Positions 1 to 64,000 of a stretch of DNA of 64,000 bases are shown here, piece after piece (position 1 is the stretch's first letter; each line of letters starts with the position of its first letter). The position numbers were made by a program, and so were the translations under genes. Origin of the DNA: Chlorobium sp. (GTDB taxonomy: Bacteria > Bacteroidota > Chlorobiia > Chlorobiales > Chlorobiaceae); NCBI RefSeq assembly GCF_021740465.1, contig NZ_JAIOZR010000001.1, forward strand, positions 88,800 to 152,799, written 5' to 3'. Under the pieces are notes generated by a model, which did not search any database, was not told where the DNA came from, and saw only the letters and a program-made list of their open reading frames with translations.

Positions 1-2686
1 TGTTGAAAAGCGTCGAGCGACTGTCGAGATAGTGCAGGGTCATCTCGGTTACCGGCGAGGAGTGCTTGAACCCCCTTCCGGCAAGCAGTTCGCGCTCGAG
101 TACGGAAACTTCTCCGGTATCGATATCGACCGGACAGGGTTTCAGGCATTTATGGCAGATAGTACAATGATCGGCAACCTCGTCGAGCCACTGGAGCAGT
201 TCGAAATCGGTGGAACGCTCCCGCTGGGCATCGAAGAGCAGTGCCTCGATTAGCGAGCCGATAGCAAGATTCTTGTTGCGGGGATGGTAGAACATGCCCC
301 GGGCCGGGTAGTAGACGCAGCAGTCAGTTTTGCACTTTCCACACCGGATGCAGTAATCGACTTTTTTGGAAAGCTCCTCGATCTTGGCACGTTTGAGAAT
401 ATGCGCTTCCAGCTCGAGCAGATTGAAGGATGGCGTGAAGATATGGCCGAGCACCTCCATATCCTCGAGCTTTCCCGGATTCATGAGCCCCCTGGGATCG
501 ATTTTCCGGCGGTATCGAACAAGTTCGTCAACAATGGCGGCATCCAGATATTTCAGCTTGGTGACACCGATGCCGTGCTCGCCCGAAACTACGCCACCGA
601 GAAAGACAACCTTTTCCATCACCTGATCGACCACCTTGTCGGCCCTATCGAGCATCACCCGGTCGTTGGAGAGCACGGGTATATTCACATGCACGTTGCC
701 GTCGCCGGCATGCATGTGGGTGGCGATGGCAATCCTGCTGTTCCGGATATAGTGGTTGGCCTGCTCCACCGCGCCCTGGATTTTCGGGTAACCCTGCAGA
801 AGCTCGGAAAGCTCCCCGGAAAGTTCATGCAGAATCGCCAGGGAACGCAGCGATTCGTCCGACGCATCAAGCACCCTCCTGCGGAACTCGCCGCAGAGCT
901 CCAGACCAGTGGGCACTTTGGAGGCGAACTGCCCGCCGTCTTCGTTCACTCTGGCGGTTTGCAGGATCTCCGAGGCCCGCTCGATGAAACGGAGCTGCGA
1001 GTAGCGCTCTTCGGCGGTATTGAGATGGTCGATGAAGCGCGCGAATTCGGCAAGCGCCTCAAGAGGAATGACGATATCCTCGTTCAGTTTGAAAGCGTTG
1101 GTACGTCGGGCGATGGCGCTGAGCTTCTTGCGGTCGGCCCAGAAGCGCACCGACTCGGCATTGTCGCGGGCCAGGAACATGAGGGTGTTCGGGTGGTGTT
1201 CGAGCAGGGCCCCTACCCGGTCAATGCCCCGCTGTACTTCAGAGGGAGTGCGGGCGGCAATGTCAATCAGGAGCACGGCCTTAGGAGTCTGGGGACGCGG
1301 AGCCTTCACCTTGTAATCGATAGCCCTCACGTATTCGTCGTCGAAGTGTTCAAGCGCGAGCAGCGCCTCTTCGTCGTTGAACGGCAGAGGGAAAATCTTC
1401 GACAGCTCCACAATCACCCTGCTGGCTTCGTCCATATCCTGGCCGAAAAACTCCAGGCAGAGCGTCCTCTTTTCGGGATACTGCCTGTAGAGCACAAACA
1501 CTGCGGAGGTGATCACCCCGTCGGTTCCCTCCTTCTGCAATCCCGGAACTCCGCCGAGAGCCTTGTTGGTAATGTCCTTCCAGAGCCCTTTTTTCCGGAT
1601 ATCGGTTCCGCGAAGCTCAATCCTCTCAAGCCTTTTTCCGCTTTCATCGAGCACTTCGAAAGAGAGCGTGTCCTCATGCAGGATTTTACGCAGTTGGTGA
1701 TCGGTCCGCCTGATTGTCCAGCGCTCTCCCGAAGGCATTGCCATGCGCCATTCGAGAAGGTTGTCGATGCAGGTACCCCAGCGCACGGCCATCTTGCCGC
1801 CGGCATTCTCGGCGATGTTGCCACCCACCGTACACGACCATTCGCTGGTCGGATCGGTCGCGAAAACCAGCCCTTGTTCTTCGGCTTCGTGCATGGCCTT
1901 TTCGGTAACGACGCCTGCCTCGAGCTCTATGACCGGAGCCTGACGCACGGAGCCGTCGTCCAGACGGAAATCGCGCATGGATATGCCCCGGCTCCGATTC
2001 AGCTTCTCCATATTTATGATGACACAGCGCGAACGGAGCGGAACCGCGCCGCCGGTGAGCCCGGTACCCGCACCGCGGGGAATGATCTTGAGCCCGAGAT
2101 TGGCGATGGCCGTAATGAGCGGAGCCACCTGCTGTTCCTCTGAGGGAGTCACGACGGCAACGGGAAGATGCAGTCGCCAGTCGGTAGCGTCGGTCGCATG
2201 GGCAGCAAGGGAGAAGGGATCGAACAGCACGTTTTTCACCCCAACCACAGCACCGAGCTCCCGCTTGAGCCTGCGGCGCAGTTCGGGAGTGTTCTCCACT
2301 GCCGTGCGGAAGCGGTCAAGCTGTTCACGTACGGCAGCAACCACGGTAATCACGCGAGTTTCGCCGTTTGCGGAGTTTGCGATGATATCGAGATCCTTTG
2401 CAGCACGTTCGAAGAGGCGCTGGCGGCGCTGCGGCGAATCCACCAGTTCCTGGAACAGGTAGGGATTGCGCCGGTGAATGAGAATTTCACCGATACTGCT
2501 CATGAGCAGGCGAGCCGAACGACCGGTAACCCTGTGTTCGCGAAGCTCGTCGAGCGTTCTTACAATATCGCGACCAAGCAGCGAGGCAATAGCCTGCCTG
2601 TCGTCAGCAGAAGTATAGTTGAATGGTATTTCCCTTGGAACAGCATGCGAAAGCTTTGCTGTTTCGGGGCCGGTAGTTAGCATCAT
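1..2686 (-). CDS. FAD-linked oxidase (GlcD-like) fused to a C-terminal Fe-S domain; the C-terminal end runs off the window start
   Basis: Missing from the ORF track because it stays open to position 1. My minus-strand translation from the ATG at 2686 gives MMLTTGPETAKLSHAVPREIPFNYTSADD...LKIIPRGAGTGLTGGAVP (FAD-binding type). In the same frame near 300-361 it gives VDYCIRCGKCKTDCCVYYP (CxxCxxCxxxC). The plus-strand ORF 284..2143 is its antisense shadow. Confidence 0.8.
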   Translation of the reverse strand, partial: MMLTTGPETAKLSHAVPREIPFNYTSADDRQAIASLLGRDIVRTLDELREHRVTGRSARLLMSSIGEILIHRRNPYLFQELVDSPQRRQRLFERAAKDLDIIANSANGETRVITVVAAVREQLDRFRTAVENTPELRRRLKRELGAVVGVKNVLFDPFSLAAHATDATDWRLHLPVAVVTPSEEQQVAPLITAIANLGLKIIPRGAGTGLTGGAVPLRSRCVIINMEKLNRSRGISMRDFRLDDGSVRQAPVIELEAGVVTEKAMHEAEEQGLVFATDPTSEWSCTVGGNIAENAGGKMAVRWGTCIDNLLEWRMAMPSGERWTIRRTDHQLRKILHEDTLSFEVLDESGKRLERIELRGTDIRKKGLWKDITNKALGGVPGLQKEGTDGVITSAVFVLYRQYPEKRTLCLEFFGQDMDEASRVIVELSKIFPLPFNDEEALLALEHFDDEYVRAIDYKVKAPRPQTPKAVLLIDIAARTPSEVQRGIDRVGALLEHHPNTLMFLARDNAESVRFWADRKKLSAIARRTNAFKLNEDIVIPLEALAEFARFIDHLNTAEERYSQLRFIERASEILQTARVNEDGGQFASKVPTGLELCGEFRRRVLDASDESLRSLAILHELSGELSELLQGYPKIQGAVEQANHYIRNSRIAIATHMHAGDGNVHVNIPVLSNDRVMLDRADKVVDQVMEKVVFLGGVVSGEHGIGVTKLKYLDAAIVDELVRYRRKIDPRGLMNPGKLEDMEVLGHIFTPSFNLLELEAHILKRAKIEELSKKVDYCIRCGKCKTDCCVYYPARGMFYHPRNKNLAIGSLIEALLFDAQRERSTDFELLQWLDEVADHCTICHKCLKPCPVDIDTGEVSVLERELLAGRGFKHSSPVTEMTLHYLDSRSTLFN

Positions 2687-2961
2687 GCTGATAAAACCTT
2701 TTCAAATCCTTGATCGTCGCCTCTCTTCACCCTGCAGAGGTTTTTTGACGACTGGAAAGTACAAATATTTTCAATTCCAACTCCAACCGGAAACCGGAAA
2801 GAGCTGCCAACGGATTGATTTGCAATCCGATAACCTTACAAACCTTTTTGAGCTGTTGAGAATTCCGCAAGAGGAAACCTGCCGGAGGCAAGAGAAGCGA
2901 AATCGATGCCGCGGCATCCTGCAGCTGAAAGTGCTGCGGGAAACCGCGGAGAATCATTTCG

Positions 2962-4197
2962 TTACCGGGCGAAATCGACATACTGCCCGTCGGCGAACGG
3001 AACCAGCCTGACGATACCATCGGGGCTTTCCCTGTTAAGCCACTGGATGAAATCACTCTGTTTCCATTCCTCAAACTTGCCCGGAAAAGCGCCTGCATCG
3101 GGATACATCCTTATGAATCGCTTGAACATTTCGATGGTAAACGCGGTTTCGGCTCCGTTGGGCTCATAGGTTTCCACACCGGGGCAGAGCGTGCACTTCG
3201 AGGGGTTGTCGGCCTGCTTGCACAGCTCGCTCTTTTCGGTGAGATAGCCGCAGTGGGCGCCTTTTTCGATACGGGCGACCGATGACCAGCTTTCGGGAGA
3301 AAAGAGCTGGGTGAACTGGGTTGCGGTGCCTGCGGTAGGCGACCAGGAGGGTGGATTGGAGCTCTCCAGAGTGGCGCAGTCGCACTGGCCAACCACCATC
3401 AGTTCCGGCATCCCGGTTCGGGAGAGGATTTTGCGGTACGGTTCCATGCCGGGTGCAATGAGCGGGATCTTCATATCCACCGGTGAGAGCTGCAAGAGGC
3501 CGACAGGGTTGGCCCTGTCTTCCGGTTTCCACTTTTCCATCCGTTCGGAATATGCGGGAAGGAACTCGCGGTCATAAATCACCGGATTGAAAGGACGGAA
3601 GTTTTTTCCGCCGAGTTTCCGCAGATTCTCGAAACCTGTCGCAGCGGCCTGGGCATGCGCTCCGCCGACGGAATGGCCGGCAAAAATGACATTGTTACCC
3701 TTCATGAAGCGGGTCCTGTTGAGAATCTCACGGTCATGAATACTGCGGGTACTGTTGTGCTCGTCTATTTTATAGAACTCGTCCGTAGCCCCGTATTTGA
3801 TGAGATAGGAAGCAGCGGCGTATGCCTCCTGCCCCACTCTCGGGTTCCCTCCCAGATCGACCCACGGTATGAGAGCCGACTGCATGTGTGCGGCGGTAAC
3901 GAACCCCATGGCCCAGTTCCTTTCAACGATAGCCTCGCTGTAGTTGTAATACGAAGAGGGATTGATGCCGAAAAGCGGGTTATCGTTCAGAAGCGCTCCG
4001 GCAACCTTCTTCGGATAGAAAAGAAGATCGTTGCCGATCAGAAAGCCGTGGCTGAACATAACAAGCCCGTTGGCGTCCCTGTTTTTCGGGTAGAACACTT
4101 CAATAACCAGTTCGACGAACTGCGGAACCAGCCAGTCGTACTGAACCCAGATGTGAACGCGGTCGAAACAGTAGTTGTTGATGCAGATCGGCTTCAT
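2962..4197 (-). CDS. alpha/beta-fold hydrolase, Cys-rich C-terminal part
   Basis: 411-aa ORF with the nucleophile elbow FAGHSVGGAH (GxSxG). The C-terminal third has several Cys (QCDCAT, HCGY, LCKQADNPSKCTLCPG). It lies 70 nt downstream of the Nif11-like ORF on the same strand. Confidence 0.7.
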   Translation of the reverse strand: MKPICINNYCFDRVHIWVQYDWLVPQFVELVIEVFYPKNRDANGLVMFSHGFLIGNDLLFYPKKVAGALLNDNPLFGINPSSYYNYSEAIVERNWAMGFVTAAHMQSALIPWVDLGGNPRVGQEAYAAASYLIKYGATDEFYKIDEHNSTRSIHDREILNRTRFMKGNNVIFAGHSVGGAHAQAAATGFENLRKLGGKNFRPFNPVIYDREFLPAYSERMEKWKPEDRANPVGLLQLSPVDMKIPLIAPGMEPYRKILSRTGMPELMVVGQCDCATLESSNPPSWSPTAGTATQFTQLFSPESWSSVARIEKGAHCGYLTEKSELCKQADNPSKCTLCPGVETYEPNGAETAFTIEMFKRFIRMYPDAGAFPGKFEEWKQSDFIQWLNRESPDGIVRLVPFADGQYVDFAR

Positions 4198-4266
4198 GAC
4201 AATGGTATTGAGGCGTTAATAGGGGTTAACAGGGAAAAAGGGAACCGGAACGCTGAAAGCCACCGT

Positions 4267-4530
4267 TCAATGCCAGAGACCCCCGCCGCAACGTCTGCCG
4301 CGCAGGGGCGTCCGGTCATTTTCAACATCACAGAACCATCCGGCAACATGGCCGAGAGCCCCGGGAGGCAGAACCGATTTTGCCGCTTCGAGTTCTTCTT
4401 CGGTAAAATCATAACCGGCAGCGCTGACCAGCTCGCGACGCTTTTCGGCAAGCTGCCGCACCAGATTGTCGCGAAAATCCTCCTCTTCGGTCAGCTGTAC
4501 AAGAAATTGCCTTGCGGATTCTATTGACAT
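4267..4530 (-). CDS. Nif11-like leader-domain peptide (possible RiPP precursor)
   Basis: The 87-aa ORF starts MSIESARQFLVQLTEEEDFRDNLVRQLAEKRRELVSAAGYDFTEEELEAA, which matches the Nif11 N-terminal domain pattern. It is followed by GHVAG and a 23-aa tail, WFCDVENDRTPLRGRRCGGGLWH. Confidence 0.6.
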   Translation of the reverse strand: MSIESARQFLVQLTEEEDFRDNLVRQLAEKRRELVSAAGYDFTEEELEAAKSVLPPGALGHVAGWFCDVENDRTPLRGRRCGGGLWH

Positions 4531-4631
4531 GCCTCTGTCTCCTTTTAGGGTTTGGTAAAAACAAACAGTCGGGGTAAAGGGTACCGCCTGTTGTCAATAT
4601 CGGCAAAACAGGGCAGTAATCATAACCACGC

Positions 4632-5390
4632 CTAAAGTCTCGCGCCCCCGGAAATCTCGAGAATCTGACCGGTTATGAAGGATGCGTCGTCCGAAGCGAG
4701 AAACAGCGCTGCTTTTGCAACATCTATAGGGCGGGCAACCCGTTTGAGAGGATAACGGGAAGCGCACTCCCTGGACAAGGCTTCCCAGCGTTCGGAACCG
4801 AGAGCTTTCCGGAATACGGGAACATCGACAAGAGCCGGAGCAAGGGCATTGACGGTGATATTGCTCTGGCCGAGCGACAGGGCAAGGGAACGGGTAAATG
4901 AGGCAATGCCACCCTTGGCCGCAGCATAGGAAAACTGCTGCTCGGCACCCCGGTAAACCAGAGAACTCATGTTGACGATCCGTCCGTACTTTCGGGGCTG
5001 CATGATTTTGACGGCCTCCCGGCAGGAGAGCATGCACGACCTGAGATTGAGCGAAAGGTTCCGGTCTATCGCCTCGCTGCTGATCGAGTCGGCCCCGGAA
5101 AAGGGATCGAGATCGCCCCCGGCGATGTTTACAAGAATATCGAGCCGGCCTTCCGTTTTGCGTATCGCCGCAAACAGGTCGACAATCTCTTCTTCACTGA
5201 TCACATCCGCTCCGGCAGCCCATGCCTTGCCGTCATGCTCCCTGATCTCGCGGCATACGGTTTGGCAACCGTCGAGATCGATATCGCTCAGCACAAGAGT
5301 GGCGCCCTCTTCGGCAAAACAGAGCGCAACAGCGCTCCCGATGCCCCCTGCCGCTCCCGTGATGAGCGCCGTTTTACCCCTGAGCCTCAT
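4632..5390 (-). CDS. SDR-family oxidoreductase (FabG-like)
   Basis: TGAAGGIGSA cofactor motif near the N-terminus, NIAG, and the YAAAKGG catalytic Y-x3-K. Length 252 aa. Confidence 0.9.
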   Translation of the reverse strand: MRLRGKTALITGAAGGIGSAVALCFAEEGATLVLSDIDLDGCQTVCREIREHDGKAWAAGADVISEEEIVDLFAAIRKTEGRLDILVNIAGGDLDPFSGADSISSEAIDRNLSLNLRSCMLSCREAVKIMQPRKYGRIVNMSSLVYRGAEQQFSYAAAKGGIASFTRSLALSLGQSNITVNALAPALVDVPVFRKALGSERWEALSRECASRYPLKRVARPIDVAKAALFLASDDASFITGQILEISGGARL

Positions 5391-5409
5391 GATTGTGTTC
5401 TCCTCTGTG

Positions 5410-6252
5410 TCACTCGTGGTTGGCGAAGAGCTTGAAGCCCATGAGACTGGTCATGGACTGGACGGCACAGTTGATACGGCCGATAAACATATCCAGATCC
5501 GTTACTTCATGGCTTTTGTCGGAAGCTGCCTGTTCCATGAACTCGAGAAACTGGCTGTGGCGCAGCTCCCCTATTCTCGACGACCAGGAAAGGTTCGATA
5601 TCCGGAAGGCGCAGAGTGGTTCATCGATCATGTAAAGATCGCCGTGCTTGAGCAGCTGCATCCAGAAATCAAGATCGATGGTATAGGGTACAACGGCGCT
5701 GTAGCCGCTTATTTTCCTGATAAGTTCAGCCGGATAGAGGCCACAGACCGGCTCTCCGATGATGTTGGTGCCCATACGGATCATCTTTCTGATCACATCG
5801 ACCGGATCGATGCGGCCACCGGACATGAAGTTGACTTTTTTTATGAGCGGTTTGCCTTCGGGATCGATGATCGTTCGCTGGCAGCTGACAAGGCTGACCC
5901 CTGCATGCACAGGATTTTCAAGTACAGCGACCTGCTTTTCAAGGCATTCGGGAAAAAGGATATCGTCGCCGCATACCAGCTTGACATAACGGCCCCTGAC
6001 GTCGCTGATCGAGCGGTTCCAGTTTTTCTCGGGCCCGAGATTTACCTGGCTCCGAAAAATCTTTATACGGGAATCGAAAAACGATGCGGCAATTTCCAGT
6101 GAATCGTCGGTTGAATGATCGTCATAAATCAAAAGTTCGAAATCGGTGAAAGACTGCCCGAGAATCGATCGGATGGTATCGCCGATAAAACGGGAGTTAT
6201 TGTACATAGGTACAGCGACCGACACCACTGGCCGGTTATGGGAAAACATCAT
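5410..6252 (-). CDS. family 2 glycosyltransferase
   Basis: [42 protein letters not shown] is a classic GT2 N-terminal signature. Length 280 aa. Confidence 0.85.
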
Positions 6253-6288
6253 AATACCTCCATAAAAACAGCTCTTAAGCCATCAGGC

Positions 6289-7554
6289 TTACTCATGAAT
6301 AAATACGGCATCATGCCGTCCGCACCACTCCCGATTGGCCTTTTTGCCGGTATCGAGGATGGTAGAACCGGAAACCTTCACGCCGTTAAGACGCGCCCGG
6401 CTGAGATTTGCCCGCCAGAGGTTCACACCGGAAAGATCGGCTCCGCCCAGATCGGCCTTTTCAAGATTCGCTTCACGCATATCGCACCCCGAGAGATCGG
6501 CGTTCCGAAGATCGGCATCGAAAAGATCGGTTTTCCTGAAACTTGCGCCCTGCAGCTTCGCATGGGCAAGATCGGCGTAACTGAGGTTTTTCTGATCGAA
6601 CTTCGCTTCACGGAGATTTACCTCCATCGACCGGTCACGCTTGCGCATATCGTTCCAGGCGAATACCCCGGATTTCAGTTTTTTGTAGAGCACCTGATCA
6701 TAGAGGACAGTGGCGCCGGAACCGGACATGCGCCACAGGTTCCCTTTCGATCCTGTTTTCCCGGACTCAGGATTTTTGTCCTTTCCTGATCCGGCAGGAA
6801 AAGCCTGGCGGGCATCAGCCCCTCCGGCAACAACCGGAGCGGGTTTGGGCGCATCGTCGATAAACTCCGCGCGATGCTCCGATGCCCATGCCTGAGAGGC
6901 ATAGCTGCCGGAAGCCAGCACCGTGGAGGACGAAACCCTGATACCGCTGATGTCCGACCTGCTCATGTCGGCCCTCCAGAGGTAAGCCGCGCGGAGATCC
7001 GCACCGGTGAGCAGTGCGCCGGCAAGCCTCGCTTCACGAAAATTCGTCTCCTGAAGATCGGCGCCACTGAAATCGGCACCGGAGCAGTCTGCTTTTTTGA
7101 GTACCGCGGTCTGCATAAAGGCGCCTTTGAGCGACGCTACCTCAAGCACGGCGTCTTCAAGATCGGCATTAGGAAGCCTCGCTCCGTCCAGTGAAGCCCC
7201 GACCAGCATTGCCGAATGCAGCACGGCCGAGTCGAGTCGGGCATGATCGAGCCTGGCCTTGCTGAGATCGGCACTGGCGAGATCGGCGCCGGAAAGATCG
7301 GCCTTGCTCAAGTCCGCACCCCTCAGGTTCATGCCTTTGAGGCGGGCTCCGGAAAGATCGGCAACACGTCCCGAAAGCCCTGTCCTGTAACTGTTCCATG
7401 ATTTCACTCCAGCTTTCAGCGCATGGAAATCGGCGGCATTGAATGCCGAAGCCGGAACGGACGAAAGCGGCACAAGAGTGCAGAAAAGAAGAAGCGGACG
7501 GATATGACGACGGGTATTACTTTGCATGTGTCTCAAGTGTTGTAAGGGTTTCAC
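6289..7554 (-). CDS. secreted pentapeptide-repeat protein (two repeat blocks)
   Basis: Signal-like N-terminus (RPLLLFCTLVPLSSVPASA). Long runs of A(D/N)LxG-type pentapeptides (ADLSGARLKGMNLRGADLSKADLSGADLASADLSKARL...). The start may be the internal Met at 7527. Confidence 0.85.
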   Translation of the reverse strand: MKPLQHLRHMQSNTRRHIRPLLLFCTLVPLSSVPASAFNAADFHALKAGVKSWNSYRTGLSGRVADLSGARLKGMNLRGADLSKADLSGADLASADLSKARLDHARLDSAVLHSAMLVGASLDGARLPNADLEDAVLEVASLKGAFMQTAVLKKADCSGADFSGADLQETNFREARLAGALLTGADLRAAYLWRADMSRSDISGIRVSSSTVLASGSYASQAWASEHRAEFIDDAPKPAPVVAGGADARQAFPAGSGKDKNPESGKTGSKGNLWRMSGSGATVLYDQVLYKKLKSGVFAWNDMRKRDRSMEVNLREAKFDQKNLSYADLAHAKLQGASFRKTDLFDADLRNADLSGCDMREANLEKADLGGADLSGVNLWRANLSRARLNGVKVSGSTILDTGKKANREWCGRHDAVFIHE

Positions 7555-8827
7555 GGTAAAACTCCGTTTTGAGATTTTTCAGCAGGTAAGCCACACAGCA
7601 CCCGAAAACCACTCCCGCACTTCCGAGCAGTATATCGTTGTCGAGAAAAAACCCGAGCAGCACCCCGGTCGACGAGAGTAGCATGAGCGAAAGCTGCCTG
7701 AATGCCTTTTTCATGGTTATGGTGTCGAGCAACGCCGACAAAGCCTGTTCGCTTCTGAGCTTCTCAAGCGAACCGGTTCTGAGGATCGAGGGAATGACGA
7801 TGTAGATCATGCCGATAAAGGAAAAAGTGATCCATCCGAGCAGGGCCGCATGGGTATGCGAGTGATAGATCCACATTTTATCGATGCGGATAGGAGGATG
7901 ATAACCGAAAGGAATCCCCTTGATGTAATAAATGTTCATGATGCCGAATGCACTGGTTGCGAAAAGCAGGGCCAGACCGCTCAGAAGAAAAGCAAGCGCC
8001 GGATGGTGAAAGCTTGCTTTGAAAAAGTTGTAGAGATAGAGGGCGAACCCCCCGAGCAATGCCATGACACCGAAAAGAAGAATGTGGCTGACCAGCATCA
8101 TGCCGAAATAATGGCCGATGAGAATAACGATGAGAAAAATCAGGACGCCCCCGACGAAAATATAAAACCAGAGGCTGAAAAGGGTTTTGATCAGCTCTCT
8201 TTTCGATGAGTCTCTCCATGCATAGGTATAGAGAAATCCCATGACGCTGATGCTAAGGGGAAACGAGGAGCCGAGAAAATAGGATGACTGGGTGACGAAA
8301 AACGGAATGAGGCCGCTTTCGGGAAAGGCCTCTTTCAGGCCGAGGGTAAAGAGCCCGAGATTGGCATTGAGCAGAAAAAGCACATCGAAAATGTAGTAGC
8401 GCACGGAAACCTCTTTCCAGATTTTTCCGACGGAAAGCGTCGTGAATATCTCGCGAAGCGGGCCGGAAACGAGGATCATGAGGAAAAGCCCTGTTGCGGC
8501 TTTCAGCAGGGGCCATTCCATGAAAACGGCGACGGTAATGGCAACAAGCGCCAGCAGCACGGAAATGATATAACGCATCTGTTTCGCCGGATCGACGACC
8601 AGCTCGGGATAGATGGTGGCTGTCAGGTAGCGGTTGAAGAGCAGAATGGCGAGATTGCCGAAGCCGATGAAAAAGATGTACGGGTGGATGCGGTAAAGAA
8701 AGGGGTTTCCGGTGAAGGCCCCTGCTGCGCCGAGAAAAGCCGCAACGGCTATAACGGCTACCGAGACGGTAAAAAAACGCTTTACGACCCTTTCTAACGG
8801 GCTGTCGGATTGGTGGAGGTGGTCCAT
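7517..8827 (-). CDS. polytopic integral membrane protein, unknown function
   Basis: 436-aa ORF that is hydrophobic throughout, with at least 10 predicted helices by eye. It has the His cluster MWIYHSHTHAALLGW. No family recognised. Confidence 0.65.
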   Translation of the reverse strand: MDHLHQSDSPLERVVKRFFTVSVAVIAVAAFLGAAGAFTGNPFLYRIHPYIFFIGFGNLAILLFNRYLTATIYPELVVDPAKQMRYIISVLLALVAITVAVFMEWPLLKAATGLFLMILVSGPLREIFTTLSVGKIWKEVSVRYYIFDVLFLLNANLGLFTLGLKEAFPESGLIPFFVTQSSYFLGSSFPLSISVMGFLYTYAWRDSSKRELIKTLFSLWFYIFVGGVLIFLIVILIGHYFGMMLVSHILLFGVMALLGGFALYLYNFFKASFHHPALAFLLSGLALLFATSAFGIMNIYYIKGIPFGYHPPIRIDKMWIYHSHTHAALLGWITFSFIGMIYIVIPSILRTGSLEKLRSEQALSALLDTITMKKAFRQLSLMLLSSTGVLLGFFLDNDILLGSAGVVFGCCVAYLLKNLKTEFYRETLTTLETHAK

Positions 8828-8843
8828 GAAGATCGGATTTTCG

Positions 8844-9236
8844 TCAGTTTTTCATTTTTTTCAACTCAGCGATCGCAACAAGCGAAAGCGCGATGAGCGA
8901 GACATTGAGCGTCAGAGGATTGAACGGCTCGGTAAAAAGCTGCGGCTCGAAGAGCAGCACAAAGATCAACAACGAAAAAAGTACGGCGATGTTGAGATGG
9001 AATATCCATATCCGCCGGGTCGCAAGCAGCAGGAAGCCGAAAACGATCTCTCCTGCGCCCATCCAGCTCACCGCCATGCATGCCCACTGGTATACAGGAA
9101 TAACATGGCCGAGAAGATCGGTCTCTCCGTCGCTTCTGCACACAAGCTTGGGGACCGCCCCCTGGTAGATCCATGAAAACGCAAGGGCAAGCCGGCTGAA
9201 AAGCATTACGCTGCCCTGTTCCGCAAATAATTTCAT
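8844..9236 (-). CDS. small membrane protein, DoxX-like
   Basis: Four hydrophobic segments. The start is placed at MKLFAEQG (ATG at 9236) rather than the track start at 9275. The family call is tentative. Confidence 0.55.
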   Translation of the reverse strand: MKLFAEQGSVMLFSRLALAFSWIYQGAVPKLVCRSDGETDLLGHVIPVYQWACMAVSWMGAGEIVFGFLLLATRRIWIFHLNIAVLFSLLIFVLLFEPQLFTEPFNPLTLNVSLIALSLVAIAELKKMKN

Positions 9237-9361
9237 ACTTCGCAACGATAGTGAAAACGTAATCCTATACTGCAAGATAACAGTTCAGTCGTAAAGGAAT
9301 CATATAACGGCGGTTAATAAAAAACATCAGATAAAGAGCATCCGTGCCTGGAGGCTTTTTT

Positions 9362-12300
9362 TCAGGATTCCGGCGAAGGACGCCATCGGTTCATGAACCT
9401 ATCAAACCTGCTCCGAAGCCGGTCGAAACCGACATACACAACGGGTATGACCAGAAGAGTGAGAAACATGGAGCTTCCGAGACCACCGATCAAGGCAACG
9501 GCAAGCCCTGATTTCCACTCGGAGCCCGAGCTTCCCGAAAGCGCGATGGGCATGAGGCCGAATATCAGGGTAAAGGTGGTCATCAGAATGGGACGCAGAC
9601 GTTCCCGACCGGCTTCAATGATGGCCGCATGCAGCTCCATGCCTTCACTGCGGAACTTTGTAATGAAATCCACCAGCAGAATGGCGTTCTTGCCGACAAG
9701 ACCGACCAGCATGATAATACCGAGAATGGTAAAAATGCTGAGCGACTTGCCGAAGGCCACAAGCGCGAAAAGCGCGCCGATCACGGCAAGCGGAATGGAG
9801 AACATCACAACCATCGGCCAGATATAGGAGTCGTAAAGGGCGACCATGATGAGATAGACGAAAACAATGGCTACGAGAAACGCGACGAGAAGGGTGGAGA
9901 ATGACTCCCCCTGGCGCTTCAGGTCGGACTCGTATGCATGGGAGACCGTCGCGGGCATGACGCCGTTTTTCTTCATGCCCGCGATGATGCGTTCGATATC
10001 CTGACCAATACTGCCCACCGGGCGGCCGATAACCTGGGCTTTTACCCAGACAGCATTGTTTCGGTCCTTCCGCTGGAGCCTGGTATAGCCGCGATCCTGC
10101 TCGAAAGTGACGAACTGGCCGAGACGTACCTGTTCCCCGCTCGGGGTACGGAAAGTTATCTGTTCGACGGTGCGGGTATCCCGCCGGAAATATTCGTCAA
10201 GCATGACCCGGATGTCGTACTCATTGTCACCCTCCCGGTAGGTTCCCGCATCGTCTCCCGCATAGGCGGTACGAAGCGCGGCGCCGACCTCCGCAATGGT
10301 AAGGCCGAACGAGGCCATTTTTTCCCGGTCTATCTTCGCCCGTATTTCGGGACTTCCGGCCGAAGCGGTAAGCTTGACATCCGCGCTCCCCGGTGTATTG
10401 CGGAGGCTGTCGCGAAGCGCTTCGGCGGCAAGGATGACCTCATTGCGGAAGGGTCCGCTTAAAACGACAATAACCGGCGTCTCGTTTGCCGTTCCGAATA
10501 TGCCGATGGGGTTGATGCTTGCCTTCAGACCGGGAATATCCCGAAGGCTTATGCGGATATCCTGCATGAAGTCGTCGGTTGAACGGCTTCGCTCCTGCTT
10601 GGGAACAAGGGTGATATTGAGTTCGGAAACATTATCGGCACTCTGGTTGAAAAAGCCTTCGCTCGAGGCTCCGACATTGGCCAATATTTTTTCGACTTCG
10701 GGCATGCTGGATATCCTGCGTTCGATCTCCCTGGTCATGCGGTCGGTTTCGTCGAGTCGGGTACCCGCCTCATATTCCATTATCACGGAAAACTCTCCCC
10801 GATCGGAAACCTCGATGAACTCCCCGCCGATGAACCCGAACACCAGCAGACTGAACGAAAGCAGGAGCAGCACCGTCGAACCGGCAATGACTTTCCATCC
10901 GTTCCTGAGACTCCAGCGGAGCGAGGTTACGTACCACTCCCGAAGACGCTGAAAGTTATGTTCGAAGCCGATTGCGAAGCGGGAAAGTGCATTGACGGGC
11001 TGAAGCCGTTCAACCCGTGAAAACCTCGAGGCGAGAAGCGGTGTAACGGTAAAGGAGACGAAAAGGCTGACCATGGTGGAGAGCACCATGACAATGGCGA
11101 ATTCGCGGAGAATGTTCCCGACGATGCCGCTGACCAGCGAGAGCGGAAGAAAGACCACTACATCGACAAGGGTGATCGAGAGCGCGGTAAATCCGATTTC
11201 ATTCCTGCCACGGAGCGCCGCATTCCGGGGGGCTTCGCCCTCTTCAAGGTGCCGGTAGATGTTTTCGAGTACAACGATCGAGTCATCGACCAGAATACCC
11301 ACAACCAAAGAGAGGGAGAGCAGCGTCATCAGGTTCAGGGAAAAATCGAACACATACATCCCGATGAAGGTGGTTACCAGGGAGGTCGGAATCGAGAGCA
11401 TGACGATCAGGGAATTCCTCACGCTGTGCAAAAAGAGCAGCATGACCAGAGCGACAAGCAGTATGGCGATCACAAGATCATGCTGCACGGCGGTAACGGC
11501 TTCGACAGTAAAGGTCGAGGCGTCCTGGGCGATATTGAACCGGAGATTCCTGTTGCCATAAAGCGTTTCGAGCTCTTTCAGCTTCTGGCGAACCTGCCTG
11601 CTGACATCGACCGTATTGGCGTCGCTCTGCTTCATGATCATGATGCCGACGGCGCCTCTGCCGTTTACCCGCGTCATGGTGGTGATCTCCCTGAACGCAT
11701 CGCTGACTTCGGCCACATCTTTCAGACGGATATCGCTGCCCGGCTCGGAAGAACGGATGACAAGGTTTTCCATCTCGCCGAGACCGTTGAATTTTCCGGC
11801 AAGACGCAGCGTGAACTGCCGGTCGGAAGCATCGATTTTTCCCGTGGGAAAATCGAGGTTCGCCCGGTCGATTGCATCGAGCACATCCGTTACCGTAAGA
11901 TTGTATGCCTGAAGACGGCCAATATCGAGGTTCACCCTGATTTCGCGTTCCCGGCCGCCGGTCAGGTAGACCTGGCCTACACCCGAAATACTCGAAAGCT
12001 GCGGTTTGATGTCATCCTTGAGCAGCTGGTAGAAACGCGTGTCGGGAAGCGAGGATGTTGCGCCTATGCGCAGGACTGCCACCTCATCAAGTGCGAATTT
12101 GCTGATCACCGGCTCCCTGGCGTCGTCGGGCAGCTGTTCACGAATTTCATTGACTTTGCGCTGGGCATCCTGAAGTGCCTTGTCGATATCGGCATCGTTG
12201 GAAAATTCCACGGTAACGGCAGAAAGCCCTTCTGAAGATACCGACGAAACCGTCACGATTTTTTCAAGTGCCGAAACCGCCTCTTCAACCGGCTTGGTTA

Positions 12301-12487
12301 CCGATGTTTCCACTTCACCGGGAGAAGCGCCGGGATACTGCACAGAAATGGAAACGACCGGCGGCGTCATTTTCGGGAGCAGTTCATACTGCAGCTGCCT
12401 GTAGCTGAAAAAACCCAGAATACCGAGTACGGAAAAAATAACGACAACGAGGCTCGGCCGCTTTATGGCAAGTTCGGTCAGGGTCAT
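9362..12487 (-). CDS. RND efflux transporter permease (AcrB/HAE1 family)
   Basis: 1041 aa, starting MTLTELAIKRPSLVVVIFSVLGILGFFSY. Shows the typical 12-TM layout with two large periplasmic loops. Its start overlaps the stop of the adaptor gene by 4 nt. Confidence 0.95.
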   Translation of the reverse strand: MTLTELAIKRPSLVVVIFSVLGILGFFSYRQLQYELLPKMTPPVVSISVQYPGASPGEVETSVTKPVEEAVSALEKIVTVSSVSSEGLSAVTVEFSNDADIDKALQDAQRKVNEIREQLPDDAREPVISKFALDEVAVLRIGATSSLPDTRFYQLLKDDIKPQLSSISGVGQVYLTGGREREIRVNLDIGRLQAYNLTVTDVLDAIDRANLDFPTGKIDASDRQFTLRLAGKFNGLGEMENLVIRSSEPGSDIRLKDVAEVSDAFREITTMTRVNGRGAVGIMIMKQSDANTVDVSRQVRQKLKELETLYGNRNLRFNIAQDASTFTVEAVTAVQHDLVIAILLVALVMLLFLHSVRNSLIVMLSIPTSLVTTFIGMYVFDFSLNLMTLLSLSLVVGILVDDSIVVLENIYRHLEEGEAPRNAALRGRNEIGFTALSITLVDVVVFLPLSLVSGIVGNILREFAIVMVLSTMVSLFVSFTVTPLLASRFSRVERLQPVNALSRFAIGFEHNFQRLREWYVTSLRWSLRNGWKVIAGSTVLLLLSFSLLVFGFIGGEFIEVSDRGEFSVIMEYEAGTRLDETDRMTREIERRISSMPEVEKILANVGASSEGFFNQSADNVSELNITLVPKQERSRSTDDFMQDIRISLRDIPGLKASINPIGIFGTANETPVIVVLSGPFRNEVILAAEALRDSLRNTPGSADVKLTASAGSPEIRAKIDREKMASFGLTIAEVGAALRTAYAGDDAGTYREGDNEYDIRVMLDEYFRRDTRTVEQITFRTPSGEQVRLGQFVTFEQDRGYTRLQRKDRNNAVWVKAQVIGRPVGSIGQDIERIIAGMKKNGVMPATVSHAYESDLKRQGESFSTLLVAFLVAIVFVYLIMVALYDSYIWPMVVMFSIPLAVIGALFALVAFGKSLSIFTILGIIMLVGLVGKNAILLVDFITKFRSEGMELHAAIIEAGRERLRPILMTTFTLIFGLMPIALSGSSGSEWKSGLAVALIGGLGSSMFLTLLVIPVVYVGFDRLRSRFDRFMNRWRPSPES

Positions 12488-13560
12488 CGTGCGCTGTCCA
12501 TGTTTTTCTGCGGGATGATGGTTACTTTCGTACCGTCGTGAAGTTCATTCTGCCCGCTCGTCACCACCTGTTCGCCCGCGGCCAGACCCCCGAGAATTTC
12601 AAGCTGCTCCTGGAACTCGCTGCCTGCAGTTACCTTTCGAAGACGGGCGACGCCGTTTCGCACCACATACACTTCAGGCTTCATAATACTTCCGGCAAGC
12701 GCTGTCCTGGGAACAACCAGAGCCTCACGACTCTCCTTTGCGGCAAGGATGACCCTGACAAACATTCCAGCCCTCAAAGGCGAGGTCTCAAAGTTCGGAA
12801 GTACGGCTTCGGCCTCGTAGGTTTTGTCACGGCCAGCCTTGCCACTTACCGAAGTAACCCTGCCCTGCAGTACCGGGGGGCCTGCACCGTCGCTACCCCG
12901 TATCTCGAGGGGGTACCCTGGAGCAATGCCCCGTACCTCTCTTTCGGAAAGAAAAAACCTGATGCGAACCTGCGACAGATCGACCAGATTGGCTACCTTC
13001 ATGCCAGGCTGAACCATCTCGCCTTCATCGAGGATCTTCATGGTAACGGTTCCCGATACCGGTGCCTTGATACGTGTATCCCGGTATTTCCTGCGAGCCT
13101 CTATCAGATCGGCTTCCGCCTCTTCTCGTTTCAGCCGGATGACCTCAAGACCGGAAGGCGATACAGCGCCTTCACGAAACAGATTAAGATAACGGGTATG
13201 GTCGAGATCGGCTTTTTCGAACGCGGCATTCGCTTTTTTCAAAGCCGAATGCTGCAATTCGTCATCGACAACGAACAGCACCTCTCCCGAGGCTTTCCTG
13301 TCGCCGATTTCCGCCATGGCTTTTCTGACCAGACCGCCGGTTTCCGAAAAAACCTCGACATCCCTGAAGGCTTCCGCCGTACCGGTAAGTGCGAGCGAAT
13401 CACGGACAACAGCCAGCCGTACCGGAACAACCGTTACCGGAACATCAAGCGAATAGGCCGAATCCTGCCGCAAAGGTTCGGAACGGTGCTGCTGCCACCA
13501 GAAAAGGCCCGATAGTGCAGCAATGACAAGAATGACTATCGCGAGTTTTTTCTGTTTCAT
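12484..13560 (-). CDS. RND efflux periplasmic adaptor (membrane fusion protein)
   Basis: Start chosen at MKQKKLAIVILVIAALSG (ATG at 13560), a signal/anchor sequence. HlyD-like coiled-coil and barrel segments follow. Overlaps the RND permease start. Confidence 0.9.
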   Translation of the reverse strand: MKQKKLAIVILVIAALSGLFWWQQHRSEPLRQDSAYSLDVPVTVVPVRLAVVRDSLALTGTAEAFRDVEVFSETGGLVRKAMAEIGDRKASGEVLFVVDDELQHSALKKANAAFEKADLDHTRYLNLFREGAVSPSGLEVIRLKREEAEADLIEARRKYRDTRIKAPVSGTVTMKILDEGEMVQPGMKVANLVDLSQVRIRFFLSEREVRGIAPGYPLEIRGSDGAGPPVLQGRVTSVSGKAGRDKTYEAEAVLPNFETSPLRAGMFVRVILAAKESREALVVPRTALAGSIMKPEVYVVRNGVARLRKVTAGSEFQEQLEILGGLAAGEQVVTSGQNELHDGTKVTIIPQKNMDSAR

Positions 13561-13691
13561 CGTATATCCTGATCGTAAAAAAGGGGAACTGTACCGCTTC
13601 CCTCTTCGCATAATCCCTGAAACGCAGAAGGCGGAACCCAAGCTCCGCCTTCTCTTTGCAATAACATCGGTTCGAAAAGCATCGGGCTCCG

Positions 13692-14423
13692 TCAGCAGAA
13701 GTGGCGCGATATGGAGCAGGAAATATCGGCGGAGGCCTTGACATGGTTGAGAATCGAGAGTATACCGGTCAGGTTTGTGATATTCTGATCATTAACCGAA
13801 GACTTGATCTTGACCAGCGCCTTATCGTACAGATCCTGTATTTCCTTCATCATGTCGAGTGTTTCGCTGGCATGTTTCGAGTTACCGCTTACAAAAGCCT
13901 CGACGGCTTTCTTGATCATTTCAGCGGTAATGTCGCCCATCGGTTTGAGGCCGTATTCGTCCTTGTGCAGCTCCTGAACGTTGGCAAACTGCACATGTGC
14001 AGCCTTTTCGGCAATATTTAGCGCAAACTGCGCGAGTCTTTCAAGCTCCTTCAGGATCATGCGGGCGTTATTGACTATCGCAATCTGCTCGTCATTGAGA
14101 TTCTGGAACGATGCATAGGCAAGGGTAAGATACTCTACTTCGAACTTTCCTTTCTGAATATACTCCTCATCGAATTTGAAGGCCGATGCAGCAAGTTCAA
14201 CATTTTTTTTGGTTGACGCGCGGATGCTGAGCATCAGGTTGTTTTCGACATTCGAGGAAAGCTTGGTAAGCTTCTGCTTGAGCGACTCAAGCTGAATATG
14301 AACCGGGCCGTCAGGTTTGGTCGAAAGATTGAACTTGGCCGGATCGATCTGGATAGTAAACGCTTTCGGAGTCTCGACAGATTTCGGTGTCTCTCCGAAA
14401 AACTTGCCTAAAAGATTTGCCAT
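13692..14423 (-). CDS. hypothetical, predominantly helical protein
   Basis: 243-aa ORF in a clean coding frame with no recognisable motif. The C-terminus is ...ADISCSISRHFC. Sits between phoU and the RND pair. Confidence 0.55.
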   Translation of the reverse strand: MANLLGKFFGETPKSVETPKAFTIQIDPAKFNLSTKPDGPVHIQLESLKQKLTKLSSNVENNLMLSIRASTKKNVELAASAFKFDEEYIQKGKFEVEYLTLAYASFQNLNDEQIAIVNNARMILKELERLAQFALNIAEKAAHVQFANVQELHKDEYGLKPMGDITAEMIKKAVEAFVSGNSKHASETLDMMKEIQDLYDKALVKIKSSVNDQNITNLTGILSILNHVKASADISCSISRHFC

Positions 14424-14553
14424 ATGATTACACTACCATGCTTGCGTTAAAAAACCGGATGGAGAAAAAGTGCTTTCAATTTAGTTTCCCGCAAGGGTTA
14501 ATTCAAGGAAAAAAAACAAATCGCACCTTTCGGAGATCTCCGTATCCTCCGGT

Positions 14554-15243
14554 TCAATCCTTGAGCGACTGAATAAGCTTCTCATACGTACCGCTTTCCG
14601 TATGCCTGGCAATTTCACCTGTAACCAGATAGATAACCTCACCGGCTATTCTCGTGGCATGGTCGGCCATTCGTTCGATATAACGGGAAATGCTGAGCGC
14701 CGCGATAAGCTGGTCGATATCGGCATCACTGTCTTTCATCTGCCGGGCGACCTTCTTGAACACCGCACTATGCATGGCGTCGATCTCTTCATCCATGGCC
14801 TCAACCCGGTCGGCAAGAATTCGATCCTTGTTGACGAATGCCTCGATTGCTTTTGCGGTCATCTCTCCGGCATGATGGCCCATCGTCTCGAAATCGAATT
14901 TGTCGAGCATCTCCGAGTTGATTTCCGGCATACGTTCGATGATATGAACCGCCAGATCACCGATACGTTCAAGATCGTCATTGATTTTCATGATGGTCAC
15001 AATGGTACGCAGATCCCGAGCTACAGGCTGCTGGAGGGCGAGAAAGGCAAGACAGCGCTCTTCAAGACGAACTTCGTTCAGATCGATCTCGTCGTCAATA
15101 AGCCGGATCTCCCTTGCCTGCTGCTCATCCTGATTCTTTACTGCGGTAAGGGCGTTGTAGAAATTCTGCAGCACCTTGTTTGAAAGCTGAACAAGCGACT
15201 CGGAGAGCTCTTTGATAAGTTCATGAACCGGTCTGTCTGACAT
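14554..15243 (-). CDS. phoU: phosphate signalling complex protein PhoU
   Basis: 229 aa with two PhoU repeats (DDEIDLNEVRLEERCL... and DEEIDAMHSAVFKK...; ERIGDLAVHI / ERMADHATRI). Lies directly downstream of pstB. Confidence 0.9.
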   Translation of the reverse strand: MSDRPVHELIKELSESLVQLSNKVLQNFYNALTAVKNQDEQQAREIRLIDDEIDLNEVRLEERCLAFLALQQPVARDLRTIVTIMKINDDLERIGDLAVHIIERMPEINSEMLDKFDFETMGHHAGEMTAKAIEAFVNKDRILADRVEAMDEEIDAMHSAVFKKVARQMKDSDADIDQLIAALSISRYIERMADHATRIAGEVIYLVTGEIARHTESGTYEKLIQSLKD

Positions 15244-15261
15244 GACGGTAAAGTGGTTTCG

Positions 15262-16122
15262 TTAGCTGAATCTTCCGGTTATATAATCTTCGGTCATCCT
15301 GTCTTTCGGATTGGTGAACAGCTGGGCCGTAGGAGCATATTCAACCAGAACCCCTTCATAAAAAAACATGGTGTAATCCGATACCCTCGATGCCTGCTGC
15401 ATATTGTGGGTGACGATCATGATGGTGTAACTGCCCCGCAGCTCCTGGATGAGATCCTCGATCTTTGCTGTCGCCTTTGGATCGAGCGCGGAGGTCGGTT
15501 CATCGAGCAGGAGTATTTCCGGTTCAACCGCGAGCGTTCTTGCAACACACAACCGCTGCTGCTGTCCGCCGCTGAGACCGAGAGCGTTCTTGTCGAGCCT
15601 GTCACTCACCTCATCCCACAAGGCGGCTTTTCTCAGGCTCCTCTCGACGATTTCAGCAAGCTGTTTGCGGTCGTTGATGCCATGCAGTCGCGGCCCGTAG
15701 GCAATATTGTCGAAAATGGATTTCGGGAACGGATTCGGTTTCTGAAACACCATCCCGATCTTTTTACGAAGCAGCACCTCGTCGGTAAATTTACCATAAA
15801 TGTCCTCCCCGTCAAAAAGAAGGGCCCCGGTTGTATGGCAGCTCGGAATCAGATCGTTCATCCGGTTTATCGCACGAAGATAGGTGCTTTTTCCACAGCC
15901 GCTCGGTCCAATTATCGCCGTTACGTATTTCGAAAGGATATCGGCATTGACCTTTTTGACCGCCTCGAATTCGCCGTAATAAATAGAGAAATCCTTTGCT
16001 ACAACGTGAGGAGTTCCGCCTCCTGATATTTTCTTTCTTTCAGAAGGCAGGTAAATATCACGCGTTGCTGCCGCTCCAGACGCGGTCTGCGATACCTCAC
16101 GTGCATCTGCTGTCATGTGCAT
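15262..16122 (-). CDS. pstB: phosphate ABC transporter ATP-binding protein PstB
   Basis: Walker [10 protein letters not shown], signature LSGGQQQRL, Walker [12 protein letters not shown], and PstB-typical RMNDL. The exact start is uncertain (N-terminal extension). Confidence 0.95.
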
Positions 16123-16128
16123 TGTTCC

Positions 16129-17475
16129 TCAGCCTTTTAATTTTTTGGAAATACGTGCTCTCAGAAGAATTGCCGACAGGTTCAGCATGAGTACGATACT
16201 GACCAATGCAAGCACCATACCGTACTGGACATGCCGGATTTCAGCGGCAGCCTCATGTTCGCTGGCAAGATTGTAGATATTCCAGGAGAGAGCCGGAGTC
16301 GGTGATGAAAACACATCGGCAAGACCGATCGCCGAACCGACACTGACCGCTGCCGTAAAAATAATAGGGGCAGTCTCGCCTGCCGCCCTGCCAAGACTGA
16401 TAACACCGCCGGTAATGATGCCCGGCAGCGCCGCAGGCAAAATCACGGTCATGATGGTATTCCACTTTGTCGAACCAAGGCTCAGAGAGGCCTCCTTGTA
16501 TGTTTTCGGAACGGAAAGAATGGCCTCTTCAGCTGCACGGATAATGGTCGGAAGAATCATGATGGCAAGCGTCAGTGAACCGGCCAAAACACTTTTCGAT
16601 TCAGAAACCTTCAGGGTATTGATAAAAAAAGCCAGACCGAACAGACCGAAGACGATGCTCGGAACTCCCGCAAGCGTGCTGTTGGCACTACGCAATATAC
16701 TGTTGAAAAAACCCTCTCTTGCATATTCGGTAAAGTAGATGGCCGCAATAACTCCAAGAGGAAAAGCAAAAAGCATGGCGCCGACAGCGAGAAAAAACGT
16801 TCCCTGAATTTCCGGCCAGATACCTCCGAAAATATGGGAATCGACCGAGCTGTCCGTCAGAAATCCCCAGTAAACCGTAAATCTTGGACGAAGCACATCT
16901 TCAAGATGCTCCTCGACAAAAGGAAAGAGTTTTACGAGTGAGGTACCTTCAAACTCCGTTGCCTGGCTGACAAAGTACTCCTTCGCCATGGCATCAGGGT
17001 TGGAGTTGTCCCACCTGGTCTCATAAAGAAACTCATGCAGCTTTTCCTCCGCCTTGCCCCAGCGGGTCTGTCCGTACTTATAGCGGGTAAGAATCGCTTC
17101 AGCCTCACCGGGCAAAGGCCCTATCAAGGTCTGAAGAGCTGTTTTTACCGGGCCATATTTCGAAAGATAATCCTGCTTTTTTTCGGAATCCATGGTTTCG
17201 AGTTCAGCCTCGAATGCAGAAAGCATGCCGTAGATCTGCTTGCGATATACCTCCGATGCTGCATTTTCCTTTGCAAGCTCCTCCCTGTTTCCACGCCCGA
17301 ACTCATTGAAAAGCATGTTCCGATGCTCGATGGTTCCGGTAAAGAATACCGACCCGATGCCGTTGGTTATTATCGGCACCAGAACGATGAGAAGCGCGAT
17401 ACCCATAACCGCAATCGAGCCGAAACCGACAGCGGTAAATGAACGGTCAAGTATTTTTCTTGTTCCGAGATTCAT
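16129..17475 (-). CDS. pstA: phosphate ABC transporter permease PstA (long form)
   Basis: C-terminal half has the EAA-type loop EASLSLGSTKWNTIMTVILPAALPGIITG...GRAAGETAPI. Operon position is between pstC and pstB. Confidence 0.9.
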   Translation of the reverse strand: MNLGTRKILDRSFTAVGFGSIAVMGIALLIVLVPIITNGIGSVFFTGTIEHRNMLFNEFGRGNREELAKENAASEVYRKQIYGMLSAFEAELETMDSEKKQDYLSKYGPVKTALQTLIGPLPGEAEAILTRYKYGQTRWGKAEEKLHEFLYETRWDNSNPDAMAKEYFVSQATEFEGTSLVKLFPFVEEHLEDVLRPRFTVYWGFLTDSSVDSHIFGGIWPEIQGTFFLAVGAMLFAFPLGVIAAIYFTEYAREGFFNSILRSANSTLAGVPSIVFGLFGLAFFINTLKVSESKSVLAGSLTLAIMILPTIIRAAEEAILSVPKTYKEASLSLGSTKWNTIMTVILPAALPGIITGGVISLGRAAGETAPIIFTAAVSVGSAIGLADVFSSPTPALSWNIYNLASEHEAAAEIRHVQYGMVLALVSIVLMLNLSAILLRARISKKLKG

Positions 17476-17524
17476 GACTGCAGATTCTGATTACAAAAAA
17501 CGACACACGCATATATCACGATCA

Positions 17525-18691
17525 TCACTGCCCCGACAAAATCTTTCTCTGACGCACAACGATCCGCTCGCTTACCAGATTGCAGATAAAACTGATGACG
17601 AGAAGAAGAAGGCCCATAGCAAAAAGCACATGATAACGGGCCGAACCGGTAACCTGGTCGGCTTCGCCCATATCGCCTGCGATGGTTGCCGTAAGCGTCC
17701 TGACCGCTTCGAGGTAGTTGAACCAGGGCTCGGGAATATGCGAAGAGTTTCCGGAAGCCATCCAGACCACCATGGTTTCGCCGAGAGCCCGCATGACTCC
17801 AAGAATGACCGCCGCAAGAATGCCGCTGCTGGCTGCCGGAAGTACGGTTTTAACGATGGTTTCGGCACGTGTCGCGCCAAGCGCATAGCTCCCCTCCCGC
17901 AGGTCCCGTCCCACCGCCTGCAGCGCGTCTTCCGAAACGCTCACGATGGTGGGAAGGGCCATGAAGCTCAGAATGATCGAAACATTGAGGGCATTGGTGC
18001 CGGTGATTATTTCCATTCCCTGCAATACCGACCCCACCCAGTAAAGAAAAGCAAGCGCTCCGACTCCGAAAACGGCAAGAAGCACAAGGGATATCTGTTG
18101 ACGACGGTTCTGGTTTTCGATTTTTGCGGTAAGGAGATCCGACAGGATTATGACGGCAAGCAAAAGAAACGGAGCGGCAAGTATCCACCATGCCCACATG
18201 AGAATGGGCCCTCCATGAGTCTGGAGCAGTGGAGCAAAAATCACAAGCGCAAAAAAACCGAATGCCACCGAAGGAATGGCGGCAAGCATCTCGATAACCG
18301 GTTTGGCGTACTGCCTGACTGAAAATGGAAGAATATCGCTGAGGCATATGGCCGCCGCAATACCCATTGGCACCGAAAGCAGCGTTGAACCGAGCGTGAC
18401 CATGCCGCTGCCGTAGATTATGGCCAGGGCGCCGAACTCGCCCGGCTCATCGGCAGGATACCAGTTACTGCTGGTAAAAAACTCCCTGAATCCCCGAAGC
18501 TGAAAATAGGGCACTGCGTCAACAGCAACGAAATAGAAAATAAAGAGCACAACAATTGCTACAAAGGAAGCTATCAGGAGAAGAATCGACTCGCCTCCCG
18601 TTTTGGCAAGCTTCTGCATCTTCCTTTTTTGAGCGCTGACTATGAAGGCTCCCGAACGCCCGCTCTCTTTTAAATTATCTTCACTCATCAT
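17525..18691 (-). CDS. pstC: phosphate ABC transporter permease PstC
   Basis: EGSYALGATRAETIVKTVLPAASSGILAAVILGVMRALGETM permease loop. First permease gene after pstS. Confidence 0.9.
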   Translation of the reverse strand: MMSEDNLKESGRSGAFIVSAQKRKMQKLAKTGGESILLLIASFVAIVVLFIFYFVAVDAVPYFQLRGFREFFTSSNWYPADEPGEFGALAIIYGSGMVTLGSTLLSVPMGIAAAICLSDILPFSVRQYAKPVIEMLAAIPSVAFGFFALVIFAPLLQTHGGPILMWAWWILAAPFLLLAVIILSDLLTAKIENQNRRQQISLVLLAVFGVGALAFLYWVGSVLQGMEIITGTNALNVSIILSFMALPTIVSVSEDALQAVGRDLREGSYALGATRAETIVKTVLPAASSGILAAVILGVMRALGETMVVWMASGNSSHIPEPWFNYLEAVRTLTATIAGDMGEADQVTGSARYHVLFAMGLLLLVISFICNLVSERIVVRQRKILSGQ

Positions 18692-18831
18692 GGTGGCAAT
18701 TTATTACCGGATTTACCCTGAGCATCATTGCTCCTGCCCATCGTTATGACCGCCCTAATCTATACCCTTTCAATGAAGAAAAAAACCGGATTATGTTACA
18801 ACTGTGCAACAAATCATCCAGGGTACACCAT

Positions 18832-18863
18832 AAAAAAAGCCGGAACCATAACTATGGACCGGC
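18832..18863 (-). terminator. hairpin plus U-run downstream of the proximal pstS (intra-operon attenuator/terminator)
   Basis: Minus-strand reading GCCGGTCCATAGTTATGGTTCCGGC followed by TTTTTTT. Lies between pstS-1 and pstC. Confidence 0.5.
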
Positions 18864-18897
18864 TTAACCAACATACAATAAAATCGACAGTCGACTT

Positions 18898-19716
18898 TTA
18901 CTTGACAACAAAGCCAAGCTCACCGATCATCCGCTTTCCATCGGGTGTTTTCGGCAAATCGATGAACTTTTTCAGCGAACCTGCAGGCTGGCCGTTCGTG
19001 TACATATAGAGCGGACGGGAAACCGGATAGGTACTGTTCCTGACCGTGAGCGGAGAAGGAAGCACGCCGTTGACCGCAACCGGCTTGACCGAGCGGTCAA
19101 CAAAACCGAGACCCACAAAACCGATGGCCGAGCGGGTCGAAGACACCCTGTTCTTGATTGCTCCGTTGCTCGACTGCGTCTCTGCGGTTTTGGAAATCTG
19201 CGCGGTCTTGCCCATTACCAGCTCCTTGAACGCCTCCTGGGTGCCGCTGTTCGATTCCCGCTGGATCACTACGATGCGGGCGTTCGGACCGCCGACCTGG
19301 TTCCAGTTGGTAATACGCCCCTTGTAGATATCCGCGATCTGCGCTTTCGTCAGGTTCCTGACCGGATTGCCGGGATGAACGACCATGGCGATGCCGTCGA
19401 GCGCCACCGTGTGTCCAAGAGGATTGACGCCTTTTTTCCTTGCCGCAGCAAGCTCCTGGGCTTTCATCGCCCTCGACATAGTGGCGATATCGCAGCTCTT
19501 GTTGATGAGGCTTTTCGCGCCGTTGCCGCTCCCCGATTCGCTTACGGTAACCCTGACGCCGTACTTCTTCGTAAAGTATGCGGCAAAGGATTTCGCAAGA
19601 GGACCGACCGTCGTGGAACCGTCCAAAACGATACTCTTGCCCGCCGCAGACAGCGGAGAGGAGAGCACCACGGCGAAAAAGGCCACCAGCAGCAGAACAT
19701 GCTTCATCGTTTTCAT
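18898..19716 (-). CDS. pstS: phosphate-binding protein PstS (copy 1)
   Basis: Signal peptide, then LDGSTTVGPLAKSFAAYF...SESGSGNGAKSLIN...ESNSGTQ, typical of PstS-family periplasmic binding proteins. Confidence 0.9.
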   Translation of the reverse strand: MKTMKHVLLLVAFFAVVLSSPLSAAGKSIVLDGSTTVGPLAKSFAAYFTKKYGVRVTVSESGSGNGAKSLINKSCDIATMSRAMKAQELAAARKKGVNPLGHTVALDGIAMVVHPGNPVRNLTKAQIADIYKGRITNWNQVGGPNARIVVIQRESNSGTQEAFKELVMGKTAQISKTAETQSSNGAIKNRVSSTRSAIGFVGLGFVDRSVKPVAVNGVLPSPLTVRNSTYPVSRPLYMYTNGQPAGSLKKFIDLPKTPDGKRMIGELGFVVK

Positions 19717-19800
19717 CTTGATATCCGTTGATTATGTTGTTGATCGTCCTGTCGATAAAGGTATGAAAAGCCGGAGGAATTACGAAAAGGAACACAAACA

Positions 19801-19829
19801 AAAAAGCCGCCTGGAAAAGGCGGCTTTTT
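19801..19829 (-). terminator. symmetric rho-independent terminator between the two pstS paralogues
   Basis: AAAAAGCCGCCTGGAAAAGGCGGCTTTTT: a 6-bp GC stem flanked by A5/T5, 46 nt after the pstS-2 stop. Confidence 0.6.
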
Positions 19830-19874
19830 CAAAGAACAGGAAAGGAGAACAACATAAAGAAAAACAGATTGTCC

Positions 19875-20690
19875 TCAGCGGTTCACATAACCAAGTTCAC
19901 TGATCATGCGCTTTCCTTCAGGCGTATTTTTCAGATCGATGAACTGCTTGACAACACCGGTCGCCTGGCCGTTTGTGTACATGAAAAGTGGACGGGTAAT
20001 CGGGTATGTACCATTCTTTACGGTTCTTTCGTCAGGCTCGACACCATCAACCATCACTGCCTTCACGGCATTATCCACAAACCCGAGACCAATAAAACCG
20101 ATAGCGGCAGGGGTCGAAGCGACACGGTTCTTCACGGCTCCATTGCTGGCCTGGGTTTCAGCCTTTTTTGAAATCGGGTTATCCTTGCCCATAACCAGTT
20201 CCTTGAAAGAATCCTGCGTACCGCTGTTCGATTCGCGCTGTATCTTCACGATAGCGGCATTCGGACCGCCGACCTGGCTCCAGTTGGTATACTTGCCGTT
20301 ATAGATGCCGCGAATCTGGGCTTTGGATAGCGCATTGACCCGGTTGCTCGGATGAACTACAATAGCAAGACCATCCATTGCAACGATATGCTCGACCGGC
20401 TTTACCCCTTTGCTCTTTGCGGCGGCAACTTCCTTGTCCTTCATTTCGCGCGACATATTGGCAATATCGCAGGTTCCGTTGATAAGGCTTTTCGCGCCAT
20501 TGCCCGAGCCGGACTCGCTGACCGTTACCTGAACACCTGTGGTTTTGGTGAAATATGCCGCGAACGATTTTGCAATCGGGCCGACCGTAGTGGAACCGTC
20601 CATCACGATCTTGTTTGCAGCCTCAGCAGTTCCTCCGGCCATGAAACCGAGAACCGCGGCACCTAATACTATTTTCCTGAAAAGATTCAT
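19875..20690 (-). CDS. pstS: phosphate-binding protein PstS (copy 2, tandem paralogue)
   Basis: Start placed at MNLFRKIVLGAAVLGFMAGGTAEA (ATG at 20690). Aligns with copy 1 over its full length and shares many identical blocks by eye (MDGSTTVGPIAKSFAAYFTK..., SESGSGNGAKSLIN). Confidence 0.9.
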   Translation of the reverse strand: MNLFRKIVLGAAVLGFMAGGTAEAANKIVMDGSTTVGPIAKSFAAYFTKTTGVQVTVSESGSGNGAKSLINGTCDIANMSREMKDKEVAAAKSKGVKPVEHIVAMDGLAIVVHPSNRVNALSKAQIRGIYNGKYTNWSQVGGPNAAIVKIQRESNSGTQDSFKELVMGKDNPISKKAETQASNGAVKNRVASTPAAIGFIGLGFVDNAVKAVMVDGVEPDERTVKNGTYPITRPLFMYTNGQATGVVKQFIDLKNTPEGKRMISELGYVNR

Positions 20691-20865
20691 TGTTTGTCTA
20701 TTTGATTTTATTGATGTTGGATAAATACTGGAATCCAGAAAAAGACATTTCGAAAAATCTCCGGGCATACAGCACCGCTGCCCATCGCCTCATGGGCAGC
20801 ATTGCTGCGTAAAAGAACAGACACACACAACCCGAACGGAGAAAAAGAACAACCACACAAAACAC

Positions 20866-21987
20866 TTAGAACTTCACCACTACATCAGCCTGGAAGAGGT
20901 GATTGGTAGGATCGTCAACATCGATTTTGTTGAAATTGTAGTAGGTCGCTCCGAGCGTCATATTCTGGACAAGATGGTACATCGCGCCGATCTTGAAACC
21001 TTCAAGATCGGTGAAGCTGCCTCCATTGCGATCAGAATCGGTGATATCGGCAACCGCATCCTCCTCAATCGAGACATACTCACCGCTCAGAGCCCACTGA
21101 CCGGGATTCTTGGCATTACCGATCTGCAGGCCGATCAGATACGAGTCTCTCTTGTCATCGTCAATGGCGCTGAAATCCTCATTCTTTGCCGTGTTGAAGG
21201 CATACTGGCCGTAAACCTTCCAGGGAAGCGTTTCGGTGATGTTGCCGCCTACACTTGCAAAAAACTCAACGATGTTGAAATCAAGCGGTGTAAATGCAGC
21301 TGAAAGAGGCTTCGATACTACGGCAGCATCAACAGAGTAACCGTCAAGGTGTACGAAATCGTAGTAGCCGGCACCGATCTTGAAACCGAAATCGCTCACT
21401 TCACCGGTGTACGCAATCTGACCGGCAAAGATATAGGCATCCTGCTCTTTTGTAGTCAAGCTCTTGTTTTCATCGATCAGATAGTAACCGGCAACAGCGC
21501 TGATACCATCTTTCTCCTTGCCGTCGGCATCCTTGCCATACTGCAGGGTAGCGCCTTCAAAAGTGAGATCTCCATCCCAGACAAGGTCCTTCATCACTAT
21601 GAGAGTTTTGGCCACATCCCTTTTACCGAGAATGACATTGACCTCTCCGTTCAGAAACATCGGATGATAATCGATATAGGCCTCGTTCAGATAGATGCCG
21701 TCAGAAGCAAAAAGGTCATCAAAGGTCTCGTTACGCGATGTCGGCTCGGTACCTCCTGTAGAAAGCTGCACACCGGCGGAAAGCTCCTCGTTTATCCACG
21801 GGTAAACGCCTACACGCACACGCATGCGGTGACGATCGCGGCTATGATCGTTATCATTGCTTTCATTATCTGTAAATGTCGATTCGTAACGGTAACGAAT
21901 ATCCCCTTTCCAGTTCCAGTCTACAGCTTCAGCGTTGTTGAAGCCGAGAGCAGCTGCCAGACCGACCAGTAAAGCGACTTTTTTCAT
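20866..21987 (-). CDS. outer-membrane beta-barrel porin, probably phosphate-regulated
   Basis: Signal peptide MKKVALLVGLAAALGFNNAEA, alternating amphipathic strands, and a C-terminal ...FQADVVVKF ending in Phe. Sits at the head of the pst cluster. Confidence 0.75.
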   Translation of the reverse strand: MKKVALLVGLAAALGFNNAEAVDWNWKGDIRYRYESTFTDNESNDNDHSRDRHRMRVRVGVYPWINEELSAGVQLSTGGTEPTSRNETFDDLFASDGIYLNEAYIDYHPMFLNGEVNVILGKRDVAKTLIVMKDLVWDGDLTFEGATLQYGKDADGKEKDGISAVAGYYLIDENKSLTTKEQDAYIFAGQIAYTGEVSDFGFKIGAGYYDFVHLDGYSVDAAVVSKPLSAAFTPLDFNIVEFFASVGGNITETLPWKVYGQYAFNTAKNEDFSAIDDDKRDSYLIGLQIGNAKNPGQWALSGEYVSIEEDAVADITDSDRNGGSFTDLEGFKIGAMYHLVQNMTLGATYYNFNKIDVDDPTNHLFQADVVVKF

Positions 21988-22170
21988 AATAAGAGTAGGA
22001 TTGGTTAGTGTGATGCGTTCATGAATACTTCCATGCTGTTTCGTGCATGTTCCGATTCGTGGGCTAATCTACCACTCCTTCTGTTGAGGAATCGTTAAGG
22101 GAGTGCTACAAGATTGCAAACTCGACAAGCGCCGTATAAAAAGCGAATCGGCCAACTGAAAAAGGCACAC

Positions 22171-22431
22171 CTACAGTTTGATATCCGTCACAATAACCGC
22201 TCCCCGAAACCGTTCGTCGGGAAACACCACCCTACCCTTCGAGTTGATGACGATATGGGGATAACCGTTTTTTTCAAGCCGGAAGAGCAGCTTCTGCAGG
22301 TCCTTGCGACCTGAAGGCTTGATGATGATATCAGCACGTGCGTTGACCTTGTGGACGTCATGCTGCTTCAGCTCTTCGTGCACATAAAACTCGGCCTTTA
22401 TATTCTCTCTCAGTTCATCGAGCTGCAGCAT
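22171..22431 (-). CDS. hypothetical small protein
   Basis: 86-aa ORF 38 nt downstream of the GNAT gene on the same strand. No motif recognised. Confidence 0.45.
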   Translation of the reverse strand: MLQLDELRENIKAEFYVHEELKQHDVHKVNARADIIIKPSGRKDLQKLLFRLEKNGYPHIVINSKGRVVFPDERFRGAVIVTDIKL

Positions 22432-22469
22432 GGGTCTCCTCCCGGTAATATGTGTTAGCGGAAAATGTG

Positions 22470-23138
22470 CTACGATTTCGAAATGTCCGCCTGCAGCTTT
22501 CGCTTCTTGTACTCGAGAAGGGAGTGCAGGCCTGCGGTCAACTCACTGTATATTCTGCTTCTGCTGTCTTTGACCCGGCTGTAGAGTTTCAGGATATCGA
22601 GCGTGAGAATGATCCTTGTGCTGCTGCAGTTCAGATCACCGAACAGATGCCGGCCGATCACTTCGAATCCGAGTACCCTCGTATGGAAGTTCAGGGGTGA
22701 GTGCTGTTCGTTTTCAAAAACATCGGTAATGAAATGGGTGTAATCGCGCCCGACAACCTCTTCGGTTGCAGCCCTCATGAGACGAAGCGCGATCCGGTGG
22801 TTTCGCCGGTATTCACCGGGAATCATGAAGCGACCTATCTCCACATACCTGCCCTGATTTTTCAGGTATTCGGCATCGATACCCGGCATGAAGCTCACCT
22901 GGTACTCCTCGGGGAGGTTGAGCGATGGGTCATAAAGCAGCCTGAGCACACCTGCGGGACGTCCGTTCACCCTGGCAAGAAACCAGGAAAAATGCTGCTC
23001 GGCTGCAAGCTCCTCCGGGATCTGGGTGTGCGCGCTGCTGATCCAGTTTTTCTCCCTCAGGAAAACCTGCTCGATAATGTCGATAACCCCCTGGCGGTCC
23101 TCAGGACCCAATACCCGCTGAACAGTTATACCGGACAT
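22470..23138 (-). CDS. GNAT-fold N-acyltransferase, N-acyl amino acid synthase/OlsB-like
   Basis: 222 aa. FLARVNGRPAGVLRLLYD and VEIGRFMIPGEYRRNHRIALRLMRAA resemble the acyl-transfer core of N-acyl amino acid synthases. Overlaps the upstream PlsC-like gene by 13 nt. Confidence 0.65.
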   Translation of the reverse strand: MSGITVQRVLGPEDRQGVIDIIEQVFLREKNWISSAHTQIPEELAAEQHFSWFLARVNGRPAGVLRLLYDPSLNLPEEYQVSFMPGIDAEYLKNQGRYVEIGRFMIPGEYRRNHRIALRLMRAATEEVVGRDYTHFITDVFENEQHSPLNFHTRVLGFEVIGRHLFGDLNCSSTRIILTLDILKLYSRVKDSRSRIYSELTAGLHSLLEYKKRKLQADISKS

Positions 23139-23944
23139 GGCAGCTCCTTTTTACTGGTTGTATGGTTGTAAGCGAACGAGCCTGAAAGAGGAGACTGGGG
23201 ATCTCCGAAGGTTTTCCCGCATAACGTCGAAAGCTTCTGCATAAGCGCGCTGGTCACCGCTTCCGCCAGAGCATGCATCTGCCTGCGACTCTCGGCATCT
23301 TTGCCGCCTCCTGTCTTAAGGGCCAAATACCGCTCCGACCATTCGGGGAAGTAGAGTGGAACACCGACTGTAAGAACCATTCTGCCGAAAACCGGTATTC
23401 GGCCTTTTTGCCTGCGCAAGGGAAAATCTATGCCCACCGGTATTACCGGTTTTCCGGTCTGGAGAGCTATATGGCCGACACCAGGCTTTGCCCTGGCAAG
23501 CCGTTCGGGATGAGGGTTTCTTTTGCCTTCGGGAAAAATGCCGATGCAGCCCCCCTCTTCAAGCCTCGCGCAGCAGCGTTCGACAACTCCTGAAGATGGT
23601 GATGCAGGCCGTCTTCTCTCAATCAGCGAAACAGTTGAGCGTTTATGATAGACATACAAAGGATCGGTCAATCGCATCAGCCAGCCGAGCACGGGAATTT
23701 TCCCGTACATCCAGTCGATGACAAAACTGACCGTTCTGCCCCCGAGATGAAACATGAGAAAAACCGGAACCAGCAACGATTCAAGAGCATTGTTATGGTT
23801 GAAAACATAGATTGCCGAAGTGGACTGCATAAGGTTTTCCACCCCCGTCGCACGGTTCAGAAACAGGTTGGGAACCATAAGCAGCCTGAGCAGCAAAGCT
23901 TTTGGGAAGGTCAGGTAAGGAAGGGGCCTGAAAAGGGTTTGCAT
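23126..23944 (-). CDS. lysophospholipid/1-acyl-glycerol-3-phosphate acyltransferase family protein (PlsC-like)
   Basis: Acyltransferase motifs VFNHNNALE (HX4E variant of HX4D) and GIFPEGKRN. Hydrophobic N-terminus. Confidence 0.8.
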   Translation of the reverse strand: MQTLFRPLPYLTFPKALLLRLLMVPNLFLNRATGVENLMQSTSAIYVFNHNNALESLLVPVFLMFHLGGRTVSFVIDWMYGKIPVLGWLMRLTDPLYVYHKRSTVSLIERRRPASPSSGVVERCCARLEEGGCIGIFPEGKRNPHPERLARAKPGVGHIALQTGKPVIPVGIDFPLRRQKGRIPVFGRMVLTVGVPLYFPEWSERYLALKTGGGKDAESRRQMHALAEAVTSALMQKLSTLCGKTFGDPQSPLSGSFAYNHTTSKKELPCPV

Positions 23945-24156
23945 GATTTTTTCATTACCTTTTTCTCTGTCGAAAAAACCGGAGGAATGCAGTTTCCAAC
24001 CATTTCAGGCAATTAAGAAAATCAGTGTTGGGTAACGGTTACGGTTGTGTAACGATTCTGAAAATTGTAGACCTCCCTGCTTATTATGTGTGCAACAATG
24101 AAAAGAAGCTCTGTGGAAAAAATCGATCGCTTTTCTAAAGCATAGATTATCAACCA

Positions 24157-25614
24157 ATGAACCTGCTTCAGAATGTCATCATCCTGACAACAGGCTTTCT
24201 GCTCTCGCAGGTGCTCATTGCAACGAACACCCATTACAGGCTCATCGCATTTCTGCTCCGGCACGGTGGATCAGGATTCCGCTCGCTCCTGACATCGGTT
24301 CTCCTGATCTCCTACGGCCTCTCGATATTTCTCTCCAATACCGTCGTTGTGCTTGCCCTGCTTCCGGTCATCAACCGGCTTATGGGCTTTCTCAAGGATC
24401 GTGCGTCAAAAAAAGAGATTGCAACGATGTTCTATCTTGCCCTGACCTTCGGTGCGACCACCGGAGGACTTGCATCCCTCAGTGGCAATCCGCTCAACGC
24501 TTTCGCCGTAGGCCTGCTGGAATTCTACCATATCGAAAACCGGGAACAGGTCAACTTCTTTTCCTGGCTGATGGTCGGCCTGCCGGTTTCGATGCTGATC
24601 GTAACTGCCGGACGCATGATACTTCTCCATGCGGCCCGAAACTGCAGCGAAACAGCACTTGTCTACTCCACAAACTCCGAAACAGCCCTCTTCCCCCATC
24701 GTCCATTGCTGTTTTTCGCCATCAACATGCTCTTCATCACCACCATGACCGGAATACAGTTTTTCCGGCAACCGGCTCCGCTGTTATCCGGCTTGTCATG
24801 GATAGATATTTCCTTTCTCTGCTACGGAGTATTCATCACCCTGTTTTCCTTTCTCTATCCCGAAAAAAAAAATTCACCCCGCAGCATCCGCAAAAACGCG
24901 GTCTTTCTCATCTTCTTCGTGGCCGTATCCCCGGTACTCCTCTTCAGTCGTATGTCGATAGAGATAGAACGGCATCTGCGAATTCCGCTCTCCGAATTCC
25001 ATTTCTTTGCGGAAAGAATGCTGCAGAAACTTTTCGATACCGTCTGGGGTCGCTTGTTTCGAGAGCAACCCGGAAGCCTTGAAACGCCTAACGGCAATGC
25101 CGTACTCTCCATCAACAGAATCATCCTCGACATCCCCTATTTCGGGCTGCTGCTCATCATAATTTTCGGTTCGATCCTCTATCTTGCCGTAAACGTCGGC
25201 GACAATCCCGCAACGCCTGAAAGCGACGGCTACCTCATAACCGCTCTCGGTGAGCTTGTCCTCGGTTTTCTTGAGCCACTGAAAACCCCGATGCTGTTTC
25301 TTCCCGCCATGAACATCGCTGCGGTCTTTTCATCCGAACTGCTCAGCAATACCGCTATCGTGGCCATCTTCGCCCCACTGATAATAACTCTGGCTCCGCA
25401 CACCTCGCTCAGCGCGCTCCTGCTTCTGCTCTCGCTGACCGTCGGAGCCAGCGCTGCATACATGACGCCCCTGGCCTCTCCTGCAAACACGCTGGCCTTC
25501 GGCGGACTAAGCCATGTATCACTGAAAACCGTCATAAAAGCCGGCATGATCATGAACATCACATCGGCAGCACTGATTTCACTGACATTTCTGGGAATTT
25601 CTTTTTTTCTGTAG
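24157..25614 (+). CDS. anion/ion permease of the SLC13 / ArsB-NhaD superfamily
   Basis: 485 aa, polytopic, with two SNP-like re-entrant loop motifs (LSGNPLNAFAVG and ASPANTLAFG). Confidence 0.75.
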   Translation: MNLLQNVIILTTGFLLSQVLIATNTHYRLIAFLLRHGGSGFRSLLTSVLLISYGLSIFLSNTVVVLALLPVINRLMGFLKDRASKKEIATMFYLALTFGATTGGLASLSGNPLNAFAVGLLEFYHIENREQVNFFSWLMVGLPVSMLIVTAGRMILLHAARNCSETALVYSTNSETALFPHRPLLFFAINMLFITTMTGIQFFRQPAPLLSGLSWIDISFLCYGVFITLFSFLYPEKKNSPRSIRKNAVFLIFFVAVSPVLLFSRMSIEIERHLRIPLSEFHFFAERMLQKLFDTVWGRLFREQPGSLETPNGNAVLSINRIILDIPYFGLLLIIIFGSILYLAVNVGDNPATPESDGYLITALGELVLGFLEPLKTPMLFLPAMNIAAVFSSELLSNTAIVAIFAPLIITLAPHTSLSALLLLLSLTVGASAAYMTPLASPANTLAFGGLSHVSLKTVIKAGMIMNITSAALISLTFLGISFFL

Positions 25615-25631
25615 CGGCTGAAAGAGGGATA

Positions 25632-26834
25632 TTACCGGGAACCGGCCGCCACCGAACCGTTCAAACGCAGGATCATAAAAAAAGCCGCCAGTGCGAGAAT
25701 CGCATCGGCTGACCAGATCGCGAGTGCGGGATCAAGAAGACCTCTTTCGGCAAGCTTTTCGCCTGAAATGATCATGTACCAGTAGAGCACGAAAAACAGG
25801 AGGGAGAGCCCCGCACCCGCACCGAACCCACCTCGTCTTGCAAGAACCCCGAGCGGCACACCGGCAAAGGCGAAAACCAGACAGGCAACCGGAAGAGCAT
25901 ATTTTTTATGGAATTCCGCCATGTACCCATTGTATTTCTCCTGCAGCAATACAAGGCGCCGCCGAACTTCCTGCCTCGTATCGGCAGAGGCTGAACTCCG
26001 TTCCACAGCGGCAATTTCACGCTTCAGGACTTTTCCTGCAGCAAGCAGCTCACCAGCGGAAAGCTCCCGTGCATCACCCCTCATCCGGTCTTCTGAAGTC
26101 CGGCTGAAACCGAATCCTGAAGACTCGAAAACAATACGGTGGCGTGCAAAACTCATCGTCCGGTATTGTATCAGCTCAGGATACCCGATTTCATGCAGCT
26201 CCCCGTTAAAAAGCGTCATCACGAGATAACGGTCATCAGGTGAAAACCCGATAATGCCCTTTTCGGCGCTTACCATCGTTCGGTGTCCAGGCCTCGTCAG
26301 GTCGTAAAGCCGTACCCCCCTCATCTCCCCTGAAGCCTCATCGGTTTGCCTGACAAAAATGGAATAACCGTCGATAAAGCTCGAAAAGGCGTTTTCCGTG
26401 AGACCGAAGGAGGGTTTAGCTCTCAGGATATCGGCCATGAGAGCTTTTGAGCGGTAATTGGCATCAGGAATCACAACATTATTGAAGCGCTCGACAAGCA
26501 ACGAGAGCCCAAAAGCAACAAGCATTACTGGAGCCGCGAGACGAAAAAGGGAGAGCCCCGAAGACCTTAGCACCGTCATTTCCGATGCGTTCGTCATGGC
26601 ACCGTAAACCATGATCACGGAAATCAGCACCGCCATGGGCACGGCAAATACAATCATCCAGGCCGACTGCAGCATTACCAGCTCAGCGATATCGGCCAGG
26701 CCGATGCCCTTGCCCAGAAAACGGTCCGAGAACCCTCCGAGAAACTGCAGGACGAGAACAAATATTATTGTGAAAAAAGAAAGAAAGAATGGTCCGACAT
26801 GGGACTTGAGGATATAGCGGTCAATAATGTTCAT
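25632..26834 (-). CDS. LptF/LptG-family LPS export permease
   Basis: Start set at MNIIDRYILKSHVGPFFLSFFTIIFVLVLQ (ATG at 26834), the canonical YjgP/YjgQ N-terminus. The track ORF extends to 27005. Confidence 0.85.
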   Translation of the reverse strand: MNIIDRYILKSHVGPFFLSFFTIIFVLVLQFLGGFSDRFLGKGIGLADIAELVMLQSAWMIVFAVPMAVLISVIMVYGAMTNASEMTVLRSSGLSLFRLAAPVMLVAFGLSLLVERFNNVVIPDANYRSKALMADILRAKPSFGLTENAFSSFIDGYSIFVRQTDEASGEMRGVRLYDLTRPGHRTMVSAEKGIIGFSPDDRYLVMTLFNGELHEIGYPELIQYRTMSFARHRIVFESSGFGFSRTSEDRMRGDARELSAGELLAAGKVLKREIAAVERSSASADTRQEVRRRLVLLQEKYNGYMAEFHKKYALPVACLVFAFAGVPLGVLARRGGFGAGAGLSLLFFVLYWYMIISGEKLAERGLLDPALAIWSADAILALAAFFMILRLNGSVAAGSR

Positions 26835-27223
26835 AGACGGATGGTCGTCCTCGGTGTCATCAGGTTTTCTAACGTTGAGGCAATATAATGCCGAAAACCC
26901 ATAAGAAAGGCATATCGAAGCAAAAAAACCGCCACACGTTTCACCGATCAGATACTTGACAAACCGTACAGAGGTCGAGTACCGCTGCAACCCTGATAAA
27001 CACAAAATTCACAAAAAAACAGATCGACTTGCGAAGGAGTATAAACAGGCAGGAAAATACCATCTTATGCGTCCAATAGCACAGGATATCGCTTATGTGG
27101 CTAATGAGGTAAAATTTCGATAAAATCAATACCAAGGACTCTCTCAATCAAAACCGCAAAATTATGCGAACATATCGCAATAGCCTTTTCGGTATAGTAA
27201 TCGTACAGGAATGAGAAAGGCAT

Positions 27224-27268
27224 ATTCCGGCAATCTCAAGCAATTTTACTCGCGGAGATTGCCGGAAT
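27224..27268. terminator. perfect 14-bp inverted repeat downstream of the H-NS-like gene
   Basis: ATTCCGGCAATCTC-N17-GAGATTGCCGGAAT, 16 nt past the stop at 27284. There is no strong U-run, so its role (terminator versus protein site) is uncertain. Confidence 0.4.
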
Positions 27269-27283
27269 TGCAATTAAGAGTCC

Positions 27284-27586
27284 CTACTGAACGAGATAAT
27301 CGGAGATTTTTCCGCCGGCAGCTTCGACATCCTTAACCCAAGCCGGCTTGGGGCCTCTGCCTACCCATGTTTCACTATCGCTTTTGCGATATTTGATCAC
27401 AGATGGTTTTTTTTCTTTAAAACCTCTTGAAAAACCTCTCGACTGAAGGTCTTCCACCGTAATGTCGAACTCAGCCATTTTCGCTTTTATCGCGCTGATA
27501 GCCTCCCTCTTACCTGCCGCTCTCTGCTCTTCGATCTGTTTCTGGATTGCAGCCATTTGGGCCTGTAATTCTGCAATGGTTTGCAT
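27284..27586 (-). CDS. H-NS-family nucleoid-associated protein
   Basis: 100 aa. N-terminal coiled coil (ELQAQMAAIQKQIEEQRAAG) and the C-terminal DNA-binding signature KYRKSDSETWVGRGPKPAWV (TWxGRGxxPxW). Confidence 0.8.
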   Translation of the reverse strand: MQTIAELQAQMAAIQKQIEEQRAAGKREAISAIKAKMAEFDITVEDLQSRGFSRGFKEKKPSVIKYRKSDSETWVGRGPKPAWVKDVEAAGGKISDYLVQ

Positions 27587-29095
27587 AATAATTCGTGATT
27601 ATAATATTTCAAGAGATACCGAGAACAATACAATATAAAAATTTTTTCCAATAAAAAATTCCGGAATACAACCATCAATTTATTATAGGAGCTGTCTCAT
27701 TCAGGGAAATAAAACCACCCGACAATGTTTTCATGCCCATAAATGGTCTCAAGAAAAAATATTTACTCTCATATCACACAAGCATCTTATTTGCAGGAAG
27801 AGAGAACGGCCAAAGGGACTGAGATGGGTTGTGATCGACTTAAAGCAATTGCGCTTCAGGAGAAGGCGCAGGAAGTATTCTTTTCAGACCAGTGAAAAGG
27901 ACAACAAGTTCAGGTTCAGCTTCCTGACGAAAGTGGGCAGCCGAACATAATCAATGACCTGATTTACTGTAGTATTTTTTTCGTCATTTCTAAAAATCAC
28001 ACTTTTTACAGAGTATTTTCGCTATCATCTTATGATGCTGCCTTATAGAAAAAAAGAAGAGAATTGCAAGTCCTTGCCGGAGCTTCTCATCAAACAAACA
28101 CGCTATGAGATAAAAAGTATAGACCCATAATATTTTTCTTGCATTCAGGATCATTAATAAAAGCAGCCCTTTATGGAAACCGGAATCATGGGGTAACCAA
28201 ATGCAATGGATGCTTCGTATCGATAGAAGCAATGACGAACTGTATGATTATTTTCATCCTGCCAGGGAGATTGTTGCCCTCAACAGGAGTCAATTCCTGC
28301 CCATCAGTAAAGCAGCGAAGAATAGCTGTTGTTCGCTCTTTATACAACCTTTGAAGGCCAGTGTTACGAGCTGGCGTAATAACTGACATTAACAGAATAA
28401 CTTGTAATGTCTGTTCGGGATCCGGGGAGACACGCTGTGCTGTTTCAATTGCGGATAGTTCAAAAGACCCGGTGGCAAACTGAAATGGCACCCTGTTTTT
28501 AGACGGTAATATAAGTTGGTAACCTGCCAAAAAGCAAGGAACCGGTATGAGCTAAAAGAAACGGAAAAGCTTCAGTTATGACTTCAAGGCCAAGAATCCC
28601 CCGAATGGCGCGTAGCAATAATGGGGTTAAAAAGAAGGCGCTTTCAGGAACGCTTTTCGGTACAAAAAACTGTTTATCATTGTAAAAGAAGAGGATAAAA
28701 CAGAGTTTAAGTATTCTGCCGCTCTAAAAACCGAACAATCAGTCATACAGGTTTGCTGGCTGAAAAGCAAAACCAGTAACGCACCCTTACGGGTACTGCA
28801 ACAGGAAATACCGAAATTCTTTATCGAGCGCAACAACCGGCCCTGGAATCGGGAAGTGTTCATCCAGGGTGTCGGTGATCGTATATAAATGGTTGCCGGC
28901 ACTCCATCGGAAAAATTCCACAAACTGAGCTTTTCCGCCGGCGAACCCGGTAATATGCCCAAAACATTCCACGTGAGGGCCATTGCTTTTTGTGCGACAT
29001 GAGTTCCAACCCTGAATGCAGAATCCGGGCATCCTCCTGCATCAAAGAAATTCTTGTGGCGATTGTTCTTGCCGGAATCTCTGTAAATATCTCGC

Positions 29096-29854
29096 TTATG
29101 CTTGAACTATGTTACTCCCGGTTGCAAGATATTGCTTCAAGGTCGATTCGTGTATAAACGAATACTCCTTGCATTTTTCGGATATGTGGAAGATACGAAA
29201 TCCAGCTGCATGCAGCTTCTGCAGTATCGATATCGTCATATCCACAGAAAGAGTCCTGAAGCGATGATGAAACTCTACCACAAGTTGGTAAACAGTAATT
29301 CCTGAATCAAGGATATCCTGTATTACATCATATTCGGCACCCTCGATATCCATTTTCAAAATATCTATTCCATCAAAACCAAGCTCACGGAGAATGGTCG
29401 TCATGCGCTTAACTCCCACCTCGATACCCGTGGACTCACCAGAACCTTCATTAACCATGGTCATCATGGTTTCAGACCGTTTCCCCTTGATTATCCTGTG
29501 GTAAAACATCATGACAGAATCCCTGTTTCCGATTGCAAACGGATGAAACTTAAACTCCGGCGGAAACTCTTGGGTTCTGATCCAGTCCAACGTTAATGGT
29601 GTTGGATCAAATGCATGGATCTTGCATGCATATTTCTCAATCAACTCCCTGTCAAAACCCGTATCTTTTCCGACGCCAAGGGAAAGTATCCTGCTTGAAG
29701 ATGAAATCCCGATCGGACAGATAACCCAGTTGCCGATGCGCTCCTTGCTGCAATGAACCTCCACCGAATTTCGTGGTTCCTGCCCTATCATTTGCCGGAT
29801 AAATGTTACCACCCGACCCTCAACCTGCCTGTAAAATGACTTGAATGATTTCAT
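29096..29854 (-). CDS. FkbM-family methyltransferase
   Basis: GIDILKMDIEGAEYDVIQDIL is the FkbM-family signature. The start is placed at MKSFKSFYRQ (ATG at 29854); the track start is 29902. Lies in the AT-rich segment. Confidence 0.75.
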   Translation of the reverse strand: MKSFKSFYRQVEGRVVTFIRQMIGQEPRNSVEVHCSKERIGNWVICPIGISSSSRILSLGVGKDTGFDRELIEKYACKIHAFDPTPLTLDWIRTQEFPPEFKFHPFAIGNRDSVMMFYHRIIKGKRSETMMTMVNEGSGESTGIEVGVKRMTTILRELGFDGIDILKMDIEGAEYDVIQDILDSGITVYQLVVEFHHRFRTLSVDMTISILQKLHAAGFRIFHISEKCKEYSFIHESTLKQYLATGSNIVQA

Positions 29855-30704
29855 AGATTCTTCTGAGTTGAGCGATTTCAAATAAGAAAAGGTTCTTCGC
29901 AAAATTTAACGGGAAAGCTGATCGCTAAATACAGCAACACTTGATTGCCACTCTCAAAGCTGTGAACCCCTCGCGCAGAGGCCTTGATAAGCCGGATCTT
30001 GCAGCTCAACCCTTCAGATACCGCACTTGAATCCTGGTGTTTGAAATAGTTGAAGCGGTTATCCTTAGGGCGGGCCAGCATCTCATTAAGCGCAATTAAG
30101 GGCTTCAGCTCCAAACATCCAACGACGCCACCCGACAGCTGAAAAGTTAGTCTGCACCGTCTCGGCTGGTAAACAGTAAAAATGCTCTGAATATGTTTTT
30201 TTTAATGTCCTGGCCGTCCATGGTTTCAATTCGCAGACCATGAGCTGATAGAAGCTTGCCCGTCGTTTATCGGTCATGTTTAAGGGTTCCGCAGCCACTC
30301 ATATTTGATGCCGCACAGGATATTGTCACCTGACTCATTGCTGTCGATACACCTGTCACAGAACACAAACAGGCACCCCTATAAAACATGATGAAGCGAT
30401 CAAAGTACAAGGAAGGACAGAACGCAGAAACCAAAGTGTACCCACAAGTACATGATTTCAAACACCGACCAACGCAGCAATTTGAACACGCAATAGCTGT
30501 AATGGCTTTATAGAGATATCCGAAGTGGCGTCATAAACACTGCCTTCGGCCGCCTTATAACTGACAAGCCGCTCGTATCCGCCATGGAACAACAGAATGC
30601 CTCCGAAGTCGCCAATAGCGCAAAACTGATATAATTCAACTTCCAGCGAACATGTCTGACATGTCCGACAAAATTTGCTTTCCGGTAATATTACAACGCA
30701 TCCC

Positions 30705-30745
30705 TAAAAACAGATAAACCGCAACTCCTTGCGGAACTGCGGTTT
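30705..30745 (-). terminator. terminator after tRNA-Lys
   Basis: Minus strand: AACCGCAGTTCC-GCAA-GGAGTTGCGGTT (7+3 bp stem with 2 internal mismatches) followed by TATCTGTTTTT. Confidence 0.55.
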
Positions 30746-30752
30746 ATATTGC

Positions 30753-30828
30753 TGGTGCACCCGGGAGGACTCGAACCTCCAACCCACTGATTAAGAGTCA
30801 GTTGCTCTACCGATTGAGCCACGGGTGC
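30753..30828 (-). tRNA. tRNA-Lys (anticodon CTT)
   Basis: Reverse complement GCACCCGTGGCTCAATCGGTAGAGCAACTGACTCTTAATCAGTGGGTTGGAGGTTCGAGTCCTCCCGGGTGCACCA. It has a 7-bp acceptor stem GCACCCG/CGGGTGC, anticodon loop CT-CTT-AA, GGTTCGAGTCC T-arm and an encoded CCA. Confidence 0.9.
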
Positions 30829-30844
30829 ATTACCGTAAAGTATG

Positions 30845-31213
30845 TTATTTCGCCGGAGCAGCAGGAAGTAGCGGAGAAACCGGCGCTTTCGGAAGTGAGG
30901 GAACGCTCTTGAGCGGTACAACCGGGGAGACCGGCGCGCTCTCCTGGAGAATGCTTTTCGACCCTTTCAGTTTTGCCTCTCTTGCCGGAAGGGTGAACTG
31001 GGCTATGAAAGCAGCAATCATGACGACGGCAGCCAGGGCAGCCGTAACCTTGCTGAGGAAGTCACCTGTTCTTCTGACTCCGAGAGTCTGAACCGTACCC
31101 AAACTGGCAATACCGCCGGTAAGACCGCTTCCGCTTTTCGGGCTTTGCAGTAAAACCGACCCTACAAGCAGAATCGAAGCAAGCAAACCGACAATTACAA
31201 GAAAGACATGCAT
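30845..31213 (-). CDS. secG: preprotein translocase subunit SecG
   Basis: Starts [34 protein letters not shown], has a second TM segment, and carries a Pro/Ala-rich tail. secG followed by a tRNA is a common arrangement. Confidence 0.85.
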
Positions 31214-31301
31214 TTCCAGCCGCTGTATTAATGTTCCAAATATCGTATCTTATCACTGACAAAGGCCTTAATTTAGCAACTTTTGAAATATTTCCAAGCT
31301 G

Positions 31302-31544
31302 GTGTTTACTGACGCGGGGAAATTCCTTGTTCTGACCGGGCTTTGTGCCGTTATTTTCGGCTTGCTGCTTATGGCTGCAGAAAAAGCGGGAACACCGGGA
31401 TGGCTGAACTGGTTCGGCAACCTTCCTCTCGATATCCGTATCAGAAAGGAAAACTTCCAGCTCTTCTTCCCTGTCGGATCATCGATACTCCTGTCCGTAC
31501 TCCTGAGCCTCGTGCTGTTCATCATCAACAAATTTATCCGCTGA
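31302..31544 (+). CDS. DUF2905-like small membrane protein
   Basis: 80 aa. GNLPLDIRIRKENFQLFFPVGSSILLSVLLSLVL matches the GxLPGDI...F.FYFP pattern of that family. Confidence 0.65.
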   Translation: MFTDAGKFLVLTGLCAVIFGLLLMAAEKAGTPGWLNWFGNLPLDIRIRKENFQLFFPVGSSILLSVLLSLVLFIINKFIR

Positions 31545-31550
31545 CCGCTC

Positions 31551-32153
31551 ATGCTGCAAACCTTGAACACCGCTGACCGAAAGGCAACCGTAACAAGAAC
31601 GACAAAGGAAACCGATATTACGGCCACCATCGACCTCGATGGCACCGGCACCGCCAGCATACGTTCGGGAGTGGTCTTTTTCGACCATATGCTCGCCAAT
31701 TTCAGCAAACACTCGGGCATCGACATCACCCTCGACTGCAAAGGGGATACGGAGGTGGACGACCACCACTCGGTAGAGGATATCGCGCTGGTGCTCGGAA
31801 CCGCCCTCAATCAGGCGCTTGGCAGCAAAACGGGAATCCAGCGCTATGGCTGGGCCATGATCCCCATGGACGAAACGCTTGCCCGTTGCGCCCTGGATCT
31901 CGGCGGCCGGAGCTACTGCGCCTTCTCGGCGGATTTCAAACGTTCGGTTATCCGTGGATTTTCAACCGAAATGGTCGAGCATTTCTTTCTGTCCCTGTCG
32001 AGAACCATGCATGCCAACATCCATCTGGCGATTCTTGAAGGAAAAAACACCCACCACATGATCGAGGCCATGTTCAAGGCGTTTGCCTATGCCATGAAAA
32101 TGGCCGTGGCCATAACCGGCCAGGATCTGCCCTCGACAAAGGGAACGCTGTAG
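31551..32153 (+). CDS. hisB: imidazoleglycerol-phosphate dehydratase
   Basis: RTTKETDI...IDLDGTG...[20 protein letters not shown]...[19 protein letters not shown]...[12 protein letters not shown] are canonical HisB motifs. Confidence 0.95.
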
Positions 32154-32215
32154 AAACAGCTCCGCTCTAAAAAAGCCATGAAAAGAAAAGAGGCTGTCCC
32201 AAAACGATAGCCGAC

Positions 32216-32255
32216 AACGCAAAAGGGCTACCTGAAAAGGTGGCCTTTTTGCGTT
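32216..32255. terminator. bidirectional hairpin between convergent hisB and oadB
   Basis: AACGCAAAAGGGCTACC-TGAAAA-GGTGGCCTTTTTGCGTT: a 17-bp stem with 2 mismatches. Confidence 0.55.
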
Positions 32256-32429
32256 GTTATTGGCATCTTAAATCTATGGGAAAAAATCGCATAGCCGGGT
32301 GGTCTTCAAGAGCTGGTCTTACCGGGATCCCCTTCCCTTCAGGTTTGCCTGGGGCAGAACAGAAAAGGCTGTCTCGGTCTTGCTTTCGAAACAGCCTCTT
32401 CTGTTTGTATGCCCCTTGACAACCCCGGT

Positions 32430-34001
32430 TTACATGAACACCGCAAGGAGTACGCCGGCTGCAACGGCTGAACCGATAACTCCCGAAACGTTCGGACCCA
32501 TGGCGTGCATGAGCAGGAAGTTGTGCGGATCGGCATCGAGACCGACCTTGTTCGATACGCGTGCGGCCATCGGCACCGCCGACACGCCAGCCGAACCGAT
32601 CAGCGGATTGATTTTCTGCTTCAGGAAGAGGTTCATGAACTTCGCCATCAGAACGCCACCGGCAGTACCGAGCGAGAAGGCGATAAGGCCGAGCACGATG
32701 ATGCCGAGCGTCTCGATGTTGAGGAACTTCTCGGCGGAAAGCTTGCTGCCGACGCCGAGACCGAGAAAGATGGTGACGATGTTGATGAGCGAGTTCTGAG
32801 CCGTATCGCTGAGCCTCTCGACAACACCGCACTCCCGCATGAGATTGCCGAACATGAGAAAGCCGATCAGGGGAGCGGCCGAAGGCAGCAGCAGGGCGCA
32901 GAGCACGATGACGATGATCGGAAAGAGGATCTTCTCACGTTTTGAAACGTAACGGAGCTGGCTCATCTTGATTTTGCGCTCCTCCTCGGTGGTGAGCCAC
33001 TTCATGATGGGCGGCTGGATGATCGGTACGAGCGCCATGTAGGAGTATGCCGCAACTGCGATACTGCCGAGCAGGGCCGGGCTGAGGCGTGAGGCAACGA
33101 AAATGGAGGTCGGGCCGTCGGCGCCGCCGATAATGCCGATCGAAGCGGCATCCTTCATGGAAAAGTTGATGCCCGGAACATACTGGGAAAGCACAAGGGC
33201 TCCGATCAGTGAGCCGAAAATACCGAGCTGTGCGGCGCCGCCAAGCAGACTGGTTTTCGGGTTGGCGATCATGGGTCCGAAATCGGTCATGGCGCCGACA
33301 CCCATGAAGATGAGCAGGGGAAAGACGCCGCTCTGGATGCCTACGTTGAAGACATAGTAGAGAATGCCGCCCTCGTCGTTGATGTAGGCAAGAGGAATGT
33401 TGGAAAACACGGCACCCATGCCGATGGGAATCAGAAGCAGCGGCTCGAAGCCTTTGGCGATGGCCAGGTATATCAGCAGAGCGCCGACGCTCATCATGAG
33501 TATGCGGCCAAGCCCCTCGGTCCAGGTCAGCCTGCTGTCGACGATCAGGGCGTAGACGCCGGTACTTTCGATAAGATTGCCGAACACCGTTTTGAGTGAA
33601 AGGCGTTCCGTCGAGGCGCTCGATCCCTGCACACTGGTCAGCAGATCCTGCTTCTCGATCTTCAGCAGCACCGCACCGGCAGGAACCCTGGTGTACTTGT
33701 TGTAGAGGCTTTCGTTGATGTAGGTAACATGACCCGACACGCCCGCGCTCACCGTGATCTTGTTGTGGTGCTGGTCGGCGAACAGCCCGAGAAAATCGCC
33801 CTGGCGAACATCGTCGCCGACTTTCAGCATCCGGCTGTCGCGCACCGGAACTTTCACCAGCTCGAGATCTTCAGGCACCGCAAGGGTTACAATGCCCTCT
33901 TCGGTCCGAAAAAAACCTTGCGCATGCCCCGCCGTGGTGAAGCACAGCAGGGAGAGCATCAGAAAAAGAATTTTACGCATGAATATGTTATGCTTAACCA
34001 T
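32430..34001 (-). CDS. oadB: Na+-translocating decarboxylase beta subunit (OadB-like) with an N-terminal extension
   Basis: The C-terminal ~380 aa are the polytopic OadB core ([29 protein letters not shown]). The N-terminal ~140 aa are extra. Confidence 0.9.
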
Positions 34002-34028
34002 TAAAAATTAAGAGTTTACTGGCCAGGG

Positions 34029-35858
34029 TCATGCGATATAAAGCAACACGTCGCCGGTGGCCACGGTATCGCCGACGGCGACATCGATCGAAACCACCCT
34101 GCCGCTTTTTGTAGCCTTCACCGGCGATTCCATCTTCATGGCCTCGATGATCACCACATCATCACCCTCCCTGACCGTGTCTCCGACTTCCACCTCGATG
34201 GCCATAACGGTACCCGGCAGCGAGGTTTCTACCGGAGTCCCCTCTCCTGCGGCCTGGGGAGCCGCTGCGGCAGGAACCGCCGGAGCGGCTGATTTTACTG
34301 CGCCGGTACCGTCGGCAACCGAAACATTGTAGGACTTGCCGTCCACGGTGATGATATAGTATGACATGCCTGTTTTTACTGGTTTAGCGGTTGATACGGT
34401 TGGTGAAGAAGCGTTTTTCGGAGCGGCCTTTGCTGCGGCTTCAGCCTCGACGTCGGCCTTGAAGCGGATGCCGAGCGGCTTGTCGCCCTTGAGAAAGGAG
34501 ATGCCTTTGGCACCGCAGGTCGCTGAAATGAAGATGTTCTCCTCGGTTACCGGAAGACCGGCTTTTTCGAGCAGCTGGCGGTTATAGGCGATGCCGAGTT
34601 CGGGATTGCGGTCGTTGATGTCGTGCACGTCTTCGGTGGTGGGCTGCAGTCCGAGCTGCTCGGAGGCGAGGCGAACCACTTCCGGATCAGGTTCAGCCGG
34701 CGTACGTCCGAAGTAACCGAGCACCATCTTGCCGTAGCTGTCGGTGATCTTTTTCCACTCTCCCTGAACCGTGTTGGCGAACGCCTGCTGGAAGTAGAAC
34801 TGCGAAACCGGCGTAACCGAAGAACCGAATCCGCCTTTTGCCACCACTTCGCGCATGTTGCGGATCACTTCGGGGAAAAGGTGCAGCGAATTGGTATCGC
34901 GCATCATCTGGGTATTGGCCGTCAGCGCGCCTCCGGGCATCGGGGAGAACGGTATGAGCGGGTTCACCTCCTTGGCTTCGGGAGGCATGTAGTACTTGTC
35001 CATCTGGTTCATGAAAAGAGCCTCGACCTCGATGTACTTCTCGTGATCGATGTCGAGCGTGTAGTCGGTGCCCCTGAGACGGTGCCACATGGTGAGAATA
35101 TCGACCTCTGCCGTACCGCCGCTGACCGGGGCCATGGCAAGGTCGATGATGTCCGCTCCGCCCTCGATGGCCGCGTAGTTGCAGGCGACACCCATCCCGG
35201 CGGTATCGTGTGTGTGGAACTCGATGACTGTGCCTTCGGGCAGCATTTTACGTGCGCCCTTGATCGACTCGTAAACCACAACCGGAGTTGTGGCGCCCGA
35301 AGCGTCCTTGAAGGCTACGCTGTCGAAGGGAATGCCGGCATCGAGAATCTCGCGGAGTTTGTCGAGATAGAACTGCGGGGTGTGGCAGTAGGTTTCCTTC
35401 AGTCCCGGAGGAAGGCCCATCAGGGCGATCACGACCTGATGCTTCAGTCCGGCGTTGTGGATGCACTGGCCGGAGTAGGCGATGTTGCGCACATCCATGA
35501 GGGCGTCGAAATTACGGATGGTGGTGATGCCGTGCTTCCTGAACATGCGGGCGTGCAGGTCGATGATGTCGCGCGACTGCGATACCAGTCCGACCACGTT
35601 GGCGCCCCTCGAAAGGGTCTGCAGGTTGATGTGCGGGCCGACGATCCGTCTGGCCGTATCCATCATGTCGAATGCATCCTCCTGGCAGTAGAAGTACAGG
35701 CTCTGAAAACGCGCGCCGCCGCCGATTTCAAAGTTATCGGTACCCGCCTGCACCGCCGCTTCGAGCGCGGGAATGAAATCCGCAGTTTTCACCCTTGCAC
35801 CGTAACAGGACTGGAAGCCGTCACGGAAGGATACATCCATAAACCGAATTTTTTTCAT
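34029..35858 (-). CDS. oadA: oxaloacetate decarboxylase alpha subunit / carboxyltransferase with biotinyl domain
   Basis: Starts MKKIRFMDVSFRDGFQS (HMGL-like TIM barrel) and contains HTHDTAGMG. The C-terminal biotin attachment motif is IIEAMKMESPV. Confidence 0.9.
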   Translation of the reverse strand: MKKIRFMDVSFRDGFQSCYGARVKTADFIPALEAAVQAGTDNFEIGGGARFQSLYFYCQEDAFDMMDTARRIVGPHINLQTLSRGANVVGLVSQSRDIIDLHARMFRKHGITTIRNFDALMDVRNIAYSGQCIHNAGLKHQVVIALMGLPPGLKETYCHTPQFYLDKLREILDAGIPFDSVAFKDASGATTPVVVYESIKGARKMLPEGTVIEFHTHDTAGMGVACNYAAIEGGADIIDLAMAPVSGGTAEVDILTMWHRLRGTDYTLDIDHEKYIEVEALFMNQMDKYYMPPEAKEVNPLIPFSPMPGGALTANTQMMRDTNSLHLFPEVIRNMREVVAKGGFGSSVTPVSQFYFQQAFANTVQGEWKKITDSYGKMVLGYFGRTPAEPDPEVVRLASEQLGLQPTTEDVHDINDRNPELGIAYNRQLLEKAGLPVTEENIFISATCGAKGISFLKGDKPLGIRFKADVEAEAAAKAAPKNASSPTVSTAKPVKTGMSYYIITVDGKSYNVSVADGTGAVKSAAPAVPAAAAPQAAGEGTPVETSLPGTVMAIEVEVGDTVREGDDVVIIEAMKMESPVKATKSGRVVSIDVAVGDTVATGDVLLYIA

Positions 35859-35923
35859 AAACCTCGTCTGGTTTTTATACGCTTGGTAAAATTAAAACTC
35901 CCTCGCCGCCGCCGATATGCCCT

Positions 35924-36202
35924 TTACCGGCTTGCATGCGCATGCACCGCTGCGGTAATCACGGCCGTCATGCGTGAGGCCTCGTCGGCCGAAGGAGAAG
36001 CCGCCATGACCGTTTTCTTCATCTCTTTCTCCCTCTTTTTCCGGCGTTTCGATTCGGCTTCTTCGAGAAGCATCTTCTCCTCCTGAAGGGCATGCTCGCT
36101 GAAAACCGATGAGAGGGCTTTTATCAGCATGTTCATCACAACGAGAAAAAGGTATACCGTCAGCATACCGATAACCATGAGAATCAATCCATCCAGAACC
36201 AT
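35924..36202 (-). CDS. oadG: decarboxylase gamma subunit (OadG-like)
   Basis: 92 aa with a single N-terminal TM helix (LILMVIGMLTVYLFLVVMNMLI), a charged linker and the C-terminal VITAAVHAH. Lies immediately upstream of oadA. Confidence 0.7.
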   Translation of the reverse strand: MVLDGLILMVIGMLTVYLFLVVMNMLIKALSSVFSEHALQEEKMLLEEAESKRRKKREKEMKKTVMAASPSADEASRMTAVITAAVHAHASR

Positions 36203-36274
36203 ACTGTTCAGTATTTAAAATTGTTATAAATTTTGAATTTCAATGTACGCAGATTAATCCACTTTCAAAACAGC

Positions 36275-37795
36275 TCAGGCCATCGATCCAAGCAGACCGA
36301 ACGACTCGTCCTCCACCTTCCGGTGAAGGCTGTTGCCCTGCGCGTCCATGGTGACGATTGCCGGAAACGAGTCCACCTCGAAATGCCACATCGCCTCGGG
36401 AACCCCCATCTCTTCGAGAAAATCCACCCCCGTGACGGTATGGATGCATTTGGCGTAGTACTGTGCGGCGCCTCCTATGGCATTGAGATAGACCGCACCG
36501 TGCTCCTGGAGCCCCTTGAGGGTTTTCGGGCCCATCCCCCCCTTGCCGATAATGGCCCGCAGACCGAGTTTTTCGATCACATCGGCCTGGTAGGGCTCTT
36601 CGCGGATCGAGGTGGTCGGTCCTGCGGCGGTTACGCGGTAGCTGCCGTCCTCGTTTTTCATGACGACCGGTCCGCAGTGATAGAGAATGCCGCCCAGGGT
36701 ATCGATGCCCTCCGGCAGGTCGTGGTGCATGACGTGATGATGAAAGGCGTCGCGACCGGTATGCATGACGCCGTTGATGATGACGATATCGCCGACCCGC
36801 AGCCTGCGCACCTCGTCCTCACCGACCGGAGCCTGCAGTACGACCTCCCTGCCGGTCAGCGGAATGCCTTCGCCCCGGGCCATTCGCCGGATTTCGTCGG
36901 TGTCTCGGTACTGCCAGCTGACGATCGATCCCGATTCGGGATCGACGAGCACGCCGAGACGGCGATAGGCCCAGCAGTTATAGGCCACCGAAACGAAAAA
37001 GCTTGCCGGAACCCGGTGTGAGGCGCCGATCTTGCAGCCGAGCAGGGTGGTCTTTCCCCCGAATCCCATGGGTCCGATGGAAAGCGTATTGGCTTTTTCA
37101 AGAATCTCCTCTTCGAGCGCCTGCAGTTCGGCATCCGCATTGGTGTCGTCAACCCGACGGAAGAGCTGTTTTTTGGCAAGTTCGTATCCGCTGGTGCGGT
37201 CGCCGCCGATTCCTACACCGATAAAGCCGGGGCTGCACCCCTGGCCCTGCGCCTGATAGACCGCGTGCAGAAGACACTTGCGTACACCGTCGAGGTCGCG
37301 TGCTGCCTTGCCGAGACCGGGAATTTCCGCGGGAAGCGAGTACTGGATGTTCTTGTTTTCGCACCCCCCTCCCTTGAGGATCAGCCGCACCTCGATTTCA
37401 TCCTTTTCCCACGGCTCGAAATGGATGACCGGCACATGCCGTCCAAGATTGTTGCCCGAGTTTTTACCGCTGAGGGCATCCACCGCGTTCGGGCGAAGCT
37501 TTCCGGTGCGCGTGGCCTCGGCTACGGCCTCCTCGATTTCGCGCTTCATCATGAGCTGGTCGGCTCCCCGGGGAGAGTGGATGAAAAAGGTGGGCATGCC
37601 GGTATCCTGGCATATGGGCGATACGTTGTCCACTGCCATGTCGATGTTGACCGAGATGGCCGACATGGCGAGCCCTGCCTGCGATGCGGGGTCCTCCCGA
37701 TCGATAGCTCCTGCGATGGCTCGGCGCACGTCGCCGGGCAGGTTTGCCGATGTTTCGGTAATAAGCGCGAGTACTGATTCCCTGAAATTGTTCAT
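36275..37795 (-). CDS. class I (Fe-S) fumarate hydratase, fused alpha/beta type
   Basis: 506 aa. The N-terminal domain has ICQDTGMPTFF and the C-terminal domain has GPTTSIREEPY...IIGKGGMG, typical of Fe-S hydro-lyases. Confidence 0.9.
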   Translation of the reverse strand: MNNFRESVLALITETSANLPGDVRRAIAGAIDREDPASQAGLAMSAISVNIDMAVDNVSPICQDTGMPTFFIHSPRGADQLMMKREIEEAVAEATRTGKLRPNAVDALSGKNSGNNLGRHVPVIHFEPWEKDEIEVRLILKGGGCENKNIQYSLPAEIPGLGKAARDLDGVRKCLLHAVYQAQGQGCSPGFIGVGIGGDRTSGYELAKKQLFRRVDDTNADAELQALEEEILEKANTLSIGPMGFGGKTTLLGCKIGASHRVPASFFVSVAYNCWAYRRLGVLVDPESGSIVSWQYRDTDEIRRMARGEGIPLTGREVVLQAPVGEDEVRRLRVGDIVIINGVMHTGRDAFHHHVMHHDLPEGIDTLGGILYHCGPVVMKNEDGSYRVTAAGPTTSIREEPYQADVIEKLGLRAIIGKGGMGPKTLKGLQEHGAVYLNAIGGAAQYYAKCIHTVTGVDFLEEMGVPEAMWHFEVDSFPAIVTMDAQGNSLHRKVEDESFGLLGSMA

Positions 37796-37844
37796 GGCAC
37801 TGAAAGGATAGATGCTGTTAATAAACCGGCAGCCGCGCGGCCGG

Positions 37845-38309
37845 TCAGTTGTTTGCGGCTTTTTCGGAATCCGACTGCTTCACCAGCAGCACGGGAACAC
37901 CCGCGGACCGGAAAACCGCTTCGGCCACGCTGCCCACCATGAGGCGCATGATGCCGGTTCTTCCGTGGGAACCCATGATGATCAGATCGGCTCCCCATGC
38001 AGTTGCATGATCGCTTATCACTTTTGAAGCCTCTCCTCGAAGCACATGGATATCGGCACACAGACCGTTCTTTTTTTCAGCCATGAGCACTCCTGCAAAA
38101 GCTTGCGGAATAACGTCGTCGTTCTCCTGCACAGCGAGGTTAAGGCCGTAGCTCGCCGCGGTTTTCATGGCGATGTTTTCAGGGGGCTGAACATGCAGAA
38201 ACCGGACATGAGCGTTAAGCTTGCGGGCGAAGTCAATAGCATACCTGACCGCTTTGTCCGAGGTGTCCGAATAATCCGTCGGGCAGAGAATCTTTGAAAG
38301 ATGGATCAT
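37845..38309 (-). CDS. universal stress protein
   Basis: ILCPTDYSDTSDKAVRYA... and GADLIIMGSHGRTGIMRLMVGSVAEAV (UspA ATP-binding motif G-2x-G-9x-GS). Confidence 0.85.
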   Translation of the reverse strand: MIHLSKILCPTDYSDTSDKAVRYAIDFARKLNAHVRFLHVQPPENIAMKTAASYGLNLAVQENDDVIPQAFAGVLMAEKKNGLCADIHVLRGEASKVISDHATAWGADLIIMGSHGRTGIMRLMVGSVAEAVFRSAGVPVLLVKQSDSEKAANN

Positions 38310-38563
38310 AAGAGGTGCCTGATGACAGGTGAAAAAAAGAATCGTGGGCGCTGCTTTTCAAACCTTGAATCTACATTTTTTTCCGGTTAAAACATCCGTA
38401 CTCCTGCAGCGTCTGCAGAGAATGCTTCATTGCCGCACTCCCGTCTCCGGAGGAAAAACCGGAGAAAGAGAGATGCTCCTGTTTCTTCGGCTGTTATATT
38501 TGATTTAATTACCGGCAGAGCGACGAGCCCCTGAAAATCCCGTTACCCGAGGAGAGGAGCAAC

Positions 38564-40126
38564 ATGGAAGCCATTCTGGAAGCACTGATCCGGCCGGATG
38601 CCTACCCCCACCCGACCGAAGCCATAACGGTGGTGGAAACCCATATTTCATGGGTATTGTTGACCGGTACCTGGGCCTACAAGATTAAAAAGCCCGTAAA
38701 TCTCGGTTTTCTCGACTTTTCCACCCTCGAAAAACGGGCATACTTCTGCCATGAAGAGTTGCGCCTGAACCGACGGCTCGCACCGGAACTTTACCTCGAT
38801 GTCGTACCGGTTACCCGTTCACAGGAAGCCCTCAGAATAGGGGGAAGCGGCACGGCAATCGAGTATGCCGTAAAAATGGCGCAGTTCGACCGTGCATTTG
38901 AACTCGACCGGCTGCTTGCCGGAAACCGGCTTCATGCAGAACATATCGACAGCATCATCCGGACGGTTGCCGCATTTCATCGGACCATACCGCATGCGGA
39001 TCCGGATTCGGAGTACGGCAGGCCGGAAAAACTGATTCTGCCCCTGCTTGAAAATTTCCGTCATACCGAAGAGCTCGTTGCCTGCGATGCCGAAAAAGTA
39101 CTGCTCGAAAAAATCAGGAGGTGGGCGCTCGATGAGCATCGCCGCCTTGCCGCCCGCTTTCTGGAAAGAAAAGCAGGAGGATTCATCCGGCACTGCCATG
39201 GAGACATGCATACCGGCAATATGGTCTGGCAAAAGGACCGGGTACTGATTTTCGACTGCATCGAGTTCAGCCCGGCGCTCTCCATGATCGACGTAACGAG
39301 CGATATCGCCTTTCTTTTCATGGATCTCGAGCACAGCGGCAACCCAGGGCTCGCATGGCGTTTCCTCAACGGCTGGCTTTCGGCTACAGGCGACTTCGAA
39401 AGCCTGCGCCTCCTGCGCTTCTACAGCCTTTACCGGGCAACGGTACGGGCAAAGGTAACCGCTATCCGTTACGAACAGGAAGCGGATGAAGCTCGCAGGC
39501 ACGCCATCCGGGAGGAACACCTCTCCTATGTGCGTCACGCCTTTCACTATACGCTGCCGGTTTCGGCCCGGCTCATGATAACCTGCGGTGTTTCAGGCAG
39601 CGGAAAGAGCACGCATGGAGGGGAGATAGCCTGCCAGATGCAGGCTGTTCATATCCGCTCCGATATCGAGCGAAAGCGGCTTGCCGGCATCGGTCCGGAT
39701 GCCGGCAGCCGTAACCGCGACGGTTTGGACATCTATACGGCCTCTTTCACCGAAACTACCTACCGGCGTCTTGCGGAGATCGCGGCAACAGCTCTTGAAG
39801 AGGGTTTTCCTGTTCTGGTGGACGCGACATTTCTCGAAAAAGGCGAGCGGAGGCGGTTCAGGGAGCTTGCCGCCCGATACGGCTGCCCCTTCGCCATCCT
39901 GCATTTTCATGCCGACGACGCGATACTCCGCGAGAGGGTAAAGGCGAGGTTCCTTGAAGGACGAGATCCTTCGGAAGCCGATGAAGCGGTACTGCAGCGA
40001 CAGCTCGAGGCGGCCGAACCGCTCCCGGAAGAGGAACGCCCCGACGAAATCCTCATCGATACAGGCCGGGATGTCGATTACCGGGGCATCGTGCATTTCC
40101 TGCGGCACCCGGAGGCGCCGCTCTGA
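38564..40126 (+). CDS. bifunctional aminoglycoside-phosphotransferase-like / P-loop kinase protein
   Basis: The N-terminal APH-type kinase domain has HCHGDMHTGN. The C-terminal domain has Walker A CGVSGSGKST. Confidence 0.8.
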   Translation: MEAILEALIRPDAYPHPTEAITVVETHISWVLLTGTWAYKIKKPVNLGFLDFSTLEKRAYFCHEELRLNRRLAPELYLDVVPVTRSQEALRIGGSGTAIEYAVKMAQFDRAFELDRLLAGNRLHAEHIDSIIRTVAAFHRTIPHADPDSEYGRPEKLILPLLENFRHTEELVACDAEKVLLEKIRRWALDEHRRLAARFLERKAGGFIRHCHGDMHTGNMVWQKDRVLIFDCIEFSPALSMIDVTSDIAFLFMDLEHSGNPGLAWRFLNGWLSATGDFESLRLLRFYSLYRATVRAKVTAIRYEQEADEARRHAIREEHLSYVRHAFHYTLPVSARLMITCGVSGSGKSTHGGEIACQMQAVHIRSDIERKRLAGIGPDAGSRNRDGLDIYTASFTETTYRRLAEIAATALEEGFPVLVDATFLEKGERRRFRELAARYGCPFAILHFHADDAILRERVKARFLEGRDPSEADEAVLQRQLEAAEPLPEEERPDEILIDTGRDVDYRGIVHFLRHPEAPL

Positions 40127-40169
40127 ACGGAACCTCCGGGGCATGATTACCCGAGCACGAAAAGGAAGT

Positions 40170-41045
40170 CTAAACCTCGATGCCGAAAGCCAGCCGTATG
40201 CCGTATCCGGCGGCAAAACTGAGTGCTGCTACCGTAAAACTGAGGCCGACCATCTCGAAAAACCGGCTCCTGAAGGAGAGATCGCGGGCAACGGAGATGT
40301 AGTAATTGAAAAAACCGATAATGCAGACGGCTGCGGCGAAAGCCATGCCGAGACAGAGATACAAATCGTCGAACAGCAGGTAAGGGGTCACCAGCACCAG
40401 CACCGTGAGCAGATAGGCTACGCCGGTATATATTGCCGCCTTGAGAGGATTTTTTCCGCCCGGATCCGACTTGGTCGACAGGTACTCCGAAGCCGCCATG
40501 GAGAGCGCTGCGGCGAAACCGGTGATCGAGGCGGTCAGCGCCACGAGCGGAGTGTTCTGCAGGGCGAAGGTCAGACCCGCAAGCACGCCCATCAGCTCGA
40601 CAAGCGCATCGTTAAGGCCGAGCACGATGGAGCCTGTGTATTTGAGGCGGTCTTCGTCGAGCAGGGTTATCAGGGCCTGTTCGTGCTCCTCCTCGTCGCG
40701 GATGATGCCGTTTATCTCCTTGAAGCTGCCCGGCATGCGGTTGTATGCGTTGTGGGCGTTCTGCTCGGATTTTTCCATGAGCTTGATGCCGAAGGTAAAA
40801 CCGAACACCATGCTGACGAAGGTGTAGAACCAAACCTTCATCCTGCTGGGCGCAATATCCCTGCGGGTGTAGGTTTTCCAGACGTTGTAGTGCCGCAGCT
40901 CGTCGTCGGCGATCTGGCTGAGAATGCGGCGGTTCTTCACCCCGCTCACTTTGCGGGAAAGGTTTTTGTAGATGAAATGCTCGGTGATCTCGTTTTTCTG
41001 GAAAACGGCTACCTCCCGCGCATCGAAATCCCTGCTCTGTTTCAC
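40170..41045 (-). CDS. VIT1/CCC1-family iron transporter with N-terminal ferritin-like domain
   Basis: The N-terminal four-helix region has ADDELRHY and [10 protein letters not shown]. The C-terminal membrane domain has [15 protein letters not shown] and SMAASEYLS. Confidence 0.8.
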
Positions 41046-41088
41046 AAATCAACCGGTTAAAAAGTTGTTAAAGCCTCAACGGACCCGC

Positions 41089-42969
41089 TTAGCGCTGCAG
41101 GGTTGCCGCCTCGATCAGTTCGTTCATCCTCGAAAGAAATTCGGTAGTCGAATCCAGCCCGCCCTCGTGCAGCAGCGCCGCGTCGTAAAGCTGCCGTATA
41201 ACCGTTCCGATGAGCGGATTGGCGGCATTGGCCATGTACATGCCCGAAAGGTTCCTGATAATGGGATGGGAGGTGTTAACCTCGAGAATCTTTTTGCCGG
41301 CAGGCATGTCGGCCTGCATCATCTTCATCATCCGCTCCATCTGGCTGTCGAGCGCATCCTTTCCGCTGACCAGCGTTACCGGAGAACTGACCAGCCGGTG
41401 CGACTCGACGACATCCTCGATCCGGTCTCCCAGCACATCCCTGAAAAGCCCGAGAACAGGCTGCAGCAGGTTTTCCGGCAGCGGCTCGCTCCCATCATTC
41501 TCCGCCGTTTTTGTGAAATCAATATCGGCTTTTTCGATTGATTTCAGAGGTTTTTTCTCATACTCGTGAATGGAGGGAATCACGAACACATCGACGGGGT
41601 CGCTGAGCAGCAGCACCTCGATACCCCTGTCCTGGAAATACTCGAGGTTGGGATGCGCCAGCAGCTGGCTGCGGCTGCTGCCGGAGTGAAAGTATATCTC
41701 TTTCTGATCCGGTGCCATCCGCCCGACATACTGGCCGAGGGTGACATACTCGTCCGGAGCGGTTTTCGTGCTTTCGAAACGAAGCAGCTCGATCAGCTTG
41801 TCGCGGTTGGTGAAATCCGTGTTCAGACCGATTTTCACGATGGGCCCGAACGCCTTGTAGAAGGTGCGGAACTTTTCGGGCTGCTCTTTGGCCAGGCCCT
41901 CAAACCAGCCGAGAATCTTTCCGGTGAGAATCTGGCGGATTTTGGCCATCACCGGGCTCGACTGGACGATCTCCCTCGATACGTTGAGCGAGAGATCTTC
42001 GGTATCGACAACGCCAACCAGAAAACGAAGGTATTCCGGCAGCAGGTCGCGGCACTCGTGCTGGATCATCACTTTTTTTACGTAGAGCTGGGGACCGCGG
42101 TTTTCAAGCTCGCTCTGGCGGTAGAGCAGCTCTGGCGGGGCTTCCTTCGGCAGGAAAAGCAGCGCCTTGAAACTCACCATGCCTTCGACGGAAACATGCA
42201 GATAGTCGAGAGGGTCCTGAAAATCGTTGGCGACGAACTTGTAGAACTCGTTGAGCTCCTCCTCCTTCATTTCGCTCTTCGAACGCTGCCAGAGCGCCGT
42301 CACGCTGTTGATCTGCCTTCCGCCCAGGGTGATGGGAAAATCGACGAAATTTGAATACTTCTTGATGATATGCTCGATACGGTACTCCTCGGCGAACTCT
42401 TTCGACTCCTCCTTGAGCCTGAAGGAAATGGTGGTGCCCCGTCCGGCTTTTTCGATCTTTTCGATGGTGTAGGTGCCTTCTCCCGAAGAACGCCACCGGT
42501 AGCCTTCGGAACCGGGCCTGGCGCTTCTGGTTTCAACCGTCACCTCGTCGGTCACCATGAATACCGAGTAGAAACCCACGCCGAACTGGCCGATCAGATT
42601 GCCGTCGAGCTCCTTCTGCTGATCCTTCAGGGCCTGCATGAAACCGAGTGTCCCGGATTTGGCGACGGTGCCGAGATTGGCAATCAGCTCCTCCTCGCTC
42701 ATGCCGATGCCGTTGTCCTCGATAACGAAGGTAAGCTCCTTCGGATCGACGGTTATCCTGATTCCGGGATCGCCCTCTCCTTCCAGAAGATCCTGGTCGG
42801 TAAGCGCATTGAAGCGCACCTTGCTCAGGGCGTCTGAAGCGTTGGAAATAAGCTCTCTGAGAAAAATTTCCGGATGGGTATAGAGCGAATGGACGATGAG
42901 GTCCAGAAGCTGTTTCATTTCGGCCTTATATTCGAACTCCTGCACTGATGAACCGTTGTTGCTGCTCAT
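41089..42969 (-). CDS. htpG: molecular chaperone HtpG (Hsp90)
   Basis: [29 protein letters not shown], and a length of 626 aa. Confidence 0.95.
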
Positions 42970-43189
42970 AATTGCACACTGGTTTGGTTAATTCATTAGA
43001 AAAATCATTCCGGCATCGGAATGAAAAGACAAAAACAAGGGCATGTGCTCCGCGCCATGCAATCGAGGGGTAAATTTAAGCGAGGGATTGAAATATAACA
43101 AACGCCCCGTAACCGACCCGCAGGGCGAAGGGCCGGCTTCAGCTGCAATGAGCCCCTGCGACTTGCGGGTCAATCAGGCCCTCCGGGGG

Positions 43190-44062
43190 CTACTGCACCC
43201 TGCGAAGTTTTTTGCGGGCAGCCATTTCACCCTCATAGACCCGTTTGAGACCGTCTCCGAGGGCTTTTTCGATATCACGAATATTGGAAACAAGCCGGCT
43301 CATTCCCGATATCTCGACCGAGGCCGCCTGGTCCGATCCCCACATGGCGCGGTCGAGCGTGACATGACGCTCGATGAAGGTGGCTCCAAGAGCCACGGCC
43401 GCCCATGTGGTGGCAAGACCGACCTCATGGCCCGAGTAGCCAACCGGTATATCCGGCCAGGCGGCTTTCAGCGTTTCGATCACGCGAAGGTTCAGCTCCT
43501 CGACCGGACACGGATAGGTTGAATTGGTATGCGCCACAAGCAGGTTGGCGATGCCGAGCTCGCTTATCGCCATGGATATCTCCTCCATGGTCGACATGCC
43601 GGTGGAAATGATGAGAGGGCGTCCTGTCGATGCCGTTTTTTTCAGAAGCGCCAGATCGGTGAGCGAAGCCGACGCAGCCTTGTAGCAGGGCGGGTTGAAC
43701 TGCTCCATAAAATCGACCGCCTCCTCGTCCCAGCAGGACGCGAACCAGTGAATGCCTTTCTCCCGGCAGAATGCGTCGATTTCTGCATACTCCTCGCGGC
43801 CGAACTCGACCTTGTACCTGTAATCGATATAACGCATCCTGCCCCAGGGGGTATCGCGCTCGATATCGCGCTGGTCGGCAGGCACGCAAAGCTCCGGCGT
43901 GCGCTTCTGGAACTTCACGGCGTCGCATCCGGCAAGGGCTGCCCCTTCGATGAGCTGCCGCGCCACATCGAGCGACCCGTTATGGTTGATGCCTATTTCA
44001 GCGATAACGTATACCGGATGAGAGTCTCCGACATATCTGTTTCCGATTTTTACTTCCGCCAT
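43190..44062 (-). CDS. NeuB-family nonulosonate (sialic-acid-type) synthase, short form
   Basis: Start set at MAEVKIGNRYVGDSHPVYVIAEIGINHNGSLD (ATG at 44062). Contains DAVKFQKR, STGMST and GYSGHE. Ends right after ...EGEMAARKKLRR, so no SAF/antifreeze-like C-terminal domain is visible. Confidence 0.85.
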   Translation of the reverse strand: MAEVKIGNRYVGDSHPVYVIAEIGINHNGSLDVARQLIEGAALAGCDAVKFQKRTPELCVPADQRDIERDTPWGRMRYIDYRYKVEFGREEYAEIDAFCREKGIHWFASCWDEEAVDFMEQFNPPCYKAASASLTDLALLKKTASTGRPLIISTGMSTMEEISMAISELGIANLLVAHTNSTYPCPVEELNLRVIETLKAAWPDIPVGYSGHEVGLATTWAAVALGATFIERHVTLDRAMWGSDQAASVEISGMSRLVSNIRDIEKALGDGLKRVYEGEMAARKKLRRVQ

Positions 44063-44112
44063 ACAATCCTTGAAAAAATTAATAAAAAAACCTGCGAAGA
44101 CCGCAGTGCGGC

Positions 44113-44646
44113 TCAGGCCGGCAGCGGAGCGTCCGTCCGGAGGGCGATCAGCCATTCGGCGAAATCCCTGAAGGCTCCGTATCCCCCTTTTTGCCGGGAG
44201 ACATAGTGAACAAAAGGCTCCACGAAAGACATGGCGTCGCCGGGGCATGCGGTAATGCCCCGGGGGGATATAGCCCCGATGATGCCGAGGTCGTTGACAT
44301 CATCGCCGATATAAGCGAGCTCGTGCAGCTCCAGGCCGGTATCCCGGAGAACCGACGGAAGTTTTGAAAGCTTGTCTTTCACGCCGAGATAGAGGTGCGG
44401 CATCCGCAGCTTTTCTGCGCGGCGGGCAATGCTCGGCGACACCTCGCCGGTCATGATCGCGGTATCGACACCGTGATCCCTGAGCCTCTCGACACCCATG
44501 CCGTCACGGATGGAATAGCGTTTCATCACCTCTCCCGTCTCGCCGTAATACACCCCGTTATCGGTGAATACGCCGTCATTGTCCGAGATGACCAGCCTGA
44601 TGCCGGCGGCACGCCGCCGAAGTTCCGCGTTTCCGAGTTCGATCAT
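44113..44646 (-). CDS. HAD-IIIA phosphatase, KdsC-like (KDO-8-P / nonulosonate-9-P phosphatase)
   Basis: Start set at MIELGNAE (ATG at 44646). Contains IRLVISDNDGVFTDNGVYY...SIRDGMG...YIGDDVNDL, collinear with KdsC. Confidence 0.8.
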   Translation of the reverse strand: MIELGNAELRRRAAGIRLVISDNDGVFTDNGVYYGETGEVMKRYSIRDGMGVERLRDHGVDTAIMTGEVSPSIARRAEKLRMPHLYLGVKDKLSKLPSVLRDTGLELHELAYIGDDVNDLGIIGAISPRGITACPGDAMSFVEPFVHYVSRQKGGYGAFRDFAEWLIALRTDAPLPA

Positions 44647-45251
44647 GAGTGAGTGCAGAAAAAAAATATCATAAAAAAGGACGGGGATCACCCGCCCGAC
44701 CGTCCGATCTTCCCCGCAAATATAGAACATTTCTGTGTCTTTAAAGCCCTCCGGCAAAAAACGCATCGTCCGGCGGCTGCAGAAAAAAAGTTACCAACAG
44801 GTTATCCACATTTTTTTCAACATCCCCGGCAACGGCTTTAACTGCATGAGTAACGCAATACGGCGTATTCCGGAAACAACGCGAAAAACCGGTTATCCTG
44901 TTTAAAAACATTTATGTAGCAAACAAGGAAATCCTGCCGGTACTGCTCTGACGCAATAATTTTTCCGGCATGAGACGCCGTATTACCCCAGAACCCTGGA
45001 GGTTGTCAACAAATATCCGGCGCAATACGGCAGGAGTAAGAAAAGAATACTTCACCGCAAAAAAAACATCCCGATTCATACGTTCGGCGGTACGACCGCA
45101 TCACCGGACGGTGCCCGAAATGAACCTGCTGAACATCCGGAGCTAATATCGGCAGCGATAAACAGAGGTGTCGAAAAAACGGAATATCTGTAAAAGAGAA
45201 AGAAAAAAACTGCGAACTATGTCGGAACAGATACAAGCGCCCTGAAGCCTG

Positions 45252-45293
45252 AAAATAAAAACCGGCTCTCTCAGTTTTACATGAACGAGCCGG
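45252..45293 (-). terminator. candidate terminator after fumC
   Basis: Minus strand: CCGGCTC-N18-GAGCCGG followed by TTTTTATTTT, about 95 nt after the fumC stop. The loop is large. Confidence 0.4.
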
Positions 45294-45388
45294 TAGCAGG
45301 GAGAAAACCTCTAAAGAACAATAACCACACAACCTTTAATACACAACAAAAAAAAAGGCGATTTTGTTCAGGAAAACACAAATATTTT

Positions 45389-46840
45389 TCACCCGTTTTC
45401 ATTCCGGAGCCCCATACCGGTCATGGCCGAGGGATTCACCCACCTGTTGTACTCCGCCTCCGTTACATAACCGCTCAAAAGAGCGGCTTCTTTGAGTGAA
45501 AGCTTTTCCTGAAAGGCTTTCCAGGCGATTTCCGATGCCCTGTCGTATCCGATGTGAGGGTTGAGGGCCGTTGCAAGCATCAGGGAACCTGCCAGATGAC
45601 CGTCGATAGCCTCCCTGTCAGGCTCTATGCCCTGAACACATCTTGCGGTAAACGACAGGCATGCATCGCCCAGCAGCTCGGCCGACTGCAGAAAGGCCGT
45701 GATCATGACTGGTTTGTACACATTCAGCTCGAGCATGCCTCCTGATCCGGCCACCGAAAGCGTTACGTCGTTACCCATTACCTGCGCACACACCATAGTG
45801 AGTGCTTCGGCCTGCGTGGGATTGACCTTTCCCGGCATGATCGACGAACCCGGCTCGTTTGCAGGAAGCACCAGCTCACCGATGCCGCAGCGCGGCCCCG
45901 AAGCGAGAAGCCGGATATCGTTTGCGATTTTCATGAGGCTTGTGGCCAGAAGCTTCAGGGCTCCGTGCGAACCCAGAAGCGCATCGTGTGACGCCAGCGA
46001 GGCAAAGGGATTGGGGGCCGCCATAAAGGGATAACCTGTCAGCGAAGCGATGTTCCCGCACGCTTTTTCGGCGAACCCCGCCGGAGCGTTGAGGCCGGTA
46101 CCGACCGCGGTGCCCCCAAGTGCCAGCATGGCGAGAGGCTGTAGGGAACTTTCGAGCCAGCCGATACCGTGCGCAACCTGGGCGGCATAACCGGAAAACT
46201 CCTGGCCGAGCGTCAGCGGAGCCGCATCCATGAGATGCGTACGTCCGGTCTTTATGATTCTTTCGAACGCCTCTGCTTTTTCCGAAAGCGCTGCATGAAG
46301 CTGCCGGATGGCGGGAAGGGTTTTCGCCGAGAGCGAGCTGAAGGCGGCGATGTACATGGCTGCAGGAAAAACATCGTTGGAAGACTGCGACATGTTGACG
46401 TCGTCGTTGGGGTGCAGCAGCCTTTGGCCCTCTCCCTGGCGGTTTCCGAGCAGCACATGAGCACGGTTGGCGATCACCTCGTTGACGTTCATATTGGTGT
46501 GGGTGCCCGATCCGGTCTGCCAGACAACCAGCGGAAAATGGTCGAACAGTTCTCCCCGAATGAGCTCGTCGCACACGAGAGCAATCGCATTCATCTTTTC
46601 CGGAGAGAGAACCCCAAGCTCGCAATTGGCGATTGCCGCAGCTTTTTTCACATACCCCAAAGCCCTTATCACCTCACGGGGCATCGAACCCGGAGGGCCT
46701 ATCCTGAAGTTCATGAGCGAGCGCTGCGTCTGTGCCCCCCAGTATTTCGCGGCAGGCACCAGCACCTCGCCCATGGAGTCTTTTTCTCGTCTGTCGTTCA
46801 TGGCTGCATGGCGTTGTCGTTGATCGGGGCGATCCTTCAC
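45389..46840 (-). CDS. fumC: class II fumarate hydratase
   Basis: [27 protein letters not shown] (FumC-type N-terminus) and the lyase signature [17 protein letters not shown]. An alternative start at 46801 ([11 protein letters not shown]) is plausible. Confidence 0.9.
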
Positions 46841-47721
46841 GACTCCTCACGCAGAAGCATGTTGCGGCATTCCCGCAACTCCTCCGACCTCCGGGCGTCG
46901 GCTTCGGGAAATCTGAGGTCAAGCCCCTGAAACATGTCGAGAATAATGCGCGAGACCAGAAGCCTCGTATTCTTCTTGTCGTCGGCCGGAATGACGTACC
47001 AGGGAGCGTAGCTGGTGCTGGTTGCCGAAAGGCAGGCTTCATAGGCCTTCATGTATTCACGCCAGTACTGGCGCTCTCCGATGTCTGCCATGCTGAACTT
47101 CCAGCTCTTTTCCGGCTTGTCGATCCTTTCCAGAAAACGCTTGCGCTGCTCCTCCTTCGACAGGTGCAGAAAAAATTTCAGAATCCGGGTGCCGTTCCGG
47201 TAGAGGTGCCGTTCAAGCTCGTTGATCGACCGGTATCGCTGTTTCCAGACGTCGCCGTTTTTCATACGCACCTCGGGAATCCCCTGACGCACGAAAATTT
47301 CGGGGTGGACACGCACGATGAGCACCTCTTCATAATAGGAGCGGTTGAAAATGCCGATGCGCCCCCGCTCCGGCAGGACGCAGTTGGTTCTCCAGAGAAA
47401 ATCGTGATCGAGTTCATGCGGCGAAGGGTGCTTGAAACTGTAAACCTGGCACCCCTGCGGATTGACTCCCGACATGACATGACGTATCACGCTGTCCTTG
47501 CCTGCGGCGTCCAGGGCCTGAAAAATCAGGAGTACCGCATACCGGTTGTCGGCATAGTGGCGCTGCTGGATTTCACTGAGCTGTCTGACGTGCCGGTCGA
47601 GCACCGCAGTGCACTCTTTTTTTGAGGAGTAGAGAGGAGGCTCGAGGGTGGGAAGTACCGAAAGATCCATCGGCACACCCTGCTGAACACGATATTTTTC
47701 AGGAGAGATCACACTGTTCAT
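46837..47721 (-). CDS. ppk2: polyphosphate kinase 2 family protein
   Basis: [29 protein letters not shown] (PPK2 Walker-A-like) and [10 protein letters not shown]. The stop overlaps the long-form fumC start by 4 nt. Confidence 0.9.
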
Positions 47722-47860
47722 AACCGCTGTTTTTCAACAGTTAGGAAAGACGGGGAACGGCAAACAAAAACTATACAGTAGAAACGGATTAAGCCGGCAG
47801 TTCGTTCGTTTAGCCCGACCGGAGGCGCCCCCTCTCTCTTCCTGAAAAACCGCAGGCGAC

Positions 47861-47900
47861 AAAAAAAACCGCGAAGGGCAAGCGGAAAAACCCTTCGCGG
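47861..47900 (-). terminator. rho-independent terminator after ppa
   Basis: Minus strand: CCGCGAAGGG-N12-CCCTTCGCGG (10-bp stem) followed by T8. Confidence 0.6.
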
Positions 47901-47955
47901 CAGGAAACAGGGATGCAGCGAAACCCCAACTTCAGGGGTTCATCAACAAAACCGC

Positions 47956-48519
47956 TTATGCGTAAACCTTGTTATAGTTGTCGATGGCATGCACCACGCT
48001 CTGGCGCGCGATTTCGGCATTCTGGAACTGCTCGACAAGAACGGTTTTATGCTCGAGAGCCTTGTACTCTTCAAAAAAGTGCTGGAGCTCGGAGTTGAAG
48101 TACGGAGGAAGCTGATCGATATCGTTGATACCGTTCATGCTCACGTCATCTTCGGCAACGGCAATGATCTTGTCGTCGCCCTCGCCATGATCGACCATGC
48201 GCATAACACCGATCACTCTTGCCCTCACCAGGCACAGCGGAACAATATCGCACTGGGAAATCACCACGATATCGAGCGGATCGTGATCGTCACCGAGCGT
48301 TTTGGGAATGAAGCCGTAATTGGCAGGATAGAATACCGAGGAAAAAAGTACCCGGTCGAGCTTCAGCATGCCGGTCTTCTTGTCCAGTTCATACTTTGTT
48401 TTACTGCCTCGTGAAATCTCGATAATGGCATTGACAATATTAGGCTGATCTTCTCCTATCTCAACATGATGCCAGGGATTGAAATTCATAACGGATGTCT
48501 TGAATTGGTTATAGGTCAA
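47956..48519 (-). CDS. ppa: inorganic pyrophosphatase (family I)
   Basis: [21 protein letters not shown]...[23 protein letters not shown] is the canonical family I PPase motif. Confidence 0.95.
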
Positions 48520-48585
48520 ACACGGAAAAGCCGTGGCATTATAGCATTTTTTTTCAAAGGCTTCAAGAGAGACGGCAAGAGAATC

Positions 48586-49917
48586 TCAGCTTTCGGCTTT
48601 CTGCTGAAAATACGCTCTCGTTTCGGCAGCGACCACAGGACTCAGCACCAGCAGCGACACAAGGTTCGGCAGAGCCATGAGCGCGTTGGCGATGTCGGCG
48701 AAGGTCCAGACCACCTGCAGCGAAGCGACCGAACCGACCATGACCGCCGCTACCCATGCCCAGCGGTAGGGCACGACAAGCTGTTTGCCGAACAGGTATT
48801 CCATGGCTTTTTCGCCGTAGTACGACCAGCCGAGAATGGTTGAAAATACGAAAGTCAGCAGCCCGAAGGTAAGCACGGCATTGCCGATATAGGGTACTTC
48901 GTTGAAGGCTGCGTTGGTAAGTTCCGCACCTTTCAGCCCGCTCTGCCACATGCCGGAGTTGACCACGACGATGCCGGTAACTGCGCACAGCACAACCGTA
49001 TCCCAGAATGTACCGGTTGCCGAAATCAGCGCCTGGCGCACCGGATGGCTGGTCTGTGCTGCTGCTGCGACAATGGGAGCACTGCCGAGTCCCGATTCGT
49101 TGGAAAAAAGGCCGCGAGCGATACCGAAACGCATGGCCTCCCGCACTCCCGCTCCGGCAAATCCGCCGAGAGCGGCCTGGCCGTTGAATGCCGACGAAAA
49201 GATGAGCTGCAGGGTTTCGGGCAGCGAGTCCTGGCGAAGAAACAGCAGCACAAAGCACCCGATAACGTAGAGCAGCGCCATGAATGGCACCAGGTACTCG
49301 CACACCTTCGCGATCGACTTGATGCCGCCGATGATCACCACCGCAGTGAACACCGTAAGCAGCACGCCGGTGATCCAGGGGGCAATATTGAAATTGCTCT
49401 CGACCATCGCGGCTATGGAGTTGGCCTGCACCATGTTGCCGATGCCGAATGATGCGACTACGGTGAACACAGCGAACAGCACGGCGAGCCACTTCATGTT
49501 CATGGCTTTCTCGAGCACGTACATAGGTCCGCCCGAAACCGTCCCGTCCCCGCCCACGACCCGGTACTTCACCGAAAGCAGCGCCTCGGAATATTTGGTA
49601 GCCATACCGAACACGCCGGTCAGCCACATCCAGAGTACCGCACCAGGTCCTCCTGCGGCTACCGCAGTGGCAACACCGACGATATTACCGGTACCGATGG
49701 TGGCGGCAAGCGCCGTCACCAGAGCGCCGAAGTGGCTGATCTCACCCTCACCCTCCCTTGTTCTTGTAAGCGACATACGGATGGCGCTGAAGGTGTGCTT
49801 CTGGATGAATCCAAGCCTGAACGTAAGAAACAGATGGGTGCCGAACAGCACGGCAAGCAGGGGCACGCCCCAGACATATCCGCTGATCTGGTCAAGAAGT
49901 TTTTCAAGTCCGCTCAC
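48586..49917 (-). CDS. alanine/glycine:cation symporter (AGCS family)
   Basis: Starts MSGLEKLLDQISGYVWGVPLLAVLFGTHLFLTFRLGFIQ and contains ATIGTGNIVGVATAV and NESGLGSAPI. Confidence 0.9.
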   Translation of the reverse strand: MSGLEKLLDQISGYVWGVPLLAVLFGTHLFLTFRLGFIQKHTFSAIRMSLTRTREGEGEISHFGALVTALAATIGTGNIVGVATAVAAGGPGAVLWMWLTGVFGMATKYSEALLSVKYRVVGGDGTVSGGPMYVLEKAMNMKWLAVLFAVFTVVASFGIGNMVQANSIAAMVESNFNIAPWITGVLLTVFTAVVIIGGIKSIAKVCEYLVPFMALLYVIGCFVLLFLRQDSLPETLQLIFSSAFNGQAALGGFAGAGVREAMRFGIARGLFSNESGLGSAPIVAAAAQTSHPVRQALISATGTFWDTVVLCAVTGIVVVNSGMWQSGLKGAELTNAAFNEVPYIGNAVLTFGLLTFVFSTILGWSYYGEKAMEYLFGKQLVVPYRWAWVAAVMVGSVASLQVVWTFADIANALMALPNLVSLLVLSPVVAAETRAYFQQKAES

Positions 49918-50096
49918 GCTGCCTCCGGAATCGGGTTAAGGATAAAAGCTGGTAACATCAGATCAAGCTTGAAAATACGGTATTGTACGCTAAGTGCATG
50001 AACCCGTCGATTCTTTTTTTACCCCCTATCTTTGTATCTTTGCGGCTTACAGCGATTTTTCACCTTCCGCAGTAGCGGAAACACACTGAGCAAAGC

Positions 50097-51695
50097 ATGG
50101 ACGCAGCCTTGAATAAGGAAACCGCAAAACGGAAAACCTTTGCCATCATCAGCCACCCTGATGCCGGCAAAACCACCCTTACCGAAAAGTTTCTGCTTTT
50201 CGGCGGCGCGATCCAGACAGCCGGAGCGGTCAAGAGCAACAAGATCCGCAAGACGGCCACCAGCGACTTCATGGAAATCGAAAAGCAGCGAGGCATTTCG
50301 GTAGCCACCTCGGTGATGGGATTCGAATACAGGGGGCGCAGGGTCAACATTCTCGACACGCCCGGCCACAAGGATTTCGCCGAAGACACCTACCGCACCC
50401 TCACGGCCGTCGACAGCGTCATTCTGGTCGTCGACTGCGTCAAGGGCGTCGAAGCCCAGACCGAAAGGCTTATGGAGGTCTGCTCGATGCGCAATACTCC
50501 GGTCATCATCTTCATCAACAAGATGGACCGCGAAGGCAAAAACCCTTTCGAGTTGCTCGACGAACTCGAACACAAGCTTCAGATACAAGTCCGTCCACTC
50601 ACCTGGCCAATCAGCCAGGGCCAGACCTTCAAAGGGGTCTACAACCTTTACCGGAGAGAGCTGAACCTGTTCGAGGCCAACGCCACCAGAATCGGCGAAA
50701 CGCTCATCAAGATCAAAAGCCCCGAAGATCCGGAACTGGAAAAGTGGATTCCGGAAAGCTTCTGCGAGAGGCTGAGGGAGGAGGTCTCCCTGATAGAGGG
50801 GGTCTACGAGCCCTTCAACCCGGAGCTTTACCGCGACGGCCTTCTGGCGCCGGTCTTTTTCGGAAGCGCCATCAACAACTTCGGCGTACAGGAGCTGCTT
50901 GAAACGTTTCTGGCCATAGCCCCGAGCCCGCATGAGCGGGAGGCCGCACAGAGGGTAGTAAAAGCTTCGGAAGAGGCCATGACCGGTTTCGTATTCAAGA
51001 TCCACGCCAATCTGGACCCCAACCACCGCGACCGGACCGCCTTTTTCAGAATCTGTTCAGGCAAGTTCGAGCGCAACAAGTTCTACTACCACACCCGCCT
51101 CGGCAAGAAAATCCGGTTCTCGAGCCCCACGCAGTTCATGGCTAACGAAAAAAGCGTGATCGACGAAGCCTGGCCGGGGGATGTGATCGGCCTGTACGAC
51201 AACGGTTCGCTGAAAATCGGCGACACGCTCACCGAAGGCGAGGATCTGCAGTTCCGGGGCATTCCGAGCTTTTCGCCGGAAATTTTCAAGTTGCTTGAAA
51301 ACCGCGACCCGCTCAAGACCAAGCAGCTCGACAAGGGAATCCGGCAACTCACCGAAGAGGGTGTGGCGCAGCTCTTCGTGCAGTACGGCAGCCGCAAAAT
51401 CGTAGGCACGGTGGGCGAACTGCAGTTCGACGTCATCAAGTTCCGCCTCGAACACGAGTACGGCGCCCAGTGCGACTTCATGCCGCTCCGCTACCACAAG
51501 GCATTCTGGATAACCAGCGACAACAAGGTGCAGCTCGAGGAGTTCATGCGCCGCAAATCGACCGCCATAGCGCTCGACCGCGAAGAGCACCCGGTGTTCC
51601 TGGCCGAAAGCGAATGGATGCTGAAGGTCGCCCGCGAGGACTACCCCGAACTTGAATTCCACGCCACCTCCGAATTCAAGACCGCCGGGGAGTGA
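50097..51695 (+). CDS. prfC: peptide chain release factor 3
   Basis: [28 protein letters not shown] (G1), DTPGHKDF (G3) and NKMDR (G4). Length 532 aa. Confidence 0.95.
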
Positions 51696-51714
51696 TTTCC
51701 TCTCCCGCCTGAAA
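51647..51714 (+). repeat. direct repeat copy 1 (att-like), covering the last codons of prfC plus ~20 nt
   Basis: CGAACTTGAATTCCACGCCACCTCCGAATTCAAGACCGCCGGGGAGT (51647-51693) is identical to 52611-52657. A degenerate continuation ends in CCCGCCTGAAA in both copies. Confidence 0.85.
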
Positions 51715-51718
51715 TGCC

Positions 51719-51742
51719 AAAGCCCGTCTCGCGACGGGCTTT
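51719..51742 (+). terminator. prfC terminator hairpin
   Basis: AAAGCCCGTC-TCGC-GACGGGCTTT: a 10-bp perfect stem, 24 nt after the prfC stop. Confidence 0.6.
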
Positions 51743-51961
51743 ACGTATCATACAATTTCACCTATGACCCTGACTCCCCCCGACCCGGGATTTCCCTCTT
51801 TGCCAGCCCGCGCAGAGCACTTGCTCATGCCCCGGTATTGCCGTAATTCCGGAAAGGAGTAGCGTGATCTTCATCAGGTGGCTCGGCTCGATTCGGAAGC
51901 TGATAGCATGGATGTTTGATTTGTTTTGTACATTATGAGGTAACACATAAAGCACATCACC

Positions 51962-52219
51962 ATGATCGCAATCAGCACAACCGAACTGCGGAAAAACCTG
52001 CGGAAGTATCTGAACCTCGTCCAGAAGGAACGAGTCATCATTCAGTGCGGGAAAAGCGAAACCTATGAAATCATTCCCGCCCGCAAGATCAGTGACAAAG
52101 ACTCCTGTTATTCCAATCAGGAGCTCCTCAGCGTACTGAAAGAGTCAGAGGATGACATTGCCAAGGGTCGCATCCGTGAGGTCAATGACGTCAGGGACTT
52201 ATGGGAAAATATTCCATAA
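51962..52219 (+). CDS. type II antitoxin, Phd/YefM family
   Basis: Starts [28 protein letters not shown], the typical YefM N-terminus. Overlaps the toxin gene by 19 nt. Confidence 0.8.
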
Positions 52220-52482
52220 TCGTAACCCAAAGGGCCGACAGCGATCTTAAACACTGGCATCAGAGCGGTAACAAGTCCGTTCAGCGCAAGATCGAAAAAA
52301 TCTTCAACGAACTTCGGGAACATCCAACGAAAGGAAGCGGGAAACCGGAACAGCTCAAAGGAGAGCTGTCGAAATACTGGTCGAGAAGACTGAACAAAAA
52401 AGACCGGCTCATCTATCGCATCGACGAAAACGTTGTCATCGTTTACATCCTTTCCCTCTGCGGCCATTACGACGACACGTAA
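52201..52482 (+). CDS. type II toxin, Txe/YoeB family
   Basis: [45 protein letters not shown]...GHY is collinear with YoeB (GKGKPEPLK...WSRRI...RLVY...YHY). Confidence 0.8.
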
Positions 52483-52610
52483 AAAAACAGTTGAACCGGC
52501 TGACAGGAACTCGCTCTAATCCTGTTCAGTTGTTCGGGTATGCTCCATCATTGGAATATACCCCACTGCAATTAAACTTCATGTTTTCAGTCACGACCCT
52601 GAGTTCCGTA

Positions 52611-52679
52611 CGAACTTGAATTCCACGCCACCTCCGAATTCAAGACCGCCGGGGAGTAACCTCCCTTCCCCGCCTGAAA
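52611..52679 (+). repeat. direct repeat copy 2 (att-like), an orphan prfC 3'-end fragment
   Basis: The same 47-mer as 51647-51693. An in-frame TGA lies just upstream, so only a gene-end fragment is present. The stop is TAA here versus TGA in copy 1. Confidence 0.85.
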
Positions 52680-52941
52680 ATACGTTTGACGGACAGGGCT
52701 CCGGATCTCTGGGAAGCCCTGATGACTGGAACTGAACACCCAACGAGGTAAACGCAGTAACGCAAACCTTCAGGCATGAAAACCCGGAACTTGCCGCATG
52801 TAACTCACCAGCAATCTGAATGGCTCAGGCAAAAAAATCAGGGAAAAAATGTAAGTTTACCCGGTAGCGATAATGAGCCTCCCCTGCCCTGCATGATGGA
52901 ATATCACAGCAAAAACCTGAACCTGATTCATACGAGAAGTA

Positions 52942-53865
52942 ATGGAAATTAAAACCGATCTCTATTTGGGTGACTGCCTGAATATCCTCAAAGAGCTGCC
53001 GGACAACTCGGTAGACCTGATATTCACCTCACCGCCATATGCAGATCAAAGAGAAAAAACCTATGGCGGAATTCATCCGGATAAATACGTTGCGTGGTTC
53101 CTGCCTATAACTGAACAACTCCTGAGAGTCCTCAAACCTACCGGCACGTTTGTTCTCAACATAAAGGAAAAGGTTGTCAACGGAGAAAGAAGTATCTACG
53201 TGATGGAGCTCATCCTTGAGATGAAAAGACAACAGGGCTGGTTTTGGACCGAGGAGTTCATCTGGCATAAAAAAAACTGCTATCCCGGTAAATGGCCAAA
53301 CCGGTTCAGAGACTCCTGGGAAAGACTGATACAGTTCAATAAAAGCAAGCAGTTCTACATGAACCAGGAAACCGTCATGGTTCCTATGGGCGAGTGGTCG
53401 AAAAGCCGTCTCAAAAGGCTCAGTGAAACAGACAAAACCCGTGATGAATCCAAAGTCGGCAGTGGATTCGGGAAAAACATTTCAAACTGGCTTGACCGGG
53501 AAAAGGCATATCCAACAAATGTACTCCATCTGGCAACCGAGTGTAACAACAAAAACCACAGTGCTGCATTTCCGCAAGGACTTCCGGAATGGTTCATCAA
53601 GCTCTTCACCAAAGAAGGCGACACGGTACTCGACCCGTTCATGGGCTCCGGCACAACCAACGCTGTAGCCAAAAGAATGAAAAGAAACTCGATCGGCATA
53701 GAAATTGTCCCTGAGTACTACGAGATGGTCAGAAACGAACTCGAACCGACGGAACTTTACCTGCTGGAAAAAAAGAACAGCTATGCAACAAATCTCCCTG
53801 AATTTCTTGTACCGTGTATATTGACGTATTACGATACCTTCCCTTTTCTTCCCTTCTCTTACTGA
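52942..53865 (+). CDS. DNA methyltransferase, beta-class N4-cytosine/N6-adenine type
   Basis: Motif IV DLIFTSPPYADQ near the N-terminus and motif I VLDPFMGSGTT near the C-terminus (beta-class permuted order). SPPY is most often seen in m4C enzymes. Confidence 0.85.
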   Translation: MEIKTDLYLGDCLNILKELPDNSVDLIFTSPPYADQREKTYGGIHPDKYVAWFLPITEQLLRVLKPTGTFVLNIKEKVVNGERSIYVMELILEMKRQQGWFWTEEFIWHKKNCYPGKWPNRFRDSWERLIQFNKSKQFYMNQETVMVPMGEWSKSRLKRLSETDKTRDESKVGSGFGKNISNWLDREKAYPTNVLHLATECNNKNHSAAFPQGLPEWFIKLFTKEGDTVLDPFMGSGTTNAVAKRMKRNSIGIEIVPEYYEMVRNELEPTELYLLEKKNSYATNLPEFLVPCILTYYDTFPFLPFSY

Positions 53866-53991
53866 TTACAATACTCTACAGCCTTCCTCCCTATCCTTTG
53901 ATTGCTTCACTTTTCGCTTTGTTTCTTATGGTTTTGTGATTAATTTGTGAGATTTCACAAGGCGTGTCACAAAAACAGGGGAATCGGCGAT

Positions 53992-55263
53992 ATGGGCGTG
54001 AAGGTTATCGAGCGAAAAGCAGCGTCGGGAGATATAGCGTTTTCGATAGACGTTTATCATAAAGACTTCGGGCGTTTCCGGCAGTCTACCGGATTAAAGG
54101 CAAGCCAGAAAGACCGTAAGGCGTACGCCAAAGCGAAGGCTGAGACGGAAGAGCAGCGACGACAGATTGAAAAGCAGCTTGAGCGGGATCCTGCCGGCAC
54201 ATTCAGCAGGAAAGCAAGACAGACGGATGATTTTCTTGATTACTATCGGAGCTACGCAGAAAAAGGGAGACATTCCGTTTTTATGAATGTTATACCGATT
54301 CTCCAGCGGTTCACCGGGGGCAAGCTATTGTTCAGTGAACTGAATTCTATCTGGTTGGAACGGTTCAAAGCGCACCTACTGACTATTGAGACTATCAGCC
54401 AGAACACGGCGACGGATTATCTCCGTTCCGTGAAAACAGTCATTCGGGCAGCTTGGAGGCTTGGGTACATCGAGCAGGATTTTACCGGCAAAGTATCGGG
54501 AATAAAGAAGGTTGCCATTGAGACGGAATTCCTTCAGGTCGAGCAGCTCAAGGCGTTGCATCGGGCGGAATGCAGTAATGAGATGATTAAGCAAGCGTTC
54601 TTTTTCGGTTGCTTCACCGGGCTAAGAATTTCAGATATTGAGGCGCTCACATGGCAGAAGGTTTCTTTGGTCAATGGAGTCCCGTACATCCGCTTTCAGC
54701 AGGTTAAGACGGGCCAGTATGAAAACTATCCTCTTACTGCCGATGCCGTGAAGGTTCTGCAAGCTGTTCGGGGGATCTATGCGGAATTCGCTCCAGAGGG
54801 TAGCGATAGCGTGTTCATCCTTCCGAGTCGGAGCCGATTGGGGCAGATTCTTCACGTCTGGGGATTATCGGCAGGGTTGAAATTTCGGTTACACTTCCAT
54901 GTTTCCCGGCACACCTTCGCCACATCGGCGCTTACTGCCGGCGTGGATCATTATACGGTTTCAAAACTGTTAGGACATACGGACATAGGGACTACGCAGC
55001 GATATATAAGGCTTGTTGATTCCAAGAGGCTTGCAGCGGTTCAGTCGTTACCAGACGTGCTTCAGTCATTCCCGGCGGATCAGGCAGTGTTCCCGGCGCC
55101 ACCAGCAGCAGCCGGCACGGGAAAGAGCACGCTATCTAAGGCGCTTGAGGTGAAAGGCCAGAAGATTGCAGCGGCGTTATCGTTGCCTCGGGATGATGAC
55201 GGGCGCTATCTGTTCGACGGGCAGCGATATACAGCGGTTGAACTTGCAATTGAGGTTCAGTAA
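53992..55263 (+). CDS. tyrosine-type site-specific integrase
   Basis: Start placed at the ATG at 53992 (MGVKVIERK); the track starts at the GTG at 53947. Box I is TGLRISDIEAL. Box II is HVSRHTFATSAL...LLGHTDIGTTQRYIRL (R-H-R-Y catalytic set). Confidence 0.9.
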   Translation: MGVKVIERKAASGDIAFSIDVYHKDFGRFRQSTGLKASQKDRKAYAKAKAETEEQRRQIEKQLERDPAGTFSRKARQTDDFLDYYRSYAEKGRHSVFMNVIPILQRFTGGKLLFSELNSIWLERFKAHLLTIETISQNTATDYLRSVKTVIRAAWRLGYIEQDFTGKVSGIKKVAIETEFLQVEQLKALHRAECSNEMIKQAFFFGCFTGLRISDIEALTWQKVSLVNGVPYIRFQQVKTGQYENYPLTADAVKVLQAVRGIYAEFAPEGSDSVFILPSRSRLGQILHVWGLSAGLKFRLHFHVSRHTFATSALTAGVDHYTVSKLLGHTDIGTTQRYIRLVDSKRLAAVQSLPDVLQSFPADQAVFPAPPAAAGTGKSTLSKALEVKGQKIAAALSLPRDDDGRYLFDGQRYTAVELAIEVQ

Positions 55264-55278
55264 ACAACAATAAAACAA

Positions 55279-55980
55279 GTGGATGATATGAATATTCATT
55301 GGGGCGTCATCAAGGTTCTTCAGGATGCAGCGGAATCCTTTATTGAGAAAGAGCAAGGCAAAGCGAGGTTTCACCGGGAACAACAGCTTTGCTGTGGCGC
55401 AATGACAGATGAGGGCTTAAAGCATGACCGGATAGTTAAAGAAGGATATCGGCGCATTACTGAGGTCGAGACGTTCCGGGAAAAGCTGTCTGATGTTGCG
55501 ACTACGGAGGATATTGATTCTTTGTTGAGCGATAGGGTTCGGGGGTGGCTCATTTTAGGAATGGCGAGTAAGGCTGATGCCAGCCGGTGGACGAAAGAAC
55601 TTGTCGATTCGGGAGAATGGAGCTTAAAAAAAGGATTGATGCCGTATGAGCAGTATTTCATGTTTCAGGCTCATAATCTCCTACGGCGGCTCCCGGCTGA
55701 TTTATCGGAACCAGTCGATCAAGCACACAGTTTAAACGCTGAATCCCGATGCTTACAGTTCATCGAAGAACGCCATAAACTGGCGGCTCCTGATGATCAA
55801 CTGCTTTATCTCCCATTAAAAGGAGGGCGGAGACCGGTTGGAGCGAAAACCAAGACAGGTTATATCGCAAAGCTATATGATGATTTTAAGAAAGAGTCTC
55901 CAGTTTTGGTTGCGCTATCAGTGTTTGAGCAGGCATTTAAGACATACAAAAGGCAATTGAACGAGAAAAAGAATAGGTAG
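55279..55980 (+). CDS. hypothetical protein (element-encoded)
   Basis: 233-aa ORF 16 nt after the integrase stop. No motif recognised. Confidence 0.5.
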   Translation: MDDMNIHWGVIKVLQDAAESFIEKEQGKARFHREQQLCCGAMTDEGLKHDRIVKEGYRRITEVETFREKLSDVATTEDIDSLLSDRVRGWLILGMASKADASRWTKELVDSGEWSLKKGLMPYEQYFMFQAHNLLRRLPADLSEPVDQAHSLNAESRCLQFIEERHKLAAPDDQLLYLPLKGGRRPVGAKTKTGYIAKLYDDFKKESPVLVALSVFEQAFKTYKRQLNEKKNR

Positions 55981-56075
55981 AAATAAGGACACCTTATACC
56001 TATTCGTCCTTCCTATAAATCCATTAGTAACATGCACTTGCAGTTAACAGAACTTCAAGTAAACATGTTGCTATT

Positions 56076-56306
56076 ATGGAAAGCACACTTCTTACCAGAC
56101 CTGAGAAAAAGTTCTTCTCTACTCCTGAGCTTGTCACTTTCCTGCATGACTATGCGGGCATGACTGTTTCCAAATCGACAGTATTCAAGTGGTCGATGCT
56201 TGGGAAAATTCCTTGCCAGAAAGCGCCAAACGGCAGACTCCTTTTTCCCGTGGATAAGGTTCAGCAATGGATCGAGAGCGGCAGCGTCGAGCAAGGGGAG
56301 GGCTGA
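56076..56306 (+). CDS. excisionase/AlpA-like helix-turn-helix protein
   Basis: 76 aa. FFSTPELVTFLHDYAGMTVSKSTVFKWSMLGKIPCQKAPNGRLLFPVDKVQQWI fits the MerR/excisionase-type HTH_17 pattern. Confidence 0.65.
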   Translation: MESTLLTRPEKKFFSTPELVTFLHDYAGMTVSKSTVFKWSMLGKIPCQKAPNGRLLFPVDKVQQWIESGSVEQGEG

Positions 56307-56309
56307 GCG

Positions 56310-56579
56310 ATGACGCGAAAAAGCAAAAGCCTCACCGGGCGAAAGGTGAGGCTTAAGAAGGAAATTGATGCTGATGGGCGAGACCAGCGGGAACAGTCTC
56401 AAAATATCCAGCCTGCCGATAATTTCAAAGCCTTCGAGACCTACGAGCGAAATGTCCGGCGGGCCTGCATTGATGCTTACGTGCTCCTGAAGGACTTCCC
56501 GTCACGCTTGCGATTCAGCTACTTCGTCGGCTCAGATGGCAAGCTTCTTGCGCGTTGCGAACGGAGGGCAGGTCAATGA
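56310..56579 (+). CDS. hypothetical protein (element-encoded)
   Basis: 89-aa basic ORF starting 4 nt after the HTH gene. Its stop overlaps the next small ORF (ATGA). Confidence 0.45.
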   Translation: MTRKSKSLTGRKVRLKKEIDADGRDQREQSQNIQPADNFKAFETYERNVRRACIDAYVLLKDFPSRLRFSYFVGSDGKLLARCERRAGQ

Positions 56580-56698
56580 CAAATCAACAGCGCCCACACG
56601 GCAAGAATTCGACCGGGCTATTCGACGATAGCCTGATTCTCAGGTTAAGAGCTTTCCTTGTTCAGCTCAACCGATTCATGGGAGGGCTTGGATTATGA
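56576..56698 (+). CDS. 40-aa ORF, translationally coupled on both sides
   Basis: Below the track length cutoff; read by hand as MTNQQRPHGKNSTGLFDDSLILRLRAFLVQLNRFMGGLGL. Its ATG overlaps the upstream stop (ATGA at 56576-56579). Its TGA overlaps the helicase ATG (ATGA at 56695-56698). Confidence 0.35.
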   Translation: MTNQQRPHGKNSTGLFDDSLILRLRAFLVQLNRFMGGLGL

Positions 56699-58155
56699 CC
56701 AGTATCATTGACGAGATCAGAGCCGAAGCGTTTGAGTCGGAGCCAGAAAAAAAAGATGTTTTGGGATTGTCTGGAATGTCACTTTTGTCACCAAATGAGA
56801 TTCTTGAGCAGCTTCTTGAGCAGATCGAGCCGGTCAATTTTACCGGATTCACGGGCGGCGGAGAGGTTCGAGCAGTTCATCACCGAATCTATTCTATCAA
56901 AAGCGTTGTCCGTTTGGCTGAGTGCAAGAACTGGGGCTTATGCAAAAGAAACGGGGCGGTTTATGTTTTCACCGGGTCGCATTGGCGGCGGGTCGAGGAT
57001 GACGATATGGAAGCGTTCTTGGGTACGGCGGCGCTCCGGACAGGCGTTCCGAGGTATCGGGCAGATGATTACAAATTCCGGGCAGAGCTGTTAAAGCAGT
57101 TTCATAGCGAGGCGCATCTAACCCAGCCGGACATGGGCACGGGTCGAACACTCATCAACCTGCAGAACGGGACATTCGAAATTACACAGTCCGGCCAGCA
57201 GTTACGAGAGTTCCGGCGCGCGGACTTTCTGACGCACGTTTTACCATTCGAGTACAGGGAGGATGCTAAGGCGCCTTTGTTCCGGTCGTTCCTTGAGAGA
57301 GTTTTACCGGATCCGGATTCGCAGCGAGTTTTAGCGGAGTTCGTGGGTTACGTCTTCATCCGTGGGTTGAAACTCGAAAAGGCGCTCATGCTTTACGGCG
57401 GCGGCGCGAACGGGAAGAGCGTCTTTTTCGACATACTTCTTGCCCTGCTTGGGTCAGACAATGCCAGCAGCTACAGCCTTGCCAGCTTGACCGACAGCCG
57501 AAATGCTTACTACCGGGCGATGCTTGCGGATAAGCTTGTGAATTACGCTTCTGAGATTAACAGTAAGGTCGAAGCAAGCATATTCAAACAGATCGTTTCA
57601 GGTGAGCCGGTCGAAGCGAGGTTACCGTACGGGAAACCCTTTATTCTGAAGGAATACGCGAAACTGATTTTCAATGCGAACGAACTGCCGAGAGATGTTG
57701 AACACACGAACGCATATTTTCGGCGGTTCCTGATTATTCCGTTCACGGTTACGATTCCTGAGCACGAGCAGGACAAGCAGTTGGCCGGTAAGATAATTGC
57801 TTCGGAATTGCCGGGCGTTTTTAATTGGGCGTTAGAAGGCTTGCGACGGTTACTCCAACAGAAAAACTTCAGCAATTGCGATGCCGCACGGCACGCGGTC
57901 GATCAGTATAAACGTGAAAGCGATTCTGTTCAAATGTTCGTTGACGATCGAGCGCTTGAGCCTTCAGGTGTTGGCTTCGAGACACTGGGAGACCTCTACA
58001 AAGGCTATAAGAGCTTTTGTGCTGATGACGGTTACCGAGAATTAAATAAGCGGAATTTCTCAAAGCGTTTGGAGGCTTGCGGGTTTGAGAAGGTCAAGAG
58101 GGGTACCGGGTGGGGCTTCGGTTGTTCCCGGCGCGCGGATGAGGAGCCGTTTTAG
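56695..58155 (+). CDS. phage/plasmid primase P4-family C-terminal helicase (D5-like NTPase)
   Basis: Walker A LMLYGGGANGKSVFFDIL, then IFNANELP and YFRRFLIIPF, which are typical of P4 alpha / D5-type replicative NTPases. Confidence 0.8.
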   Translation: MTSIIDEIRAEAFESEPEKKDVLGLSGMSLLSPNEILEQLLEQIEPVNFTGFTGGGEVRAVHHRIYSIKSVVRLAECKNWGLCKRNGAVYVFTGSHWRRVEDDDMEAFLGTAALRTGVPRYRADDYKFRAELLKQFHSEAHLTQPDMGTGRTLINLQNGTFEITQSGQQLREFRRADFLTHVLPFEYREDAKAPLFRSFLERVLPDPDSQRVLAEFVGYVFIRGLKLEKALMLYGGGANGKSVFFDILLALLGSDNASSYSLASLTDSRNAYYRAMLADKLVNYASEINSKVEASIFKQIVSGEPVEARLPYGKPFILKEYAKLIFNANELPRDVEHTNAYFRRFLIIPFTVTIPEHEQDKQLAGKIIASELPGVFNWALEGLRRLLQQKNFSNCDAARHAVDQYKRESDSVQMFVDDRALEPSGVGFETLGDLYKGYKSFCADDGYRELNKRNFSKRLEACGFEKVKRGTGWGFGCSRRADEEPF

Positions 58156-58207
58156 TGACAAAAGTGACATTTATGACAGTGGTAAAACAATCTTTTTTTT
58201 GAGCGTA

Positions 58208-59116
58208 ATGTTTGAGTACCGTTATCACTTGGAGCGGAGCGGATCGAAACATATCTGCCCGGCATGCCAGCAGCGGCGCTTTGTTCGGTACGTTGATACC
58301 GTGACCGGCGAACAGATTGCTGACGATGTAGGCCGATGCGACAGAGAGGATTCATGCGGTTATCACCTGAGACCGAGTGAGTACTTAAGGCAGGCAGGCG
58401 CAAGGCCGCCAGCAGCACCGAGACGAAAGGGGCCGATACTTGAGCCTGAGCCTTCGCTTATTGATGCAGAGATGGCGAATAAGAGCCTTAGGAATTACAA
58501 TGAGAACAATTTCGCGTGGTGGCTTGCCAGCGTGTTCGGGATTGAGAAAGCTTTCGAGCTTGTCGATGCTTATCACGTTGGCACGTCGAAGCATTGGCCG
58601 GGAGCTTCGATATTCTGGCAGCAGGACGTTGCAGGCAGGATCAGGAGCGGGAAAATCATGCTCTATAACGCAGAGACGGGGCGCAGGGTGAAAGAACCGT
58701 TTAATCATACCAATTGGGTACACAAGGTTCTCAATATCGAGCCTTTCCACCTGAAACAGTGCCTGTTCGGAGAGCACCTGCTTATCAGGGAAGAAAAGCC
58801 CGTTGCCCTTGTTGAGAGCGAAAAGACGGCTATCGTTGCTGCAGGATTCATCCCGGAATACTCATGGCTGGCGCTCGGCGGCAAGAGAGGCAATACAGAC
58901 AAGACACGGGAGGCACTGCGAGTATTGCGGAACCGCAAGGTAACGTTATTCCCTGACTTGGGCGCGTTCGACAAATGGAGCGAGATTGCAAAGGGAATGC
59001 CTGGCTTTACGGTGAGTGATATTCTTGAGAGACGAGCAACCGACACGGACAGGGCTGCAGGGTTGGACTTGGCAGATTATCTCTTGATGGAAAACAGGCA
59101 GGCGCTTTCAGCTTGA
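58208..59116 (+). CDS. Zn-ribbon plus Toprim-like primase-domain protein
   Basis: Start placed at MFEYRYH (ATG at 58208). N-terminal ICPACQQRRFVRY...GRCDREDSCGYH (Cys4-type ribbon). Later LVESEKTAIVAA and TLFPDLGAFDKW resemble the Toprim E and DxD motifs. Confidence 0.6.
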   Translation: MFEYRYHLERSGSKHICPACQQRRFVRYVDTVTGEQIADDVGRCDREDSCGYHLRPSEYLRQAGARPPAAPRRKGPILEPEPSLIDAEMANKSLRNYNENNFAWWLASVFGIEKAFELVDAYHVGTSKHWPGASIFWQQDVAGRIRSGKIMLYNAETGRRVKEPFNHTNWVHKVLNIEPFHLKQCLFGEHLLIREEKPVALVESEKTAIVAAGFIPEYSWLALGGKRGNTDKTREALRVLRNRKVTLFPDLGAFDKWSEIAKGMPGFTVSDILERRATDTDRAAGLDLADYLLMENRQALSA

Positions 59117-59169
59117 GATAGAACGGCGGCTATGGGAGAGCCAGCGAGAAGATCCAGCAGCGCGCCGAT

Positions 59170-59613
59170 ATGGCGGCAAGGATCGGGGTTCAGATGAAGG
59201 TTTTACATTACAAACAATCGGCACGAGCCGGACAAACGGGAAAGCACATGAGTAGAAAAAGAGAGAGTTGGGGGAGTGTTACGAGGATAGCAGACAGAGC
59301 GTTCAGGGAAACGGGGCCGGTTTTTTCTGAGAAAATCTTCCCGCTCCTAACTCCTGAATTATCTGAGACCATTGCCGATGTATCCCGGCGAGCCTTTGAA
59401 TCAGACTTTATCAACTCTCAGGAGGTGCGTTGTTTGATGCTGAGCTTATATAACTCTTGGGTATCAGGAAACCCGGATATGGCGCTGCACGTGGCGGAGA
59501 TCGTAGCGGATCAGGTTCTACATATTACGGGAACATTGCAATCTGAAGGTATCGAATTCGACAATGACGGACGGCGGACGGATGGATACGGCGACGAGTA
59601 CGAGATCACGTGA
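59170..59613 (+). CDS. hypothetical protein (element-encoded)
   Basis: 147-aa ORF with no motif recognised. The start is uncertain. Confidence 0.4.
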   Translation: MAARIGVQMKVLHYKQSARAGQTGKHMSRKRESWGSVTRIADRAFRETGPVFSEKIFPLLTPELSETIADVSRRAFESDFINSQEVRCLMLSLYNSWVSGNPDMALHVAEIVADQVLHITGTLQSEGIEFDNDGRRTDGYGDEYEIT

Positions 59614-59747
59614 CCGGAGCGACGGGGAAGGGAGGGGGCGGAAAGAAACTTTTAAAAACGGGCTTGCCAGAATAACACTGCTGGGGATTTTTTTTAGTGC
59701 GCCGATAATTTCGAGTATTTTTGTCAACCAACAAGCGATTCACACCA

Positions 59748-60230
59748 ATGAAAAGACTACCGAAGCAAATGCACATCTTACAAGGCACATACAGACCTGC
59801 ACGGCACGACGGAGAACCTGAGTTCCCGGCAGCGAGCACCAAACCACCGAAACATCTTACACCGGCGGCGCGGGCAGTTTGGCGACAGGAAGCCGTTCCA
59901 CTTATCGAGAACGGAGTTCTGACGGTTGCCGATATTTCTATGATGGCGGATTATTGCCAGCTTGTCGCAGACTACCGAGCGTTGATGCAGGAGATTGGCG
60001 GGTGCTTTGTCGTGGACAGCGCAAGAGAGGACGGCGCGCAAGTGAAAAACCCGGCGTGGCAGATTGCGCGAGACATGCTCCAACTGATAAACGCGATGAG
60101 ACTTCAGTTCGGTTTGTCGCCTGTCTCAAGGTCGAAAGTGACGGCACCGGAGAAGCAAAAGCCGAGCAGTGAGTGGGATGAGTTTTCAGCCGAGATAGCC
60201 AGCAGGGGCCGGATGCAGGGTAATGAATGA
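59748..60230 (+). CDS. phage terminase small subunit, P27 family
   Basis: Start placed at the ATG at 59748 (MKRLPKQMHILQGTYRPARH). LTPAARAVWRQ...GVLTVADISMMADYCQL and NPAWQIARDMLQLINAMRLQFGLSPVSRSKV fit the P27-family TerS pattern. Confidence 0.7.
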   Translation: MKRLPKQMHILQGTYRPARHDGEPEFPAASTKPPKHLTPAARAVWRQEAVPLIENGVLTVADISMMADYCQLVADYRALMQEIGGCFVVDSAREDGAQVKNPAWQIARDMLQLINAMRLQFGLSPVSRSKVTAPEKQKPSSEWDEFSAEIASRGRMQGNE

Positions 60231-60552
60231 TATGGCTTTACGCGAGATCGTTCAACGTGGGCGATTTATGAGCGTCGTTTTTCATGAGAGAGGTGGCGTT
60301 TTTTGCATTCGATGGATAGGCAAGAATTCCAGTAATGGCCGGAAAGCTTTATACTCAGGGGTTAAGGCTCAGAGCGTTGGCGATATACCACCAAAACGCA
60401 ACAAAGGAACGAATAAACGAACAAATAAAGAGACGTATCGGGCAGGTTCAGGATGACTGCAAGGAGCGTATTTCTCGGCTTTTTTTGTTTTATATGAATA
60501 TCTTATCTAAAAAAAATTATTGTCTGGCAGCATAACATTAAAGAGAATCAAA

Positions 60553-61452
60553 ATGGGTACTTGCAATCTTGATCAGAACGGCCAGCCTGAAAACATAGCA
60601 TTCAATTATTATGCGAATCGTAGAAAAGCCCTCTATAGCCTGATGGGAATCATTGAGGGTATCCAATCCGATACGGTTATCACTGATTCTGAAATCGGAT
60701 TTCTCAGTGTATGGATAGATGAAAATGAAGAGTTATTCAGAAATGCCTTAATGGGTTCGCTACAACAAAAAATCCGCAAGATATGCCAACAATGCCATGT
60801 TTCACATGAAGAAGTGGCGGGTATCCGAGCAGCTGCAAGTATTCTTGTTTACGACAATGACAAGCTAATAGTAAACTATGGCCCTGAAAATGGTCATGAA
60901 TTATTACTTGGTATTTGCAAAGGAATCAGCTCCGACCGTATCCTGAATGATACTGAAATCGAATACCTTGCCGAATTTCTTGATAGAAACACTTTTCTGC
61001 GAAATTCTTGGCCGGGTTCTGAATTATTTTCAAAACTAAAAGCTGTTTTACAGGATGGAGTAATAACGGAAAATGAAAGAACGATTCTGAAGAATGCTAT
61101 CAATTCATTGTTTGGTGATTCTATAGCTCAGGGTATCACTGAGGGCTTATCTACCCGTTTCCCTGTTGATTCGGATGCTGAAATCATCTTCTCAGAACGT
61201 ACTTTCTGCCTTACGGGAACATTTCTGCACGGAGAACGTAAAGAGTGCGAAGCGCTCATTTCTAAACGAGGTGGCATACCGATGAAGTCAGTTACAAAAA
61301 AACTGAATTACCTTGTAATAGGGGCATTATCCTCAAGAGATTGGAAATTTTCAAATTATGGGCTCAAAATACAAAACGCTGTACTCAATCGGGATCAAAA
61401 AGGGTGTATCGTAAAAATTATCAACGAGGAAATGTGGCTTTCAGCACTCTAA
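60553..61452 (+). CDS. TerB-like-repeat / BRCT-domain protein, unknown function
   Basis: Start at the ATG at 60553 (AAGAGA 6 nt upstream). Three xD(G/T/R)xIx(D/E)xExxxL repeats (SDTVITDSEIGFL, SDRILNDTEIEYL, QDGVITENERTIL). The C-terminal FCLTGTFLHGERKECEALISKRGGIPMKSVTKKLNYLVIG is BRCT-like, as in the LigA C-terminus. Confidence 0.65.
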   Translation: MGTCNLDQNGQPENIAFNYYANRRKALYSLMGIIEGIQSDTVITDSEIGFLSVWIDENEELFRNALMGSLQQKIRKICQQCHVSHEEVAGIRAAASILVYDNDKLIVNYGPENGHELLLGICKGISSDRILNDTEIEYLAEFLDRNTFLRNSWPGSELFSKLKAVLQDGVITENERTILKNAINSLFGDSIAQGITEGLSTRFPVDSDAEIIFSERTFCLTGTFLHGERKECEALISKRGGIPMKSVTKKLNYLVIGALSSRDWKFSNYGLKIQNAVLNRDQKGCIVKIINEEMWLSAL

Positions 61453-61642
61453 TATTATCGGTCAGAAAACAAATTAGACAGGGCATGAATTACAGTAGTG
61501 TCTTTTCGGGGTTTTATCGGGCTTAGATCGGGAGTTTCAGGTTTACAAAAAGTATTTCATTGATGAGTGTCCGAAATGAAACCATCTACCAGTATGGCTT
61601 GCGGGTAAATTTCTTAATCAGCAATAGTCATAAGAAGAATTG

Positions 61643-61675
61643 AAGCCGGGAACGTATTTTCCTGGCTTTTTTGTT
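61643..61675 (+). terminator. rho-independent terminator
   Basis: AAGCCGGGAA-CGTATT-TTCCTGGCTT followed by TTTTGTT. About 190 nt after the BRCT gene stop and upstream of the endonuclease gene. Confidence 0.55.
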
Positions 61676-61839
61676 GTCTCACTGGGGCTGTTTTTCCGTT
61701 TTTGTGATGGTTTTGTGACGAAATGACCGGAGAAGCCTGTAAATACTGATGTCTGTATGAATCCCTGAACGACGTATCGACATACGTTGAAAACAATATC
61801 GGTACCTTTCACCAGAAAAGGATTGCAAGCCTCGACGGC

Positions 61840-62484
61840 TTGAGCCTGAAAAAAGTCCTGAAGAGAAAAAATCCCTACCTTTTCAAGGCGAAGTACGTTC
61901 TGACTGCCGAGGAAATCATCAGGGGCCTTGTCGATGCTCATATTTCATCGAACGAGGAAACAATTTTCGGCGACTGGCTTGAGGGACTTGCAATTTTCAT
62001 CAACGGAAAAGTCTATGGGGGCTGGAAATCAGGAATTGATGGAATAGATCTTGAATTTGATAACGATGGGCAGCGATTCATGGTTAACATCAAGTCCGGC
62101 CCGAACTGGGGAAATGCAAGCCAGATAAAAAAAATGAAATCCGACTTCAGAACAGCGGCTAAAACGCTTCGTACCAGTAATTCAGGACTGCAGGTTGTTG
62201 CGATCAACGGCTGTTGCTATGGAAAGAGCACCAATCCCGATAAAGGGGATTATTACAAGTACTGCGGTCAAAAATTTTGGGAATTCATCTCTGGAAATGC
62301 CGAACTTTACACAGAAATCATCGAACCATTGGGACATAAAGCGAAAGAAAAAAACGATGAATTTCAGCAATCCTACGCCCAGAGAATCAACATGTTCACT
62401 AAGACCTTTACCTGCGAATACTGCAAGGACAACGGGACCATCGACTGGAAAAAACTCGTGGAATTCAACTCGTCGGCCAGCTGA
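61840..62484 (+). CDS. PmeII/Eco47II-like type II restriction endonuclease (N-terminus apparently frameshifted)
   Basis: KRKNPYLFKAKYVLTAEEI...SSNEETIFGDWLEGLAIFI...GIDLEFDNDG...NIKSGPNWGNASQIKKM...CGQKFWEFISG matches my recollection of this REase family. The open frame continues upstream to 61750 without an ATG/GTG/TTG; see the finding. Confidence 0.65.
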   Translation: MSLKKVLKRKNPYLFKAKYVLTAEEIIRGLVDAHISSNEETIFGDWLEGLAIFINGKVYGGWKSGIDGIDLEFDNDGQRFMVNIKSGPNWGNASQIKKMKSDFRTAAKTLRTSNSGLQVVAINGCCYGKSTNPDKGDYYKYCGQKFWEFISGNAELYTEIIEPLGHKAKEKNDEFQQSYAQRINMFTKTFTCEYCKDNGTIDWKKLVEFNSSAS

Positions 62485-62637
62485 AACATGTGACTTCCAA
62501 AATTTGTTTCAGATCGCGCCCCTTCCCATCCTCATTCCGCTCAAAACCCGTGGCTAAAAAATCATTTTTTATAGCATTTTGCAACTACCGGAACACAACC
62601 CACCAACCAACTGTTCCTGCGCTTCGCCGAAAAAACG

Positions 62638-63813
62638 TCACAATTTCGAAAGTGCAGTAAGCAGATAATCAAACCCGATGCGCTCCTGCTCCAGCCTGAC
62701 CCGCTCACCCAGGCTGCCACTGCGCAAATCGTCGTACAGCGCCATTTCCTCACCGGTCAGCCTTGTCAGCTCCACGGTCTCGGGTGATGGCTCAACGCCC
62801 CATAGCGTTCTGTGAGCCAGAAGCGTCTCTCTGTCCATCAGCAGTGACTTCACTTCAGGAAAAAACCCGCGCAACTGATTGAGAATGGCGAAGCCGTGGG
62901 TATCGATGTCCCCCCAGTAATGGATCTTCCGCTCGCACACCCATTGGGCGTCTGCAAGGTTCTCGAAACCGTAACCGGCTCCAAAAATCACCATCGAGCG
63001 GAAAACAGGGGGAAATGCAAGGAAGTTGATTTCGTTTTCGGTAATGAACACCCTATCAACCGCAAGGTTGAGCCCGGCAAAGACTTGCTGCGTCAGGGTA
63101 ATATCCTGATCGGCATCAACCGGCAGGAGTGCGAGATCCGAATCGAGAATCCTGAAGCGTACCCGCAAGGGTTTTTCCCGGAATCCGTAACGGCGGCAGA
63201 ACCCCCCTGCACCTGAAGCCTCGGCATCGATAGCGTCCGATGGAAGCACGAGGTCGAACAGCTCACTCAGCACGCTACGATTCGCTTCGATAAACTTGCT
63301 GTGCACGCCCGGGAGATCGACCTGACGCAGATAAATATCCGAACGCGGATGCATCTGCAGCCAGGCGACGATCTGCAGAAGATTCGGCCACGATTCGGCA
63401 AGTTCAAGTGTGCGCAACGGACGCTTCCGGAGCCACGGAATCAGTTCGGGTTGCCTCTGGCGAGTCAGACGAACGAGATCGGTAAACCGTTCGGCATCGC
63501 GCACCTTGCCGATGAAGGCCAGCGCATCCCGAAGCGAATCGATCCATAGTTCCGCCGGAACTTCGTTGACACCGAGAACGCGATGATTGAACGTGCGCCA
63601 GACGATCCGGTAGTGCTTCGCCGCACCCGAAAGCTGCGCAATCCAGTCGCGGACCTCGGAAAACGATTCGCTGAGCTGCCGTGAATCGGGTCTTTTCAGG
63701 CTCAGACGTCGGGGAAAAAGCTCCTCGCCATCCATCAGAGCTGATAGCAGCCGTTCGCGATCCCAGAGTTTCTGCACCTGGGCCCTCAGATCAGCAGGAG
63801 TCGTCCAGTTCAT
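62638..63813 (-). CDS. jetD: Wadjet component JetD (DUF3322 + Toprim-like DUF2220)
   Basis: 391 aa. The C-terminal FITENEINFLAF...IFGAGYG...IHYWGDIDTHGFAILNQLR is the JetD Toprim/topo-VI-A-like signature. The start overlaps the upstream stop (ATGA). Confidence 0.85.
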   Translation of the reverse strand: MNWTTPADLRAQVQKLWDRERLLSALMDGEELFPRRLSLKRPDSRQLSESFSEVRDWIAQLSGAAKHYRIVWRTFNHRVLGVNEVPAELWIDSLRDALAFIGKVRDAERFTDLVRLTRQRQPELIPWLRKRPLRTLELAESWPNLLQIVAWLQMHPRSDIYLRQVDLPGVHSKFIEANRSVLSELFDLVLPSDAIDAEASGAGGFCRRYGFREKPLRVRFRILDSDLALLPVDADQDITLTQQVFAGLNLAVDRVFITENEINFLAFPPVFRSMVIFGAGYGFENLADAQWVCERKIHYWGDIDTHGFAILNQLRGFFPEVKSLLMDRETLLAHRTLWGVEPSPETVELTRLTGEEMALYDDLRSGSLGERVRLEQERIGFDYLLTALSKL

Positions 63814-64000
63814 CCTGGTTCTCCCTGTTTCGCTGCGCGATACTCCTCGATGGTGAGATTGCGCAGCACCGAAGCCCGTCCGTCCTCGTTATAAACAAAA
63901 CCCACTCCCGAAACGTAGGGCTCGATAATATGGATTTTCTGAAGCGGAGTGACAATCAGCAGCTGCAGGTTGAGTTGTGCGAAAAGCTGCAGACCGTACT
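63810..64000 (-). CDS. jetC: Wadjet SMC-like ATPase JetC, C-terminal end only (gene continues beyond the window)
   Basis: Hand translation of the minus strand gives ...YGLQLFAQLNLQLLIVTPLQKIHIIEPYVSGVGFVYNEDGRASVLRNLTIEEYRAAKQGEPG*. This is the conserved JetC tail. Confidence 0.7.
   Translation of the reverse strand, partial: YGLQLFAQLNLQLLIVTPLQKIHIIEPYVSGVGFVYNEDGRASVLRNLTIEEYRAAKQGEPG

Follow-up and report, generated by a model that had tools for sequence, protein, structure and literature searches.

The window, a 64,000-nucleotide stretch of a Chlorobium sp. contig, contains an open reading frame at 60553-61452 (plus strand; coordinates from the list of open reading frames, stop codon included) that is a real gene and encodes 299 amino acids from its ATG. 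An in-frame TTG at 60520 is an alternative start that would yield 310 residues; the ATG at 60553 is the start to which the homologues align, and an independent gene call on another contig of identical sequence, L042, gives the same 299-residue product. The surroundings of this gene, called here the BRCT gene after its C-terminal domain, comprise a TA module, a methyltransferase, a restriction endonuclease (REase) and Wadjet, and the features that bear on its interpretation are the following.

53922-53939, strand not assigned: TTTCTTATGGTTTTGTGA, a candidate left att repeat that closely precedes the integrase gene
53947-60230, plus strand: core of a satellite-like element, with tyrosine integrase, a weak HTH_17, D5/DUF5906 primase-helicase, DUF6371 with a Zn-ribbon, and TerS (Pfam)
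59721-60230: TerS gene (Terminase_4, E 2e-18)
61642-61669, plus strand: terminator-like hairpin with a T-run, 190 nt past the stop codon of the BRCT gene (consensus scan, pattern match only)
61701-61718, strand not assigned: candidate right att repeat, tentative
61840-62484: EcoO109I-family REase gene (E 1e-83)
62638-63813, minus strand: jetD, encoding JetD (PADLOC, E 3e-155)

The element resembles a phage satellite in having an integrase, a primase-helicase and TerS, and Pfam detected no gene for a capsid, a portal protein or the large terminase (TerL); the BRCT gene, at the far end of the element's span of approximately 7.8 kb, is a candidate for its cargo. The candidate att pair is an 18-nt direct repeat with 16 of 18 positions identical, and short two-copy repeats of this kind can be due to chance; if the copy at 61701-61718 is the right border, the BRCT gene would be the last gene inside the element. 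The GC content drops to 0.38-0.40 over 60250-61750, compared with 0.49-0.55 in the upstream part of the element, which bears out the AT-rich patch directly after TerS described in the sequence-only reading of this stretch. That reading's view of the gene as satellite cargo is supported, in that the gene appears to be a separate, low-GC acquisition placed at the far end of the satellite-like element. The core block recurs, 100% identical, on the independent 8,019-bp contig L042. The possibility that L042 is an excised circle was considered and rejected, given that this contig runs co-linear with the window and lacks terminal overlap. Our searches recovered neither an empty site nor an excised form of the element. 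Phage records searched with the element by megablast gave no match, and when the homologue loci were all searched by tblastn for the other satellite genes, none proved to carry the same element. The flanking methyltransferase, looked up exactly as a lead to an uninterrupted restriction-modification locus, was not on record.

The REase and Wadjet, named in the same reading as flanking systems, have to be distinguished in this respect: the REase gene is in place, but the Wadjet operon is represented within the window by JetD only. A role of the BRCT protein as a Wadjet component was rejected because no jet gene match rose above noise (the PADLOC match to JetB has an E-value of 0.044) and jetD lies on the opposite strand, 1.2 kb off.

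The protein consists of three domains.

60625-60852, plus strand: helical domain 1, aa ~25-100 (hhalign duplication, AF2 N-terminal model, column frequencies)
60889-61116, plus strand: helical domain 2, aa ~113-188, with half-motifs D128...E135 and D168-G169...E175-R176
61171-61449, plus strand: BRCT domain of the LigA/RFC1 type, aa ~207-299 (Pfam PF00533, PDB profile search, Foldseek)

The assignment of the C-terminal part to the BRCT fold, initially proposed from conserved motifs, is confirmed by Pfam, the PDB profile search and Foldseek alike. The PF00533 model matches aa 210-259 with 28.5 bits, above its gathering score of 21.3, and also matches 142 of the 150 family representatives; the profile search of PDB retrieves the BRCT domain of RFC1 (E 2e-8) along with that of LigA; and Foldseek, queried with the AF2 model, retrieves the BRCT domains of RFC1, LigA, Rad4, PARP1 and XRCC1 at probabilities of 0.9-1.0. 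The order of secondary structure elements in the model (strand 217-221, helix 229-238, strands 242-244 and 253-256, helix 268-282, strand 288-291, helix 292-298) is that of BRCT domains, beta1-alpha1-beta2-beta3-alpha2-beta4-alpha3. The LigA and RFC1 domains are the best matches in both sequence and structure; unlike these proteins, however, the window protein lacks an AAA+ module and, according to Pfam, the adenylation, OB, Zn-finger and HhH domains of a ligase. The match to the NCBIfam model of LigA (TIGR00575) reaches 30.2 bits, where the cut-off is 444, and is confined to the BRCT region, so the label “NAD-dependent DNA ligase”, which relatives frequently carry in databases, is a mis-annotation. 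As the initial reading had it, no enzymatic effector domain is present in the 299-residue protein, as judged by Pfam, NCBIfam and PADLOC.

The BRCT domain appears to have kept a putative phosphate pocket made up of T221-G222, R229 and K272. Across the 150 representatives, position 221 is T in 141 and S in 7, G222 is found in 148, R229 in 143 and K272 in 148. In the HMM alignment, T221, G222 and R229 fall opposite the TG and R of RFC1, which bind the 5' phosphate of DNA in that protein; K272 is considered the pocket lysine on account of where it lies, at the beginning of alpha2, and not from a superposition. The family has a BRCT signature of its own, an invariant S-x-D-W...Y-G-R-K-I and a longer helix alpha2; W264 and G270 are invariant in the family, as judged from the 150 representatives, and residue 271 is L in the window protein versus R in 124 of the 150 relatives.

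The N-terminal two-thirds had been described as three spaced TerB-like repeats. The three motifs quoted (aa 39-51, 127-139 and 167-179) are real, but the layout is a different one, namely, a tandem duplication of a helical domain of about 85 residues: aa ~25-100 and ~113-188 align to each other in hhalign with a probability of 99.2% (E 3e-19), so that the motifs are not a chance resemblance. Each copy carries two D-x6-E half-motifs, and there are, therefore, four sites rather than three. In domain 1, the half-motif D40...E47 is intact and the second has degenerated (Q80, C81, E87), the corresponding columns of the family having D in 108 and G in 91 of 150 members. The pairs D40/E47, D128/E135 and D168/E175 are each kept in at least 136 of the 150 representatives, and the AF2 model of this part has a pLDDT of 86 and a pTM of 0.86.

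The kinship of these domains with TerB stands at the level of the half-motif, and we consider it weak. The TerB clan (PF05099, PF04391 and the N-terminal domain of DjlA) shares the (A)DG-x5-E-(R) helix-loop-helix half-motifs with their conserved acidic pairs; the units of the window protein differ from the clan in their smaller size (~85 aa), in their duplication and in being attached to a BRCT domain. Some relatives match, with the TerB model recognizing 35 of the 150 family members (best E 7.2e-5) and the DUF533 model 19 (best E 9.6e-6), and precomputed matches to PF05099 or PF04391 exist for two relatives, but the window protein itself yields no Pfam match to TerB (PF05099) or DUF533 (PF04391) even at E<=1. 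Comparison of the family N-terminal profiles with E. coli DjlA and YebE by hhalign aligned only the ADG-x5-ER half-motif, over ~25 residues and at a probability below 4%. No structural match was obtained either: Foldseek with the N-terminal model returned no PDB match below E 0.4 and none to a TerB entry, although the two-domain query may reduce sensitivity, and no match in BFVD; with the whole model, the BRCT part was matched alone, leaving the helical part without a match; and a sequence-profile search of PDB with the N-terminal alignment returned coiled-coil noise only. A TerB-like protein is a component of Shango, a validated defense system (PMC10250203).

The family to which the protein belongs is large. 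It corresponds to phrog_3989, the profile of which covers aa 11-299 (positions 2-292 of 296, E 1.9e-79), and comprises 6,959 representative clusters at E<=1e-3, of which 1,216 remain at E<=1e-30. The gene had been taken to be undescribed, and this holds for its function; the family itself is already catalogued, as phrog_3989, as orf2 of Vibrio phage K139 (NP_536630.1), under the RefSeq name “BRCT domain-containing protein”, and, for part of its architecture, in the PADLOC candidate PDC-S48. Literature searches on BRCT domains with anti-phage or defense functions found, as surmised, no described system with exactly this architecture, and those covering PDC-S48, K139 orf2, and BRCT combined with TerB, phage, prophage or DEDDh found no functional description. 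K139 Orf2 is 32% identical to the window protein over 99% of its length and has the same full-length architecture. Both genes are cargo of temperate mobile elements with no recorded function; they differ in that orf2 belongs to the lysogenic operon of a P2-like phage, whereas the window gene would be the last gene of a satellite-like element devoid of cI.

Fusions place the BRCT module next to DNA-processing domains. An N-terminal RNase_T/DEDDh exonuclease is present in 8 of the 150 representatives (~5%), and the three such members that were scanned match PDC-S48 (profile PDLC05027, 411 positions) at E-values from 1e-24 to 7e-37. The window protein, in which Pfam and PADLOC detect no RNase_T/DEDDh domain, matches this profile more modestly (E 7.7e-5; aa 163-271 to positions 279-393, that is, the last half-motif and the BRCT domain), and the relative P0007 covers positions 232-376, spanning the whole second helical domain and the BRCT domain. 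What the window protein and PDC-S48 have in common is, accordingly, a single TerB-like helical unit together with a BRCT domain, but PDC-S48 starts with a DEDDh 3'-5' exonuclease where the window protein has a second helical domain. Our literature search found no paper on PDC-S48. Another relative is fused to HhH2-BRCT, the C-terminal part of LigA.

In viral genomes, the relatives abut a repressor: at 76 of 80 IMG/VR loci, the family gene converges with a gene for an HTH_3 + S24 repressor of the CI type, and the two overlap by 9-18 nt. In K139, orf2 is part of the annotated lysogenic operon PL-cI-orf2-glo-int, beside the exclusion gene glo; in Pseudomonas phage phi1, the family gene follows the repressor on the same strand; and in Sulfurimonas phage SNW-1, it is divergent from cII, where the repressor gene would be expected. 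Lambda rexAB and BstA occupy this niche beside the repressor, which is home to unrelated lysogeny-expressed cargo; these genes and K139 glo share the cI-adjacent position with the phage relatives and show no sequence or domain similarity to them. Among 29 species-level genome loci, a CI-like gene lies within four genes in 7 and no repressor is nearby in 22, a tyrosine recombinase is found within 10 kb in 4, and PADLOC matches among the neighbors are few. Other members lie in islands of a restriction- or defense-like kind. Single relatives lie directly after an Eco57I-type restriction-modification gene with a PIN gene close by, between genes for an RHS toxin and a DUF559-DEAD helicase, and beside the gene of a small RelA_SpoT protein. 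In Aeromonas and Vibrio, the copies occupy apparently stable chromosomal spots with the same neighbors across species. The sequence-only reading would have been refuted by homologues located mostly in housekeeping contexts such as beside ligA, and this condition is triggered in part: two relatives from Bacteroidota (59% mutual identity) follow ligA at a distance of 10-12 nt, in different neighborhoods. These are a minority; prophage immunity regions and variable islands account for most of the contexts sampled. No partner gene is conserved in the 29 genome loci, and in the 80 viral loci phage immunity genes alone are conserved. A homologue from an enterobacterial prophage, searched by megablast in the complete genomes of E. 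coli, gave no match.

The explanation that we tentatively favor, at somewhat less than even chance, is that a small integrative satellite-like element acquired the gene independently, at its distal end, as an accessory (“moron”) gene for a non-enzymatic protein that is made in the resident state, binds DNA ends or nicks and probably serves exclusion or defense. The fact that temperate phages and satellites carry the family beside repressors makes it a reasonable, if unproven, candidate for a factor in inter-element conflict. The architecture, the family, its fusions and its genomic positions are observed directly; the ligand, the time of expression in the element and the role in exclusion or defense are inferred. 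The BRCT domain would most likely bind a 5'-phosphorylated DNA end or nick, the substrate of the host LigA, or, alternatively, a phosphorylated partner protein; the N-terminal four-helix domains, with their TerB-type Asp/Glu pairs, are most likely a metal- or ligand-sensing or oligomerizing regulatory module. We expect expression in the resident state, as appears to hold for the phage relatives beside cI. The protein would act on the DNA of rival phages or elements in one of two ways: either occupied ends and nicks would cause circularization, nick sealing or replication to fail, or a host exonuclease would be brought to them, a route that the DEDDh-fused relatives may combine within one polypeptide. 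Given that the window protein contains no effector domain, the killing or blocking step is speculative. The exclusion or defense role would, if correct, add to bacterial immunity a BRCT-based mechanism without a nuclease of its own and provide a handle on DNA targeting by the exonuclease-fused PDC-S48 candidates. Against this role, it should be noted that PDC-S48 is a candidate system only, and that the window protein has L271 and has lost one Asp/Gly half-motif. The low numbers of genome loci with a CI-like gene (7 of 29) or a tyrosine recombinase (4 of 29) close by, the scarcity of PADLOC matches around them, the two copies after ligA and the stable chromosomal copies of Aeromonas and Vibrio also count against it.

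A broader and more doubtful version of this proposal holds that the entire tandem-helical + BRCT family is a widespread, nuclease-free, single-gene exclusion or defense factor of temperate phages and satellites that recognizes 5'-phosphorylated ends or nicks, in foreign DNA that is entering or being replicated, by mimicry of the ligase BRCT. Such a factor would block circularization or nick sealing, or hand the DNA over to a host exonuclease, with the TerB-like acidic pockets gating its activity. If true, this would be a new, BRCT-based mode of immunity and would explain why lambdoid, P2-like and D3-like prophages alike have a conserved gene next to cI.

The principal competitor, itself somewhat unlikely in our estimate, is an accessory role in DNA repair or replication, in conjunction with LigA or the replisome, in which the protein would bind nicks or 5'-phosphate ends and assist or regulate their sealing or processing, the gene being carried for the element's own replication, integration or circularization and not to the detriment of competitors. 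The BRCT domain is closest to those of LigA and RFC1, the relative fused to the C-terminal part of LigA and those fused to a DnaQ-like DEDDh exonuclease point in the same direction, and there is a precedent in mycobacterial DnaQ, a proofreader that combines DEDDh and BRCT (bioRxiv 10.1101/2023.10.24.563508). With the two copies directly after ligA and the chromosomal copies in Aeromonas and Vibrio that keep their neighbors across species, such a role fits equally well. However, orf2 of K139 belongs to a lysogenic operon with cI rather than to the replication genes, the place of the gene in 76 of the 80 viral loci is the 3' end of cI and not the replication module, low GC and patchy distribution are in keeping with optional cargo, and the satellite core has its own primase-helicase. 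Should this role nevertheless turn out to be the correct one, the family would be a new bacterial component of nick processing borrowed by phages. In either case, the fixed repressor-side place in several unrelated temperate phage lineages, the size of the family and its routine mislabeling as a ligase make it worthy of attention.

The proximity to repressors also brings up a regulator of lysogeny or induction, a sensor of DNA damage or nicks that is tied to the repressor and tunes induction or maintenance, which we regard as improbable. The convergent overlap with cI in 76 of 80 viral loci, the same-strand position after cI in K139 and phi1, the SNW-1 gene at the expected repressor position, and a BRCT class that fits binding of damaged DNA or DNA ends are all compatible with it, but no cI-like gene is near the window gene in its element, 22 of the 29 genome copies have no nearby repressor, and the cI-adjacent space also houses unrelated lysogeny-expressed cargo such as lambda rexAB. 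Slightly less probable still is anti-defense or helper interference, whereby the protein would shield the element's own ends and nicks from RecBCD, restriction or Wadjet, or disturb helper phage DNA. An end-binding-type BRCT without an enzymatic domain, the satellite position beside TerS, and a host locus with the REase and Wadjet would suit this role; co-transcription with cI in K139, however, points to the resident state rather than to entry or the lytic stage, and the exonuclease-fused relatives would degrade DNA, not protect it.

It is very improbable that the protein and the downstream EcoO109I-family nuclease form a two-gene system in which the former is the sensor or adaptor, a partnership raised in the sequence-only reading: the two genes are adjacent on the same strand with a gap of 388 nt, but the terminator-like site at 61642-61669, which suggests that the BRCT gene is not co-transcribed with the REase, and the candidate att repeat lie between them, their GC contents differ (0.39 versus 0.44-0.46), and neither an RE_EcoO109I neighbor nor another conserved partner occurs in any of the 29 genome or 80 viral loci. 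Transcription signals, strand, GC content and the lack of conservation all speak against a partnership with the REase or with Wadjet, and this reading was rejected. The REase itself probably derives from a restriction-modification pair that was split by insertion of the element, because a DNA methyltransferase gene, at 52942-53865, flanks the opposite side.

The BRCT gene, at 60553-61452 on the plus strand, encodes 299 aa counted from an ATG that lies where its homologues begin in the alignment; an in-frame TTG upstream, at 60520, would add 11 residues if used, and the same product was called independently on the identical metagenomic contig L042. The protein is non-enzymatic and joins a helical domain, present in two copies and bearing conserved acidic pairs, to a ligase/RFC1-type BRCT domain with a conserved pocket. 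That the C-terminal ~90 residues form a BRCT domain, as proposed from the sequence alone, is borne out by Pfam PF00533 (28.5 bits, cut-off 21.3), by a ten-homologue profile that, run against the PDB, picks out this domain in human RFC1 (E 2e-8), S. pombe Rad4, and bacterial LigA, by the AlphaFold model of the protein (mean pLDDT 75.5), in which strands and helices follow one another in the canonical order, and by Foldseek matches to RFC1, LigA, PARP1, XRCC1, and other BRCT structures. Across the 150 best representatives of the family, T221 (141 T, 7 S), G222 (148), R229 (143), W264 (150), G270 (150), and K272 (148) are near-invariant. The first three correspond in the alignment to TG and R in the BRCT domain of RFC1, residues that contact the 5' phosphate of DNA there, and K272, at the start of helix alpha2, is by position the putative pocket lysine. 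The NCBIfam matches are confined to the BRCT ends of two kinds of model, LigA and a PolIII-epsilon (PRK06195), and score far under the cut-offs, so that the label 'NAD-dependent DNA ligase' carried by many relatives is a mis-annotation; the window protein is neither a LigA nor a DnaQ.

The N-terminal part contains an internal tandem duplication, in which residues ~25-100 align with ~113-188 (hhalign probability 99.2%, E 3e-19), and, modeled alone (pLDDT 86, pTM 0.86), it forms two similar helical units, each of four long helices and a short one. Every unit bears two half-motifs, L-x-G-I-x-x-G-I-x-x-D-x6-E-x2-(F/Y)-L-x2-W and L-x-D-G-x5-E-(R). The motifs that the sequence-only reading took for three spaced TerB-like repeats are present, as half-sites 1, 3, and 4, but they belong to a tandem duplication, not to a threefold repeat. 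Half-site 2 is degenerate in the window protein, with Q80 and C81 as against D (108/150) and G (91/150) in the relatives. At its position 271, the window protein has Leu in place of the Arg found in 124 of the 150 relatives, within a near-invariant Y-G-R-K-I motif; given this Leu and the lost Asp-Gly, the subclade of the window protein may have altered binding or be partially degenerate.

The kinship with TerB that the same reading had implied survives weakly, at the level of the family: Pfam TerB (PF05099) matches 35 of the 150 representatives (best E 7e-5), the related DUF533 matches 19 (best E 1e-5), and precomputed matches to one or the other exist in two further relatives. The window protein itself, however, has no TerB match even at E<=1; with its N-terminal part, Foldseek found neither TerB nor any other structure in the PDB and BFVD, the PDB profile search gave coiled-coil noise alone, and in hhalign comparisons with E. 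coli DjlA and YebE nothing aligned beyond the half-motif, an ADG-x5-ER segment of ~25 residues. We therefore speak of acidic half-motifs of a TerB-like type, borne by a helical domain whose kinship is uncertain; the protein is not demonstrably of the TerB family. A TerB-like protein is included in the validated Shango system (PMC10250203).

The window protein belongs to phrog_3989 (annotated as of unknown function), whose profile it matches over the full length (E 1.9e-79), and to the family of K139 Orf2. When 1.84 billion cluster representatives were searched with a profile, 6,959 proteins passed E<=1e-3 and 1,216 passed E<=1e-30; most have ~290-305 aa and the same architecture. Among the best 150 relatives, 26 reach at least 350 aa, eight carry an N-terminal RNase_T/DEDDh exonuclease, and one has a C-terminal HhH2 + BRCT that resembles the LigA end; the extensions of several longer relatives have no Pfam match. 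Through such fusions, the family is linked to a 3'-5' exonuclease. The three exonuclease-fused members scanned match the PADLOC candidate PDC-S48 (a 411-position profile) at E 1e-24 to 7e-37, and the window protein matches its C-terminal part (E 7.7e-5); PDC-S48 is thus composed of DEDDh, one helical unit, and BRCT, and the window protein is its nuclease-free relative with two units. Our literature search found no paper on PDC-S48, nor any account of how a BRCT protein from bacteria or phages functions in defense. The BRCT gene is, then, a variant within a candidate-level group, its role unproven, already listed in databases under uninformative names; its interest rests on abundance, the conserved seat next to cI, and the unusual absence of an effector.

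In temperate phages, the seat beside the repressor is fixed. At least 151 IMG/VR viral contigs carry a relative, and in 76 of the best 80 IMG/VR loci the next gene, on the opposite strand, encodes a CI-type repressor (HTH_3 + Peptidase_S24), the 3' end of which overlaps the BRCT gene by 9-18 nt, with cro-like and cII-like genes following. In the P2-like Vibrio phage K139, the homologue is orf2 in an operon annotated as lysogenic, PL-cI-orf2-glo-int; the product of glo, the gene beside it, is annotated as periplasmic and as taking part in phage exclusion. The homologue of Pseudomonas phage phi1 (Detrevirus) is shorter, one helical unit plus BRCT, and lies 30 nt after the repressor gene on the same strand, and the short homologue of Sulfurimonas phage SNW-1 (L039, 3935-4992), annotated 'DNA polymerase', is divergent from cII. 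Two metagenomic relatives, P0004 and P0009, are found among phage-type genes (S24 peptidase and HNH genes; antiterminator Q and ANT). In SNW-1, a thermonuclease-family gene follows the homologue by 2 nt and may encode a nuclease partner acting in trans.

We tentatively favor a role in exclusion or defense, as a possibility short of a probable conclusion. Under this scenario, the protein would be produced during residence of the element, its BRCT domain would bind 5'-phosphorylated ends or nicks, the helical domains would act as a metal or ligand sensor or bring about assembly, and the target would be the DNA of competitors, with ends and nicks occupied or an exonuclease recruited.

The main rival, somewhat less probable, is an accessory factor of the ligase or the replisome that mobile elements have borrowed. 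The LigA theme recurs, in the closest BRCT domain, in the HhH2-BRCT fusion, and in adjacency to ligA. Of four contexts sampled in a Bacteroidota clade, two, from Bacteroidota-like metagenomic genomes (L002/L003 10001-10903; L127 5001-5906), place the relative 10-12 nt downstream of ligA; these two relatives are 59% identical and the rest of their neighborhoods differ, which suggests a ligA operon in this sub-clade. Of the other two relatives, one lies directly after an Eco57I-type R-M gene and close to a PIN gene, and one between genes for an RHS toxin, an HTH_17 protein, and a DUF559-DEAD helicase. Besides the ligA-adjacent copies, this rival draws support from stable chromosomal copies in Aeromonas and Vibrio, whose neighbors, a LacI-family regulator and a BCCT transporter, do not look mobile and recur from species to species, and from the precedent of mycobacterial DnaQ, a DEDDh + BRCT proofreader (bioRxiv 10.1101/2023.10.24.563508). 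The 29 species-level genome loci share no conserved partner gene; 7 of them have a CI-like gene no more than four genes away, 4 have a tyrosine recombinase within 10 kb, and the commonest neighbor families are HTH_3, S24, YdaS/Cro, and CII. A sensor of lysogeny or induction appears improbable, and an anti-defense protector of DNA ends slightly more so.

The closest genome homologue (46% identity) belongs to a Chlorobium MAG (L008, 10916-11871); a 113-aa ORF without a Pfam match follows it, and then a RelA_SpoT-domain protein that, at 205 aa, has the size of a small alarmone-synthetase toxin.

The surroundings of the BRCT gene in the window comprise the following features:

52942-53865, N6_N4 DNA methyltransferase (MTase), just left of the element
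53922-53939 and 61701-61718, imperfect 18-nt direct repeat, 16/18 identical
53947, tyrosine integrase (Pfam), upstream of the BRCT gene
59721-60230, small terminase subunit TerS (Terminase_4, E 2e-18)
61642-61669, terminator-like hairpin between the BRCT gene and the right candidate repeat
61840-62484, EcoO109I-family restriction endonuclease (REase; E 1e-83)
62638-63813, minus strand, jetD (PADLOC JetD, E 3e-155)

TerS, the endonuclease, and Wadjet are thus the neighbors first described; the remaining Wadjet genes would fall past the window end. The AT-richer patch is real (GC 0.38-0.40 over 60250-61750 versus 0.49-0.55 in the element upstream). Other element genes upstream encode a weak HTH_17 protein, a D5/DUF5906 primase-helicase, and a DUF6371 + Zn-ribbon protein, and Pfam detects no virion genes in the element; we infer that this content fits a P4/PICI-like satellite. 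The 18-nt repeat would tentatively delimit an element of 7.8 kb, with the BRCT gene last inside. This satellite is absent from every homologue locus compared, which implies that the BRCT gene moves between elements independently.

With the MTase just left and the REase just right of the element, the REase is more likely to be half of an R-M pair that the insertion split than to be an associate of the BRCT gene, and a two-gene system of the two is very unlikely; a look-up found no uninterrupted MTase-REase locus. The REase ORF has a TTG start and lacks the first ~25 Pfam profile positions, and the ~30 in-frame codons upstream hold no start codon, so that the enzyme may be truncated or inactive. 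Together, the Phd/YoeB toxin-antitoxin, MTase, REase, and Wadjet region looks like a defense island. The Phd/YefM-YoeB pair (51962-52482) is flanked by a 60-nt direct repeat, 92% identical (51647-51706 and 52611-52670); the arrangement resembles a small cassette that was inserted, or a target duplication.

Contig L042 (Logan SRR12088350_80389; 8,019 bp) is 100% identical to 53773-61791, that is, to the element with flanks of ~150 bp and ~70 bp, and its ends do not overlap; that it breaks off close to the ends of the element may be due to flanks that vary between strains. The longest DUF6371/Zn-ribbon ORF shares 71 nt (58085-58155) with the end of the primase-helicase gene, and the gene call on L042 starts later, with an overlap of 17 nt; the two genes are probably translationally coupled.
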